DNA from: Tortispora ganteri
Taxonomy: Eukaryota
Length of the DNA: 64,000 nt
Direction of reading: 5' to 3'
NCBI GenBank assembly: GCA_003707115.1
Contig: PPNB01000005.1
Coordinates: 310,001 to 374,000 of the forward strand
The stretch's first letter is position 1, and every line of letters begins with the position of its first letter. The notes beneath the pieces are model-generated. The model saw only the letters and a program-made list of their open reading frames with translations, had not been told where the DNA came from and did no database searches. Positions 1 through 64,000 of this stretch are shown here, piece by piece. The position numbers and the translations under genes are program-made.

Positions 1-1986
1 CACACCACTAGATAGACCTACATGCAGGAACAAATTAGCATAACTGTCAGCGGGTTTGCCTAGTGGACCAATGTGCAATGACGACGCAGGTGCAGACAGA
101 CCTTGCATAGTCAACGTGTCAAACATATCCTCCGGTTTTAAAGAGACGATCCTGAGAGTAGAATCGTCACATGCAACACAGAGAAGACTTGACTTGGCGG
201 TTGCAGAAAGAGAAAGTGCAGTGATACCAGAACCAAATTTCTTACTTTCTGTATACTCTATTAACAGTCCATTCGAGTCGATTTCGAAATACTTAATATC
301 CCTGTTTGATAGAGCGAGCACTAGCTGACGTGAATTGGCTACTGCCCGAGTCACATATACGTTATGCTGCGGTTTCCATTCGTCTATATGACTGTTTGTG
401 CCACGAATATGCCGAAACCCACCTTCGTGTACTTGAACAAGTCCTACTAAGCCCATCTGCTGGACGAGAATGGTAGAGGCATGCAAAATTAGACCAGAAT
501 CCTTTATCTCCTCGACAGTCTCGCCTACTTCCAGAATGAGCGTAGCGTCTGAGAACGATATCACAATATATTTGTCAAATTCGTCTGTAGAAGATAGTTT
601 TGTAGTCCACAAATTTATGGGTCTTCCGGGTAAAGGCGTTCGTACAATCTCCATTACTTCTAGACCGTTGTGGATACTGGCAATAGCCGACTCTGCGCCA
701 CGGCCAGAGGCAAGGTGTATTTTCATAGAAGATTTCAGTGTAGGCTCGTCAACATATGCAGATGTAACATAATGAAGAGCGGGTATCTCGTATAAAAGCT
801 CTAAGTTTTGCGGGTCTTCGGGTGTAAACTGCGGTGGGGGAGAGCCTGGATGCCATTCTGATGAAACGACAGAAAAAGCGTTATCATTGTCATCATCGCC
901 GAGCTTTTCAAATCTATAGTATTTGTGGTTGCCTGAGTCAGCAGTAAGGAACAGCGTACCGGATTTCAAGATGTTCAGACATACGGCGATCGGCAAAGTG
1001 GCAAAGTATTTCAGCTTAATATTAATAACAATGCTGTCTTCGACTTCAAATGTGATTTTAAACAAATCGCCGGTACTAGACTGGACAAGCACAAAGAAAC
1101 CGTTCTTTAGCTTGTGCACAACACCACATGTCAAATGCAGTGGCTGAGTCCCGGTGGCGTTAGACCGCGGAATAGGGATCTGTACGGGGCGTGCAGACAG
1201 ATTATGATACATTATGTAGTCAGTATAACCAATAAGCACTCCAGACGGGCCGTCTTTGCCGCCAGGTATTGGCAGCAAAAAGGCAGAATCTCGAGGTACG
1301 GGAACCGATAGTCGCTTTACGACGACGTTTGAACTAAGGTCGAGCTCATAGTAGACAAGTAGCTTTTCTGTCTTTGAATACGTTGTCGGGGATGTATTGA
1401 AGTCGCATTCAGCGTAGTCTACCTCGAGAGCAGCGAACAACGGGTTGTCGTAACCGACGTCCAGTGCTTCGAGCGCAAAAACGAGTCGACGGGCGGTATG
1501 CGATTCGAGTGGCGACGAGACGACAATCTTGCTGTTAGTGTCAATGTTCAGTACATATGAAAGCTTATATTTCTCGATGCTGGCAATCATTGCGGCTCGG
1601 CCCTTGGGGTCGACGGCAAGGTACTCTCCGGGCACCGATCTGCGGATGCCAGACTTGCCATAAGGCTCACAGACAGTCGGTTGAAACTGATTCATTTTGG
1701 AGTTGTAAATAAGTACAGTAAACATACCAGAGTCAGAAGTGACAATTAGCGCGTCTTTAGATGTACCCGGGACACGTACTGCGCGAACCATTCTAATACT
1801 GCAAAACAGGTTTTGATTTAGTACGGGTTGCAGAGCGCCAGATTCAAAATCAGGCCTGTACATGCGTAGCCAGGACCCACACGCCATGACTATATCCTGA
1901 CGCTTTTCACCAAAAAAAATACCGACCACAGACATGTTCGCAGCCTGAGGCGGTAGAAGCGTAAGCGAGTACAGGAAGACAGACAT
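1..1986 (-). CDS. RSE1: Pre-mRNA splicing factor Rse1/SF3B3 (5' part; runs off window start)
   Basis: Manual translation from ATG at 1986: MSVFLYSLTLLPPQAANMSVVGIFFGEKRQDIV...DALIVTSDSG...YGKSGIRRSVPGEYLAVDPKGRAAMIASIEKYK, the characteristic SF3B3 N-terminus. Not in the ORF track, presumably because the frame leaves the window. Confidence 0.93.
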   Translation of the reverse strand, partial: MSVFLYSLTLLPPQAANMSVVGIFFGEKRQDIVMACGSWLRMYRPDFESGALQPVLNQNLFCSIRMVRAVRVPGTSKDALIVTSDSGMFTVLIYNSKMNQFQPTVCEPYGKSGIRRSVPGEYLAVDPKGRAAMIASIEKYKLSYVLNIDTNSKIVVSSPLESHTARRLVFALEALDVGYDNPLFAALEVDYAECDFNTSPTTYSKTEKLLVYYELDLSSNVVVKRLSVPVPRDSAFLLPIPGGKDGPSGVLIGYTDYIMYHNLSARPVQIPIPRSNATGTQPLHLTCGVVHKLKNGFFVLVQSSTGDLFKITFEVEDSIVINIKLKYFATLPIAVCLNILKSGTLFLTADSGNHKYYRFEKLGDDDNDNAFSVVSSEWHPGSPPPQFTPEDPQNLELLYEIPALHYVTSAYVDEPTLKSSMKIHLASGRGAESAIASIHNGLEVMEIVRTPLPGRPINLWTTKLSSTDEFDKYIVISFSDATLILEVGETVEEIKDSGLILHASTILVQQMGLVGLVQVHEGGFRHIRGTNSHIDEWKPQHNVYVTRAVANSRQLVLALSNRDIKYFEIDSNGLLIEYTESKKFGSGITALSLSATAKSSLLCVACDDSTLRIVSLKPEDMFDTLTMQGLSAPASSLHIGPLGKPADSYANLFLHVGLSSGV

Positions 1987-2494
1987 AAAGCAGTGGTCGA
2001 GAAAGGACGATAGGTATAATGTGTATGTATGCTGCGGTGTAGGTTACCCGGCTGTTGTATGTTGGTACAGCATAAAAAGATTTACCAGTACAAAAGATTC
2101 TAACTTCAAGATATTTATTTATCGTGCGGAAGCCTGGATATCGTGTTACTGGCATAAACTGCATTCCAGCAGTATGGCAGAGTCAAATCCTAAAGGCGAG
2201 ATTAAAAGGTTTTTCTTAGTGCCCATTTAGTCGGCTGCGATTTGCGTTTTTACGCTGTCGTTTTTGTAGTCTTCTGAAGGGCCGGGGAACCCGACATACT
2301 TATACACCGTTCGATCGTTTTTATGTAGTAATAACAAAAACCAATGTAGATTCCTACAATTTATCAATGTTTAATTTTCAGTTGAATGTTATATCTGTCA
2401 ATCTGCAGCTACAATAATGTTTACCTGCTAGATAACATCAGCTCCCAAAACTAGTCAAACACCTGCCATCCCCGCACACTTTCTTCGACATCAA

Positions 2495-3226
2495 ATGACT
2501 TTGACCACAATATATGTAGCGAGACATGGATTCAGGTCGAACTGGGATCCAGAAGTCGCTGTACCGCCACCACCACCTACAGGCATTACTGGAGACCCAA
2601 GTCTGTCGAATCATGGACGCGAACAAGCCGAAGAACTGGCACAGTTTGTAGCATCACTAAAGCCTCCTGTTCAGGCCATTGTATCATCACCATTCTATCG
2701 TTGTGTGGAGACCGCACGACCCTTGGCGCTTGCTACAGGTCTGCCAGTGTATCTCGACAATGGAGTCGCTGAATGGTACAGTCGCTCGCGTCTAACACAC
2801 CCACGTCCTGCGTTGCCAGATGTACTCCAGCAGTTCTTCCCCGATATCGTTATAGCTAAGGATTACGAACCGACTGTCGTGCCATCTACTGAAGGTGAAA
2901 CATACCAGGAACTTGAACAACGCTGCACAAATGCTATAAATCAATTGATCGATCGATTCAGTGACCGTGAGGCTATCCTTATATACACACATGCAGCTAC
3001 GAAAATCGTTATTGGAAGGGCACTACTCAATGACCCTAGCTTCACGGTACGCGCAGGCACCTGTAGCATCGATAAGTACACTCTCGATGGCAACCAATGG
3101 ACTCTAGAATGGAATGGATTGACATCTTTTCTCTCAATGGGTGAAGAACGCCACTGGGATTTCGAGCAGGGAGATTATGATCTACTCGATGCTCCTGCTC
3201 AGCCAAAGTACACGCCTCCTAAGTGA
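2495..3226 (+). CDS. TFC7: Histidine phosphatase / phosphoglycerate-mutase-like protein (tau55/Tfc7 N-domain family)
   Basis: IYVARHGFRSNW (RHG motif), SSPFYRCVET, THAATKI. Confidence 0.8.
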   Translation: MTLTTIYVARHGFRSNWDPEVAVPPPPPTGITGDPSLSNHGREQAEELAQFVASLKPPVQAIVSSPFYRCVETARPLALATGLPVYLDNGVAEWYSRSRLTHPRPALPDVLQQFFPDIVIAKDYEPTVVPSTEGETYQELEQRCTNAINQLIDRFSDREAILIYTHAATKIVIGRALLNDPSFTVRAGTCSIDKYTLDGNQWTLEWNGLTSFLSMGEERHWDFEQGDYDLLDAPAQPKYTPPK

Positions 3227-3312
3227 CACCCCCCAAAAGGTCCCCACTTACAACCACCACCACCAATGCAAAACTCTGATCCTCCCACTTCCTCTGCTCG
3301 CACTACCTAACT

Positions 3313-5400
3313 ATGACCGACATCTCTCTAGAAAATCTCGCTATAGATACAATCATTGACGAAAATGTTGCTCAGTATTTTAAAGATAATATCGAATCTA
3401 TAAAGCTCAACAGGTATCGTGGCGTTCCCAAACTTATACAGGCAATCAAGGCGTTGCCAGCGCTGAAAGATGCCCATCCTAAGAAGATAAAGGATACTGT
3501 CGACAAATATGTTCTGGAAACTCTCGGACCAAAAGACGAGCGTGATCTTACTAAACAACCGAAACAAAAACCAGAGAAAACTCCTGCAAAACAGAGTATA
3601 GCTAACGAACCCGCAAGTGTCAGTTCTATCTTTACTAAGGGCTTTCTGGGCGCTCTTCACAAGCCAGGCGAAAACCCACAGATCAACGACGAGCTCCGAA
3701 AGGAACATCTTGCTGCTACTGGTGGCAAAGTGTTTACCCGATTTCCCCCCGAACCTAACGGATACCTGCACATTGGTCATGCCAAAGCCATCCTAATCAA
3801 TTTTGGTTATGCTAAGTTTCACGACGGCCACTGCTACTTGCGGTTCGATGACACTAATCCCGAGGCCGAAAAGGAAGAGTTCTTCACTTCTATCAAGGAT
3901 CTAGTCTCCTGGCTCGGATTCCAGCCTTACAAAGTTACACATTCTAGCGATTACTTTGATGAACTGTACGCTCTTGCCGAGAAACTGATCTTGAAGGATG
4001 GTGCTTATGTCTGCTCTTGTACCGCGGAACAGATTCTACTCAATCGTGGTGGTCCTGACCACAAAGGCCCTCGCGTAGCCTGTAAGTGTCGATCGACTTC
4101 TATTGAGAAGAACTTGGAGGATTTTAGAGGCATGCGCGACGGAAAGTTCGCTAAGGGCTCCGTCACTCTTCGCATGAAACAGAACCTTGAAGATCCTAAC
4201 CCACAGATGTGGGATCTGGTCGCGTACCGTATCCTGGACGCTCCTCATCATCTTACTGGCGAGAAATGGAGAATATATCCTACTTATGACTTTACTCACT
4301 GTTTGTGCGATAGCTTTGAGAATATTACCCACTCTCTCTGCACTACTGAGTTTCAACTGTCGCGACAATCGTACGAGTGGTTATGTGATGCAGTTGAAAT
4401 ATACAAACCAGCACAGCGCGAATACGGCCGTTTAAACCTCACCGGAACCGTCCTTTCAAAGAGGAAAATTGCCAAACTGGTCCATACCGGTACGGTTCGT
4501 GGATGGGATGACCCGCGTCTTTACACGCTAGTGGCTATTCGTCGTCGTGGTGTTCCTCCAGGTGCTATATTGTCATTTGTTGCTGAACTCGGTGTGACAA
4601 CTGCAGTAACTTCTATTCAAGAGATTCGGTTTGAAGCTTCTGTGCGTAGATACCTTGAGAATACTGTTCCGCGTCTCAGCATGATTCTCGATCCGGTGCT
4701 AATGATTATCGATAATCTTCCTGATGATTATTGTGAGGAGCTGTCTATTCCTTTCAAACCAGGTACGCCTGAAATGGGCGAGCACAGGTTGGTCTTTACT
4801 AACAAAGTCTACATTGACAGATCTGATTTCCGAGAAGAGGATTCTCCAGACTACTTCAGGTTTGCTCCTGGAAAGTCTGTAGGCCTGCTCAAGGTGCCGT
4901 TTAATGTCCGTGTTACTTCGTTCAATAAGGATTCGGAAACTGGCCTTGTTACTGAAATTCATGCCCATTACGAGAACGATGTCCCGTATAAGAAGCCGAA
5001 GACGTACGTGCAGTGGATTGGCGAGAGCGAAAAACACGGATCTCCAGTGAAGGTCGACGAAGTGCGTATATTCAGTCCGTTGTTCAACCATGACAATCCT
5101 GCTACGTTAAAGGAGAACGAATTGCTAGATGCTGTTAACCCGAACTCTGAGCAAGTCATTAAGACTGCTATAATTGACACTGGGTTTCATCATGTGAGGA
5201 AGAACTCACCGTGGCAGTTGCCTGGGGGAGACAGTATAGGCGCAGGCGGACACGAAGAAGGTGCACCGTATGCTGTAAGGTTCCAGGCTATGCGAGTCGG
5301 TTACTTTGCTATGGACACAGAAAGCGACCCTGAGCATGGGAAGATAATCCTTAACCGTATTGTGTCGCTGAAGGAGACAGTTGCGGCCAAGAAAGCTTAG
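3313..5400 (+). CDS. GLN4: Glutaminyl-tRNA synthetase (N-terminal appended domain shortened)
   Basis: TRFPPEPNGYLHIGHAK (HIGH), LRFDDTNP, YPTYDF, VLSKRK, GWDDPRL, LGPKDERD. Confidence 0.97.
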   Translation: MTDISLENLAIDTIIDENVAQYFKDNIESIKLNRYRGVPKLIQAIKALPALKDAHPKKIKDTVDKYVLETLGPKDERDLTKQPKQKPEKTPAKQSIANEPASVSSIFTKGFLGALHKPGENPQINDELRKEHLAATGGKVFTRFPPEPNGYLHIGHAKAILINFGYAKFHDGHCYLRFDDTNPEAEKEEFFTSIKDLVSWLGFQPYKVTHSSDYFDELYALAEKLILKDGAYVCSCTAEQILLNRGGPDHKGPRVACKCRSTSIEKNLEDFRGMRDGKFAKGSVTLRMKQNLEDPNPQMWDLVAYRILDAPHHLTGEKWRIYPTYDFTHCLCDSFENITHSLCTTEFQLSRQSYEWLCDAVEIYKPAQREYGRLNLTGTVLSKRKIAKLVHTGTVRGWDDPRLYTLVAIRRRGVPPGAILSFVAELGVTTAVTSIQEIRFEASVRRYLENTVPRLSMILDPVLMIIDNLPDDYCEELSIPFKPGTPEMGEHRLVFTNKVYIDRSDFREEDSPDYFRFAPGKSVGLLKVPFNVRVTSFNKDSETGLVTEIHAHYENDVPYKKPKTYVQWIGESEKHGSPVKVDEVRIFSPLFNHDNPATLKENELLDAVNPNSEQVIKTAIIDTGFHHVRKNSPWQLPGGDSIGAGGHEEGAPYAVRFQAMRVGYFAMDTESDPEHGKIILNRIVSLKETVAAKKA

Positions 5401-5477
5401 ACATATTACGAATAGTAGATACTGCGAAATAAGGAGGTGTATGAATGTTGATGTTATATGAGGAGTGGATCAAAAGA

Positions 5478-6632
5478 TCACCAAGGAGCCAATCTTGTAC
5501 GACCGGTCTTAGGATCAATAAAATTGTCATTGAGATGCTTAAGAACAACTTGATAAAGGAGAAGCATTACACTTGTTTGAATACTCGTCCACACAAACCG
5601 CGGGGCAATACCTGCGAACAGACCTACTATTCCTTCGGACTTTCCTATCATTATTAGTCCCTTAATGATTGAATTTGTATGCAGCTTTGGACGATTTGCG
5701 AGGCCTGAAACAGATGCCGGGGTGCTTGTATTTACAGATCGTTTGTTTGATGGGTTCGATATCGCTTTTTTGGTGTTGCGAATAACGTGTTCATCTCCGG
5801 ACAGCGGGTGCACAGGCTGCGGGTTCGAATGAAGTTGATGCGATTCTAGCGGTACTCTGACTTCTGTTTGCACCCGTGTTTTGACGACATCAAGCGGAGT
5901 GGTCATAGTTCCCGCAAGTCCACCTGCAGCTGCACCAGTCAGTAGTTCGAGATGCAGCGGCAGAGATTGGTCAGCGGGTACCAATGATGTGGCGTACGCG
6001 TGAAACTTTTCGTAGAACGCAAATTGAAGCGCCGAGAATGGCAAGTCACGAGCTAATGTTGCCTTATACCCGAAGAACAAAGCACTAAATCCCTCTGTGC
6101 GAATTATAGTGGCAGTAGCGTCTATCAGGCCACGGTAATTGTATCCAGAGAAGAAATAGGGGTTATTATGCCTTCCCTGTAGTTGTAATCTAGTTTTCAA
6201 TACTTCTGACGGCACATAGATGACCGAGGAAGCCAAATCACCTATCACACCGGCGGTGAGATGCGCAATAGTCTGAGGACAATTCTTCGCAATGAGGAAC
6301 CGTTTAGACAGCTCATAGAAAGCGAAGAATAGTGTAGTTCCGGGAAACGAACCCAACATAGCCGCTGAGTAGCCACCATATAGGCCTCGTGCTAGACCTT
6401 CCTGGCTCGTAATTGTCGCATATGCGCGAAACATGCCTTGATACCGTAGTTCAGTTGATGCAGCCTGTTGTCGCGTCTTGACAGTGTCAAGAGAGTGCAT
6501 TACTGAGTCGCCTACTGCACCGCCGATCCCGCCAGCCAACATCACATGAAACAATGGCGACCTATGAGTTTCACTCTGATCAGTATCTGGGCCATTTCTC
6601 CACCGTCCAAACAACCAGTCGGTCCAATCCAT
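5478..6632 (-). CDS. MME1: Mitochondrial carrier family protein, Mme1-like
   Basis: Three carrier repeats: HSLDTVKTRQQ, PSEVLKTRLQ, PLDVVKTRVQ; RHNNPYFFSGYNY resembles Mme1. Confidence 0.8.
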   Translation of the reverse strand: MDWTDWLFGRWRNGPDTDQSETHRSPLFHVMLAGGIGGAVGDSVMHSLDTVKTRQQAASTELRYQGMFRAYATITSQEGLARGLYGGYSAAMLGSFPGTTLFFAFYELSKRFLIAKNCPQTIAHLTAGVIGDLASSVIYVPSEVLKTRLQLQGRHNNPYFFSGYNYRGLIDATATIIRTEGFSALFFGYKATLARDLPFSALQFAFYEKFHAYATSLVPADQSLPLHLELLTGAAAGGLAGTMTTPLDVVKTRVQTEVRVPLESHQLHSNPQPVHPLSGDEHVIRNTKKAISNPSNKRSVNTSTPASVSGLANRPKLHTNSIIKGLIMIGKSEGIVGLFAGIAPRFVWTSIQTSVMLLLYQVVLKHLNDNFIDPKTGRTRLAPW

Positions 6633-7092
6633 CTGTCTGTCTATTGCGGGCTGGACGCGGCTAATACGTGAAGGTGGTGATTGGCTAAGATGGTTTGTCG
6701 CTAGCAGGGCTATGTGCGAAGAAACCTATATAGTCGTTGCTCAAAATTTCCCGGTAACGCTATTTACCCTTACCCTGATCAGTTGCTATACAATTTTACT
6801 CATCGAGCGCGGACTGTTTCCTAGATATTTTTCTTGTTTACACCTGAACGGACACATAGAGTGCTATTTGTCAATTTGTTTTTTTCTATTTATTTGCTAG
6901 GATATTAGTGCACAATAATTGACAGTTATTACGACTTTAATGGCTGTTTCAAGAGCACATTGTACTTCAACAACAGACCGCTTGATGGCAGATCAATAAC
7001 CCTTGGTCCTCCCGATAAAAATAGTCTTAGCACCACACGTCTATCGATAAACAAAACCATTCTTGATTTCTTTTAGACGCGTTAATGCAGCG

Positions 7093-7881
7093 ATGAACAG
7101 TGTAAAACTGAGTGCATACAAGAAACCCGAACTCCAGGATTTGGCAGTGAAATTGAACTTGTCTCCTGATGGAAGAAAGCGAGAACTCGAAGAACGTCTG
7201 GCTGAACATCTAGCTGCTAATCAGAGTACGCTGGCTGCTAGTGATGAGTTCGCGTCCTACTACTCCCCCGTCAAGGAGAAGCCAGCGAAACAAGCTGGCA
7301 GTGTTTCACCAAAAAAACAGACTAGACCTAATTCGGTTCCAGTGGCGAAAGAGAAACCAGCTACTACGCGTTCTACTGAGATAGCTGCTGCCTCACAACC
7401 TAAAAAAATTACTTGTTACTCTACTGCCGTTAAACAATTGTCAACTATACCGGGTATTCTTGTTTTATCTGTCATTATTGAATCTTCTGTATTATTGTAT
7501 AATTGTCTTCCATTTATCGAAACAGCTCTGTCGTCCAACCCAGGGTTCTTCTCGCGAATCCTTGTGCCTGATCTATACGAAATCGCGTCCGCTCTTTTCT
7601 GGTATCCCATTGTCTCGCATATCATTTATCTAGTGATAGTTCCTCTTGCACTCGGATCTGTTTTCAATTTTAACTCGGCCAAAACACAATCGTCTTGTGT
7701 GGTGGACCCTCTGGCATTCGTACTCAGCCGACTCGCAATCTATCAGTTCGTCTTTTATGAACACCTCTTAAACGGATACATCTTCAATTACGTTGGAATC
7801 GTAACTGCTTCACTTGGTCCATTACCGTTCTATTTGTCATCGGCTCAATTGCTCATAATCGTTTATGTTGCTGCGTTGTGA
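7093..7881 (+). CDS. SAP-like N-terminal domain plus C-terminal TM helices (fungal Gtt3-like family, tentative)
   Basis: KKPELQDLAVKLNLSPDGRKRELEERL is SAP-like; hydrophobic C-terminal segments with VDPLAF; first ATG at 7093. Confidence 0.6.
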   Translation: MNSVKLSAYKKPELQDLAVKLNLSPDGRKRELEERLAEHLAANQSTLAASDEFASYYSPVKEKPAKQAGSVSPKKQTRPNSVPVAKEKPATTRSTEIAAASQPKKITCYSTAVKQLSTIPGILVLSVIIESSVLLYNCLPFIETALSSNPGFFSRILVPDLYEIASALFWYPIVSHIIYLVIVPLALGSVFNFNSAKTQSSCVVDPLAFVLSRLAIYQFVFYEHLLNGYIFNYVGIVTASLGPLPFYLSSAQLLIIVYVAAL

Positions 7882-9692
7882 CTAGATTCCGTTTCCACTT
7901 CAGTCGACTGTCCTTGCATCATCCCGTACGCGCTCGTCAGCTGTTCGAAGTGCTTCTTCTCTTGCTCCGCTAAACTTCCTTTAGTGTCTTTAATCACAGT
8001 AAGAACAAATAGATAATTATTGTACAGAAACCGCTCTTGTCGCGTACCACTCTCTTTCTTGCCCGGCGTCACGTGTTTTGACAGTTTCGTCAGATAACTC
8101 TCAAAATCAGATCTAATTCTGTTCAAAGAGCTCGCAATCGGTTCAAACTCAGCATCATTGCCGCATAATGACAACAGTCCTTCTAACATATACGAGAATC
8201 GCTGAGTAACTTGTGTAGGCGCACCGGCTTTTAAGAGATCACCGTATTTGCCGGCGTTAAGTCGTGATGCATGTTTAGTTAGACTTTCTCTATGTGTGTC
8301 AAGAATTTGCTGGAATTTAGGCCACAGTATCATAAACTGATTGTTAAAGTACCCATCCATTGCCGGTATACATCGATGCTGAGTCTCAAACTCGAATTGC
8401 TGGATCAGCCGAATGCAAATCAGCACTCCGTATATATCAATTGTAGGTGAAGGTTCAGATAGTAATTTGAGCGTATAATTGTTCCCACTATTAAAACACG
8501 GTTCGAATATATCCTGCACCATTTTGCTCCATTTCCGGCCTTTGATATCACTGAAGAACTCGCTGACGAACTGGTACTCGAGGGACACATTGTCCATAAG
8601 TGCGATATTGAATGACCGAAACCCAGACTCCATCCAGTACCAAGAAGGGTTATTTTCTGCAATAGCTATAGGTATCACTGTGGGATCTGACGAGTTGATG
8701 ATTGATTTTCGCGCACCCAGTACTAGCGGGTCCATAGTGTTGTTCCCACCGTTCACCATTTCGGTTACAGATAGTGTAGCGCTGTCGCTGATTGAGCTAG
8801 AGGTCAGTAAATCAAGTGCTCTTCTTGTTCCAGAATCCTCAGAGCCTAGAAGTGCACATTTTGTCAAAGTTTTCATCTGGAGTTTGCACAGGGCTTTGAT
8901 GTATCGATCGAAATGGGCATGGTAGTACCATCGCATAGTGTAGAGGTACGCCTGTAGAAGTTCATTTGCAAGGGTAGGATTTTTCTTATATATGAACGAA
9001 AAGACGTCTCTGTATTCCAAGAACCGCGAGAATTGTATATGCTGAGCGTCGACACCTGGTTTGCGCAGGGATCGAATCTGGGCTATCATGTAGTTGCGTG
9101 ACTTTTCGAGTGCCTTGCTGGAGACCAGCTCGAGTATATCCTTTAATTCTGTAAAAGCTTTTGAGTCTTTTAATAGTGGTCGGGACTCGGTGGCGAGTGC
9201 AGTTTGAGCGCGTTCCAGCAGTTGAAGGGAGCTCACAAACCGTATGTCAACGTCGCCAGCACAGAGACTCTGGACAGTTGCGGGAGACAAGTATACGTCA
9301 CTTATAATATCCTTTAATGTTGCATCAATTTCAGTGCGTAGTTTAAGACGCTGATCCAACACGTGTGACCGCGATTCGAGTACTTCGACGCCATTCGAGA
9401 GTTCTCGCAGATTGCTGGCGAAGTGCGCCAGGATATCTCGTATTTCCGCTACTGCGTCACGCCCAGACAGCGCCACAGTGCGCAATTCATCCAGAGAATT
9501 CTTATAGAGCGTAGGATCATCAATAGACACCGCTTCATGACCATTTACTGGTTTACGTGATCGTGCGTCTAGTGCACGAGCCAGATTGAGCATCAGCGCG
9601 TGTTTGTCTGTGTCAACGCTATCCACAGCACCATCATCGCCAAGAATTTCAAGTACCTTCGCAACAGCACTGCCGGGATCAGCAGATACCAT
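7863..9692 (-). CDS. VPS52: GARP complex subunit Vps52
   Basis: QAYLYTMRWYY, FRSFNIALMDN, ILWPKFQ, FLYNNY; N-terminal coiled coil. Confidence 0.88.
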   Translation of the reverse strand: MVSADPGSAVAKVLEILGDDGAVDSVDTDKHALMLNLARALDARSRKPVNGHEAVSIDDPTLYKNSLDELRTVALSGRDAVAEIRDILAHFASNLRELSNGVEVLESRSHVLDQRLKLRTEIDATLKDIISDVYLSPATVQSLCAGDVDIRFVSSLQLLERAQTALATESRPLLKDSKAFTELKDILELVSSKALEKSRNYMIAQIRSLRKPGVDAQHIQFSRFLEYRDVFSFIYKKNPTLANELLQAYLYTMRWYYHAHFDRYIKALCKLQMKTLTKCALLGSEDSGTRRALDLLTSSSISDSATLSVTEMVNGGNNTMDPLVLGARKSIINSSDPTVIPIAIAENNPSWYWMESGFRSFNIALMDNVSLEYQFVSEFFSDIKGRKWSKMVQDIFEPCFNSGNNYTLKLLSEPSPTIDIYGVLICIRLIQQFEFETQHRCIPAMDGYFNNQFMILWPKFQQILDTHRESLTKHASRLNAGKYGDLLKAGAPTQVTQRFSYMLEGLLSLCGNDAEFEPIASSLNRIRSDFESYLTKLSKHVTPGKKESGTRQERFLYNNYLFVLTVIKDTKGSLAEQEKKHFEQLTSAYGMMQGQSTEVETESSHNAAT

Positions 9693-10031
9693 TATTGCGG
9701 CACTCTTAGTTTTAATACTATATATATACAGGCTGCTCCAGCACGATTAGGAGCTTGAATACAGGTCAGAATCCAGCCGCAGGGTCAATACGTTGCTATG
9801 ACGACAAAAGATTACTGACAGATTTATGAGGGTTCAACGTATTAGACCGGCGTATTGCTGCATTGATGCAGCAATAAAAACCTCAAAATGATCTGCCAGA
9901 TTATTATTTATTTCTTTTAGATGTTTAAAATATCTCTTAAAACCGCCTATGGGCGATAGTGACGGAGCTCTACGCCGTTTCAAGAACGTTAGGGCAAGAT
10001 CAAAAAACCAGTCCCAAATTTTAAATTTAGA

Positions 10032-10068
10032 GTAATCTTTATACTAGTTGTGTAATCTTTATACTAGT
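10032..10068. repeat. Direct repeat GTAATCTTTATACTAGT x2 (period 20) upstream of eIF5A
   Basis: Two exact 17-bp copies at 10032 and 10052. Confidence 0.85.
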
Positions 10069-10204
10069 AGTTGCAAGAAATTTTGCTGCTAAGATCTATT
10101 CACCTCTTGCCTTTGTCTCCTATTTGAAGTTCTTTTGGTGTAACTTCAAACTACACAGGAAATAGAAAGAAAACTCATAAGTAGACGTTTGAAATCGAGA
10201 AAAA

Positions 10205-10746
10205 ATGGCCGACGAAGATGTAAGTAAAAATATATTTAGAGGGTGGTGAGTTCCTCATTTGACTAAATATATATACTAACAATGTTCTAGCATACTTTTG
10301 AGTCCGCTAATGCTGGTACTTCTACCACCTACCCTATGCAGTGCTCTGCTCTTCGCAAGAACGGTCACGTAGTCATTAAGAACCGTCCTTGCAAGATTGT
10401 CGACATGTCTACATCTAAGACTGGTAAGCACGGTCACGCCAAGGTCCATCTTGTTGCCATTGATATTTTCACTGGCAAGAAGCTCGAAGATCTTTGCCCT
10501 TCGACCCATAACATGGACGTCCCTAATGTCACACGTAACGAGTATCTTCTTGTCAACATCGATGACGGTTACCTCAACCTCATGACCAGCGATGGAGATA
10601 CTAAGGACGATGTCAAGGTTCCTGAGGGCGAACTTGGCGAGAGACTCCAAGCTGAGTTCGATGAAGGTAAGGAGCTTAATGTCACCATCATCTCCGCTAT
10701 GGGTGAGGAGGCCGCCATTTCTTTCAAGGAAGCTCCTCAATCTTAA
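10205..10746 (+). CDS. HYP2: Translation factor eIF5A; join(10205..10219,10291..10746), 156 aa
   Basis: [14 protein letters not shown]...[12 protein letters not shown] (hypusine site); intron 10220..10290 GTAAGT...TACTAAC...TAG. Confidence 0.97.
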
Positions 10747-10943
10747 ACTTTTTTTTGACTTTGCTTGTCCCGTACGCCACCCTCTTTTCTTTTTTTTTTT
10801 GTTGTTGCTAAGAAATGTTCTAGCGAATATTACCTAGCCTGTTCGAACTATGTATAATAATTCTCTTCGATCGACCCCATTAACCCACCGACCCCACCTG
10901 ACCCAACTAATACACCAATTCACGCTTACACGGACCTTATTCT

Positions 10944-12917
10944 ATGGTAGAATGGTCAAAAGGCCCCGTATGCGGTGTCCAAAATTGTAAATCTACAAAA
11001 TATGTCGTTAATGATGGTATATATTATTGTTCACGCGGTCACCAACGTGCAGGCGCAGTCGAGACCGTCATGGAATACGACGATGTCCTTACTACTGCGC
11101 GATCTGTCAGATTCAGAGAAACTCGTTCAAGAATTAGGAAAACTTACCCGCGCGTGTACCAAGGTCATCGCGGACTTGCCTTATATGTCCAGGCGCTACA
11201 GACTATTCTTCATGCACAGATTACTTGGCTCATTGATAACCGTAATATGCCTGCCATTATTGACCCACTCGCTCAAAGACTCTTTGCCGCCTACATGCGT
11301 TACTGTAATTTCCATACAATGTCTCTTAAGACAGATAATAAAGACGTAAACGAGGCCTCTGAATCAGAGTACGAATTCCTATATTCAGACGATAGTGACT
11401 CTGACAAACCGCGACGCAAGACTCCACAACATCAGCAGAGGTATCGTCCAGACAAGGCTCGTGCACGTGATCGATCTAAGTACTACTTTAATTTCAGTGC
11501 TCAAATTGCTCCTATTATTAAGAATTTCCGCATTAGAACTCTCACAGATCTCGTGGTTCTCTGCTATATCGTCTGTCTAATCGTTCATGCTCCTATCTGC
11601 ATGCTTGATCTGCATCACTGGATCATATCCGATACCAACCCATTCCCTTATATCAATGCTGCCTCTCTGACGCTTTCTAACCGCGCATTATCACATTTAC
11701 ATCCGCATTATAGCGGAATCCTTAACCCGAAGACATTTCCGGGCATGCAAAATCTGCTTGAAGTGTCTCAGGAGCTCGTAGGCATGACCGGCCTATTCAA
11801 ACACATACAACCCTCAATGTTTACAGGACTATCTTTAAAAGTGAACTACGAGCACATAATGCTGCGTACATGTCAAGCATTACTACTTCCTATAGACGTT
11901 TTCTGCGGCGCGCTTCAGTTCGTTTCATCTATGTCTTGGTCGTTCTCGGCCACTTCACGCGGATTCCCCATGTCGCATGCGGGGTCGCATGCGACCGCAC
12001 ACGCAACTGTGTCCTCGAATTCTTCCGGTGCAAAGCTGTTCCTGGCTGATCACCCAGAACTGCAAGCCGCGGCGGCGGTTGTTGTTGCCGCAAAGCTGCT
12101 CTATGGTCTAGATGGCATTAAACGAAAAGCCACTGAAGGTACAGGCACAGAACTGACTGCACAGGTACCAGATTGGAAGTTGTGGGACAGTCTCGTGCTT
12201 AAACATGCATCCGAAGGGCCTTCTACGGTACTCTACCCTGTCGCTCACGAACTGCTAGTCGACTCTATATTTCAGAACCCCTATGAAGTGTGGAAACTAG
12301 ACAGTAAAGAGTTCGATTCATTCGTGAACTACCTAGAGACGCGCAATGTATTTGTCGACCCATATGGGTTTAATGTATCTACGCGTCCGTCTCACCGCAA
12401 GCGAAAAAGTCATTTACAATTTGCTGACCGACTAATGCGAATCTTCTCGAAAAACTCCAAACCAGATGACTGCGAGTCCAGCGACGAGGACGACACAAAC
12501 AACACAGAAACCGAAACTGCGACAGATCGCCTACTGCAAATTCAAAGATCGATTAAGTCTACGAAAGACACTACTACACAAAATCTCGCGCCTTGGAGGT
12601 ACATTCCAAAGCACACCCGAGATCCGCCTGTAATCAAACCTGGAGCGTTTTACTGTATTATCACTAAATCATCTGGATTTGAAGAATGCAAGCCCAGGAG
12701 GCTCGTGCTTCTTATACAGGCGCTTGCAGCATTTTTGGCACTTCCTCCAGGAGTAGTAACCGATGCTGTTTCTCGTCTGGAAGCGGAACTCACACAGCGG
12801 CGATATACTATAGGGCGCAGTTTGCGTCCAGAGAGCGATTCTGAGTCGAACAATGACATGGAAGAAGATCAGAATGTTGAAGATGCAGTCGATGATGATT
12901 TATATATTTCTGACTGA
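10944..12917 (+). CDS. RRN7: RNA polymerase I core factor subunit Rrn7 (TFIIB-like)
   Basis: N-terminal zinc ribbon CGVQNC...YYCSRGH, ALQTILHAQITWLI, DHPELQAAAAVVVAAKL. Confidence 0.78.
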   Translation: MVEWSKGPVCGVQNCKSTKYVVNDGIYYCSRGHQRAGAVETVMEYDDVLTTARSVRFRETRSRIRKTYPRVYQGHRGLALYVQALQTILHAQITWLIDNRNMPAIIDPLAQRLFAAYMRYCNFHTMSLKTDNKDVNEASESEYEFLYSDDSDSDKPRRKTPQHQQRYRPDKARARDRSKYYFNFSAQIAPIIKNFRIRTLTDLVVLCYIVCLIVHAPICMLDLHHWIISDTNPFPYINAASLTLSNRALSHLHPHYSGILNPKTFPGMQNLLEVSQELVGMTGLFKHIQPSMFTGLSLKVNYEHIMLRTCQALLLPIDVFCGALQFVSSMSWSFSATSRGFPMSHAGSHATAHATVSSNSSGAKLFLADHPELQAAAAVVVAAKLLYGLDGIKRKATEGTGTELTAQVPDWKLWDSLVLKHASEGPSTVLYPVAHELLVDSIFQNPYEVWKLDSKEFDSFVNYLETRNVFVDPYGFNVSTRPSHRKRKSHLQFADRLMRIFSKNSKPDDCESSDEDDTNNTETETATDRLLQIQRSIKSTKDTTTQNLAPWRYIPKHTRDPPVIKPGAFYCIITKSSGFEECKPRRLVLLIQALAAFLALPPGVVTDAVSRLEAELTQRRYTIGRSLRPESDSESNNDMEEDQNVEDAVDDDLYISD

Positions 12918-13193
12918 TTCTACATACTTAAGAACTTTAATTTTAATATTAGCTAATTCTTACAACATCTGTATAACATCACACTGCGCATCTTACTATT
13001 AACGATCTGCATGATTTGGTGTAACAATAGGGCTAAAATAGAGTTTGGGTTCAGGGTATTCATTTAGGGGGAAAACATGAGTAGGGTTATAGGAAAGCGG
13101 GACTGCGTTGCCACGCGCAATTAGAGGACGCAACTCCCACTCGAACTATTCACTCGAACTATCTACACTCCTAGTTACACACCATTATTCATA

Positions 13194-13673
<480 letters not shown>

Positions 13674-13905
13674 AGAGTGAGTGTGTTTATGACTGCGGCA
13701 CGATTCCCGGACTGTTCCCACTGGTTCATTTTATTACGATATTTGCTGCTGTAGTTTCCCAGTAGCATCGTTGTTCATATAGCTAGTAGAATAGTTATCA
13801 AATGTTTTAGTATTTAGCCGAGAGATTCCTTAGAGGAGTCCCTTGGGGCGCAAGTAGACTGTTCTTAAAGGAACATATACTTTCAATAGCACTACCTTAA
13901 ACGGT

Positions 13906-13950
13906 GCTAGACAGCCTGCGCTGGGTAGCCTGTGCTGGATAGCCCGCGCT
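13906..13950. repeat. Degenerate 14-bp tandem repeat x3
   Basis: GCTAGACAGCCTGC / GCTGGGTAGCCTGT / GCTGGATAGCCCGC. Confidence 0.65.
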
Positions 13951-14079
13951 TAGCATTATATAGTCGTTCGCGATATTTAGGATCTTAGAGGGGGACCTAC
14001 ATCGATCCTCGATGAACATCGAGAGAACCCTCTATTAGGATCAAAGGGCTCTATGAATCGGCGAAACCTTGATCGCTGA

Positions 14080-15807
14080 ATGTCTAAGCAAGGAGGGTCG
14101 ATGCATAGACTCATGTATTTCCTGAATCTCAGTACTTTTAGGGGCTTATTGTATTCAGCGAAAAAGTGTCACGATGGACACCGCTTGGTACGGATCCTGC
14201 ATATAAGGCCCAGGTTAGTCTTATCTAGCCTGGCTTACTGCGACATGGATTTTATCGAGAACTATGATGCCGAGTTTAACAGGAAAGTGTATCGGTATTC
14301 TTATGTGATGGACTTTGCACCGTCTATGAAGACAATCGATACATCTAATACACAGTTTATGCGGCTACCGTATATTGCCAATAATGTCAGCAGTGGTAGT
14401 AGCAGTACTAGCAGTAGCGGGTCATCTGAATGTACAAGACGAGGATCAATGTGTGCATGGTCAAATCAGCGGTGTCAATTTAGAGGTATTATTCTACCGT
14501 ACTATCATGGGAACGTACCTGCGCCTGAGATCCATTTGGGGCTACAATATGATAGACGATTATCGTTGACTCCAGCGGCTTCACAACTTATACCGCTGAT
14601 GAATATTGCACCGTTTACACACAATCGGATTTGGAATTCTTCATTTGATATGGGTAAACCACAATTGACCTCTGATGATTTTGAAAGCGGCAAGCTGCTA
14701 GGACGTGGAGGATTTGGTGAAGTCAAAGCTGTCAGATACAAACGTACAGGTGTAGCATACGCATGCAAACGGTATCTTCGACAAGACTCTGGACTTGCTT
14801 TATTTCAATGCCATTACGAGCATAATCTTATGGTTCGACTGCGACAATGTAACGCGCGATGGGCATTACCGCTTGTAGGATCATTTGAGTCATCAAAACA
14901 TCTTAATTTAATAACCGAGCTGTGCGTCTATGGAAATCTGCATAACGTGTTAATGTATCTTATACACCATGATCGAATCAGCCGCAAAATTGTGCAGTTT
15001 TATGCATATGAAGCACTTCTAGCTATACAGGAACTACACAGTCATGGTATTGTGCATCGTGACGTGAAGTTGGATAATTTCATGGTAAGAAACAATGGTC
15101 ATTTGTATTTAGGTGACTTTGGCGGTGCTATATATACTTCAAATGTGGATAGCCGGTTGAATACTGTTGATATTTGGGGCACTTACGGAACCGAGGGCTA
15201 CCATAGTCCTGAAATGTATACACTAAGTGACTATGATGCACGTACAGACTACTGGTCATACGCTATTATGTTCTTTGAAATTGTGTTTGCCGGTTGGAAT
15301 CCACTAAGAGATACCGTTACAGCGCTTGAAAAGCAATATGTTGAAGAACAATCTGAATCAGATCTTCATAAGACTAGCGTAAATATTGCAATTCATATGA
15401 AAGCCTGTAAGTACCTTACATGTGACTTTACGCGTGAACTGTGTCAATTAGCGGATACTTTTGGTGGTAATCAGTGCATTTCTGCTATAGGTGTGCATTT
15501 TCTGACGCAAATGATCAGATCTGTGAATGTTGGCGAGCGGTTTGGCAATGAACCATACCGAGTACAATACAATCCTGAACTAAAACGTGCTCTTCCAAAT
15601 GATGCACGTGTGTTATTGTCACATCCTTGGATGAAGAGAGCGCGTAAAAAGTTTGGCAAAGATCCACTTAAACGAAAAGCTCCTCTTAAAATGCCGCAAT
15701 GGAGTCATGAAAAATATTTCAAGGACAAATATGATACTTCAAAATCAGTAAAACATCTAAAGAAGATGTCTAGCGGGTTTATTAAAGCATATCAAGGATT
15801 TTTATAA
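14080..15807 (+). CDS. Divergent Ser/Thr protein kinase, AGC-like (true start may be ATG 14245)
   Basis: DDFESGKLLGRGGFGEV, YACK, HRDVKLDN, DFG, GTEGYHSPE, DYWS. Confidence 0.88.
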   Translation: MSKQGGSMHRLMYFLNLSTFRGLLYSAKKCHDGHRLVRILHIRPRLVLSSLAYCDMDFIENYDAEFNRKVYRYSYVMDFAPSMKTIDTSNTQFMRLPYIANNVSSGSSSTSSSGSSECTRRGSMCAWSNQRCQFRGIILPYYHGNVPAPEIHLGLQYDRRLSLTPAASQLIPLMNIAPFTHNRIWNSSFDMGKPQLTSDDFESGKLLGRGGFGEVKAVRYKRTGVAYACKRYLRQDSGLALFQCHYEHNLMVRLRQCNARWALPLVGSFESSKHLNLITELCVYGNLHNVLMYLIHHDRISRKIVQFYAYEALLAIQELHSHGIVHRDVKLDNFMVRNNGHLYLGDFGGAIYTSNVDSRLNTVDIWGTYGTEGYHSPEMYTLSDYDARTDYWSYAIMFFEIVFAGWNPLRDTVTALEKQYVEEQSESDLHKTSVNIAIHMKACKYLTCDFTRELCQLADTFGGNQCISAIGVHFLTQMIRSVNVGERFGNEPYRVQYNPELKRALPNDARVLLSHPWMKRARKKFGKDPLKRKAPLKMPQWSHEKYFKDKYDTSKSVKHLKKMSSGFIKAYQGFL

Positions 15808-15855
15808 GGCCATACTAGTATATAACTTTTCGTTATTTTATTATAATATAAATAT

Positions 15856-17511
15856 CTAATAACTTTCTAGATGTTGTACCATGTTGTGATATCTATCGAG
15901 AATATTAAAAAGATTATCTAAATCAGATTCAATTCGTTGAACCAAATTTGGAGACCATTTCTGCGTATTATGCGTCAACATGTACAAACTTGTACGAGTG
16001 ACCAATGCACGACACCGATCAACAAGTACTTGACAATCTTCTGACCAAAATATATGCTCTGCAGTGTTGGTGTCCAATATTTGTACAAGAATCTCAATTG
16101 TAATCACAGTCTCCCGGTGTAGAGCTTGAAGTTTCATCCGTAAGTACTTAGGCTGTTCAATATATGGCCATGCAGAGATCTGGTCATCGTAGAGCCCCGC
16201 GAGAAAAATATCACTTTCAACATTTCCTTCAGTTTCTTCTTTCTCTTTTTCTTTCTTTTTCAGTTTAGTTTTGTTGTCAGTTTCTTTTGTCTGTATAGTC
16301 GTAGTCTCAAGTGTAGGATCCTTGCGGAACTGAGTCGTTTGGTTATATATAGACGTGCTCTTCAGCATTCGGATCATGACTGCACGGTCATACGCCACTA
16401 GAATCAAAGCTAGCTGATTACGAAAACTAAGTTCCGTGTCAAGTTCAACGTTTGTCCACATTCTTGCTGCTTTCTTAGTTGTCCAGAACCCAAGATGTAG
16501 AAGTGTTTTAAGAGTCGTGAATATAGAGTGGAACAGATCAACCCGTAAAAACGAAGTGAACATGCCAACAATGTATTCTTTAATATAATCCAAGACTTTT
16601 TTTATAGCATCTGCCGCAGATAGACGTGTAGGAGGTTCAGCATTGTTTGCACTTGCAGTAGAATGTCGTGAGCTGGAAGATGAAGAAGAAGAACTCAAAG
16701 AGGATGAGTTGGTGGTGGATTCGTCTGATTCTTCGGCAATAGCCGGTGTCAAAATCGGCACTTCAGTTGCGCCAATGGCTTGATTATTCTCGGGCGTAAG
16801 TGATCCTGATAAGCCTTTCAAGTTGCTGACAAAATTGGCAATAACTGCGCGAGGTCCAAGAGGTGACGGCGTGCCTGGGTGTTCAGAAGAACTTGAGGAG
16901 CTCTGAGGCTCAGGAGATACAGGAGAAATAGAAGATATAGGAGACAAAGGAGACAAAGGAGATATAGGAGACAAAGGAGATATAGGAGACAGAGGAGACA
17001 GAGGAGACGCGCTATTGACAGCCATATTTGCATCATCTGCAGTAACTGTATTTTCTTGCACTTTTTTAGATGAAAATGGATACGGAGGTATCTCAATGCC
17101 AAAAGTCTTTCCAATATTTTCGTCAAAAGACTTTCCAGAGGTCTCTGCGTACTTTCTAATCAAATCTTGTGCCAACAACCGTAGTGGCCTGAATTCTGGT
17201 AGCTTGATTATCACGTACAGCCATTTAGCAACTTTTGTGAACTTCAAACTATTCTCTAGCTGCTCGTTACGATTATGTAGCAGCACTTCCAGTAAGTATA
17301 TAGCGCCATATTTCTGTGAACTGTTCATTTTCGGTCGTAAATTTGTCGATATTTGTGCAGCAACATACTTTGCAGCAGACGAGTCTGTCTCGACGAGTGC
17401 GACAAGTTCAGGCAGCACGGCAACTGCTTCAGCTCTCAGAAAACATTTATGCTTGTACTCCTTTGGCGCAGGCCAGAAGTACTCATTGCACAAATCTGCG
17501 ATCTGAGACAT
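15856..17511 (-). CDS. Uncharacterised protein: VHS-like N-terminus, SP-repeat linker, GAT-like C-terminus (tentative)
   Basis: 551-aa ORF; QKYGAIYLLEVLLHN resembles a VHS helix; LVDRCRAL...LFNILDRY resembles the end of a GAT domain. Confidence 0.55.
   Translation of the reverse strand: MSQIADLCNEYFWPAPKEYKHKCFLRAEAVAVLPELVALVETDSSAAKYVAAQISTNLRPKMNSSQKYGAIYLLEVLLHNRNEQLENSLKFTKVAKWLYVIIKLPEFRPLRLLAQDLIRKYAETSGKSFDENIGKTFGIEIPPYPFSSKKVQENTVTADDANMAVNSASPLSPLSPISPLSPISPLSPLSPISSISPVSPEPQSSSSSSEHPGTPSPLGPRAVIANFVSNLKGLSGSLTPENNQAIGATEVPILTPAIAEESDESTTNSSSLSSSSSSSSSRHSTASANNAEPPTRLSAADAIKKVLDYIKEYIVGMFTSFLRVDLFHSIFTTLKTLLHLGFWTTKKAARMWTNVELDTELSFRNQLALILVAYDRAVMIRMLKSTSIYNQTTQFRKDPTLETTTIQTKETDNKTKLKKKEKEKEETEGNVESDIFLAGLYDDQISAWPYIEQPKYLRMKLQALHRETVITIEILVQILDTNTAEHIFWSEDCQVLVDRCRALVTRTSLYMLTHNTQKWSPNLVQRIESDLDNLFNILDRYHNMVQHLESY
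16912..17007 (-). repeat. 9-bp coding tandem repeat encoding (SP[L/I/V]) array
   Basis: SPLSPLSPISPLSPISPLSPLSPISSISPVSP; AGGAGAnnn units on + strand. Confidence 0.9.
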
Positions 17512-17697
17512 GTAGAAAATGTATAGGTGTGTGTGGCAGATAGAGGTGGTTCAGCATTCAGGGTCTACTGAATGCAAGGGCATCGCGAAACTTTGACGTA
17601 CATAAAGCATATTCCCAGAAATATGTATAGCTACACGTATCTAAAGTACAAGAAGCAGTACGGGAAGCTTATACCAGAAGCTAATGATACGGATTAT

Positions 17698-18297
17698 CTA
17701 TTCAAAGACTTTGACAACCTCATCGATTGGCAAGAACGTCTTCTCACCCGGTTCACCTGCAGGAGTACCAAAAACGAGCTGAGACTGTAGTTTCCAGTTA
17801 TCAGGGACGTTCCACTGCTTGGCAACGTAGCCCTCAATTACTTCGTTGTAATGTTGCAGGTTGCAGCCGAGACCTAACTCGCTGAGGGCAGTCCAGGTGA
17901 CGATATGAGCAGCGCCAGAGGAATGTGCAGCAAAAGTAGGAAATGCGGCAGCATAAAGCGGAAAATCTTCTTGCATCTTCTTGATAGAGTTAGAATCTTC
18001 GAAGAAGAGTACAGTTCCGAATCCGTTCTTGAACCCTTCGATCTTAGCTTGAGTAGTAGGGCGATGTTCAGGCGTAGTTAAAGGTTTTAATAATTCAAAA
18101 GTCTGGTCCCAAAGTTTATCATGTTGCGCACCAAAAAGAACAATAGCTCTATTTGATTGCGAATTGAATGATGTAGGAGTGTGTTTGACGACATCTTTGA
18201 CTACATCGATGATCTTAGAAGCCGGAACGGGCGATTCCTTCTTGAGCGCGTAGTGGGTGCGACGTTTCAAGTAAGTTTGTAGAAAAGGTGTGGCCAT
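17698..18297 (-). CDS. HBN1: Nitroreductase-like protein, Frm2/Hbn1 family
   Basis: RRTHYAL, HTPTSFNSQSNRA, GTVLFFED, LGCNLQHYN, QLVFG. Confidence 0.88.
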   Translation of the reverse strand: MATPFLQTYLKRRTHYALKKESPVPASKIIDVVKDVVKHTPTSFNSQSNRAIVLFGAQHDKLWDQTFELLKPLTTPEHRPTTQAKIEGFKNGFGTVLFFEDSNSIKKMQEDFPLYAAAFPTFAAHSSGAAHIVTWTALSELGLGCNLQHYNEVIEGYVAKQWNVPDNWKLQSQLVFGTPAGEPGEKTFLPIDEVVKVFE

Positions 18298-18472
18298 TTT
18301 TTTTGGTAGATGAATTGATGAACTGAGGAATTCAAAATTCAGGATGTTATATATATATTGCGCTGTAAATAGTTAATAGGACTGTATCGAAGCATTTAGA
18401 ACCTATACAGTCATCCAATATTCACGTTTGTCAGCATATAAACTTTAATCCAAGATTAAGAGTTGTTATTGG

Positions 18473-19504
18473 ATGTATAGTGCACTAAAATCTCTAAACT
18501 TTGTTTCTTTTAGTATCACGAAACTAACTGGCTCGATTGCTAGTTTAAGCCGCCTGATTTTGATAAGCGGAATGTCAGTACGTTATATTACGCGGAATGT
18601 ACGCTCGATTGCAGACCTCGGTTCAGGTACTGCACCTTCTTTGGTACTAGTGGGATTAGACGTATTACATACTACGTTACCGCTGCTAGCTAAATCTCGA
18701 ATACCGCATGCTGTCGTAGATCAGGCCGGCCGTGGTGTTTCGGCGCTGTATGGCCCATTAACATGTACATCGACATCGTTAAATACAAGGAATCGTTCTT
18801 CATGGATGGCCTCGACGGATAAACTGGATCTCTCTATTGGTACACATACCCAGTTACGAGTCTCTATACCTGCATCTAATACTCTTTTTGCGACGAATGG
18901 CGAACATCAATCGCTGATTTTTGATGCAAATGGTAATCAGGTAAACGGAATGCGTATAGAAATTGACGCCGATATTGAATCAATAGCGTTACATGCACCT
19001 TTAACGCCACTGGTTGAAGATCTCTGTATTGATGAAGTCGCTTCTAATATGGTCAAGAAAATTTCTGGTAAACCTGCCTCATACTGGCTCGAAACTGCTG
19101 TAGCTGAACGAACTACACCTCTAGAATCAGATGTTTACATGGTGGTACATAGTCAGCAGTCTGAATTACATGGACCGTTACGACTGAAAGTGATTGCAGG
19201 TGGTGGAGGATGGGGCGCAAAAGCCGGATTGCTCGTTGTTGATCCTGACTATTCTAATGTTCTAAAGAAAGGTGACAAAGTGAGTTTTGCGATCGCAGGA
19301 GAAAATAAAACACAAAAGCATGCCAAAACAGCTTCATTTTTGTTTGAGTGTCTTAAACCGCAAGAATCCTTCCAATCGGAGCGTACTTCGGCACTAGTAA
19401 GTCCAGATCTTTTCCATGCAGCATCTGAGGACACTATCATTGCTGGCGAGCAGAAACTAGACATGCCTGGTGATGAGGTCTGTATACAACTACGTTACGA
19501 ATGA
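18473..19504 (+). CDS. Uncharacterised protein, possibly FIST-fold
   Basis: 343-aa ORF; ASNTLFATNG, LTPL...IDEVASNMVKKISGKPA...L, IAGGGGWGAKAGLLVVDP. Confidence 0.6.
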   Translation: MYSALKSLNFVSFSITKLTGSIASLSRLILISGMSVRYITRNVRSIADLGSGTAPSLVLVGLDVLHTTLPLLAKSRIPHAVVDQAGRGVSALYGPLTCTSTSLNTRNRSSWMASTDKLDLSIGTHTQLRVSIPASNTLFATNGEHQSLIFDANGNQVNGMRIEIDADIESIALHAPLTPLVEDLCIDEVASNMVKKISGKPASYWLETAVAERTTPLESDVYMVVHSQQSELHGPLRLKVIAGGGGWGAKAGLLVVDPDYSNVLKKGDKVSFAIAGENKTQKHAKTASFLFECLKPQESFQSERTSALVSPDLFHAASEDTIIAGEQKLDMPGDEVCIQLRYE

Positions 19505-19560
19505 TTACGATGTTATGATTAGAGTATTTAGTGTACAGACTGATGTGGCTCGTAGAGGAA

Positions 19561-19620
19561 GAATGAATGTAAATGAATGTAAATGAATGAAAATGAATGA
19601 AAAGGTATGAAAAATGAACG
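19561..19620. repeat. 10-bp tandem repeat (AAATGAATGW) between convergent gene ends
   Basis: gaatgaatgt aaatgaatgt aaatgaatga aaatgaatga, then degenerate copies. Confidence 0.8.
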
Positions 19621-19753
19621 TGGTTGCGCGTTTTGAAGACATTAAAAATTGTACGCAGCTCCAGGCTGCCACCGCTAACGTGAATTGACGTCCTAATAGA
19701 ACATGTATAATTGGTTCTTTATGTAATTTTAGTGTAAACAGTCATAGACGGCT

Positions 19754-21475
19754 CTAAGCGAGCAAGTCAATAAGACCGAAATACGTCTCAACGTTGTGTG
19801 GGCCTGGCGCTTTCCAGAAATCATCATACATTGTGAACAAAACAACATTTCCACCTGTGTATTCAAGGATTTGCTTAACAGATATCCTCTGATTCTGTAC
19901 GGACGGTACCTGGAGGCCGTAAGGATCGCCGGCATGCGGGTATCCGGTCTCGACAATCATATGAGGAGCGCTACCAGAGCAAACTGCATTGACAGCAGCG
20001 TCTTGAGATGCAAGGAACTCGTATGATTGGTCTGCAGTGGAATACTGGTCAAAGTACGGGTGAACATTGAGACCGACGCGGTCAAATGGCGAAGAAGTCG
20101 AACACAATTCTGGGTACGCGATGTATGCGGATGGCGGCTCAGCAGTGAAAATCGGTTTATTAAAACCAGAAGCAGACAAAATAGCTTTGATTTCTCTCGT
20201 TTTATCAAGAAGCTGTGCTGCAGTCACCCAACCATTCGTGACCGCCTCGTTGCCGATAGTAAGAGAATCAAACTGTGAGTACCAGGGATCGTTTGCAGCA
20301 GCATATGCCATAAAATCTGAAAGTCCGCTATCAATAGAGTCAATACCAGCAGCAGTAATGTATAAACCCTGCATTATCGTCAGTCCAAGTGCTTTAGCTG
20401 CAGGAGCGACTGTGCTGAACACATTGCAGTCAGTGCCATAGATGCGGATCTGTGAGATACCTTTGCTAACAATGATCTGAAGATCTGCGTATACTTGGTC
20501 ATATGTCTTACAGGTCGAGTCATCATTGTACGGTGAATATGTAAGACCTGTAGGAACAATATCAGACACGGCGCCTGTAGTGGCTACAGAGTCGTCATTC
20601 ACGGTGGTAGAAGCGGCAAGAGTAGTTGGGTTATACTGCGCGTTCCAATCGACGTTCACAGCAGCGTCTGCAGTGGCAGTAGAGCCAGAATCCTGAGTCA
20701 ATGTCTCAACAGACGTTTGTGTGTGTGTGGCAGCACTAGTGGCAATTTGAGTGGCAACAGATACTTGGTTGTTTGCGGCAGTATAGGTATAGTATGTTGT
20801 AGACGTATAGGTCTCAACAAGGATGTTGGTCCTGATACTCGTAATGACAAATCGTCCACCGACAGCTCCATCAGCATAAGTAGCGTGGTTAGTATCGATA
20901 TTAATATCTGCGTCAGCAGTCACGTGTACGGTGTGGTAGATGGTGGTTGTCTCTTCGTCGTCGTCGTCGGCGGCGGCGGTGGGTGCTGGCGCTACTGGGG
21001 CTGCTGGCGCGGCAACAGTATCAGCAGCATTACCGTTTGGATTCCATGTATAAGTGGCTAGCCACTCGGCATCAGGCGTCCATTGGTACGTTGAAACCCA
21101 TTCGGCGCCGGGTGTCCATTCATAAGTAGAAACCCATTCGGCGCCGGGTGTCCATTCATATGTAGCGACCCATTCGGCGTCGGGGGTCCACTGGTAAGTA
21201 GCAGCCCAGTCAGCGTCGGCATCAGCTTCGGCATCAGCTTCGGCATCAGCTTCGGCGTCACGTCGATAGAGGACTCTGCGTTTAGGTGGAGCTGTTATCA
21301 GCGGTGCGGATATCGCAGTAGTTGAAGGTTCGACATAATCGTCAATAATGAGATCGGTAGCAGCGAGTTGCACGTCTGTGGGATCGATTTCGGGCAAAGC
21401 CATAGCTGAGATAACTGCAGCAAATGAAGCAAGAGTAAGGAATGAGCAGTGCATGTTGAATTTAAAGAATGACAA
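19754..21475 (-). CDS. Secreted GH17 cell-wall beta-1,3-glucanase/transglucosylase (Scw4/Scw11-like) with repetitive N-terminal region
   Basis: Signal peptide; C-terminal GLTYSPYNDDSTCKT, IRIYGTDC, IGNEAV, VETGYP (both catalytic Glu present). Confidence 0.9.
   Translation of the reverse strand: MSFFKFNMHCSFLTLASFAAVISAMALPEIDPTDVQLAATDLIIDDYVEPSTTAISAPLITAPPKRRVLYRRDAEADAEADAEADADADWAATYQWTPDAEWVATYEWTPGAEWVSTYEWTPGAEWVSTYQWTPDAEWLATYTWNPNGNAADTVAAPAAPVAPAPTAAADDDDEETTTIYHTVHVTADADINIDTNHATYADGAVGGRFVITSIRTNILVETYTSTTYYTYTAANNQVSVATQIATSAATHTQTSVETLTQDSGSTATADAAVNVDWNAQYNPTTLAASTTVNDDSVATTGAVSDIVPTGLTYSPYNDDSTCKTYDQVYADLQIIVSKGISQIRIYGTDCNVFSTVAPAAKALGLTIMQGLYITAAGIDSIDSGLSDFMAYAAANDPWYSQFDSLTIGNEAVTNGWVTAAQLLDKTREIKAILSASGFNKPIFTAEPPSAYIAYPELCSTSSPFDRVGLNVHPYFDQYSTADQSYEFLASQDAAVNAVCSGSAPHMIVETGYPHAGDPYGLQVPSVQNQRISVKQILEYTGGNVVLFTMYDDFWKAPGPHNVETYFGLIDLLA
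21038..21259 (-). repeat. Coding repeats: (DA/EA)8 spacer and five 36-bp units encoding [D/G]A[D/E]W[A/V/L][A/S]TYxW[T/N]P
   Basis: 12-bp DNA unit GCCGAAGCTGAT and 36-bp units are visible; residues 73-146 of the GH17 ORF. Confidence 0.9.
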
Positions 21476-22321
21476 AGATTGTAGTAGAAAGAACGAATGA
21501 ATAAGTCAATAAAGAAAGAATGTATAGCAGTTGGTGAGAACGCTCGATGCAGCAAGTAGATGTAAGAAGTAGAAAAAATAACTGAGTGAAATTGAAGAGA
21601 CCACATTATATATAGCGTACAGCCTTTCATAGTCGACAATTACATGGCTGGATGATATATACTAGTCGTGAGTGTTTTCGTGAAGGGAGATTGGTTGTTG
21701 TTAACTCTAATAAGGTTACAGGAGCTGTCAAAGGCAGGTAGATTACCTAATTTGGAACTAAACCTAATTATCTCAGTAAAAAGGACCAATCAGTGTACTT
21801 AGTACCCCAGCCATTTCATAATTGAGGTCCTGGTTCACAACTGCAATCTTGAACGCGTTTAATAATAGTGCCGAGTAATTTTTGACATCATTATAAAGAT
21901 CCAAGTAGGTTATTATTGCAAAATACGGCAGTGCGGCGTACCGGAGAGCGATTCATGTTTCTTGCTGAGCCACAGTGATAAACTGTTATGATGAGGCGCC
22001 AATAAACCCAGTGGAGGTACCGATTAGAAAAAAAAAAACTGATTACAGCCATTCAATTACATATCTAATTTTAGCATAGAATCTATTTACAATAAAATGA
22101 CAAAACTAACCAAAAAAAGGCCAGCACCAGGAAGATATATGTTGCTATTTTTGCACTTCGAAAAGTGGTTTCTTTGACAAGTCGCGCGGCTTGCTATAAT
22201 TTCCTAATTAGGTATTCTTTAAACTTTATTGATCCAACCGCCATCAACGTGGTAGATTACTCGCCTCCATTACGTACATTCTTGGTATCTACTTCCTTTT
22301 TACAGATTTATCTGACTAGCC

Positions 22322-23404
22322 ATGACTTCTATAGAAAGCATACAGCGACGTATTGAGAAATTAAAAACTGATAATGCTATTTTGAGTCAGAAGCTGAATG
22401 AACAGCGGCAGCAGGTGTGCGATACTAGTTTACCGAATGTTGCAGCTGCAGAGAATATCGAGCCACTATCGAATATGAAATTTCGAAGAAGACAAACATT
22501 AGAAGGTCATTTTGGCAAAATATATGCTACATCTTGGTCATACGATTGGCGGCATCTTGTTAGCGCCTCACAAGATGGGCAAATGATCATATGGGATGCG
22601 TTTACAGGATACAAGCGGTCGATCATTCCGCTGCGATCATCATGGGTCATGACATGCGCATTTGCACCGTCTGGTAACTTTGTAGCTGCGGGAGGACTTG
22701 ATAATATTTGTTCACTCTACAGTACGCAGCTGCCGCAAGATGTTCGCGAGGGAAAACCGGCGCCGCTGATGGTCACTAAAGAGCTATCACACCACCAAGG
22801 CTATCTTTCCTGTTGCGAGTTTATATCGGATCAGAAATTAATAACAGGCTCTGGCGACATGACATGCGTCTTATGGGACGTTGAAAAAGCTGAGCCTATT
22901 ACTATATTCTCTGAATCACTGGGCGATGTGATCGATTTGGCTGTTTCGCCAACAAGCTCACATGTATTTGTTTCTGGCGGATGTGACAGAGCTGCTCGCG
23001 TCTGGGATAGCAGAGTTGGCTCATCTTGCGTCCAGATTTTCTCAGGATACCATACTGATGATATAAACGCGATTTCGTTTGCGCCTAACGGGTTGTCATT
23101 TGCTACAGGCTCCGACGATGCATCGTGCCGGCTGTTCGATATGCGCGTTGACACACAAATGAGCATGTATAGCAGCACATCAATTTCTTCAGGTATATCT
23201 TCAATAGCAATGTCGCGGTCAGGTAGGGTACTGTTTGCCGGATACAATGACTCGACGGTCCGCGTATGGGATGTACTCTACGGCAGCCATATCTCGACCA
23301 TACAGGGTCACACAAACAAGGTATCTTCTGTCGCTGTATCTCGCGATGGTGCTTCGCTATCAACTGCGTCATGGGACTCAACTGTTCAGATTTGGACCGT
23401 TTGA
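22322..23404 (+). CDS. STE4: Heterotrimeric G-protein beta subunit
   Basis: N-terminal coiled coil, TLEGHFGKIYA, LVSASQDG, SSWVMTCAFAPSG, GGLDNICS, GSGDMTC, GSDDASCRLFD, TASWDS. Confidence 0.93.
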   Translation: MTSIESIQRRIEKLKTDNAILSQKLNEQRQQVCDTSLPNVAAAENIEPLSNMKFRRRQTLEGHFGKIYATSWSYDWRHLVSASQDGQMIIWDAFTGYKRSIIPLRSSWVMTCAFAPSGNFVAAGGLDNICSLYSTQLPQDVREGKPAPLMVTKELSHHQGYLSCCEFISDQKLITGSGDMTCVLWDVEKAEPITIFSESLGDVIDLAVSPTSSHVFVSGGCDRAARVWDSRVGSSCVQIFSGYHTDDINAISFAPNGLSFATGSDDASCRLFDMRVDTQMSMYSSTSISSGISSIAMSRSGRVLFAGYNDSTVRVWDVLYGSHISTIQGHTNKVSSVAVSRDGASLSTASWDSTVQIWTV

Positions 23405-23682
23405 ATATAGGAAAGCTAGCATGCAGTAAGGTGGTTTCAGCATATACAATGCCAGTAATGGTTGCATCTATGAAACGTGTACAAATATAATGGTAGAGCT
23501 GATTATATAGCGTAAATAACACATGAGACCGTCAATCGCGTGGAGTGGCGGTGTGAGGGTAGAGAAAGGAAAACAAACAAATAAGCAAGACGTAAAGCAG
23601 GTGCAGCCGGGAGGACCCGCTAAGATAAAAAAAACAGTGAAAAAATAAAGGCAAGGAAACAGTTATCTATATGTGATTGCCA

Positions 23683-24426
23683 TTACTCTGATACCCGCTT
23701 CTTAGTGAAATCCCACAGGTTTTTCAGCAAAGAGTTAGGGAGAGTATAGAGGTCCATATGGAACTCTCCTTCGTCAGCGAGATTCTTTACATAAGAGTCT
23801 GGTGCTTTTCCTTTAGACACCATCTGGACGATTTGGAGGAGATCATCTTCGCCGAGCTTGTACAAGTAATCAGCAAGCTTTTCGACGTCTACACCCGAGA
23901 CATGTTTGACAGTTGAAACACCGTTAGAAGAGCCACTAGAAGCGTTAGTAGCGGCTCGTTTTGCGTCGCTAGAAGAAGAATCTTCAGTTTTACGCTTTTT
24001 AGAGTCAGATGTCAGGGGCCCAGACTCTGCGAGAGCGCGTGCGAGCGCGGGATTAGAAGTGGGGAACTTCACTTTGTGATCTACGGTGTATTTCTGTTTC
24101 AAAAAATTAAGGTCATGTTTGACAGAAGTTTCACCTGAACCGTCGACAAACTTGAGTGTGAGCAGCATGTCGAATTCGCCCCAGCCTTCCTGCTCTAGCA
24201 AGAATGGTGGAGTGTCTAGAGTGACCACAGGGGGATCAAAAGTCGGGTGCAAATGGTACACAATCTCGTCAAAAACTGAAGCAGGCAATAGTTCCCCATC
24301 AGGACCAACAACATTGACTTGAATAGACCATTTACGCATAGGGAAACCAGCCTCTATAGGCGGGAGGTCTTTCAGGATTTCATTTTGAGTTGTAATTCGA
24401 ATAGTGCGCGTAGTCGTTTCACTCAT
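23683..24426 (-). CDS. TAF14: YEATS-domain protein Taf14
   Basis: RTIRITTQ, YHLHPTF, EQEGWGEF; ET domain GEFHMDLYTLP. Confidence 0.93.
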   Translation of the reverse strand: MSETTTRTIRITTQNEILKDLPPIEAGFPMRKWSIQVNVVGPDGELLPASVFDEIVYHLHPTFDPPVVTLDTPPFLLEQEGWGEFDMLLTLKFVDGSGETSVKHDLNFLKQKYTVDHKVKFPTSNPALARALAESGPLTSDSKKRKTEDSSSSDAKRAATNASSGSSNGVSTVKHVSGVDVEKLADYLYKLGEDDLLQIVQMVSKGKAPDSYVKNLADEGEFHMDLYTLPNSLLKNLWDFTKKRVSE

Positions 24427-24882
24427 TTTGTCTCACTTAAAGTGCCGTTTAGCAGTTAAGATTTTTATTTTTCACTTTATATTATCACTGGCGTTTTTAC
24501 CGGCTATTTTTTGACACGGTAAACGACAGATTATGTCCTTTTAGCGTGCTACTTATGGCGGTGTGAAGAGTCCAAGTTTCTCTAGTGAGGTGGAGAGTCT
24601 AGGTTTACCTTATTGCGAAATGCAGGGTGGCAGAACGTGCAACTTCCCCAATACAACAGCGGAAGCAAACATAAGATTGTTCTTGTAATAGCTGTAAAAA
24701 TTAATAAATATTTTTTACAATAATAGCGTCAAGGAATTATTATACTGTCTCGTCTATCGCCACTGTTAGACAGGCACGTTGTATATACCGTGCGGCTGAT
24801 AAGGTTTAAATGCACCTGGTGCACGTACACGCCGAGCACCAACCTCCCCCGATCTTTGTTCAAACAAAGTCCTTGTATTCCG

Positions 24883-26355
24883 ATGTGGATCCTGAAAGAT
24901 GACAGATCACAATCAAAGCTTCTACAGAACGGCAAAAACTATGTAATCGGTAGATCACACAAGAACTGCGCGTGGGTGGTCGATAGCAGGGGCGTGTCGA
25001 AGGTGCACGTCAAACTGGTGCCTTTGACTAATGATAAGCTGCAGATCACTGACCTTGGTAGCAAACTCGGCACTTTCATCAATAAAAAGCCGCTAGAAGC
25101 GAATAAACCTCGAATTTTGACCCCAGACGCTTATTCGATATCGCTGGGCGGGAAATCGACGTCTTTAGAGCTAGTGCATATACGACTCCAGATAGGTCAT
25201 TCGACGTCCGTAGATTCAACTATTTTTGAGAAATTACAGTCACAACTTGACGTTGAAGTGTCTACTGATGTTTCAAAAAACTCTTTCGTGTTTGTTCAAT
25301 CGCACAGATCGCCAGGAGCGCTCGCAGCTATTCTAAATCATGTGCCTGTCGTAACACAGGACTATATAACAGAGTTATCGCAAAATATTCCAAAATTATA
25401 CGATGACTACTACGGATCAATACCAGATACGCGCAAGTACCCGCCTGAAGGACCCAAAATAGTTGAACGCAGCAGATTCGGACTCTTCTGTGGGTTCACA
25501 TTTCTGTTTCTCGATAAAGAACAGTACAGAAGATTAGAAGGTCCATTAAACATGGTACAAGGTGTCTCAATTTATTGCAAAAACACTTCTGATGTCTTAG
25601 AACACATCAAGAAAAAGGACTCACAACTCGTAATGGTGATCCCGCGCAGTGTTAACGACACAGTCATGCAACACGAATTCGAGCAGGGACTGCTCTGCTT
25701 TAGTAGTGGTGTTGGTCTCGAACCAATAGGTGCTAGCACGCTCTACGAAGCTGCTGCGTTATGTGATACGTCTCTGCTGGTCAAACCAGTACAAACAGAT
25801 ACACAAGTAGAAGTATCAGAAACGTCTGCTGTAAAGGCACAACAACCATTACAGACAGAACCGAGCCAGTCAAGAGAACTGGCGTCACAACAAACAGCAC
25901 AAATGAGCCATGTTGTTAAAGAGTCCGTACTTGAAGATCCTAAGATTTCTAACGAAACAGAACCGACAGAGAGACCTACAGCTATTCCAGATATAGAAAC
26001 CATACCTGAACCCCCATGTGAGTTCTACACAATCAGCAGCAGTCATCTTAGAGTGGAACGGAAATCAGACGATAGAGCTGACCGACCTAACTTCAAGAAG
26101 TTCCGTAAACACAGACGCAGCACCGGGCCAGAGACACAGTTGGCGATCAAATATACAGAGGAAACAACATTTGACGATGTTGGCAGCACTGCCGGTGGCA
26201 AACACGCGGAAAAAGAGAAAAAATCTGTGTCTGATCGACGATTACGGGTCACCCGCGAGTCACGCAAACCTGCCGAACAGGGCCATGATGACGATAACGA
26301 GGACGAAAGTATCCCACAGTTCAGATTTTCGCGAAATACAGCTACTGTCATATAG
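24883..26355 (+). CDS. NBS1: Nbs1/Xrs2 (MRN complex)
   Basis: MWIL start, FHA motifs GR, SKVH and GSKLGTFIN; Mre11-binding NFKKFRK; C-terminal acidic patch followed by FRF (Tel1/ATM-binding type). Confidence 0.85.
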   Translation: MWILKDDRSQSKLLQNGKNYVIGRSHKNCAWVVDSRGVSKVHVKLVPLTNDKLQITDLGSKLGTFINKKPLEANKPRILTPDAYSISLGGKSTSLELVHIRLQIGHSTSVDSTIFEKLQSQLDVEVSTDVSKNSFVFVQSHRSPGALAAILNHVPVVTQDYITELSQNIPKLYDDYYGSIPDTRKYPPEGPKIVERSRFGLFCGFTFLFLDKEQYRRLEGPLNMVQGVSIYCKNTSDVLEHIKKKDSQLVMVIPRSVNDTVMQHEFEQGLLCFSSGVGLEPIGASTLYEAAALCDTSLLVKPVQTDTQVEVSETSAVKAQQPLQTEPSQSRELASQQTAQMSHVVKESVLEDPKISNETEPTERPTAIPDIETIPEPPCEFYTISSSHLRVERKSDDRADRPNFKKFRKHRRSTGPETQLAIKYTEETTFDDVGSTAGGKHAEKEKKSVSDRRLRVTRESRKPAEQGHDDDNEDESIPQFRFSRNTATVI

Positions 26356-26362
26356 AAAATTA

Positions 26363-26777
26363 TCAATCTGTTCCTGGATGAAATGTCAGCCCCAGCTGTG
26401 CAGTTGTGCGCTGGAGTTCCTCGGTACCCATAGAAATCAGGTACTTGATCTGGTTAAGGTCGTTTACGTACCTTTGGCGTTCGAATTCCTGTCGCGCCCA
26501 ACTCCGTAGATCGGCTCGAACGGATTTATCGGGGATTTCTATTTGTTAGTGTCACCTTTAGCGGAATTTTTGCGGTATTTGCAATCTTACCTTTAGTCGC
26601 GCGAAGCACATGCCGCCACAGTGCGATTACTCTGGCGCGCTGAATGAACTATGAAAAGGTCAGTAATTGCCTATTTAGATAATTATTTAATAATAATATT
26701 AATATACTTACATGTTCCAGACCCAGAATCTCCTTTTTGCGGGCATTGGATGCCAATCGAATGGCCGAATGATGCAT
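26363..26777 (-). CDS. LYR-motif mitochondrial protein (LYRM2-like); complement join(26363..26538,26591..26648,26712..26777), 99 aa
   Basis: Spliced translation MHHSAIRLASNARKKEILGLEH-FIQRARVIALWRHVLRATK-EIPDKSVRADLRSWARQEFERQRYVNDLNQIKYLISMG...; introns GTAAGT..TACTGAC..TAG (63 nt) and GTAAGA..CACTAAC..TAG (52 nt) both keep frame. Confidence 0.88.
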
Positions 26778-26909
26778 TGTAGAGGTAAAAGGTGAGCTTA
26801 CTTGGTGGAGTACGTGGTTGGATTCTTTAAAAACCTAGAAGACGTACATAAGAGCTAAACAGCTAAAAAAAAAAATTACCGTAACCAGTGAAATATGAAA
26901 CATACCCAA

Positions 26910-28430
26910 TTACAATTGATATGTGAAGAAAGGATTCTTAGAGCCTAGCGAGTTGAACTCCTTAGGGTCACGGTCCAGGATCTCAGGGTGCTCATCGAGG
27001 TACTGCTTCTTCTTATTGTTCTGTCGTTTCAAATAGAAACGCATAAAGGTGGCTATCAGTGAACCAAGTACAATTGCGCCAATGCAAACACCCTTGCCGA
27101 GAAGGTATCGAGGCGCGTCCTGAGGACGGAAAATATACGACGAGATAATACCACCGGCAGAAGACATACCAATTTGGATACCAACACCAATAGCACGAGT
27201 CTGAGCATTAGGGTACTGGTTCGCATTCCAAGAGACAGTATTAGGCCATGGTGAATACTGACCAGCAGTGGCAAGGAAACAACCAAAGTACATGACCTTC
27301 AAGTTGGTAGTGGCCATTGATATAATAAAACCGATAACACCAAATGTCATTAAAGGTCCGACAACGAACTCATAGCGTTTTCTGTATTTGTCTGACAGAT
27401 ATGAATTAACGAATGTAACAAGACACGCCCAGATATAAGGAGGAGCAGACATGAGTTGAGCAGTAGAGTTCTTCCAGCCGAGATGTGTGATAATTGTAGG
27501 CAAGAAGAATGAGAACGAGTAAAGAGGAACTGTGACACCCCAACCAATAAGGACAAATGCCCATACACGCCAGTTGAGCGCACCTTCTTTGATGTGGGGC
27601 CATGTGAAGCCAGTGTTATCTTCTTCAGTGTCACCCTTACCATGATCGAGCTGCAAATGATGACGCCAGAACAATTTTTCGTCAGGTTTCATGAAACCTG
27701 CTGATTCGGGAGTGTTATGGATCATGAAGTAAGTGATAAGACCAATACCAATAGTCAGAGCACCTTCGATGATAAAAATCCAGGCCCAGCCAGCAATGCC
27801 GTGAGTGCCGTCAAGTTTCATAATAGCCCATGCCAGAATACCCGAGAACGCACCGGCGATAGTAGCTGCAGAGAAAAAGAAAGCGACACGACTTGACAAT
27901 TCGTGACCGCGGTACCAGTTAGAAGTATAGTAGCTAAAGCCAGAGAAAGTAGCAGATTCAAAAAAGCCCAGCATGACGCGAAGAGCAAGGAGTTGATGGT
28001 AATTAGTGGCAAAGCCCATACCGAGGACGACTGCACCCCAGCAGACAGCGATCATCGGCAGCCATATCTTTGGGCCGAGAATCTTTAGAACAACATTAGC
28101 TGGAGCTTCGAAAGTGCAGTATGTAGCAAAAAACACAGTAAGAACGACAGAGTATTCATGATCGGACAAGCCAAGATCTTCATTCATGCCGGCGATCTTA
28201 GCATTTCCGATATTACCTCTGTCAAGGAAGGACAAGAAATAGAGTAGGGTGCAAGCTGGAACGATGTTCATATCGATTTTGAAAAGTAGACGCCTGTATG
28301 TCTTCTTATTTTCGAATTTTTTGATTGCTGCAGCGAGTTCAGGATTGTCTACTAACGCCTTCTCATCATCAGAAATGATGTCTTCGATTTCGGCGTGTTC
28401 GTATTTGTCAGTCTCAGGTTGTGCGGCCAT
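26910..28430 (-). CDS. MFS transporter, anion:cation symporter (Dal5/Tna1) family, copy 1
   Basis: FLDRGNIGNAKIAG, GWAWIFIIEG, AQLMSAPPY, DAPRY, NPFFTYQL; multi-TM. Confidence 0.93.
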   Translation of the reverse strand: MAAQPETDKYEHAEIEDIISDDEKALVDNPELAAAIKKFENKKTYRRLLFKIDMNIVPACTLLYFLSFLDRGNIGNAKIAGMNEDLGLSDHEYSVVLTVFFATYCTFEAPANVVLKILGPKIWLPMIAVCWGAVVLGMGFATNYHQLLALRVMLGFFESATFSGFSYYTSNWYRGHELSSRVAFFFSAATIAGAFSGILAWAIMKLDGTHGIAGWAWIFIIEGALTIGIGLITYFMIHNTPESAGFMKPDEKLFWRHHLQLDHGKGDTEEDNTGFTWPHIKEGALNWRVWAFVLIGWGVTVPLYSFSFFLPTIITHLGWKNSTAQLMSAPPYIWACLVTFVNSYLSDKYRKRYEFVVGPLMTFGVIGFIISMATTNLKVMYFGCFLATAGQYSPWPNTVSWNANQYPNAQTRAIGVGIQIGMSSAGGIISSYIFRPQDAPRYLLGKGVCIGAIVLGSLIATFMRFYLKRQNNKKKQYLDEHPEILDRDPKEFNSLGSKNPFFTYQL

Positions 28431-30785
28431 ATTGTGAATGCAAAAAATGTGCTATGATCGAATTTACAAGTAGGGCAAGGATAGAGCGGTGTGACGCGGG
28501 AAGATATGACCTAAACAGGAATAAAGTGAATACAGAAGTAACTTGTTTGTGTAGAATCCAGAGAGACAGCAAAATCGATTTGCGAAATCAATATTACTGA
28601 GAATCTGGGCGATCTGAAAGGAGACAAGTACTGAAGGAAGAAAATGATAAGAGAAAAAACGGGTCCTATTTATGCATTTCAGGGATCATTGCTTGTGCCT
28701 TTAAATTTTCGTACAATATTGTGCGGGGCAGAAAGCCAAAAGACAAAAAAGAAAGAAATAACGTTAGTGTTTTCAAGTGAGTTCCTTCTGGAAAGCGGGG
28801 TACATTTAACTGACGAATCATGACACACGTCGGAGGGTTTGGGCCTATATGTGTCTTCAATTCGAGTTTTTCCACGAGAGCCAGCTTGAAAAAAGGCGTT
28901 TTGATGAAACACAATATCACTTGAAATTGCTTTGCAACAGGTTGAGTGATACCATATATTCATAGCGATTAGCGATTGGGAACTTGCGCAGTGGTATTAC
29001 ACAAGAAGAAAACGTTTGGGCGAGAGATCGACAGTCTATTGCATGTTGTTGAATTTGACAGTGAATCAATGAGGCCATATTTTTGACTTTCTTTTCATAC
29101 CAATAACAAGCAGCGTAATTTTTAAGTTTCGCTCTAACAGCAGGGTCCAAAACGCCGAATTGACTATAGTTGTGTTTGCCCCGCCACAGCACTCGCCGAT
29201 TGACCAAGATTCGTACATTATTTAGTACAGATGTTGTTGATTATGGTCAGAGTAAAACGTGGAGTTTCGGAGAATAATTCGGGGGGCAAAGTGTTTCGAT
29301 CGATCAATTAATGGGCCGATTTTGATCGATTAAAATGTATGCGGTATTGGTTTATCGGCGGGGCGGATAAAATGCAACATAATGTTAACGGCGGAAAATC
29401 AGATCATTTCAAAGTGGTTTTGAAGTCTGAAAGTAGTAAGAGGGGTATTATAAATATTTCTCTTAGTTTAGTAATCTCACAGATGCATATAGCGCAAAGC
29501 TATATCATCACTTTAACCAAGACAACACTCGGACTACCCAGACGAGATTAAATAGACGTTCGAGGTTTTTTTTTATTAGAAATCAATCACTGCTTATCGC
29601 AACGTTAGCTTTCGATCAGTTCATCATTATAAGATGGTGACGGCTTTGTGGTTGCTGTTGAAGTTTAACTGAAGGTATACTCCACTTTCCTAATAAGGCA
29701 ACTTTCGGGGTCTGTCTGTACCTTAGGAGGCGTCACAAGCATAATTTAAGAAGCCGAGATGTTAATCTAAGGCAAATTCTAATAGCGGAGGCAACTGCGT
29801 AGAAGCTGATTTATGGAAAAAAAAGGAATATATAAAAAAAACCCCTCCTCCCCTGGTTAATCATTGTATTAACGTGCAAGAACTCCGAAATACAGATTCA
29901 TTAACGGTGAAAGTGGCAGTCTAGTTGTATGGTGGGCCAGTCTTGGCTAGCTCCAACTCCCACTTGGTTTCGGAGATCAAACGGAATAACTAGTAAATGA
30001 TTTATTCAGGGGTAAAAAAGACACCAACAAGCGAATATAAGACATATATGAGCGATCAATACAAAAAATTGGCAGATTTGATGTTATTATCATGTCTTTT
30101 TTAGAATGATTGCCCTTCAATCGCGATTAATTCACATTATTTCTCAGTATAATACCTGCGAAACAAAGTTGTGGAGGAAGGTGGGGGCATTGTAGGCCGC
30201 TTAATCTATATTTCCTTTGATTCCGGCAACTTGTATGATTGGCTAAGAGATACTTAACGGTACTTTTAGCCGTTCATTCCACTTAATAGCGAAGTGCGAT
30301 CGCATTATTTTTTTGGCTAGAATGTGGGGAATATGAGAGGGGCTGGAATACGTTTCGGCGATACATCTCGGAATTGATTGCAAAATGTATCGATTAAACC
30401 TCGATTCCTTTCCATTAACATTGCACATTTCTCAACTAACTGACCGATAAGAAATCATGGACAGATGAAAATGATGAATGAAGATAAACCATCATGAAAC
30501 AACGTGTATATCGTTAAAGATTACAAATAGAACGGCTCTTCCTCAACATAGGCACGATAATATTGCAATTTGATCATTCAGCAACCAAAAAAAAAGAAAA
30601 GGTTACGGAAATAGTTTCGCTTAACTTAAATAAGATAACATTAACTTCTTTGCGATTAGATGCCAAGATATAATAGCGATAAGCCAATATTGAATTCGAT
30701 AGAGTGGTAAGTAATTGGAAGAAAAGGTACACAAAAGATCAAGAGTAGAAGGAAGACATCATATACAATAATATGTAGACTCCAA

Positions 30786-32300
30786 TTATAATTGATATGT
30801 GAAAAAAGGATTCTTAGTACCTAAAGCGGCAAATTCTTTAGGATCGCGGTCCAGAATCTCAGGGTGGTTTTCGAGATAACGTTTCTTATTAGTGTTCTCG
30901 CGATGTAAGTAGAATCTCATAAATGTAGCTATTAGACATCCAAGTACAATGAATCCAATACATAGTCCCTTACCGAGCAGGTACCGAGGCGCGTCTTGAG
31001 AGCGGAAAATATATGAGGATATTATACCACCTGCAGAAGACATACCTATATGAACACCTACCGCAATAGCGCGTGTTTGAGCGTTAGGATACTGGTTTGC
31101 GTTCCATGTCACGTTATTTGGCCATGGTGAATACTGACCAGCAGTAGCAAGAAAACAACCAAAGTACATGACTTTCATATTTGTGGTGGCCATAGATATA
31201 ATAAAACCAATAACACCAAATGTCATTAAAGGTCCAATAACGAACTCATATCGTCTTTTGTATCTGTCAGAGAGGTACGAGTTGGCGAAAGTAACAATAC
31301 ATGCCAAAATGTAAGGCGGAGCAGACATAAGTTGAGCAGTAGTGTTTTTCCAGCCAAGTTGTGTAATAATTGTAGGTAAAAAGAAAGAAAATGAATACAA
31401 AGGAATAGTTACACCCCATCCTGTAATTACAAAGGCCCATACACGCCAATTGAGTGCACCTTCTTTAAAATGTTGCCACCTAAAACCAGAATCATCTTCT
31501 TCAGTATCGCCTTTACCATGATCAAGTTGCAAATGATGACGCCAAAACAGTTTTTCGTCAGGTTTAAGAAAGTTCGCAGACTCAGGAGTGTTATGGATCA
31601 TGAAATAAATAATTAATCCAATACCAATAGTTAAAGCACCTTCAATAATAAAAATCCAGGCCCAACCGGCAATTCCATGAGTTCCATCAAGTTTCATAAT
31701 AGCCCATGCTAACAAACCTGAAAATGCACCAGCAATTGTAGCTGCAGAGAAGAAAAAAGCTACACGACTTGATAGTTCTTGACCACGATACCAGTTTGAA
31801 GCATAGTAACTAAATCCAGAGAATGTAGCAGATTCAAAGAAACCAAGCAAAATACGAAGAGCCAATAATTGATGGTAATTCTTCACAAACCCCATACCAA
31901 GGACGACAGTTCCCCAGCATACAGCGATCATCGGAAGCCATATCTTTGGTCCAAGTATTTTAAGAACAACATTAGCTGGAGCTTCGAAAGTGCAATAAGT
32001 TGCAAAAAATACAGTCAAAAGTACTGAATATTGATGATCAGTAAGTTCAAGATCTTTAGTAAGTCCTGCAATCTTAGCATTACCGATATTACCTCTGTCA
32101 AGGAAAGACAAAAAGTAGAGTAGCGTACAAGCTGGAACTATATTGGCATCGATTTTAAAAAGTAGACGCCTATAAGCCTTTTTATCTTCGAATTTTTTAA
32201 TTGCAGCAGCGAGTTCAGGATTATCGACAAGTACCTTCTCCTTATCAGAAATGATATCTTCGATTTCGGCGTGTTCGTATTTGTCAGTATCAGGAGACAT
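30786..32300 (-). CDS. MFS transporter, Dal5/Tna1 family, copy 2 (tandem paralogue)
   Basis: Colinear and highly similar to 26910..28430; ATG 32300 (MSPDTDKYEHAEI) aligns with copy 1 start. Confidence 0.93.
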   Translation of the reverse strand: MSPDTDKYEHAEIEDIISDKEKVLVDNPELAAAIKKFEDKKAYRRLLFKIDANIVPACTLLYFLSFLDRGNIGNAKIAGLTKDLELTDHQYSVLLTVFFATYCTFEAPANVVLKILGPKIWLPMIAVCWGTVVLGMGFVKNYHQLLALRILLGFFESATFSGFSYYASNWYRGQELSSRVAFFFSAATIAGAFSGLLAWAIMKLDGTHGIAGWAWIFIIEGALTIGIGLIIYFMIHNTPESANFLKPDEKLFWRHHLQLDHGKGDTEEDDSGFRWQHFKEGALNWRVWAFVITGWGVTIPLYSFSFFLPTIITQLGWKNTTAQLMSAPPYILACIVTFANSYLSDRYKRRYEFVIGPLMTFGVIGFIISMATTNMKVMYFGCFLATAGQYSPWPNNVTWNANQYPNAQTRAIAVGVHIGMSSAGGIISSYIFRSQDAPRYLLGKGLCIGFIVLGCLIATFMRFYLHRENTNKKRYLENHPEILDRDPKEFAALGTKNPFFTYQL

Positions 32301-32959
32301 AGTAAAGAATCGAATCAAGGAAGTTAGAACGATGAAACATATCTATTTATGTGTTTTTAACATTTCTAATAATGTCTTTAAGTTCTTGCATATATGCGGG
32401 GTAAGAAGTTTTAAACAAAAAAAAAGAGAAATAACATTAATGTTTACTAATTCTTACAGAAATCGGAACTTGAGCCGTCAGTCTGACATATATAATAAAC
32501 GACTTATTCTTTTTTTTATTGTATATTCTGTCAACGGAATATCAATATTATAGAAGACAATGCTTGATTTAGATGTATTGTGCTTTATAAACCGTCTATC
32601 ACTAACCAAGTCAAGATTGATAGCGAACGGACGTGGGGGATTTTGATAATGATCTACAAAATCGGACTTGCAAGTGAGAATAAGAATTATAGTTATTCTT
32701 TTAATATGACCAATAAAATGATATTACAACATCAAAGTTTCGTCTTAGAGCTATTGAATGGTATAAGAATAAGCTACATTCAGTCTACCCCGCCACGCAC
32801 GATGCCGATGAGACAAATTACCGAACTCACAATTTCAGTAAGACCTATACTTAATAATGAATTGAAACTAGAGTTAAAGTTTTTAGAATCACCATTACTT
32901 TAGGTATTGCACGACGGAATTGCTCAAATTGCATTTGAAATTGTGGTTCTTGAATATCA

Positions 32960-33334
32960 GCCAAGATTTGCCAAGACGTTGAGTTGACTATTGGCTTGGC
33001 ATGGTAATTAGCAAACAATACAGTTGCAATTGGTTATTTCCTTACAATAATATATATATCATAATGATTTTAAAAAAATTTACCCCAGATTATATTACCA
33101 TTTACAGTTTCGGCTATATTTTAAAATTCTAAGCTACTCCACTTTGCTAACGAGGCATTTTTCGAAAGTCTGTTAGAGAGAGTATTATAGCCGGACTTGA
33201 CACTTTAACTCAATAACAACTAATAAAATTAAATTAGCAGCTTGTATTTAAAATTAATTACTTTGTTCAGATGTAGTAGCTGCTTGTATGGGTGATTTGA
33301 CCGTCTAAAAAGTCGAGCCAAGCGTCGTCTTGGC
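32960..33334. promoter_or_regulatory. Cluster of five Rim101/PacC-type GCCAAG sites
   Basis: GCCAAG at 32960, 32970, 33317; CTTGGC at 32995, 33329 (a sixth at 34090). Confidence 0.55.
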
Positions 33335-34813
33335 AGGTACGCCGTTCGAGAATACCTCAATTATTCAGGTCATAATTGATCAAAAATTATGCCAATATAA
33401 TGGAGTAGGATAATAAATAATAAATTTTGTTTTAGTATTTGTGGCTACATAATGTCGAGAACCGTTATTTTACGCAAGCATAGTATTACCAAAGACTGCC
33501 TTTATTGTTCCTAAACAATTGTGAAGCTCTTTCATCAGAAATGCGGGGAACTCAAGAAGACTAAACCTTACATGATTCGCACTGGACTGCCTTTGTGAGG
33601 GCAATTTCAATAATTTCTGATAAATTTTAAATAATTTTCATCTATAGAAATCAGTGACTTTGGCCAGCCTCACGATCTCTACGAAAGATATGTTACTTAT
33701 AAATACTCATTGGTCTTGAATGCTGCAAATCGGACCATTACGCCCGGGAAACAAAAATACGTAACATTTTGGTATTACATTGAAATGTATAACTTGAATA
33801 ACTGCTAAAAAAGTATTCAATAATAAATAGATCAGTATGAACGCTGTATAATCTCGTTAAATATGGCAATAGTTTCTAACTTTGTGAATGTATCAAATAT
33901 ATAACAGTCAGATACTATATATAATGCTAAATTTTAGATTTTATGCCACAAAATGATCAATAATTTTGTATCGACAAATTCATGTTCTTATCAGATGCAC
34001 GATAGTTGATCAACTGCTATTGTGTGGACAACATTACTTACTTTCAAATAAACTTTACAAACCCATCATATTATTGGCTGATTTCTGACGCCAAGATGTC
34101 AATTACAGTGTTAAAAAATATTCAGGTGCAAATATATTACTGTGTATATAACTGTAATAATATACATATTACTATATATATCTCTTATCTATTACCCTAT
34201 TAGAACAATAAAAATGTATTAAGTTATTCACTACAAACGAATATCATAAAACAGAATGCTATTCGCTAAAAGACATTTCTCTTAGTAATATTGCTTATCC
34301 CTTAGTCTTACTAAAAAGACAATACTAATGGGTATTACCCTGCATCACGGCCTTGCATCACTGATAGTATCATTAAAAATCATTCAATTACATTTTATTA
34401 TAAAATTAATTACAAATTTGAAGTCATTATCGTCGAACATCTTCTTATTGTGTATTTACTACAGACATTGTTTGACAGCTAGAGGTGCATGACATTAACC
34501 CTTACCCACACTTATACTCATTTTTCCGGCACCTTAGCGTACTCAACCTTAGGATCAACGCTATATTTTGCTTCGTATCGGCTAGTAGGCGCATATTGTC
34601 TTAACAAACGCGGTCTTGCTTATAGATTTAAAGAAAAATTTATATTAGACGACTTTGCTGGATTCTGAGCAAGTTTTCATTCCTGACGTTTACCACTTTC
34701 GCTGCTAAGCCTATTTTTGGCTCGTTTGCATTTGACCCGTTTTTTTTTTTTGCCCAGGTGTTTTCTATAGATTTTTCAGTTAGCTTATTATTTTTTCTTT
34801 TTTATTATTGATT

Positions 34814-36145
34814 ATGATATTTACTGTTCTGTTAGTCGCGTTTATAGCGGCAGCCGAGCCATTCGCTATGCGATCAGTCAAAAGATCCGACACGTTCATA
34901 TTCGTATCCGATTTGATTCTCTTGAATGAAGTAGTTTATGCAATCCCAGTAATTGTGGGTACAGATACTACTCCTTTAAACCTAGTCTTTGACACAGGCT
35001 CCTATCATATGCTCGCCTACAGTGCTAGCTGTACAGACGCGCCCTGCGCGGGTCGGCGATGGATTGGCACGACAAACTCATCATCTTTGGATGTGACAAC
35101 AACTACATTCGAATGGTTTTATGACGACGGAGTTGCGTCTGGTTTTATTGCCGAAGACGAAATTACGCTCGCGGAGAATCAGACTGTCGAGCTGCAATTC
35201 GGCCTGGCTGATACCGTTAAAGACACCCAGCTCACTACATATGGTGCTGATGGCCTATTAGGTATTGGATCCGGGTACACACAGCAACAGTTTAGTCTTA
35301 TAAGCCAGCTACAGTTGGTTGGAGAGATTAGCAAGGCAGTTTTTGCACTAGACCTGCGGTCGCTCTCGGACCCCTCCAGTAACATCAGCACAGTCTCTTT
35401 TGGAGGCTATGACGACTCGCTGTACGACTCTATTGAATGGTCCGATGTTTTGTCGGGCATAACTCATTGGGAAATCCATCTAAATGCCGTGTATATTGAT
35501 GACGTCGCTGTCGGGTTCAGTGACCTGACTGTGCTTATCGATTCCGGTAGCCCCTACATAACTCTGCCTTATTCTGACTCGTATGTTTTGCATTCCGGCA
35601 TTTATGGCGCCACTCAGGTCTCAGACACAGATTTTGCCGTTCCTTGTGATTCTTCCGAGACTATTGGATTGGGGATTGGTAATAGCAAGTTCTCGTTGTC
35701 TAAAGAAAGCTGGATCGGCGACCCTATTAGCGGGTCTAGCAACATGTGCATGTCGCTGATCAAATCCAATGCTAACTGGACGCAGGATGTGCCGTGGGTA
35801 CTGGGCGTCACATTTCTCCAGAACGTATATGCAGTATTTGATACCGGTGACCGCCGAGTTGGCTTGCAAGCGAAATCCGAAAACCTTCCACTGACACAGA
35901 TTCAGCAAGTCGATACTTCGACAACATCTCCAGGTCAAACATTATTGCGCGCTGCTCCATCTAGTGCTTCGTCTAAGACGCAATTATCGACCTCTTTATC
36001 TACATCTCTCACGATGGCGACCATCACACTCACTTCGCATAGTAAAAGCGCAGCTGACCATGCCTTGAGCCCGAATCTGTCGCTTACCACACTTTTGGCA
36101 ACTACCGCAGCCTTAATACCATTGCTGCTCAGCGCATATTTGTAA
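34814..36145 (+). CDS. Secreted, probably GPI-anchored aspartic protease (yapsin/pepsin family)
   Basis: Signal peptide, KR pro-site, catalytic FDTGS and IDSGS, DGLLGIG, WVLGVTFLQNVYAVFD, Ser/Thr tail and hydrophobic C-terminus. Confidence 0.9.
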   Translation: MIFTVLLVAFIAAAEPFAMRSVKRSDTFIFVSDLILLNEVVYAIPVIVGTDTTPLNLVFDTGSYHMLAYSASCTDAPCAGRRWIGTTNSSSLDVTTTTFEWFYDDGVASGFIAEDEITLAENQTVELQFGLADTVKDTQLTTYGADGLLGIGSGYTQQQFSLISQLQLVGEISKAVFALDLRSLSDPSSNISTVSFGGYDDSLYDSIEWSDVLSGITHWEIHLNAVYIDDVAVGFSDLTVLIDSGSPYITLPYSDSYVLHSGIYGATQVSDTDFAVPCDSSETIGLGIGNSKFSLSKESWIGDPISGSSNMCMSLIKSNANWTQDVPWVLGVTFLQNVYAVFDTGDRRVGLQAKSENLPLTQIQQVDTSTTSPGQTLLRAAPSSASSKTQLSTSLSTSLTMATITLTSHSKSAADHALSPNLSLTTLLATTAALIPLLLSAYL

Positions 36146-36199
36146 TAGCGCATTTATGAGATCAAAGATCTATTAATGTTTTAGTATCTAGTGCCTTGT

Positions 36200-36238
36200 C
36201 TTCTAGCACCTGCCTTCTAGCACCTGCCTTCTAGCACC
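36200..36238. repeat. 14-bp tandem repeat CTTCTAGCACCTGC x2.8
   Basis: Exact copies directly upstream of EFM6. Confidence 0.85.
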
Positions 36239-36281
36239 CACCTTCCCTCTCCCCCCACCACTGAACTCCATACTCTATATA

Positions 36282-37019
36282 ATGGATGCTTTAGACGAGT
36301 TCAGTGCAATATTAAACAATGGGCTTGTACCTGAATTTCAAGAGACAAAATCAGATGTTATAGATCTCGATTTAAGCGATATAAAGCCAGGATTAACGAT
36401 ATCTATAGCTACAGACGGCGGTGCATCAGGATGTGGTGGAAAAATCTGGCCTGCAGGTGAACTACTTGTCAAATACGTATTATTTAAAGAAAACCAGATC
36501 CGTTCAATACTTTTAAATTCAGGATCGCGTCCTCTTGTATTAGAACTTGGATCCGGAACGGGTATATCCGGGCTTGCAGTAGGTAAACTCGATTGTGCAG
36601 ATGTCTGGATTACTGACCAAACACAAATGGTTGATCTGATGCACCAAAACATTATTTTAAATAAACTTGAAGAAACAGTATATGCAAAAGAACTTAATTG
36701 GGGTGAACCTCTACCAAAAGAGGTGATCAACCGGCCACCTACTATTGTATTGGCTGCAGACTGCGTGTATTTAGAATCCGCATTTCCGCTTCTCGAGAGA
36801 ACACTCGAAGATCTTGCAGCTTTAAATGAAGAATGTATGATACTAATGGCTTATAAAAAACGCCGTAAAGCCGACTCAAAGTATTTCAAACTAGCTCGAA
36901 AACATTTTATCATTGAGGAGATATCGGACTTTCCTGACTACGAACAATATAGAAAAGATAGCGTTCGATTATACCAATTCCATTTAAAAAAGAAGTTAAG
37001 TACATTACAGATAGAATAA
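36282..37019 (+). CDS. EFM6: Protein-lysine methyltransferase, METTL21/Efm6 type
   Basis: DGGASGCGGKIWPAG, VLELGSGTG, LNWG, AADCVY, YKKRRKAD. Confidence 0.88.
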   Translation: MDALDEFSAILNNGLVPEFQETKSDVIDLDLSDIKPGLTISIATDGGASGCGGKIWPAGELLVKYVLFKENQIRSILLNSGSRPLVLELGSGTGISGLAVGKLDCADVWITDQTQMVDLMHQNIILNKLEETVYAKELNWGEPLPKEVINRPPTIVLAADCVYLESAFPLLERTLEDLAALNEECMILMAYKKRRKADSKYFKLARKHFIIEEISDFPDYEQYRKDSVRLYQFHLKKKLSTLQIE

Positions 37020-37041
37020 ATGTAATTATTTACATTAATAT

Positions 37042-37713
37042 CTAACGAACAATACGTCGACGTAGTTGTGCAATTTTACTCATAGGGATGGTCGGACCCT
37101 CGGTCTTCCAATACTGAATAGCGTTCTGTTCTCTCTCAATACCACGTTCAATAGGATCCGCATTAAATGAAGTACCGAAAAAAGTTGCCTCTTCAATAGC
37201 GACCTGTACAGCTGTCTCATCTTCCATTCTCGCCCTGTAGAATTCTGTGCGTGCTTGGATGTATGCATCATCAAGTGACAGCTTCTGTTTCTCATTCAAC
37301 CATATAGTTCGCTGAACTACACTCTCACCTGTCAGTCCAAATGCCCGTTGACGAAGCTTACTCCAGTCAGCAAGTCGATGATCATTGCCGTCCGTTTCCG
37401 CCAGGTACCGCGGCCGTGCCAATTCCCATGGGTGTTCCTTGTAGAACCGTTCTCGCAACGCGTCTTCTGGATAAACAAGTTTTGGCGGTGTCGTGAGTGC
37501 TTTACCACTAACTTTTCTCTTTTTTACTCTCGTAGTAAGTCGTTCACGTACATCTTTCGACAGTCCTGGTGAAGTCTTGATGTGAGGTATCTTCAGCAGA
37601 CTCTGATGTGACGGTGGATTTTGTGCCACAGATTTCAGCCATAGTGGCGCATATTTCATATGTCCAAAATTCAACTGCCGTGAAACACGCTGCAACATGT
37701 TTACCGGGTCCAT
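37042..37713 (-). CDS. RSM25: Mitochondrial ribosomal protein mS23
   Basis: YPEDALRERFYKEHPWELARP, LTGESVVQR, AYIQARTEFY. Confidence 0.9.
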   Translation of the reverse strand: MDPVNMLQRVSRQLNFGHMKYAPLWLKSVAQNPPSHQSLLKIPHIKTSPGLSKDVRERLTTRVKKRKVSGKALTTPPKLVYPEDALRERFYKEHPWELARPRYLAETDGNDHRLADWSKLRQRAFGLTGESVVQRTIWLNEKQKLSLDDAYIQARTEFYRARMEDETAVQVAIEEATFFGTSFNADPIERGIEREQNAIQYWKTEGPTIPMSKIAQLRRRIVR

Positions 37714-37950
37714 ATTGATATCTAAATATGTAGAATGGTTTGGTGGTGTTTTCTAAACTTTTTAAATAGCGTAACTAAAGTACTGAACATCTATATACAC
37801 GCGTAAATTTAATACTTACTCCCAAGTCTAAAAGTTCACCAACTAGATTTCTACTACTGCACATTAGAGCAGCTAAATCGCTTCAAATACACAAATATTG
37901 TGTTTGTTTGATTAATAGTCTGCTCTATTGGTTATTTAAACTTACTGAAT

Positions 37951-40341
37951 TTGTTTAAAAATTTACTCGGAAAGGACGCTGTGTCTACAAATCAAGGCTG
38001 TCGGATCCTTTTGTCTAATAATTCATTCAGCGGAACTCATCCCAGATCAGCTCATGCTTTCGTATCGCGCTTAGAAAATTGTCGACACAGCGTCCTTTCT
38101 CGAAGGAACTATTCGATTGAATCGAGCGACTCAAAAGATAACAAAAATTCTGATCCTGTAGATCCAGAAGTGCTCCAATGGGTGCCTGAACTTTCTCTCA
38201 AAGACATCTATAGCGTCATAGAGAAACGTATGAAGGATTCAGAAGATTCTCAAGGTGTAGTAGGAACAGGAACTACCGCTACAAAATCTGCAAAACCAAG
38301 TACGTTTTCGTTTTTTCGTAAGAAAGAACTTCCAAAGCGCACACCAATGTGGAACCGTAAAGGCAGAAAATGGCCGTCTCCTGACGCTATTTCTAAGGCA
38401 GCCTACGCCGATGAGTCAAGACTACTGGCTATCCTTAAATGGAAAGCAAAAGACTATTCTGAACGGCAAAAGCATCTTGAAAGTTTCCAGACGGCAAAAG
38501 ATATCCAGGACGTCGAAATTCAAAACCTCGCAGACTCTTTCGGTTTAAGTGCCTGGAAACAGTACTATCTGTTTAACATGGCCGCTTTGGAAAGCATAGA
38601 CAATAAGGAAAGTGCTACTAGCGACACTGTAAAAGGTCCGCGATCACTTTTCTACAATTTCCTTAAAAGCTCAAAATTATTTGGCTTACATTCACCTTCT
38701 TTCCAGGACCAACGATCGTTTGTGGCCACACCATACCAAGATCCTGAGGGTTACTTGAGTCAACTGGCCAAAATTGCCTATCCGCTTCCCGAATTCACTC
38801 CAGAAAGGGGCGATATATGGCACACTATGTTTATCATTAGTTTACGTACTATACGAACAAGGCTGCGTACTCCACGGGAGCCAGTATGGGATCTAGAAAC
38901 ACTTCAGAGCTTTTCACATCACCTGTTCCACACCAGTGACGACGATTCTTTCCGCGAACTATTCGATCAGTACATGGAATTACCTGAACCAAGACCATTG
39001 CACATGAAACCACGTATGTTTGAACTGTTTCTGTCGCGTCTTTTAGGTCTCGATGTCGTCACTCCGACCTGGGCACAGAAAATACTGACTGTGTACAAGG
39101 ATATGGAATACGCACATCTTTCTTTAACTCCAATTGAACGTTGTTCGCGAATTTACTATGTCGCAATTGCAAGAGGCTGGCCAGTCAATACAGAAGGCCT
39201 TGAAGACGCAATAAGAGAGTATAACGACTATACAGCTTATGTTCAGTCAAAAAACCTGCATATTGTCACTACGCACGATCTTCAAGGGGAATACCGAGTA
39301 GAGAACTCCGTTTTGCCGAACCCTGCATTTACAGGAGGAACGCCTATCCTGTTAGGACTAGCTTTGAATGCAAGAAATCTTGAACTAGCCAACTTCGCGG
39401 CATCGTTGATAGTGGGTCGGCACATATGGGACGGATCTGCATTAAGTGGGCATGGAGTTGGCGAAAAAGAAGCCAGAACGAACCTCGATAGATCAAGTTT
39501 TACACTTTTGTGTCGTCATTTTGCAGATATAGGGCGTCCAGATATTATTCGCAGACTTTACAACGCATTACTGACACAGAACGATGTTGTTATTGATATA
39601 ACGATAGTAAATGCATACTTGGCCGGACTAGTGCGCACGGGGCAAATCGACGAAGCTGAATCTGTATTAACAAATCTGGAAAACAGAGCTAAAGAGAAAG
39701 GGCTGCGGGCCGGCCCAGACCTTAGCAAAGCATTGCAACGACAAATTGAATACCTGCTTAAACTTATCAGTGCGAAGCGGATGATAAACCAGATGAGACC
39801 AGCATCTGATTTCGCTATTATTCCAAGCGCCGAACGCGTGGTTCCAGTGGTTCCTAACCACCAAACATACCTAATGTTCATAATGCACTACTGTCGAACT
39901 GGGTACTATGCGAAAACGCGGGAACTAGTCGAACGAATGGAGTCTGCAGGGGTGCCAGTTTCAGTAGAAGTTGCGACAGTGATTATCCAGGGATTTAACA
40001 AGCGGTACGGGTACCACACGGACGAATGGAGTACTTCTCGGCTGCTGACGTTTTGCGAGGCGTACAAGGATCAGACTATGGCGAATCTCGCGAGAGAGGA
40101 CCAGAAGAAAGTAGTTTGTGTGCGTAAGAAGTGGAATGTGAGACAATTCCAGGAGAAGCCATACGTGACGGCGAAACTTGCGTATGAATGGCTGACAGCG
40201 TTAGTGCGGCGCGGACTGCAGAAAGAAAGCAAAGAGGCACTAGAATGGCTAAGTACTGTGTACTTAGCTGATCACCACAAGCCACTCGAAGAAGAGCGCA
40301 ACATTAAAGGCATTATTGCGACAATGACAGATACGAAGTAA
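37951..40341 (+). CDS. Pentatricopeptide-repeat protein, probably mitochondrial (start uncertain)
   Basis: PPR-like units TIVNAYLAGLVRTGQIDEAESVL and PNHQTYLMFIMHYCRTGYYAKTRELVERMESAGV; first in-frame ATG only at 38230. Confidence 0.78.
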   Translation: MFKNLLGKDAVSTNQGCRILLSNNSFSGTHPRSAHAFVSRLENCRHSVLSRRNYSIESSDSKDNKNSDPVDPEVLQWVPELSLKDIYSVIEKRMKDSEDSQGVVGTGTTATKSAKPSTFSFFRKKELPKRTPMWNRKGRKWPSPDAISKAAYADESRLLAILKWKAKDYSERQKHLESFQTAKDIQDVEIQNLADSFGLSAWKQYYLFNMAALESIDNKESATSDTVKGPRSLFYNFLKSSKLFGLHSPSFQDQRSFVATPYQDPEGYLSQLAKIAYPLPEFTPERGDIWHTMFIISLRTIRTRLRTPREPVWDLETLQSFSHHLFHTSDDDSFRELFDQYMELPEPRPLHMKPRMFELFLSRLLGLDVVTPTWAQKILTVYKDMEYAHLSLTPIERCSRIYYVAIARGWPVNTEGLEDAIREYNDYTAYVQSKNLHIVTTHDLQGEYRVENSVLPNPAFTGGTPILLGLALNARNLELANFAASLIVGRHIWDGSALSGHGVGEKEARTNLDRSSFTLLCRHFADIGRPDIIRRLYNALLTQNDVVIDITIVNAYLAGLVRTGQIDEAESVLTNLENRAKEKGLRAGPDLSKALQRQIEYLLKLISAKRMINQMRPASDFAIIPSAERVVPVVPNHQTYLMFIMHYCRTGYYAKTRELVERMESAGVPVSVEVATVIIQGFNKRYGYHTDEWSTSRLLTFCEAYKDQTMANLAREDQKKVVCVRKKWNVRQFQEKPYVTAKLAYEWLTALVRRGLQKESKEALEWLSTVYLADHHKPLEEERNIKGIIATMTDTK

Positions 40342-40385
40342 CGATAACGAATTATTTTTCCAGTTTCCAATAGTTTCCAGTAATT

Positions 40386-40790
40386 TTAGTTGTTTTTCTC
40401 TTTAGCAGCTTCTTTAGCTTCTGCACGAGCCTCTGCACGCGCTTCTGCGCGGGAAAGCGCCTTTCCTTCTGAGATATCGAAAGTCTTCTTAGCGTCACGG
40501 ATAAGTTTCTGCATAGCGAGTAGCTCCTCTACACGTCCGATCTTCTGCGGATCTTTTCGCAGCGCAAATTTGAAGTCGTCTACTTTTACTTTGGCTCTGC
40601 CGGCGGTACGACTAAACTTTGAGGCTTCATGGCAGAGGTCCACGATGTAGCCAGATAAGATGTCTTCCAGTACTGCGACTGTTTCGCTGTTTGGATTTTT
40701 GACGTCACCAAACGCATAAAGTAGGGAACGCACATCATTTGTAAAGAAACCAGCTCTTTTGCGTTTCCTAGAATCTTGCTGTTTGTCCAT
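40386..40790 (-). CDS. TAF13: TFIID subunit Taf13 (histone fold)
   Basis: LLYAFGD, ETVAVLEDI, KVDDFKFALRKDP.K..R.EEL; ATG at 40790. Confidence 0.92.
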   Translation of the reverse strand: MDKQQDSRKRKRAGFFTNDVRSLLYAFGDVKNPNSETVAVLEDILSGYIVDLCHEASKFSRTAGRAKVKVDDFKFALRKDPQKIGRVEELLAMQKLIRDAKKTFDISEGKALSRAEARAEARAEAKEAAKEKNN

Positions 40791-40843
40791 TTTTTTGGCG
40801 GCAAGACGGTGGTGTCGAGGAGAAGTACGGCATAGCAACGGTA

Positions 40844-42292
40844 TTAGGGTCTAAAGCTTTCGCGGTATACCTGAAACTCTGGCGGGCATGGCGCTACTGC
40901 GTTAGTGTCATTAAAAAGGAAGTTGAAGACTTCCTGGACATCTGGGATATAAAAAATATCGCTTGTATCCATACTATGATTGTGATCTTTGTAGAACTGT
41001 TCATTCTCTGCGGCGACTGCATCGGCAGCTTTGTCCATAAGCTGGTGTAGTTTGGGATCTGTCCAGATGTAGTCTGCGACGCCGGTAATGCCTGAACCTG
41101 GGTACACAAGTAGACAAGTGAGTTCTGGTAAGCGTGCAAAAGAGTCCGTGATAGGGTACTGTTCGCGCAGAAGTTTTGCACGTTGAGCGGCGACAGTAAC
41201 GCGAAGGTTTGGATCGGTCTCTTGTGTAGGGTCATTTTGGTGTGAAATGTCGAGTTTGTAGTAATCGATAAGTTTCTGTGTGCGTTTGAAGTAATTGTAG
41301 GGGTGTAAATACTGGTAATCGTCGTTATAGTGGCTCATATCGCATTTATTTTGTTCTTCGGTTAGACTCTGGCGTTCATCGAGATCTAGCGAAGTAATCG
41401 GGTATGTAGCAGGGCGTTGTATTTTTCTAGAGCGATTGCTGAGGTTAGCGAGGTCTTTAGTCAGCCAAGGGTTCTTGCTGGTAGCCACAATATGGTAAAG
41501 AAAGTTATTAATTTCCATGAAAGGTTCCCTACGGTGAAGTGACTCGAGCAGATGACGCCAGGAGGGCGCATCGAGTGGTGTAAAGGGAGCTTTGCAGATG
41601 GAGCAAGGAGTATCATGTGGGTTCGAGATCGGCATATAGTCAGGGCATGGGTTTGAGGTGATTTCACTAAGCGCGATTTGTAAGTTGTGGAAGAGTTTCA
41701 AGAAATGAAGTTTTTCGAAGTTAGGCGGGTATATTGGATTCGGACAGATGCCAAATAGGTTACAAGCATCGCAACGTCTGAAGTAGTAAATTACATAGAG
41801 CATGACAGCACAGAATGCATTCAAATTGTGGTTAAATCCAGCAAGAAGGGATCTATTATTGTTAAATGCAATACGAATAGTATCAGCGACAAGAGCTAAC
41901 CTTGCTTGTAAAGACAGGTCGTTAAAGAGATTGGTAGATATATGAAACGATGATTTCTTGTCAATAGATTGTGAAAGATCGACAATTAAAATCCAAGTAT
42001 CTTCAGTTGGTTCATTATTCTCAACAATTTCAAATATTTTATCGATTGTCAAGAGTGCATTTCTTTCTTTTTCGTATTTAATTGCTAGTTCTTCCTGCTG
42101 GATGAGCTTGTTACTGATATAAGTACTTAGCGCCACCATTTGTTCTAACATTTGTGATTTGTTGTTTATAGCACATCCATGAATTAAATCTATTAAACGA
42201 TAGAATTCAAAATACACTTTCAATAAATTTGGTACAAGATTCTTTTTTGCGATATCCAAATCCTTCAAAAAGGCTTCACCTGGATACGCCAT
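40844..42292 (-). CDS. Orphan 482-aa protein with two CxxC pairs
   Basis: Long ATG-initiated ORF filling the whole TAF13-KSH1 gap; no family recognised. Confidence 0.7.
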   Translation of the reverse strand: MAYPGEAFLKDLDIAKKNLVPNLLKVYFEFYRLIDLIHGCAINNKSQMLEQMVALSTYISNKLIQQEELAIKYEKERNALLTIDKIFEIVENNEPTEDTWILIVDLSQSIDKKSSFHISTNLFNDLSLQARLALVADTIRIAFNNNRSLLAGFNHNLNAFCAVMLYVIYYFRRCDACNLFGICPNPIYPPNFEKLHFLKLFHNLQIALSEITSNPCPDYMPISNPHDTPCSICKAPFTPLDAPSWRHLLESLHRREPFMEINNFLYHIVATSKNPWLTKDLANLSNRSRKIQRPATYPITSLDLDERQSLTEEQNKCDMSHYNDDYQYLHPYNYFKRTQKLIDYYKLDISHQNDPTQETDPNLRVTVAAQRAKLLREQYPITDSFARLPELTCLLVYPGSGITGVADYIWTDPKLHQLMDKAADAVAAENEQFYKDHNHSMDTSDIFYIPDVQEVFNFLFNDTNAVAPCPPEFQVYRESFRP

Positions 42293-42324
42293 TGGTAAAA
42301 GCTAACTTCTACAAACACAACACC

Positions 42325-42589
42325 ATGGTATGTTTGACTACTTAAAAAAAGAAAAATTAATCATTTACTAACCAATTAGAGTGCTATTTTCAATTTTCAG
42401 TCATTGCTTATTGTTCTTATACTTATAATATGCACCGCCACTTATGCGCATAGTCTTGTTCCATCACTTATTGATCGTAACAAAACTGGTCCCTTAGGCG
42501 TCCTCTGGAAAGCAGCTCGCATAGGTGAACGACTTAGCCCTTACGTATCTTTATGTTGTATTGCGATGGCTATTTCTATGCTAATGTAG
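42325..42589 (+). CDS. KSH1: Protein kish; join(42325..42327,42380..42589), 70 aa
   Basis: [23 protein letters not shown]...[18 protein letters not shown]; intron 42328..42379 GTATGT...TACTAAC...TAG. Confidence 0.93.
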
Positions 42590-42602
42590 GGCAAGTGAAT
42601 CT

Positions 42603-44630
42603 CTAAAAAACATCATCACGGCCAGTTACCATCCGTTTAGCGACATCACTACCTACTATTCTTTCAAGTTTCAGCGAATCATATCGTGAGAAGATCGCTC
42701 GCACTTGACCAGACTCCCAATCAACGCCTTGCAAGCGATTGTTCTGCTCTACCATCGACAAAAATTCACAGAAATATAGCGGATTGCTCGGAAGACTGTA
42801 CATCACCACTTTGCGTACACCTTTCAACATGTAGCGCCGGTAGTGGTGAGCTCTCCATGTGTATAGTAGTACATGCTTGCGACCGTCTGCGAACAATGTC
42901 CGTGCTCGAGCAATATCTGCACCAGAAGAGTACTCTGACACACTTTCAAAACTTGGCAACCCTACACTGTTCTTCTTCATGTAGTTCCGTAACCGAACAA
43001 AGTCAATATAGTCAGGCACAACAACAACTACACCAGATCCTGGTTGCTCTCTGATCGGTGCAGTCCGCGAAATACTCGGCATAATTACGCTAGTGAAGTG
43101 TTTGAATCTCACATCTGGCTCGTCAATGATACTAATCCCTGTGCGTCCACCAATTCGTTCGTACTGAACTTTTATGGTCCCTGCAATATCCTTGTCAAAT
43201 ACAGGCTTGAACTTTTGTTTCCCGCTCACGTTATTGCATCGATTATGTAGCGCATTTATTTCTGGAGTGATATATTCTGACAATATAATAGTTTGTCGCA
43301 TCTCGTCTGCCTTTTCGTCGAGATAGAATGTCCGCACACGGCTAAAATCACAACCATGTGGTTTTTCGGGCATTTTATTCATGTATTTGAAAATATGCAT
43401 CAAATGTGACCAATTCTGTTCAGCAATTGCATGTATATAGTCGACTACACATACTTCAATTGACGATAAAAAGTCGTGATCGTGTCTTTTACGCGCGGCA
43501 GTATCATCACCGTCTTCGTCACTGATCGCTAGTCTCAACCCTAGAGCCGAACCAATTATTATGTCTGAACTGTAGAAATCAGAATATAATTTTGCTGCTT
43601 TTCTGGTCAATTTGATTCCTAAACGGAAATTATCGTCAGTATTGCCTCCAAATAGAAACTGGAAATCTTCAGGTTTTCGTTTCACAAGGTCAGGTGTTTC
43701 GCTGTCGAACTCATTCGTAAACCGTTTGTGGTTCTCAACTTGATCTGGGTTTAAGATCTTTAATAAATCTTCAACAATATCATAACAGAATTTCCTTGTA
43801 GGCACAATGATCAAGATTCGGGGTCTTGTAAAACCTTGGTCTCTTAGTTCTAAATCTGAATTCATTGTCAGTTTCTCGTTGTTTTTCATGATTGTCTTTC
43901 TTGTTTTAATTATATGATTCAAGCAATGCAGAATGTACAATTTTCTAATTTCAGATTGATTGCGATAAGTCTCAGGAGTAAATAGAATGTCTTTGTAACC
44001 GCATATCAAAGGAGCAAGTCGTTTTTGTAATTTAGTAAGTTCACCATTTAATAAGTTAAATGGTTCACGAAGTTTCTCACGTATAAACAATGAAGACAAA
44101 GATTTTGCATTAAGTTCTGATATTGATTCATTGTTAAAACGTCTAAAAGGATCTGATGATTCTTCAATATCAGAATCAGGTTCATTTTCAGATTCTTGAA
44201 TATCATCAAGACTTTCGACATCATTTTCATCAAGATTTTCGTCATTATCATCATCTTTAAGATCGAGATCGATCTTGTCTTGATTCTCGTCAAAATTCTT
44301 AACTTCTTGACTCTCATCACTTTCTTCTGCATCGCTATCTTCATAATCACCTTCTTCTTCATCGCTATCTTCATAATCACCTTCTTCTTCATCACTATCT
44401 TCATAATCACCTTCTTCACAAATCATACCCATTAAATCATTAAAAGAATTCAAATCACCTCCTATTTTCACCTTCTTCTTTACAATCTTCACCACAGGCT
44501 CGGGAACAGGCCGTTTCTCCCTCCTTATATGATCACCATTCTCTCGTCGTTGCCGCTTCCATTGATCCGGATCTGATCCTGGAGCTCGCCGTATAAACCG
44601 TGCCTTTTCTCGACCTCTACGGCTACTCAT
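42603..44630 (-). CDS. UTP25: U3 snoRNP-associated protein Utp25
   Basis: LRDQGFTRPRILI, GNTDDNFRLG, YSDFYSSDIII, DFLSSIE, HGCDFSRVR. Confidence 0.93.
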   Translation of the reverse strand: MSSRRGREKARFIRRAPGSDPDQWKRQRRENGDHIRREKRPVPEPVVKIVKKKVKIGGDLNSFNDLMGMICEEGDYEDSDEEEGDYEDSDEEEGDYEDSDAEESDESQEVKNFDENQDKIDLDLKDDDNDENLDENDVESLDDIQESENEPDSDIEESSDPFRRFNNESISELNAKSLSSLFIREKLREPFNLLNGELTKLQKRLAPLICGYKDILFTPETYRNQSEIRKLYILHCLNHIIKTRKTIMKNNEKLTMNSDLELRDQGFTRPRILIIVPTRKFCYDIVEDLLKILNPDQVENHKRFTNEFDSETPDLVKRKPEDFQFLFGGNTDDNFRLGIKLTRKAAKLYSDFYSSDIIIGSALGLRLAISDEDGDDTAARKRHDHDFLSSIEVCVVDYIHAIAEQNWSHLMHIFKYMNKMPEKPHGCDFSRVRTFYLDEKADEMRQTIILSEYITPEINALHNRCNNVSGKQKFKPVFDKDIAGTIKVQYERIGGRTGISIIDEPDVRFKHFTSVIMPSISRTAPIREQPGSGVVVVVPDYIDFVRLRNYMKKNSVGLPSFESVSEYSSGADIARARTLFADGRKHVLLYTWRAHHYRRYMLKGVRKVVMYSLPSNPLYFCEFLSMVEQNNRLQGVDWESGQVRAIFSRYDSLKLERIVGSDVAKRMVTGRDDVF
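44330..44417 (-). repeat. 30-bp coding tandem repeat x3 (EEGDYEDSDE) in Utp25 acidic region
   Basis: CATCRCTATCTTCATAATCACCTTCTTCTT units on + strand. Confidence 0.9.
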
Positions 44631-44769
44631 ACGTCCCTAATTCCTTTCTCGTCTTGTAAGAAGAAAAACAGTAATTTCCTATTCACAACTGAGAAATAAA
44701 TCAGGGTTAGGGTATTAAACTTACATCTACCTACTTTTTTTTTCCTTTTCCCTACAATATCTCTTAACT

Positions 44770-45699
44770 ATGAGTTTTATACAGCTGACACAGCCAAGTG
44801 GTACGTTTGGCGCCGGCGGATCTGTGGGAATTCCGCTTACTGTTACTGTTCACCCGCAAGTCGTCTTCTCGATCCTTGATCATGCCATTCGCCACGAACA
44901 AGGTCAGACGAAAGTCATCGGTACACTCCTTGGTATCCGTTCAGATGACGGTTCAGAACTCGAGATAAAGACCGCATACGGTGTGCCTTATGTTGATAGC
45001 AGCGAAGAAGGCGAGTTCCGCATGGATATGGACTATAACCAGCATATGTACACCCTCCATCAGAAGATCCAACCTAGCGAAGTAGTTATCGGCTGGTACA
45101 GCAACTTCTCCGAGATGAACCCTCTAGCTTTTCTCGCACAAGGATTCTACGGCGAGCGCACACGTCCTTTCTCGCCTGTTTATCTCAGTGTCGACACCAT
45201 ACCAGGTCAGCCTTTCTCTTTACAGGCTTACGTATCCTCCAAAATCGGTGCTGGCTCTATACGGCCACTGATTGCCGAAGACGGCTCTATCCAGCCATTA
45301 AAGACTACTGTCTTTGAACCTGTTCACACTGTTCTTAAAGAAAACTCTTTAGTTGATGCTGCAGGCTTTGCGCAAGTTTATGAGGGCGCAAAGTCATCTT
45401 CGGGCGCTGCCCAGGTTATGTCAGATCCTAAACGCCTCCAAGAATCAATCGAAACTGTCCTGGAAATGGTCGAACGCGTCAAACGATACGTTAACGACGT
45501 TATCCAGGGCAATGCACCTCCACGCATCAATGTCGGTAAGTACTTGTTCGCCGCGCTCGCTACTAAACCTAAAGTAGATCCCGAGTCCGTCGAACAGATG
45601 ATCACCTTACACCTTCAAGACGTACTCATGACTGTCTACCTCGCCAATGCGGTCAAGGCGCAAATAGATCTCTCTCAAAAACTCGTTTCTACGATTTAA
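44770..45699 (+). CDS. EIF3F: Translation initiation factor eIF3 subunit f (MPN domain)
   Basis: VHPQVVFSILDH, VIGTLLG, EVVIGWY, HLQDVLMTVYLANAVKAQIDLSQKL. Confidence 0.85.
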   Translation: MSFIQLTQPSGTFGAGGSVGIPLTVTVHPQVVFSILDHAIRHEQGQTKVIGTLLGIRSDDGSELEIKTAYGVPYVDSSEEGEFRMDMDYNQHMYTLHQKIQPSEVVIGWYSNFSEMNPLAFLAQGFYGERTRPFSPVYLSVDTIPGQPFSLQAYVSSKIGAGSIRPLIAEDGSIQPLKTTVFEPVHTVLKENSLVDAAGFAQVYEGAKSSSGAAQVMSDPKRLQESIETVLEMVERVKRYVNDVIQGNAPPRINVGKYLFAALATKPKVDPESVEQMITLHLQDVLMTVYLANAVKAQIDLSQKLVSTI

Positions 45700-45756
45700 C
45701 TCTATGTCTAACTACAAAATATTCATCATAATGTTTCCCATTCATTACTCATCATC

Positions 45757-48276
45757 TCATATATCCTTCTTGCATTCCCATTCTGCAAAAACACACCATG
45801 AAACTGACTCATCTGCAAGTACAAGTCCTCTCCAAATACCAGTTTCTGTGCATTTAATAACTGTCTCCCATATCCCATCTTCTCCAGAAATGCCTGGTTT
45901 CCGTGTCAGCTTGTGAGTCGTCCCTGAAGGGCTTCGAATATTCACTTTAGCAGCTTTCCTCGCCACATAGCCGTTAGATTTCTCAGAAGAGTGCTCTTTG
46001 AACGAAAAGATAACTGATGTACCTGTCATGATCTCATAGCTTTGAGGTTTTGAAACATAGATATCGTAATTCAGCGCATACGGCGTCAAGTGACGTTGCA
46101 CAAACTTGAACCCGACTGATTCTCCAATATGCGTCAACGGGAATGCCATTGCTAACAATTTTGACTGTATCGACCCGAGCGACCGTTTCATAATCCGCTT
46201 GTCAAATGCATAAACTTTCAGTACACCTTGGCGTGTCTTTGGTGGTAGTAGAGCTTTGACTCTATAGTACTTAGCCCCATCTCTCCAAAATGGCTGTGCT
46301 AAAGAATACCCTTCAGCAAGTGGATAATGGGTCGTTCTATTTTCGAGACCATAATAAGGCCGTGAAAGCTCTATCTCCGAACTGCAATACACAGATGCAG
46401 GTACTTTAAAATCAATTTGTGCAATGTCAAGATCACGAAGACGCGTATCGGCCCCAGAAAAATCAACTAATTCCATATTATTCTGAAAGTACGCTGGACC
46501 AGCAACTGGCAGAGACAAAAGTACGGCGTCTGATTTCGGCGGTCTCAACATCTGCATGCTAGGAACATTGGGTACATGTGAGAAAATGCACTGTGTTGGT
46601 TTGGCTAAGAAGTAAAAGTCAAGTGCCTGCTTAGAATCAGAATTGTAAAATAACACACGATTCTTGAATGTATAGTTGGCTAATGTGGCATCCATAAGCC
46701 GCCAAGTATTATTAATAAGCACAGCATTCCAAAAATGATCGCACATAACACCCATAGGTTTGTCATAAAGCTCACCAGGTTTCTTTAAGTAACCTGATAC
46801 AACATGACAAGTTATATCGCATACCTGACATAACTCTTGAACAAGGTGCGCTACATCTCGAGCATTTCCGCGCAAATTCCTTAACGTTAAAGTAGTCGCA
46901 TCCCTGACCATTTCGGCTGGAATAGAGTTCTCGATGAACAATTTCTCGGAACAGAAAGTGAAAATAAATCGCAAAAAAGCTAACTCGTTATCAAATTGAG
47001 AAAGAAGAAAAGTTTTGGCAAAAGAGTATGGAGTCATTAAGGGAGGGATACCAGACAGTTTCCGTACCCGTTTGTCAATCGTAGCTAAATAATCATCATT
47101 GAGGCGCAGAGAATCTGAGCAAACAATGTCTGTAGCATCTTTGATGAGGTTACATGGATATTCCACCAGGAATCCTTGCAGAGCTTCTCTTGATACCCTG
47201 ATCTTTGCTTCAGCTTCAGTGTAAGAATTGGCACGATTCAGTAAACGTTGGCTCTGAATCCATTGGAATGACATCGACGAAGAGTTAGAGGGGTTTAAGG
47301 GAGTATGTAAAGGAAGAGAGCTATTTTTCTTCAAGGTGGCTTTCTGCAAAGTAGGTACATTGCCAGATCCATCTGAAGTTTCTGAACCAGTATCTGTTTC
47401 AATAGAACTGCGGTGTAGAGCTAAGTTGTCGTTGGACGCTAAAGACACCACTTGACCGTCTCCATAAGACGCATAGTCAATTCCAAGCAATTTCTTTATA
47501 AATCCAGTTGACTTTTTCAGTTTCACTTTAGTACTAGATTTCCCACGCTGCATGGTCACAGGCGGAAGAGATGTAGGAGTCACAGCTTCAGCGTAGCTAG
47601 GCATTTTCTTCTTTGAATCAATTATCTCAGTTTCGAATACATCTAAATTGTCGGTGGTATAGCGAGTATCTGAAGGTATCCCACCTGTGGGTATATCCTG
47701 CAACAATGACTGATTAGCGGTCGTCGGTAATTGTTTTGTGGACATTTTCAACGACAGGTTGATGTCTGATACCGAGAAGTTTTCTAGCAGCTCGTCAATC
47801 TCTGCCTCCAAAGAATCTTTAGCGACGTTGTTATGAATACGATTATCGGATTTCGAGTAAGATATTTTATGTGGCGGAGGTAATGGAGGTAGCATACTGT
47901 CAGTAGTCTCCGTTTTCATGTTCGGAATAGAATACGAAATAGACATTGAATGAGGCTCAAAGTTTGTATTACTTCTTCTGATTTTTGATTGATAGAAGTG
48001 CGATTCCGGCCCATTGTTATTCGATATTTCAAAAGCACTTTGCGATCGAGGTACTAACTCAAATTCTTCGCCTGTTGACTGTATACGTTCCACGAAATTG
48101 GAAGGAAACAAACCAATTGCTCTGTTTCTTTTCAGTCTTCCTGTCCACCACAATCCATCGCCTGTAGATAAGCATTCGATCAAATCACCCTCAACAAACC
48201 CAAGATCGCGTTCTTGTTCGCCACTCCATGAGAATTTAGCCTTACACCAAAATGGACAGCGAGTAGGTAAAGACAT
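45757..48276 (-). CDS. CYK3: Cytokinesis protein Cyk3 (SH3 plus transglutaminase-like domain)
   Basis: SH3 WSGEQERDLGFVEGD...WWTG...GLFPSNFV; GYLKKPGE, HFWNAV, WRLMD; C-terminal WCVFAEWEC. Confidence 0.9.
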   Translation of the reverse strand: MSLPTRCPFWCKAKFSWSGEQERDLGFVEGDLIECLSTGDGLWWTGRLKRNRAIGLFPSNFVERIQSTGEEFELVPRSQSAFEISNNNGPESHFYQSKIRRSNTNFEPHSMSISYSIPNMKTETTDSMLPPLPPPHKISYSKSDNRIHNNVAKDSLEAEIDELLENFSVSDINLSLKMSTKQLPTTANQSLLQDIPTGGIPSDTRYTTDNLDVFETEIIDSKKKMPSYAEAVTPTSLPPVTMQRGKSSTKVKLKKSTGFIKKLLGIDYASYGDGQVVSLASNDNLALHRSSIETDTGSETSDGSGNVPTLQKATLKKNSSLPLHTPLNPSNSSSMSFQWIQSQRLLNRANSYTEAEAKIRVSREALQGFLVEYPCNLIKDATDIVCSDSLRLNDDYLATIDKRVRKLSGIPPLMTPYSFAKTFLLSQFDNELAFLRFIFTFCSEKLFIENSIPAEMVRDATTLTLRNLRGNARDVAHLVQELCQVCDITCHVVSGYLKKPGELYDKPMGVMCDHFWNAVLINNTWRLMDATLANYTFKNRVLFYNSDSKQALDFYFLAKPTQCIFSHVPNVPSMQMLRPPKSDAVLLSLPVAGPAYFQNNMELVDFSGADTRLRDLDIAQIDFKVPASVYCSSEIELSRPYYGLENRTTHYPLAEGYSLAQPFWRDGAKYYRVKALLPPKTRQGVLKVYAFDKRIMKRSLGSIQSKLLAMAFPLTHIGESVGFKFVQRHLTPYALNYDIYVSKPQSYEIMTGTSVIFSFKEHSSEKSNGYVARKAAKVNIRSPSGTTHKLTRKPGISGEDGIWETVIKCTETGIWRGLVLADESVSWCVFAEWECKKDI

Positions 48277-48455
48277 CTAGCTGAATTCGGTTTAAACAAT
48301 AAATAAAACAGTGAAGGTAAATGATTAGATCTCTGTTTAGGTGTTGCCCAATATAGACACTATTTATCCCAAAGCCTTTGAGCCGCACTGTAACTATGAC
48401 AACAAATCTACTAAATTTAGCTGTACAGGTAACTTGTTTACCACTTCATGACTTG

Positions 48456-49463
48456 ATGGCTATTTGCGGTCGCCTCAATTTACGGCGGCTATTCAGTAGT
48501 GGAACTACGTCCAATTTTCGAGTTCTTTTTTTTGGCACGTCATCATTTGCTGTACCGAGCTTAGAGGCGCTTAGCGTAGCGGGATGCGATCTGACATTGG
48601 TCACTCGGTCACCCAAACGGACCGGAAGAGGTAATAAACAACTGAAAGTGAGTGCTACTGAAGAATCAGGTATTGTTAACAATATTGTGTATATTGATAA
48701 GCCTAGTGAATTTATGAGATTGCGTTCTGTTTATGATCTAATAGTCGCAGTGTCGTACGGAATGTTGATACCGTCACAGGTCATTGACAGGTCGCGATTC
48801 GGCGGTCTCAATGCGCACCCATCAATTCTTCCTAGATATCAGGGAGCTTCTCCGATCCAATATACTATACTTAATCAGGATCCAGTTTCTGGCGTTTCTA
48901 TACAAACTCTCGATCCGTTTGACTTCGACAAGGGTCAGGTGCTAAGGTACAGTGATCTGATCTCGGTAGACGAGAGGGAGAACAGCATTTCACTAGCAGA
49001 GAAGCTTATAAGACCTGCAGCTACGATGCTGAGAGAAACGGTTAAGTTAATAGAAAAGACAAACTCGTTGGCTGTCTCTGCAGAACAGGAATCAGAGAAC
49101 GGACGTATTCTAGAAGAGTACAAGCGGAGAATGCAATTGACTGATATTAGCTCTAAAACGAAGAAAGTGACTGCAGAAAGTGCCAAAGCCGACTTTAATA
49201 AACCTGCTGAGCATCTAGATGCGCAATACAGGGCTTTTGGCAAGCTTTGGGGATCAAAAAAGGACGGCTCGAGGGTGCTGTTAGAAGTAGAAGGCTGTGA
49301 TAATCTGGGCCAAGGTTACGCGCCTGGAACCTTTTTTATGGCCAGAGATAATGTATATATTAAGGCGGGAACAGGGTCCGTGAAAGTTACGCGAATAAAA
49401 CCTGAAGGAAAACAGTTTATGGACGCGCAAAACATGTATGCGAAGATCGGTAGTCTCTGGTAG
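48456..49463 (+). CDS. FMT1: Mitochondrial methionyl-tRNA formyltransferase
   Basis: FFGTSSFAVPSL, VAVSYG, NAHPSILPRYQGASPIQ; presequence-like MAICGRLNLRRLFS at ATG 48456. Confidence 0.92.
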   Translation: MAICGRLNLRRLFSSGTTSNFRVLFFGTSSFAVPSLEALSVAGCDLTLVTRSPKRTGRGNKQLKVSATEESGIVNNIVYIDKPSEFMRLRSVYDLIVAVSYGMLIPSQVIDRSRFGGLNAHPSILPRYQGASPIQYTILNQDPVSGVSIQTLDPFDFDKGQVLRYSDLISVDERENSISLAEKLIRPAATMLRETVKLIEKTNSLAVSAEQESENGRILEEYKRRMQLTDISSKTKKVTAESAKADFNKPAEHLDAQYRAFGKLWGSKKDGSRVLLEVEGCDNLGQGYAPGTFFMARDNVYIKAGTGSVKVTRIKPEGKQFMDAQNMYAKIGSLW

Positions 49464-49476
49464 TAGATCGACTCTA

Positions 49477-50088
49477 CTAGATTTGACCAGGACTTCCAAC
49501 GAGTTTTTCAAAATCTTTTTGCGGAAGGTTACGTATAAGCACGTGAAAATGTGGTATAGCTTTCACGGACTGGAGAGCAGACCAGTTGCGGAACCATAAC
49601 ACATCCTGCGGGTCTTTGTTTAGTGCTGACACGAAAGTTCGGTGTACATACGCGTCAATTTTGGATCTACCTTCGTCGGTAATATCACCATTGCTGGAGA
49701 CATGTGGTATTTTCGCTTTAGTCCAGACAACTAAATGCGTTATACTTGGATCGATCGCATAAGGGAAATCGTTCGGCAGTATTTTGACATCGGCAGGGTC
49801 CGCTAGAAGTTCAGGATTAGATGCTCTAATGTCGGACCATCCAAGTTTAGCCAAAATGCTTTTTGAGATATCTGGATTCTGTTTCTTCCATATGTAGTAG
49901 CTCCAGAGACAGTCTGGAGTCCTTCGGAAATCCTCAAGTCTATTTTCGCGAATCACAAGTTTCGCATTGCCCCAGTCCATTGTCTCGGTAACCAATTGTC
50001 CCGTGATTATTTGTTTATCTCTATCGGGCACAAGATTCCAGTCGATTCCGTGTAATTGGGCATATTCTATAGCGGTAGCTTCATCCAT
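49477..50088 (-). CDS. DUF3605 family HIT-like protein
   Basis: NDFPY, HLVVWTK, WFRNWSALQSV, HFHVL; first ATG at 50088. Confidence 0.8.
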   Translation of the reverse strand: MDEATAIEYAQLHGIDWNLVPDRDKQIITGQLVTETMDWGNAKLVIRENRLEDFRRTPDCLWSYYIWKKQNPDISKSILAKLGWSDIRASNPELLADPADVKILPNDFPYAIDPSITHLVVWTKAKIPHVSSNGDITDEGRSKIDAYVHRTFVSALNKDPQDVLWFRNWSALQSVKAIPHFHVLIRNLPQKDFEKLVGSPGQI

Positions 50089-50223
50089 ATGGTGCAAGTA
50101 CAAGTCAAACACGCGACGGGAGTGGAGAGGCCAGTTGGGTCTACATAACTCAACACTGCCACTACAATCTACTAAATACACAAACACCTCAAATTTGTAA
50201 ATATTCAGCTACGGTACACCGGT

Positions 50224-50908
50224 TTACTGGGTAAGCCCAATAACACCACAGGCAGGACGGGTACCAGCATGACCAGTGGTGAGTGAATCCTCAAAGCCAC
50301 CTTTGCCGTAGTCGTCAGTGCCCGAGTGAACAACAAGAGTGCGTCCGATAATCGACTGGGGACCGAAAAGCTTAATAAGAGGGTCAGATTTAGTTCCCTT
50401 ACCGACTCCCTGGGCATCGGTAGCGAAGTTTCCAAGATCGCCAACGTGCCTGTTCTCATCAGTAGGTGCACCATGCTGCTTCTTAAATGGATTGAAATGA
50501 GGGCCAGCAGAAGTACAACCGTTGGTGTTATCACCGAACTCGTGAACATGGAATGCACGCTCAGCGTTAGGATCGTTACCGCTAATTTCCCATGTGATGA
50601 TGGTCTCAGCGGACTCAGTAGCCTGCTCAAAAGTGACTACGCCTTTGACGTTAGAGTCTCCACGGACAACAGCAACTGTTCAGTTAGTCAATGAACTTTA
50701 AAGAAAGACATAAAGGGGAATTGAAATAAAAAGGTACTATCGCATACATATATGCCTATAATCGCACCTTGTTGGATCGCTATCAGGTTACCGGCAAGGT
50801 GCGCAAACCAACCGAAAGCCTCTTATTTCGAAGGTTCTTAGCGACAATTGTATTTATACTTGGATAAAAACGCGAACCAGTTTTAAGAAACTTACCTGCT
50901 TTAACCAT
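50224..50908 (-). CDS. SOD1: Cu/Zn superoxide dismutase; complement join(50224..50675,50896..50908), 154 aa
   Basis: [16 protein letters not shown]...[22 protein letters not shown]...RHVGDLGN...RPACGVIG; intron 50676..50895 GTAAGT...GACTAAC...CAG. Confidence 0.97.
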
Positions 50909-51555
50909 TTTCTTAGTATGATTCCTTTACAAAGTTACAAAACAAATACGCTTGTTAGAACAATAGGAAGGCAAATGGCATCTTTTTGCCGACCGGGGGG
51001 CTTCTTATATAGCTCTGGTAAATGTGGAATCATTGCCGTTTATTGGTCAACATTAAGTATTAAAGTGTTTAAGTTAAGCTTTCTAAGTGATCCCATCGAT
51101 ACTACTTTAGGTAAATATGATGACTAAAATCGTGGTTCTTAACTGTATTTCAGCGACAACGCTATAGTCATTTTTCAAACTTTCAATTTAGTATTTTAAT
51201 CACATTTTAACTGCATCCTGAACAAAAAAATAAGTAGAAAATAAATTACCTGACACTCATATTTGACATTCTCTGTCTTACAAGCATTCCATTCTCATAT
51301 TGTGGCACACACATCGCCAAAACTAGGAATGCGGCTCTTCACATAGCAACCACACCTTCTATTGTTGACATTACATCCACCAAACCGAGCTACGCTAATT
51401 CTTTAGATCCTAAATCACGCCAATCACTATCAAAAAGTACAATTTGGCGTTGTTTTGTATTTTATATCTAACGTATTTATTTTGATTTACATGTTGGTCG
51501 ATTTTCGGCTCTGATCGATCACGTTATCTATCGCTACTGTACTATTAATTGGCCA

Positions 51556-54500
51556 ATGGTGAAACCTCTGCCAAATGCCCCCACGACCCCCGAGAGGTCT
51601 CGACCCGCTCCTCCAATTCCTCCAAAAATACCTCTTGCTTATCAAGAACATATAGCAGATTCAGTATCGAGAGATCTATTGCAGAATGATCCTGAACTAG
51701 CTACTTTGGAGTACACAATACCCGTATCTGATTCAGTCTCACCCGCACATTTGCCCAGTCCAACCGTTAGACCACTGCCACCACAGCCACCAGCTCTTCC
51801 GATCGAACTACAGATTCCTCTACCACAGAGCTCAATGCAATCGAACTCATGGGAATTGCACGAAATACCAACGCCATCTTATGCGGCACCATCTCATGTC
51901 ACGCCAATAGCGCTCCCCGCACTGCCTACTATCACACAGCATCCTCGCGCTGTCTTCAGTGACTTCCAAGATGACCTGCCGACTTCCACGTCACCCTCGT
52001 TTTTATTATACGATTTGCCGCCACCTGTTTCACATGCAACAGCGAGCTCGATATCTCCTTCTGAGCACTTCGCAGTACATACATCTCCGCCCTCGGATCA
52101 GTATTTACGCGACTCGTTACCACTACCCACCTCACATCCTCACCAAGCAGCCGATGCCCCAATATACTATCACAGACCTATACCCTCGCAGAATGTGCCA
52201 GATATTGCTCAATTATACTCAAGCGTTTTCCATCATCCTCAATATGCTCCATGGGACAACCCCGATCTTGAGTATGAGTACGAAAGCTCTCTATTGGGGT
52301 CGCATCCAAATCCAACAGCTGATCTCGTATCTGTGTACGCTGGATCTGAAAGCGAAAACAACTATCCACAACAGTACAAGTCATTAAAACTGCCTTCGTT
52401 ACCGTACTCTCAAAATTCAGGATCATCCTGCTACTCACAAACAATATCCTCATTTTCTGACAAGAAACGACGGAGCCATATCCTCCGCGACGTATCAGAA
52501 AATAAAATTCAGAAGGCTTTAGAACAAATATCGCTTGAAAAAGATTACAAGGCAGTGAATGAAGGCTCTGCTACCAGAATAATGCTAATAGAAGAAGCGG
52601 CAGAATATAATACTACATCTACGGCGGATCTCTGGTCACTCAGCCACTTGTTCAAGCAGCTGTGTAGTTTTCTCGCCGACAGATCATTTACATCTGAAAC
52701 ACTGCTGACTATTATTGAAATAATGGTGCGCTCTGTTCACCCAATGATTACTTATCTGCGCAGGAGAGATATTGCTCAAAGTATTTACTCGTCACTACTG
52801 TTGTCTGATGCATTTAATCAGTTCGACGAGAATGATCTTAATCTTTTGACTATCAAGACAGAAGCAGTTCCTACAGGTGTTATCACGGCTTTGATGAGAT
52901 CTTACTCTTACTCATCAGACAGCACTCTGAGTTCCTATTCTTATTTAGATAGATTGGAATCGCCTTTATCAGATATCGAGCGTGATGCTATACTTGCTTT
53001 ACCTCGATCAAATCCGTCCTGGCATCAATTTTGGAAACTTTCTCTTGATGATTCTGCATTGACAGGTGAATCTAAAGCGGAAATGATACGGCAAAATATT
53101 ATTCATGAAATAATAACTACAGAAGAAGACTTTATTCGCGATTTAAGAATTATGACTACTGATATCTCAAAAATGTTCCATACAATACCTGCATTTAATG
53201 AAAATAGCGAATTTTCAAAAAATACATTTGAAGCAATGAAGCCTTTGCTAAAGTGCAATGTCAACAACTTGCTTATTCCCCTAAAGAGAGTACAACTTCG
53301 AGAGAAAACCTCAATATCTGCTATTGGTGATATTATGCTGGATTGGGCTAATCAAGCGAGACCTATATTTATGGCTTATGCAAAATGTTTTGTTTTTTCA
53401 TCCAGCTATATTGACAAAGAAAGAAAATTGAATACAGTTCTATCAACGCTTCTCGATGAAATAAGTATTAGAAAAGAAACCGCTCCGCAGAACTGGCGCC
53501 ATTATTTTACGCGAGTGAACTTTCGACTTCCACGCTATATACTACTCCTGGAAGCTCTTTTGAAGAAGACCAATACCGGGTTGCCTGACCATGACTACTT
53601 GAAGGAAGCGATAGTTGCTATTTCATGGATGGCTAAAGAATATGATTCTCAGATTGATAAATATGTGAACCAGAACCGCCTTGAAACTTTGGCCAACTCA
53701 CTTGTTTGGCGCCCTAAGAACTTATACGTGAATCTTGATTTGAATCTTCCTCAGAGAAAGATACTGAAAGCGGGAAATGTCAAACGACGCGGTAACAAAG
53801 GTATAGACTGGATTGATTCTCATGTGATACTATTGGACAATTACTTTCTTCTTACTAAAATTGAAGAATCTGGTAATGAAGACAGTAAATACGTTGTGAC
53901 GAAGTCACCTATTGCCATTGATTATTTAGCTATTGATTCTGCTTCTCAAATTGTTCAAAGTAAACCTTTGACAGAACAAGCTAGATTAGCAATATATAGC
54001 TCACCTGTTAGAAGCAGCAATAAACAAGGCGACAACTCTATGCACCAAGTTACCAGTATTCGGCCAGATGAAGCGCAAACTCTCTACACGTTAACTCTGT
54101 CCAATCTTGCTGATCGTCCTTCACGATTTTCTTCAAGTTTGGTACTGTATTGGAAAACAGAGATAGAGAGAAATAACTGGAAGGATGCTATCATGATTGC
54201 TAAAGAGGCGTACAATATCAACTGCCGGTCAAACCATGCCATATTCAAATTAGGATTAATATCGAACGGTGCATTATCATACGCTTCAGGAGCTCCTAAG
54301 TTAAGGGTATACGAGCGCGGTACAGCTATTGATGAAGCTCTCACTGATTGGCGCAATGCTGTTTTAGCTATCGATGAACCAGAGAAGGATACTGAGCTTG
54401 ATGATTTGAACTCAGAAAACTCAATAGACAAGCCATATTTGACGCCATTGAAGATATATTGTGCTTGCTCTGTTGAGCTTCCAGGTAAGGATGGGACAGC

Positions 54501-55653
54501 TCTATTTTTTGGACTCTCAACTGGTTTATACGTGAGCCCTGGAAATCATCCATCTAGATGGAAGCCGTGTTATATCAATAACTTCCACAACCTGACTCTA
54601 GTATATAGCTTGCAGTATATCCAGGAACTTCGAACCATGTTTATGATAGCTAACGTTAACGGCAAATGCATGTTTTTAGCTTATCCTATTGGCGCACTTT
54701 GTCCTGTTGGTTACATATCGGTTAATGCTTCACGTGAACCTTTGGAGAAATCTTTGGGTGTTGATGATGAACTCATAACCTCAAGCCTAGGTCTTTCTGC
54801 GTTTAAGCTTGCTAAATCTCACGCATCTGGATACTTCAATGTTGCTAAAGTAAATGGTCGTTGGCTAGCGTTTCATGGTCATCGAGATAAACTGAATATG
54901 TCGGGGACCATACATACAGTTTTTCGGGTGGTGTTGGATTTAACCAACAGTAAAGACGAATTAAAAAGCACTATTGATTATGTTACTCCTTCGTGTATTC
55001 ATCATTTTGCTATTGATGACGAGTTCACCATTCCTCATAATTGTGCAGACATTAATTGTTTTGCGGGTCCTACTGTTATTGTTAATGGACGCACAAAGTT
55101 TTTTCTGTACAATGTTGACACCAAACAGTTGAGATCTATTCACGAGCAGTTTTCGCTTGGATTAGACAATATTAAGCGGTATATTGAATCTGGAAAACCG
55201 TGCGCTGTTTTCAAAATAGGTAAAAATGCCTCTTCTCTATCGCTTGGTGTGCCTAATGACAAATATGTACGGCCTCGTTCGAACAGTAAAGGGGAATTCT
55301 CGAGCCCGAAATGTGAACTCTTAATATGCTACTCTACATGTGCTGTGTTTGCAGATAGGTTTGGAGATATAGTGTCAAATACGTGTATTAGATTTGCAGG
55401 ATATGCGAACCATGTTGCCTATAAATTTCCTCATGTGTTTGCATTTAGTGCAGAGTTGTTAGAAATATGGGATATTTCTACACAAAAACTGGTTCAGGTT
55501 GTGACAGGGCGAGACATGAACTGTCTTTTATCCAATAATCAAACACTTAGAGGATATTCTGTTGGTACAGAGAGGATTATTGGCCGTATGGCGCACCCTT
55601 TAGCGGCAGAAAAGTACATTATTTTTGAGTTGCAGCCTATAAGGCGCAAATGA
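51556..55653 (+). CDS. TUS1: Rho1 GEF with DH-PH-CNH architecture (Tus1/Rgf3-like)
   Basis: RQNIIHEIITTEEDFIRDL, RLPRYILLLEALLK, VILLDNYFLLTK, CNH-like end; Pro-rich N-terminus. Confidence 0.75.
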   Translation: MVKPLPNAPTTPERSRPAPPIPPKIPLAYQEHIADSVSRDLLQNDPELATLEYTIPVSDSVSPAHLPSPTVRPLPPQPPALPIELQIPLPQSSMQSNSWELHEIPTPSYAAPSHVTPIALPALPTITQHPRAVFSDFQDDLPTSTSPSFLLYDLPPPVSHATASSISPSEHFAVHTSPPSDQYLRDSLPLPTSHPHQAADAPIYYHRPIPSQNVPDIAQLYSSVFHHPQYAPWDNPDLEYEYESSLLGSHPNPTADLVSVYAGSESENNYPQQYKSLKLPSLPYSQNSGSSCYSQTISSFSDKKRRSHILRDVSENKIQKALEQISLEKDYKAVNEGSATRIMLIEEAAEYNTTSTADLWSLSHLFKQLCSFLADRSFTSETLLTIIEIMVRSVHPMITYLRRRDIAQSIYSSLLLSDAFNQFDENDLNLLTIKTEAVPTGVITALMRSYSYSSDSTLSSYSYLDRLESPLSDIERDAILALPRSNPSWHQFWKLSLDDSALTGESKAEMIRQNIIHEIITTEEDFIRDLRIMTTDISKMFHTIPAFNENSEFSKNTFEAMKPLLKCNVNNLLIPLKRVQLREKTSISAIGDIMLDWANQARPIFMAYAKCFVFSSSYIDKERKLNTVLSTLLDEISIRKETAPQNWRHYFTRVNFRLPRYILLLEALLKKTNTGLPDHDYLKEAIVAISWMAKEYDSQIDKYVNQNRLETLANSLVWRPKNLYVNLDLNLPQRKILKAGNVKRRGNKGIDWIDSHVILLDNYFLLTKIEESGNEDSKYVVTKSPIAIDYLAIDSASQIVQSKPLTEQARLAIYSSPVRSSNKQGDNSMHQVTSIRPDEAQTLYTLTLSNLADRPSRFSSSLVLYWKTEIERNNWKDAIMIAKEAYNINCRSNHAIFKLGLISNGALSYASGAPKLRVYERGTAIDEALTDWRNAVLAIDEPEKDTELDDLNSENSIDKPYLTPLKIYCACSVELPGKDGTALFFGLSTGLYVSPGNHPSRWKPCYINNFHNLTLVYSLQYIQELRTMFMIANVNGKCMFLAYPIGALCPVGYISVNASREPLEKSLGVDDELITSSLGLSAFKLAKSHASGYFNVAKVNGRWLAFHGHRDKLNMSGTIHTVFRVVLDLTNSKDELKSTIDYVTPSCIHHFAIDDEFTIPHNCADINCFAGPTVIVNGRTKFFLYNVDTKQLRSIHEQFSLGLDNIKRYIESGKPCAVFKIGKNASSLSLGVPNDKYVRPRSNSKGEFSSPKCELLICYSTCAVFADRFGDIVSNTCIRFAGYANHVAYKFPHVFAFSAELLEIWDISTQKLVQVVTGRDMNCLLSNNQTLRGYSVGTERIIGRMAHPLAAEKYIIFELQPIRRK

Positions 55654-55762
55654 TGAAATTACGAACTTATTTACAAATGATTGCGATACTGTAGTTAGCA
55701 TACTTTAACATAATAGTCGTCGTTATTAGAGGAAATATATATCCTTCTTTTTTGGGTCAAAG

Positions 55763-56932
55763 CTATTTCATTTTCGGTTTGTCGTTTTTCCAGGAACCTT
55801 CAAAAACATGTTGGACAAAGGCAAGAGGATGATCAATATCTTGAGCTCCCATTTGCTTTACACCAGGAGAGAACGATGTGATTGGTAAAACTAGGACGTC
55901 GGCAAAGAGAGTTGGTTCTGTTAGTCCAGTGAAGTTTTCAATGCCAACAGCAGATTTAAGGCCACTTTTGACGGGATCATTGAGATATTCAAAGACTGAA
56001 TCTGTCCATGAGCCCGGACCTGTCCATTCCATAATATCGCTGCCGAAAGATTTGCCCTTTGCAAGCAGGAGGTTGCCGTTATTCTTCCTAGTGAGATACT
56101 CGTCTGTGATTTTAGCGACAATGTCTCTAAGTACCGGGTGACCTGGTTTGGCCTGAATAGTCCATTGACAAAATTGTATTCTGCGAGCGTACCAGTCTTT
56201 CCAGTCTGGTCTATCTGGATCAGCTTCGATGCCTATGACGAGTCCTATTTTACTTGCGTCCATTTCGACTGGGATCCAGTCAAGGATAGGTTTGAGGTCG
56301 AAAGTGTCTATATCGGTGTATATACCGCCGCGGGCAAGAAGAACAAGATATCGGAAGAAGTCTGCTCGTAGGATCGGGGAGGGCATTTTCTCGTATGCTT
56401 CAACCACATTAGGCATGTGTACATAAAGGTTTCTGATCAGTGCGAGGGATGTTTCATCTGTGAGGACTTCATGAACAAAGTCAGGGTTAAGTACATCCCA
56501 TGACTTAACTTCATCTTTTCGTTTAAATTCCGGGTGGGTTGGACGTAGTTTAGCCGTTTGCCATATAAATGAAGGAAAATAGCTATGTGGTTCATAAGGG
56601 AACTGGTATGCTAACTGTTCGCGCGGAGATAGGCCATCTGGCGGTCGACGGAGCTGTGCAATTTGTCGGTTAAGACGATTTTTTTCTGTTTCAAAAGAAA
56701 TACGTTCGCTTTTAATTATATCGCGGACTTTTCGAAGTTCTTGGTCTTTAGCCAAAAGTTGTTTTGAGCAACTTTTAAGCTCGCGCTGCGAAATTTGTTC
56801 AGCTTGCCTACGAAACTGCGCACTTGAGTAAAAAATATAGGCGCCAAACATTATAATAAGACATACTGTAAAAAAAAGATTTCTTTTAGATGAAGGACCG
56901 CTAGAGAGGCGGACGCCTTTGAATGCGGCCAT
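55763..56932 (-). CDS. OCH1: Golgi alpha-1,6-mannosyltransferase, GT32 (Och1/Hoc1 family)
   Basis: Type II TM, IWQT, ADFFRYL, GGIYTDID, GIEADPDRPDW..WYARRIQFCQWTI, VLPITSFSPG; OCH1 versus HOC1 not resolved. Confidence 0.8.
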   Translation of the reverse strand: MAAFKGVRLSSGPSSKRNLFFTVCLIIMFGAYIFYSSAQFRRQAEQISQRELKSCSKQLLAKDQELRKVRDIIKSERISFETEKNRLNRQIAQLRRPPDGLSPREQLAYQFPYEPHSYFPSFIWQTAKLRPTHPEFKRKDEVKSWDVLNPDFVHEVLTDETSLALIRNLYVHMPNVVEAYEKMPSPILRADFFRYLVLLARGGIYTDIDTFDLKPILDWIPVEMDASKIGLVIGIEADPDRPDWKDWYARRIQFCQWTIQAKPGHPVLRDIVAKITDEYLTRKNNGNLLLAKGKSFGSDIMEWTGPGSWTDSVFEYLNDPVKSGLKSAVGIENFTGLTEPTLFADVLVLPITSFSPGVKQMGAQDIDHPLAFVQHVFEGSWKNDKPKMK

Positions 56933-57353
56933 GAGTGTTTAGTTTGACTTAGGCGTCAAAAGCAGGGGGTGGCTAGGTATGCAGGTATGGAATCGTAGCC
57001 TGTGAATGACAGTGAATGATAGAGTAAAATGCACAATAATTATAGCTGAAAGTATAAATAATAATAATTTTCAATAAATCTGTGGTGTCTTATTGACCAC
57101 CTCGTTCTTCGATTTATTGAAGAAATGCTGTTACAATCTTAGCTCTCGTGACACTGAAATCTTTGAATCGAGGCTTTAGTCAAAATAGAGTTTTAGTCAA
57201 TTACGTCGCTCAATATTGTTTTCAAATCTCTTAAAGTTGACTACTTCATATATACATTTCAATCATATTAGAATGATTCATATATGAAACATTTATATGT
57301 GTAACATTCTACAGAAATATATAATAGTTAACTGTCTATATGACAGAATTAAA

Positions 57354-57401
57354 TCTGGTATCTCTATACTCGGGTCTGATATCTCTATACTCGGGCCTGA
57401 T
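57354..57401. repeat. 21-bp tandem repeat x2.3 (TCTGRTATCTCTATACTCGGG)
   Basis: Two near-identical copies in the OCH1/RCH1 divergent intergenic region. Confidence 0.85.
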
Positions 57402-58107
57402 CCAGTATAGCCCCATCACATGGAATTACACGCCACCGCATGCAACTTCTAAATATTTATTACTTTTACTAAAAGAAATCATAATATCAATAGATATGTT
57501 ATATGATGATCATTGATACGAATACATGATACAATCCTGAGACTGGTCGTGCCCCCTTGGTCAACAACTATACCGAACTCTTACGACACCCATTTACTAA
57601 CTCAACTTTGCATTATAGATACAACTAGAATTCTGATCATCGTTCATTGCCTGTTTTCCATTTCGTGATCAAATTCATGCTCGATTTTCATTTTCTACAA
57701 ATACAGACTGTACCCCTTTTTGTGTTCGATAATAAACTTTCTATTAGTCTATTTTGACATAAGCTTATTTCTTCGCCCTTTTTGGCACTAATACTTGTTA
57801 TACTCGCATATCTACGCTGAACTCTCAAACTATGTCTATATCGTCATTAATCTATACATTTTCCAGCTTTCTCGCTACAGTTCAACACGCTAGTACTGCT
57901 ACTACTTTGACATACACTCTCAGGCCCTAACCTTGTTCCCTATAGCAACGATATGTCCTAATCCCGTTACTTGAATAAGTCATCGGTATATACTGTTACT
58001 CATCGCTTGACTTATATCTGTTTGACGACCTAAACACCTTGCAAAGTATACATGAGTTAAATAATAAATAGTCATATATACTGCACATCGCTTACTTAAT
58101 TTGCAAA

Positions 58108-59316
58108 ATGACCCCGCTTAGCGAAAAATTCAGATCAAATATGAAAGCGGTATTGTCCTTCTTGCTCAATCTTGTGGGGAAATTCTGGATGGTTATTGCT
58201 ATTGGTATATTTATATTACTTGCATGGCTCTTTCCTTCTGTTGGAAAGACAGACGGCGCAATTCAATCTCAATATACTATCTCTTATCTTGGTGTCGCCC
58301 TCATTTTTTTCTTCACTGGCCTCGGAATTGACCCCAAACTACTATACAAACATCTTAAAGACTACAGACTGCATCTTCTATTACAGATATACTGTTTTCT
58401 ATTTACATCTGCCGTCATATATGGCCTAGTAATGGCTATTGTAGGTTCAGGCACAATGAAAATAGATCCGCTTATATTGGTCGGTCTTTTAGCTACAGGA
58501 TGCTTACCAACCACCATAGGGTCTAATGTGGTCATGACCAGAGCGGCTGACGGTGACGTTGCCGCTACTGTCATAGAACTCCTAATAGGAAATTTGATTG
58601 GTCCATTCCTTACTCCGGTGCTTCTTTTCGATATGTACCTCGACAACGCTGGCTACCTGTCCCAATACAAGCCGTCCGGCTCTGGAAACAGTCTTACTAC
58701 CGTATACCGGCATGTCATGATGCACATGGGACTATGCTTGTATATTCCTATTGCTGTCGGCTTAACTATTCGCGCATTTTTTAGCAAACAAGCAACATGG
58801 GCGTGCACCAAGTTATACCTAGCCAAAGTCAACACCTTCATCCTTACACTGCTCATATGGATGACGTTCTGCAACGCCTTTGCAGACGGAGCGATCTACA
58901 AATTATCAACAGAATCAGTCCTGGTAATGGTTTTCCTTTCTTTGGGACTTATTGCGCTTTTCTCGATTCTGATCTTCCTCATTTCTTACTACCCGCCCAA
59001 ATCTAAGTTTATTGCAAAGTTCTGGCCCGGATTTGACGACAAAGTCATCGTCTCTCTAGCATTTTGTGGACCCGCCAAAACGCAAGGACTCGGAATACCG
59101 CTGGTATCGTCCATGTGGGCCAATGAAAATCCCGGATTTGTATCAACTATCCAATTACCGATAGTCCTTTATACGACCATGCAAATCTTTGTCGCTAACT
59201 TTAACGTTCTAATCTACAAATCCTGGATTAAACGGAGGAAGCGTGATGCTGAGCTAAAAAGTGTTCCTTTAGACGCTCGCCAAGCTGATTCAGTTGATTC
59301 AAACGCCAGCCGATGA
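58108..59316 (+). CDS. RCH1: SBF/SLC10A7-like transporter (Rch1 family)
   Basis: VALIFFFTGL, GCLPTTIGSNVVMTRAADG, IGNLIGPFLTP, FCGPAKTQGLGIPLV. Confidence 0.85.
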   Translation: MTPLSEKFRSNMKAVLSFLLNLVGKFWMVIAIGIFILLAWLFPSVGKTDGAIQSQYTISYLGVALIFFFTGLGIDPKLLYKHLKDYRLHLLLQIYCFLFTSAVIYGLVMAIVGSGTMKIDPLILVGLLATGCLPTTIGSNVVMTRAADGDVAATVIELLIGNLIGPFLTPVLLFDMYLDNAGYLSQYKPSGSGNSLTTVYRHVMMHMGLCLYIPIAVGLTIRAFFSKQATWACTKLYLAKVNTFILTLLIWMTFCNAFADGAIYKLSTESVLVMVFLSLGLIALFSILIFLISYYPPKSKFIAKFWPGFDDKVIVSLAFCGPAKTQGLGIPLVSSMWANENPGFVSTIQLPIVLYTTMQIFVANFNVLIYKSWIKRRKRDAELKSVPLDARQADSVDSNASR

Positions 59317-59411
59317 GTTAACCTTGCCGATACCGCGGTCTTCTCATTTTAATGTTCTACATCTTCCCAATTAGGAAGGTCATTCCTGTGTGCCTTTTTA
59401 GAGTTGCCTTC

Positions 59412-59806
59412 CTTATCGCCTACCTGACCTTCTTCATGGCCATTGCAGAAGCGCTTTCTCAATTATCTAATATATTCAGAATAGTAGCTGGCCGGAGAAT
59501 ATTATGGCGATTATTCAAATTGAAATCGTTCTTGTGCTTCCTAAGTTTTCCCGATAATTTTTTGGCTATGCTGCTCCGAAAGCACACATGAACTTTAACT
59601 TATGTCCTTATCTGACTTTACGGCAACCTTATCAACCCAATCAGATGTTAAAAACTCCGAACCTCAGGCTCGACGACGCTCACTATTTGTCTTTCCATAA
59701 CTGCCTTTCTAATACATCTTTGGCGTCTATTTGACTTTAGTCTATCTCTTCGGGTCTTGCCTTAGGTGGGAGAGCACTATCTTGGGAAATTTCAACTATA
59801 TAAATA
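59412..59806. promoter_or_regulatory. GATA-site-rich promoter with CCAAT and TATA box upstream of the urea-carboxylase-like gene
   Basis: CTTATC at 59412, 59607, 59628; TTATC 59463; GATAA 59553; CCAAT 59637; TATATAAATA 59797. Confidence 0.55.
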
Positions 59807-59858
59807 CTCTACGGACATTTCGGCCGCATACCATTATCTATATTCACATTTACCGCCG

Positions 59859-62800
59859 ATGTCTTTCTCTACGCTCAAAACTGTTCTCATAGCTAATCGT
59901 GGTGAGATCGCGCTCAGAGTTATCAATTGCTGCAAAGCCCACGGACTTAAATCAGTTGCTGTTTACTCCAAGGAGGACTCTGATTCGCTCCATGTATCGG
60001 AAGCAGATGAAGCTCATTTACTACCAGGCACAGGCTCTGCCGCCTATTTAAACACTGAAGTGATTATACAAATTGCAAAAGAGACAAAAACAGATGTAGT
60101 TGTCCCCGGATATGGTTTCCTTAGTGAGAACGCTGAATTCAGTGCCGCGTTGGCTTCCAATGGGATCGGCTTCGCGGGCCCTGATGCTGATTCAATTGAG
60201 AAATTTGGTCTCAAACACTTTGCTCGTGAACTCGCCGTTAAAGACAAAGTTCCGGTTGTCCCCGGATCTGAGCTCATTGAAACAGAAGAAGAGGCCGTCA
60301 AATTTGCTGATTCAATTGGCTACCCTATTATCCTTAAAGCTACTGCTGGCGGTGGTGGTATGGGACTTCGCGTATGCTTCACTTCCCAAGAGCTCACCGA
60401 GAATCTTTCGCAGATCAAGAGCCGTGGTGAGACACTTTTTAAGAATTCTGGTGTTTTTATTGAGAAATACGTGCAAAATGGTCGCCATATCGAAATACAG
60501 GTTTTTGGCAACGGTGCTGGCGATGTAATCGCCGTCGGCGAACGTGAATGCTCTATACAACGAAGACATCAGAAGGTCGTCGAGGAGACCCCTAGCCCTT
60601 TTATTGCTCATCCTAACTATAACAATGCTCAATTGCGTGAGAAGATGAGCAAATGTGCTATTGCTCTATTATCCTCTGCGAAATATAAGTCTGCAGGTAC
60701 GGTGGAATTTCTGGTTGATGACGATACTGCAGAATTTTACTTTCTTGAGGTTAATACTCGCCTTCAGGTTGAACATGGTATCAGTGAACTTTGCTATGGT
60801 GTTGATTTGGTATATATGATGCTTCTGCAGGCAGATTACGAACTCTCCAATAAGGGTGGAATTCCTGCAGATCAACTGAAGTCATTCATTGACATTGTCC
60901 CTGGAAAGTCAATTGCCGAACCAAAGGGACATGCAATTGAGGTACGCGTATACTCTGAAAACCCCGTGAAAAACTTCCAACCCTCTCCTGGAGTTTTGCA
61001 TAATGTAGAATTTCCCCCAACTGGAAAAACTTCCAAAGGCGTGGTTCGCATTGACCATTGGATCTCAACAGGATGCAAAGTTTCGCCTTATTTTGATCCC
61101 TTACTCGCTAAGGTGATGGTCTGGGCTCCTACGAGAGATGAAGCGATCACATTGATGACTGAAACTCTGGCTGCAACAGTTATACAAGGCCCTCCTTTGA
61201 ACTTGGAATACTTAAGACAAGTCATTGCTGACCCTCACTTTTCTTCCGGAAATACATTAACTAGTTTCTTGGATAAAAAGTTCACTTTTGAGCCCAAAAT
61301 GATCGAGTTTCTTTCCAACGGTGCTTACACTACCGTGCAAGATCTGCCTGGAAGAATTACCTGTAATGGCGGTATTCCTCTTTCTGGCCCTATGGATAGC
61401 CTATCATTTACTACTGCTAATTCTCTTGTTGGTAACCCCGTTGAAACTGCAGCACTTGAAATAACTTTTGCTGGTCCTTCTATTTTGTTTCACTCGGCAT
61501 CAATAATTAGCTTATGTGGTGGTACGTTTGATGTGACTATTGATGACGAGGAAGTGCCTATGTGGACTACCCTGTCTATTGCCAAAGGATCGAAGCTTCG
61601 TATTGGCAAGGCTTCGGACAAAGGTTGTCGTGCTTATCTGGCTATTAAAGGTGGCCTTCCCGGTGTTGCTTTTTACTTGGGATCGAAAAGTTGTACTCCT
61701 ACACTTAATCTCGGAGGCCACCAAGGCCGTATTATTCTTCCTGGTGACTGCTTGGACATTGAAGCTCAAGAATCTGACACTAAAACTTCTGTCGTGTACA
61801 CACTACCTACTAGATGTATTCCGCCGTTCACCGAGCCTGGAAAAGTGTGGACTATTAGAGTTATCCCTGGTCCTCATGATACTGAAGAAATTTTGTCAGA
61901 TGAAGGACGTGCTATTATTTATGAATCAGATTGGGTTGTGAACCACAACTCTAACAGAGGTGCTCTCAGATTGGATGGACCTAAGCCGAAATTTTCAAGA
62001 ACAGGAGGAGGAGACGGTGGTCGTCACCCCAGCAACATTTTGGAATATGGCTATCCTACCTGTGGACTGAGTTTCACTGGCGATTCTGCTATTCTTTTTG
62101 GTGCTGATGGCGGTACCCTGAGTGGATTTATTTGTGTAGCCGTTCCAGTCGAGTCGGACTGGTGGAAGTTCGGTCAAGCTAAACCGGGCGATATTCTGCG
62201 ATTTACTCCTACTTCTCGTGTCGCTGCTATACAACTTAAGCAGAAAAGATTAACGTGGAACAAATATATCGCTACTCTACCTTCTGCCGAGAATGCTAAA
62301 GCATTCAATGATGAAGCTTATTCCAATGTGGAAGTTGATGGCACGAGTTCTATCATGTATTCCAGACCTGCTGGTAACGATTTGCCTTTCGTTGAATATC
62401 GGCGTTGCGGTGAATCAATGATATTAGTTGACTTCGGCATTCTTGATTTTGATTTAATGAATAATGGCAGACAGTATGCAATGGATCTTGCTCTTCAGAA
62501 GTTGCCGGAATCCTCAAAGGCGAAGAAGGCTATATATCGTGTTGAATGTCTTAGTGGGTCGCTTAATGTCAGCTTTGACCCTCTCAAGATAGATGTGCGC
62601 GAGATGTTAGAACAACTGATGCATATTGAAAGCGCATTACCTCCATCTCGTGAACTTAAGATCCCGTCTCGCATATTTCACTTCCCTATGGTGTTTGAAC
62701 ACTCTGCACTGCGAGCGTGCATCGAAAGGTATGTCAAAACTCAAAGGCCGCATGCACCCTATCTTCCTAACAACATCGAGTACCTGATGAAGACGAGCGC

Positions 62801-63641
62801 TATTGAGACCTTTGAGGAGTTTAAGACATTCGTAATTGATCAACCTCAAGTTGTGACTGCTGTGTCGTTTTTGTGTGCTCTGCCGTTGTACGTACAGGTC
62901 GACCCCAGGAAGAGATTCATGTCTGCGAAGTATAATCCTGCGCGTACATTTACTCCAGCAGGTTGCTTGGCTACAGGTAGCTTGACTAATAGTATTTACT
63001 CTGTTGATTCTCCTGGTGGATACCAAATGTGGGGTATGACGCTTCCTGGTTCGTGCTGGAACACGTTCAGCAGACTGCAAGGATTTCCCCCTGGCCAACC
63101 ATGGCTTATGAATTTGTACGACCAGATTGTGTTTTACGAGGTTACAGAGGAAGAGCTGAACTCTCTTAACGAACAACTGATTACTGGACGATATACTATA
63201 AAGTACGAAGATTCAGTCTTTGATTTCTCTGCATATGCAGACTTGGTTGAGTCTACTAAGGAAGAAGTAGCCGACCTACGTGCGCGCCAGTACAAAGCAT
63301 GCGAGAGCGTCATTGCGTTGGATGCCGAAGATTATGCTCTATGGGAGAAAGAGAAGGAGGAAAGCAAGCTGAGCAAAAGCAGCGAAGAGGGATCGCTAGT
63401 CAACAATCCCAATGCGGTCAAGGTGACTTCACCGATGAATGCGAGTGTATGGAAGATACAGGTTAAACCAGGTGACAAGGTGACCAAGGAGACTGTCTTA
63501 ATGATCCTGGAAGCGATGAAGATGGAAATTCCTGTCCGATGCGAAGACCTAAAGGGGGAGATGACTATTGCTGCGATTATGTCTGAAGAAGCAGATGTTG
63601 TTTCATCTGGTGATTTGCTTTTGATTGGTCTGACAGAATAA
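59859..63641 (+). CDS. Stand-alone urea-carboxylase-like biotin enzyme (BC, two carboxyltransferase-type domains, BCCP), LamA-like; no allophanate hydrolase domain
   Basis: VLIANRGEIA, PGYGFLSEN, GGGGMG, RECSIQRRHQK, EVNTRLQVEH, TTVQDLPGR, HPSNI, SPGGYQ, biotinyl EAMKM; protein starts directly at the BC domain (ATG 59859). Confidence 0.92.
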   Translation: MSFSTLKTVLIANRGEIALRVINCCKAHGLKSVAVYSKEDSDSLHVSEADEAHLLPGTGSAAYLNTEVIIQIAKETKTDVVVPGYGFLSENAEFSAALASNGIGFAGPDADSIEKFGLKHFARELAVKDKVPVVPGSELIETEEEAVKFADSIGYPIILKATAGGGGMGLRVCFTSQELTENLSQIKSRGETLFKNSGVFIEKYVQNGRHIEIQVFGNGAGDVIAVGERECSIQRRHQKVVEETPSPFIAHPNYNNAQLREKMSKCAIALLSSAKYKSAGTVEFLVDDDTAEFYFLEVNTRLQVEHGISELCYGVDLVYMMLLQADYELSNKGGIPADQLKSFIDIVPGKSIAEPKGHAIEVRVYSENPVKNFQPSPGVLHNVEFPPTGKTSKGVVRIDHWISTGCKVSPYFDPLLAKVMVWAPTRDEAITLMTETLAATVIQGPPLNLEYLRQVIADPHFSSGNTLTSFLDKKFTFEPKMIEFLSNGAYTTVQDLPGRITCNGGIPLSGPMDSLSFTTANSLVGNPVETAALEITFAGPSILFHSASIISLCGGTFDVTIDDEEVPMWTTLSIAKGSKLRIGKASDKGCRAYLAIKGGLPGVAFYLGSKSCTPTLNLGGHQGRIILPGDCLDIEAQESDTKTSVVYTLPTRCIPPFTEPGKVWTIRVIPGPHDTEEILSDEGRAIIYESDWVVNHNSNRGALRLDGPKPKFSRTGGGDGGRHPSNILEYGYPTCGLSFTGDSAILFGADGGTLSGFICVAVPVESDWWKFGQAKPGDILRFTPTSRVAAIQLKQKRLTWNKYIATLPSAENAKAFNDEAYSNVEVDGTSSIMYSRPAGNDLPFVEYRRCGESMILVDFGILDFDLMNNGRQYAMDLALQKLPESSKAKKAIYRVECLSGSLNVSFDPLKIDVREMLEQLMHIESALPPSRELKIPSRIFHFPMVFEHSALRACIERYVKTQRPHAPYLPNNIEYLMKTSAIETFEEFKTFVIDQPQVVTAVSFLCALPLYVQVDPRKRFMSAKYNPARTFTPAGCLATGSLTNSIYSVDSPGGYQMWGMTLPGSCWNTFSRLQGFPPGQPWLMNLYDQIVFYEVTEEELNSLNEQLITGRYTIKYEDSVFDFSAYADLVESTKEEVADLRARQYKACESVIALDAEDYALWEKEKEESKLSKSSEEGSLVNNPNAVKVTSPMNASVWKIQVKPGDKVTKETVLMILEAMKMEIPVRCEDLKGEMTIAAIMSEEADVVSSGDLLLIGLTE

Positions 63642-63737
63642 ACAGACGCTTAGATAATAGTAACTACATTAGTTAAATATTATTACAATAGGACTTGTAA
63701 GTGAATGAAGTGAATATACAAAGTTTATGTAAGCTAT

Positions 63738-64000
63738 TCAAGCGTTTACTTCTGCAAGCAGCTCATTGATCTGTTTCGCTTTGATGACGGCATCAGGAAG
63801 ATCGCTGTGAAGACAGACTGTGACTTCAGGCTCGTTAGCAAAATCGAATTGGATTTTCTTGCCACTCTTAGCGTCGACAGTGTCTTCGTAGAGGATCTGA
63901 CGGAGTGCGTCCTTCACTTGGTCGGTGGGCCTGCCTCCGTAGATGGTGAGGGACATGATAGAGCCGTCATCGGCAAAGTTAACGTCAGGGTAGGCCTCTG
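63738..64000 (-). CDS. lamB: LamB/YcsF (PxpA, 5-oxoprolinase subunit A-like) protein, 3' part; runs off window end
   Basis: Manual translation EAYPDVNFADDGSIM...TVDAKSGKKIQF...TVCLHSDLPDAV...INELL* matches the LamB/YcsF C-terminal pattern (E.FADR.Y..DG.L ... TICVHGD.PGA). Confidence 0.78.
   Translation of the reverse strand, partial: EAYPDVNFADDGSIMSLTIYGGRPTDQVKDALRQILYEDTVDAKSGKKIQFDFANEPEVTVCLHSDLPDAVIKAKQINELLAEVNA

Follow-up and report, generated by a model that had tools for sequence, protein, structure and literature searches.

The lactam catabolism genes lamA and lamB of Aspergillus nidulans are controlled by AmdR, as stated in the accessible part of a published account (PMC8016842). 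PxpABC is an established 5-oxoprolinase and, according to the available portion of a recent preprint, Pseudomonas putida requires a PxpABC paralogue, PP_2920-2, for growth on butyrolactam, keeps its 5-oxoproline and butyrolactam enzymes as separate PxpABC paralogues with specific inducers, and builds the butyrolactam enzyme from three pxpABC-type subunits, biotin going unmentioned in that portion (bioRxiv 10.1101/2021.12.09.472016). The PxpC/PxpB homologues MSMEG_0435-0436 are described, in the part of the report at hand, as binding the biotin of BCCP without the urea carboxylase residues and as having no urea carboxylase activity in vitro (PMC13012033). In the K. lactis urea carboxylase (KlUC), Lys1605 has been proposed to act as the general base when the carboxyl group is transferred, again from the accessible text (PMC5770610).

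The locus described here closes a 64,000-nucleotide stretch of Tortispora ganteri DNA (the window) and consists of an intact lamA-type gene, encoding protein P0001, and a convergent LamB_YcsF gene. To our knowledge, no study has elucidated the chemistry by which the fungal lamA/lamB pair supports lactam utilisation. Judged by sequence comparison, the two yeast genes are probably the budding-yeast counterparts of that pair, forming a putative biotin- and ATP-driven lactam opener. In A. nidulans a BC-CT-BCCP protein of roughly 1240 aa (P0001 has 1260 aa), called a putative urea carboxylase, is joined by a LamB_YcsF protein of roughly 250 aa. The arrangement differs: the yeast genes converge across a 96-bp spacer, whereas the A. 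nidulans genes are said, in the 1992 work of Richardson et al., to be divergently arranged.

Two bacterial arrangements are also comparable. LamB is homologous to PxpA, and the CT_A_B and CT_C_D domains to PxpC and PxpB, so that PxpABC and PP_2920-2 resemble the yeast pair in composition as well as in ATP-dependent lactam opening, which is predicted on the yeast side. However, PxpABC consists of three free subunits with no biotin carboxylase or BCCP, whereas the yeast PxpC/PxpB domains are fused between BC and BCCP and carry a urea carboxylase-type Lys (KYNPAR) instead of the PxpB-type RR.TPRT motif. Split bacterial operons of BC, BCCP, PxpB, PxpC and LamB genes have the same five modules and a CT without the loop Asp discussed below, but on separate polypeptides, while the yeast places four modules on one protein and LamB in a separate convergent gene. 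For these operons, no published biochemistry was found in the literature searched.

In the proposed mechanism, the biotin carboxylase module of the LamA-type protein would use ATP and bicarbonate to make carboxybiotin, and the PxpC/PxpB-like carboxyltransferase domain would move the carboxyl group onto a small lactam at its ring nitrogen; 2-pyrrolidinone ranks first among the candidate substrates, followed by 5-oxoproline. Lys1024 and Tyr1047 would act as the catalytic pair, as in urea carboxylase. N-carboxylation would activate the ring for opening by the metal-dependent LamB hydrolase, and the resulting carbamate would shed CO2 to leave an omega-amino acid (GABA or glutamate) with ADP and phosphate. 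In such a carboxylase-then-hydrolase scheme, LamB would therefore fill the place of allophanate hydrolase in urea amidolyase. A point against this reading is that carboxylation is not chemically required for butyrolactam opening, because P. putida uses a PxpABC paralogue for it. Within an earlier interpretation of the locus (hereafter the preliminary description), the non-urea enzyme, the identity of LamB and its recurrent association have stood; a physical complex, the N-carboxy intermediate and the substrate are what we infer.

The two genes and their surroundings

Table 1. Features of the T. ganteri locus, in window coordinates.
Feature	Position	Strand	Basis
lamA promoter region	59317..59858	+	sequence motifs
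lamA-type gene, protein P0001 (1260 aa)	59859..63641	+	ORF, translation, Pfam
Biotin carboxylase module, residues 6-472 (Biotin_carb_N, ATP-grasp, Biotin_carb_C)	59874..61274	+	Pfam
CT_A_B subdomain, residues 505-783, PxpC/KipA-like	61371..62207	+	Pfam PF02626, E 8.6e-75
CT_C_D subdomain, residues 846-1061, PxpB/KipI-like	62394..63041	+	Pfam PF02682, E 1.6e-12
Active-site loop AVSFLCA, residues 1001-1007	62859..62879	+	pairwise alignment to 3VA7, 5I8I; column comparison
Lys1024, KlUC Lys1605 equivalent	62928..62930	+	alignment
BCCP (biotinyl) domain, Biotin_lipoyl, residues 1189-1255	63423..63623	+	Pfam PF00364
AT-rich spacer between convergent stop codons, 96 bp	63642..63737	.	sequence
lamB / LamB_YcsF (PxpA-like) 3' end, last 86 codons and stop, cut by window end	63738..63998	-	Pfam PF03746

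The lamA-type gene occupies a plus-strand ORF (59766-63641) whose first ATG, at 59859, gives P0001. The resulting N-terminus, MSFSTLK, is identical to the start of the Tortispora caseinolytica orthologue P0003, which is 93% identical over residues 480-1160, and the nearest relatives of both genes are T. caseinolytica proteins (93-94% identity). Sources label relatives of P0001 'urea carboxylase'. A single chain carries BC, CT_A_B, CT_C_D and BCCP in that order, with Biotin_carb_N at residues 6-113, CPSase_L_D2 at 121-322 and Biotin_carb_C at 361-472; no amidase or AH_C domain was detected in P0001 by Pfam, in contrast to the Dur1,2-type proteins P0254, P0265 and P0269. The BC residues that are invariant in 19 yeast homologues, including E297-H306 (EVNTRLQVEH in P0001), are kept, and the biotinylation motif LEAMKME is intact, with the biotinyl Lys1221 encoded at 63519-63521 and L1217, E1218, M1220, K1221, M1222 and E1223 invariant across the same 19 homologues. 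The CT_C_D domain is unusually far from its Pfam model, scoring only 48 bits on PF02682, where full-length Dur1,2-type fusions and urea carboxylase-like representatives reach 102-137 bits and the truncated P0297 and P0300 reach 64.7 and 72.1 bits.

On the opposite strand lies the 86-aa fragment P0002, whose Pfam hit to LamB_YcsF spans profile positions 161-238 of 239 (E 1.4e-8; 35.1 bits, cut-off 22). Aligned along all 86 residues, it shares 94% identity with the C-terminal end of P0123, a complete LamB of 249 aa from T. caseinolytica. The family-invariant residues E164, D168, C225, H227, S228 and D229 are kept in this fragment, the N-terminal two thirds of the protein falling beyond the window end, and the T. 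caseinolytica orthologue carries all of the family-invariant residues. Single contigs from two DNA runs of two studies extend past the window end and span 59300-64000 or 59321-64000, so the two-gene arrangement does not stem from a misassembly peculiar to this record; among RNA runs, none containing the locus was found. The preliminary description had proposed a 1260-aa BC-CT-CT-BCCP enzyme with intact EAMKM and no amidase domain, lying 96 bp from a convergent LamB/YcsF-like gene; ORF and Pfam analyses bear out both halves of this picture, and the profile searches it had suggested matched CT_A_B, CT_C_D and LamB_YcsF.

The LamB partner raises an alternative in which the pair is a 5-oxoprolinase, a fused eukaryotic counterpart of PxpABC serving metabolite repair of spontaneous 5-oxoproline and not the use of external lactams; this differs from the lactam-utilisation reading in substrate only. 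Bacterial LamB/YcsF proteins, several of them labelled 5-oxoprolinase subunit A, share 43-50% identity with LamB, and the best NCBIfam matches of P0002 are PxpA models of the very system whose 5-oxoprolinase activity is established. However, the accessible text on A. nidulans places the lam genes under AmdR, together with the catabolism of omega-amino acids and lactams (PMC8016842), and the separation of 5-oxoproline and butyrolactam paralogues in P. putida, as given in the available portion of the preprint (bioRxiv 10.1101/2021.12.09.472016), also speaks against it. Furthermore, the lamA promoter region, in which TATAAATA lies at 59799-59806, contains three minus-strand GATAAG cores (59412, 59607 and 59628), a number of at least three being reached in 0.9% of 542-bp windows across the 64-kb record. 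These cores may point to nitrogen-catabolite (GATA-factor) control of the lamA-type gene and would suit nitrogen scavenging slightly better than housekeeping repair. Taken together, a dedicated 5-oxoprolinase appears unlikely, if still a serious candidate.

Loop state and membership in the urea carboxylase family

A second alternative holds that P0001 is a stand-alone urea carboxylase whose product, allophanate, would pass to an allophanate hydrolase encoded elsewhere, and that its LamB neighbour is unrelated. In its favour, P0001 aligns end to end with KlUC (PDB 3VA7 and 5I8I; E about 1e-248) in the same domain order, its best NCBIfam match is the urea carboxylase model TIGR02712 (EC 6.3.4.6), relatives bear the name in their sources, and the catalytic pair is kept as K1024 (Lys1605) and Y1047 (Tyr1628), Lys1024 being invariant in 19 yeast rows and 26 fungal rows. 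KlUC and Dur1,2 follow the carboxylase-then-hydrolase logic predicted here. Nevertheless, P0001 scores 1229.7 bits on TIGR02712, under the curated equivalog cut-off of 1303.85 bits. The urea carboxylase loop GLGDV[YF]LG reads AVS-FLCA in P0001, with a one-residue deletion, so the equivalent of KlUC Asp1584 is deleted. This Asp reportedly has a role in urea binding, a finding credited to Fan et al. in 2012.

The presence or absence of the Asp loop itself splits the family, both in the alignment and in the trees. Of 99 alignment rows, 38 have the Gly-Asp loop and 61 lack it, and all three Dur1,2-type representatives (P0254, P0265 and P0269) are among those with it. In a FastTree analysis of the CT domains of the 99 rows, all 38 Gly-Asp rows and P0277, which reads GE, form a 39-row Asp-type clade (support 99), whose members include the bacterial proteins named as urea carboxylases as well as the Amidase+AH_C+UC fusions P0254, P0265 and P0269. 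The window gene falls instead among 21 yeast-like rows that form a clade of their own (support 100), whose sister is formed by the Capronia protein P0067 together with P0249 (98) and whose side of the tree also includes 18 other Pezizomycotina rows and Kwoniella. Among these Pezizomycotina rows is the Aspergillus homologue P0075, which shares the Asp-less loop and which we take, from its genus and length, to be the A. nidulans LamA orthologue. An IQ-TREE analysis of 52 rows agrees, with a branch that sets the Asp-type rows apart (SH-aLRT 98) and the yeast rows supported at 100. In the CT region, identity between the yeast clade and the Pezizomycotina proteins is only 36-41%, and the yeast loop residue is Ser where theirs is Gly. 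Amidase or AH_C domains were found by Pfam scan in 9 of 26 representatives; the seven of these nine that are in the trees (P0254, P0265, P0269, P0279, P0280, P0299 and P0284) all belong to the Asp-type clade.

Neighbour genes track the loop state as well. Ranked by similarity to the yeast CT domain, the top 71 bacterial loci all have the Asp loop; an amidase-type gene lies within 8 kb in 56 of them (51 at ≥200 bits), and LamB stands beside the Asp-type gene in none of the 71. Conversely, among 20 bacterial LamB loci with fetched 7-kb flanks, 15 have Asp-less CT_AB/CT_CD homologues adjoining LamB and eight combine CT homologues with a match to biotin carboxylase, and no amidase match or GLGD loop occurs within those flanks. 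At the yeast locus, the genes in the 8 kb upstream encode an SBF-like transporter, a glycosyltransferase and a RhoGEF, with no allophanate hydrolase (amidase) among them, and LamB lies downstream. The Asp-less MSMEG_0435-0436 proteins, inactive as urea carboxylase in vitro in the accessible part of their report (PMC13012033), fit the same division. Because the Asp loop is absent, the TIGR02712 score is below the cut-off and the gene is outside the Asp-type clade, these comparisons support the view that the lamA-type gene is neither a urea carboxylase proper nor Dur1,2, and a urea-carboxylating role is improbable. The preliminary description had reached this view from domain content, and the tree it called for agrees, grouping the gene with fungal LamA-type rows and not with Dur1,2 or bacterial urea carboxylases. 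Despite the database name 'urea carboxylase', the yeast pair is a match to the lamA/lamB type and not to a urea pathway.

Pocket differences and recurrence of the pairing

P0001 differs from urea carboxylase at class-specific positions of the pocket, namely the loop 1001-1007, HPSNILE for HPSNxHD at 723-729, and residues 753 and 755, and the yeast clade in turn differs from the other Asp-less fungal rows at several positions (Ser1003, Cys612, Phe712 and Ser755). Because of these two sets of differences, specificity may have shifted within the LamA type, and the carboxylase might act on another amide- or guanidine-type compound (guanidine, creatinine, hydantoin or an acyclic amide), LamB hydrolysing the carboxylated product. 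However, the 8 kb upstream contains no dedicated pathway partner genes, and the sole genetics for the lamA gene type, within the accessible parts of two sources, concerns lactams (PMC8016842; bioRxiv 10.1101/2021.12.09.472016). Such a substrate seems quite improbable to us, and the lactam-opening reading is preferred.

Chance adjacency, with LamB working alone or with other partners, could be argued from the convergence of the genes, because of which no shared promoter is possible, and from the single yeast neighbourhood seen directly, that of the present window, but it deserves very little credence given that the pairing recurs in Trichoderma, in a fusion protein and in the 15 bacterial LamB loci, and that both proteins have equal longest contigs in two or three other yeasts. 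The fusion, P0248 (1512 aa), joins LamB_YcsF, BC, CT and BCCP and lacks the loop Asp; an erroneous merger of gene models could explain it, and no LamB fusion to BC-CT-BCCP was present among the 150 matches listed in 301 Pseudomonadota genomes. In several Trichoderma species, urea carboxylase gene 24 and LamB gene 23 are neighbours, as given in the accessible part of the report (PMC8675399). Together with the Asp-less bacterial CT loci, often accompanied by biotin carboxylase, these cases uphold the earlier proposal of a LamB association. The further claim, that linkage in a changed orientation reflects selection, has few cases behind it, and beyond the window yeast linkage is judged from equal longest contigs and not from viewed neighbourhoods. 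The longest contig listed is the same for the urea carboxylase-like and LamB proteins of T. caseinolytica (2,610,682 bp) and Scheffersomyces coipomensis (2,308,914 bp), and for P0052 and P0167 of a yeast-like genome (7,969 bp).

The gene pair in the window

The gene pair at the end of the Tortispora ganteri window is a new yeast member of the fungal lamA/lamB kind, which has long been known but is biochemically unsolved. Katz and Hynes in 1989 and Richardson et al. in 1992 reportedly described lamA and lamB of Aspergillus nidulans as divergent genes with a 2-pyrrolidinone phenotype. The two genes are cited as AmdR-controlled lactam catabolism genes of this species in a later article (PMC8016842). 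The present analysis adds a means of telling LamA-type and urea-type carboxylases apart, namely a loop containing an Asp residue, the clade and the partner, and it adds a LamB fusion protein.

The preliminary description had read a 1260-aa enzyme composed of biotin carboxylase (BC), two carboxyltransferase (CT) domains and a biotinyl domain (BCCP), with EAMKM whole and no amidase domain, ending 96 bp from a convergent gene whose C-terminus fitted LamB/YcsF. This observation was right in every detail, and the interpretation built on it is largely sound. Translation and Pfam confirm the enzyme, P0001, in which the biotinylation motif EAMKM is whole with its Lys at residue 1221, and Pfam finds no amidase domain in it. 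The N-terminus MSFSTLK is identical to the start of the closest database protein. On the minus strand, the second ORF has its stop codon 96 bases past 63641 and runs off the window end. Its 86-residue product, P0002, matches the LamB_YcsF profile above the cut-off over its final third (positions 161-238 of 239, E 1.4e-8) and shares 94% identity with the C-terminal end of P0123, the complete 249-aa LamB of Tortispora caseinolytica. In an alignment of 18 LamB sequences, the family-invariant residues E164, D168, C225, H227, S228 and D229 are all kept in P0002. Two separate studies each supplied a DNA run in which a single contig spans the region; there are six base differences, and the contigs extend 564 and 5,104 nt beyond the window end, outside which lie about 490 nt of lamB. 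The sequencing runs listed for the locus include no RNA run.

Coordinates of the lamA-type gene, its protein domains and the neighbouring genes (nucleotides of the window, or residues of P0001 where stated)
Feature	Position	Strand	Detail
lamA-type ORF	59766-63641	+	first ATG 59859; product P0001, 1260 aa
Three biotin carboxylase domains in P0001			Pfam
CT_A_B in P0001	residues 505-783		Pfam E 8.6e-75
CT_C_D in P0001	residues 846-1061		Pfam E 1.6e-12
Biotinyl domain in P0001	residues 1189-1255		Pfam
lamB, 3' end	63738-63998	-	fragment P0002
SBF_like membrane transporter gene	58108-59316	+	402 aa; PF13593, E 6.2e-72
DXD glycosyltransferase gene	55763-56932	-	389 aa; Och1-like
RhoGEF/PH/CNH protein gene	51556-55653	+	1365 aa; Rom2/Tus1-like

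The 542-bp region upstream of lamA contains a TATA box 53 nt 5' of the ATG and three GATAAG cores, a number reached in only 0.9% of same-sized windows in the record. These features would at most be in keeping with nitrogen-catabolite control; no Uga3-type CCGN4CGG site occurs in this upstream region. The transporter gene lies on the same strand, 542 bp upstream of lamA. The glycosyltransferase and RhoGEF/PH/CNH genes further upstream are of common yeast types, and nothing obvious connects them with lamA and lamB.

Linkage of the two genes is also found in other fungi. In several Trichoderma species a urea carboxylase (UC) gene adjoins a LamB gene in a group that also includes an MFS transporter and a transcription factor, and the study describing them raises the question of whether this group is a urea cluster (PMC8675399). 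These clusters likewise include a transporter, but of the MFS family, in place of the SBF_like protein encoded upstream of the window lamA. In addition, the listed longest contigs are of equal size for the UC-like and LamB proteins of Tortispora caseinolytica (both 2,610,682 bp), for those of Scheffersomyces coipomensis (both 2,308,914 bp) and for the database pair P0052 (UC-like) and P0167 (LamB; both 7,969 bp). These equal sizes are consistent with linkage and are not observed neighbourhoods.

The active-site loop and the carboxyltransferase trees

P0001 aligns end to end with the Kluyveromyces lactis urea carboxylase (KlUC; 3VA7, 5I8I) at an E value of about 1e-248. Its TIGR02712 score of 1229.7 is nevertheless below the curated cut-off of 1303.85, and its CT_C_D domain scores 48 bits against 102-137 bits in full-length Dur1,2-type fusions and UC-like representatives; the truncated representatives P0297 and P0300 give 64.7 and 72.1 bits. 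Residue alignment of the C/D subdomain places KlUC Lys1605 and Tyr1628 at Lys1024 and Tyr1047, both kept in P0001, and aligns the KlUC loop GLGDVFLG (1581-1588, chain 5I8I numbering) with AVS-FLCA, leaving Asp1584 without a counterpart. Fan et al. in 2012 reportedly found that urea is contacted by Asp1584. Lys1605 is described as the likely general base in carboxyl transfer in a further article (PMC5770610).

Among the 99 rows of a CT alignment, the Gly-Asp loop is present in 38 and missing from 61. It is carried by all three representatives with the Dur1,2-type architecture (Amidase+AH_C+UC), by both representatives with UC followed by a C-terminal amidase, and by bacterial proteins that their sources name urea carboxylase. 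The rows that lack it include all 21 yeast-like rows, which read S/T-F[LF]C, all 19 Pezizomycotina rows with an Aspergillus homologue among them, which read G-F[FYL] or G-W, both Kwoniella rows and the database relative P0248. Further class-specific positions lie near HPSN (residues 728-729) and near 753 and 755. The yeast clade has a Ser/Cys/Phe signature of its own, and a change to yet another substrate is possible. PxpB of the prokaryotic 5-oxoprolinase PxpABC likewise lacks the Asp.

The trees divide along the same loop. FastTree recovers one 39-row clade (support 99) made of all 38 Gly-Asp rows plus P0277, which reads GE, and places the yeast rows in one clade (100) that is sister to the Capronia protein P0067 with P0249 (98), on the fungal side. 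IQ-TREE, run on 52 rows, splits off the Asp-type rows by a single branch (SH-aLRT 98) and again recovers the yeast clade (100) and yeast plus Capronia (98). Both trees are unrooted, and they leave out P0295, whose coverage was too low. The window gene falls outside the Asp-type clade, which holds the Dur1,2-type fusions and the bacterial urea carboxylases, and on the fungal side, in line with the preliminary inference against a urea pathway.

Two CT-only relatives of about 670-690 aa, P0314 and P0329, have degraded catalytic Lys, KYNPAR and SPGGY motifs (e.g. RRGGAPGR, GVSALE) and may be inactive carboxyltransferases.

Partners of the two loop types

A CT-only alignment scan with one genome per prokaryote species gave 71 loci. 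The Asp loop is present in 71/71 and a fused biotin carboxylase in 67/71, and an amidase-type match lies within 8 kb in 56, of which 51 reach at least 200 bits; among the 15 loci without an amidase, nine are contigs under 8 kb. LamB was found at none of these 71 loci. Because the CT scan gave only Asp-type bacterial genes, the Asp-less comparison was drawn from LamB-centred loci, namely 20 loci with 7-kb flanks from 17 of 81 Actinomycetota genomes with PF03746 and from two others, one small matching contig being omitted. Homologues of CT_AB/CT_CD adjoin LamB in 15 of these 20 loci, with a biotin carboxylase match as well in eight (on the opposite strand in two); within the 7-kb flanks there was no amidase match and no GLGD loop at any of the 20.

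Domain fusions show the same division. Amidase or AH_C domains occur in 9 of 26 Pfam-scanned representatives of 50%-identity clusters, which were classed by Pfam architecture only, and all seven of those placed in the trees belong to the Asp-type clade. On the other side stands P0248 (1512 aa), in which a LamB_YcsF domain (8-240) is followed by a 17-residue joint and BC-CT-BCCP; its loop lacks the Asp. In both trees P0248 branches as the sister of the Asp-type clade, and with its closest representative, the N-terminally truncated P0252, it forms a pair that is the sister group of all Asp-type (urea) sequences. P0248 may be a merged gene model instead of a natural fusion. A search of 301 Pseudomonadota genomes for a similar bacterial fusion found none that starts before query residue 218 among the 150 matches listed (231 more lay beyond the list), and an ESM Atlas query with P0248 returned urea-carboxylase-like clusters. 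A metagenome scan based on a full-length alignment, whose patterns came from the BC domain, gave other biotin enzymes at 79 of 80 loci and one UC-like locus (L067), with LamB at 0/80.

Loop, tree and neighbours together yield a simple rule, in which an Asp loop points to urea and a partnership with an amidase, and an Asp-less loop to a lactam-type substrate and a partnership with LamB.

At one actinobacterial locus (L189), LamB lies directly 3' of CT_CD and CT_AB genes. Its CT_CD has the loop IGFVPG and a UC/LamA-like PKYVRPRTYTP motif with Lys, in contrast to the usual RR.TPRT of PxpB, and by these motifs is a probable intermediate between PxpB and the LamA-type CT; the contig stops before any biotin carboxylase would come into view.

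A proposed lactam-opening route and the spread of the gene family among yeasts

For this pair the analysis shows the set of parts, the conserved catalytic residues, the altered loop and the recurrent partnership; we infer a lactam substrate, an N-carboxy intermediate and possibly a LamA-LamB complex. The BC module would supply carboxybiotin, and the CT domain, acting through Lys1024 and Tyr1047 in a pocket that has lost Asp and gained Phe/Leu/Cys, would move CO2 onto the lactam nitrogen. LamB would hydrolyse the activated ring, and the resulting carbamate would give the amino acid by decarboxylation. Urea amidolyase follows a parallel scheme, in which allophanate hydrolase holds the place that LamB would take.

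It is possible, though we would put it slightly short of an even chance, that LamA-type proteins with LamB are a distinct, biochemically undescribed class of biotin-dependent "carboxylate-then-hydrolyse" lactamase from which urea carboxylase proper was derived. In this reading, unstrained ring amides would be opened through an N-carboxy-lactam, with one ATP spent and CO2 recycled, and urea carboxylase would have arisen by insertion of one Asp in the substrate loop and a change of partner from LamB to an amidase; the lack of the Asp in PxpB and the position of P0248 as sister of the Asp-type clade speak for this order. Of related systems, the following is known: growth of P. putida on butyrolactam needs the PxpABC paralogue PP_2920-2, and on 5-oxoproline another paralogue (bioRxiv 10.1101/2021.12.09.472016); PxpA, the homologue of LamB, is thought to be a metal-dependent lactamase, with ATP hydrolysis the part of PxpBC (PMC8453981); and the PxpC/B homologues of mycobacteria hold the biotin of a BCCP in a clamp, "positioned to participate in a carboxylation reaction" (PMC13012033). 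Within the literature collection searched, we found no description of biotin-dependent carboxylation or lactam opening by LamA/LamB or PxpA. The tractable yeasts Ogataea polymorpha, Pichia kudriavzevii and Scheffersomyces carry the pair and offer a clean eukaryotic test system, one fused protein plus LamB, for this still unproven chemistry, which is relevant to the mild hydrolysis of nylon-type lactams.

The best match to residues 480-1160 of P0001 is a 1260-aa protein of Tortispora caseinolytica (93% identity), followed by about 60 proteins at 44-52% identity that are from Saccharomycotina or resemble them. Named carriers are Pachysolen, Candida boidinii, Wickerhamomyces, Scheffersomyces, Meyerozyma, Yamadazyma, Pichia kudriavzevii, Zygosaccharomyces bailii, Ogataea, Brettanomyces and Candida zeylanoides. 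Below an identity gap come Pezizomycotina, Kwoniella and bacterial proteins at 36-41%, and clustering at 50% leaves the entire yeast group as one of 361 representatives with E 1e-30 or better. Relatives from at least 12 budding-yeast genera are labelled "urea carboxylase" or "related to DUR1,2" in databases, and the Asp-loop rule would put right many annotations. In a table of seven species, Strope et al. (2011) recorded Saccharomycotina as lacking a stand-alone urea carboxylase, and neither lactams nor LamB are named in their paper (PMC3073912).

One relative, P0026, is labelled Cerrena zonata, a basidiomycete polypore, and has 50% identity to the query. Its position inside the budding-yeast clade, beside P0006, suggests either a contaminating yeast contig in the Cerrena zonata assembly or gene transfer.
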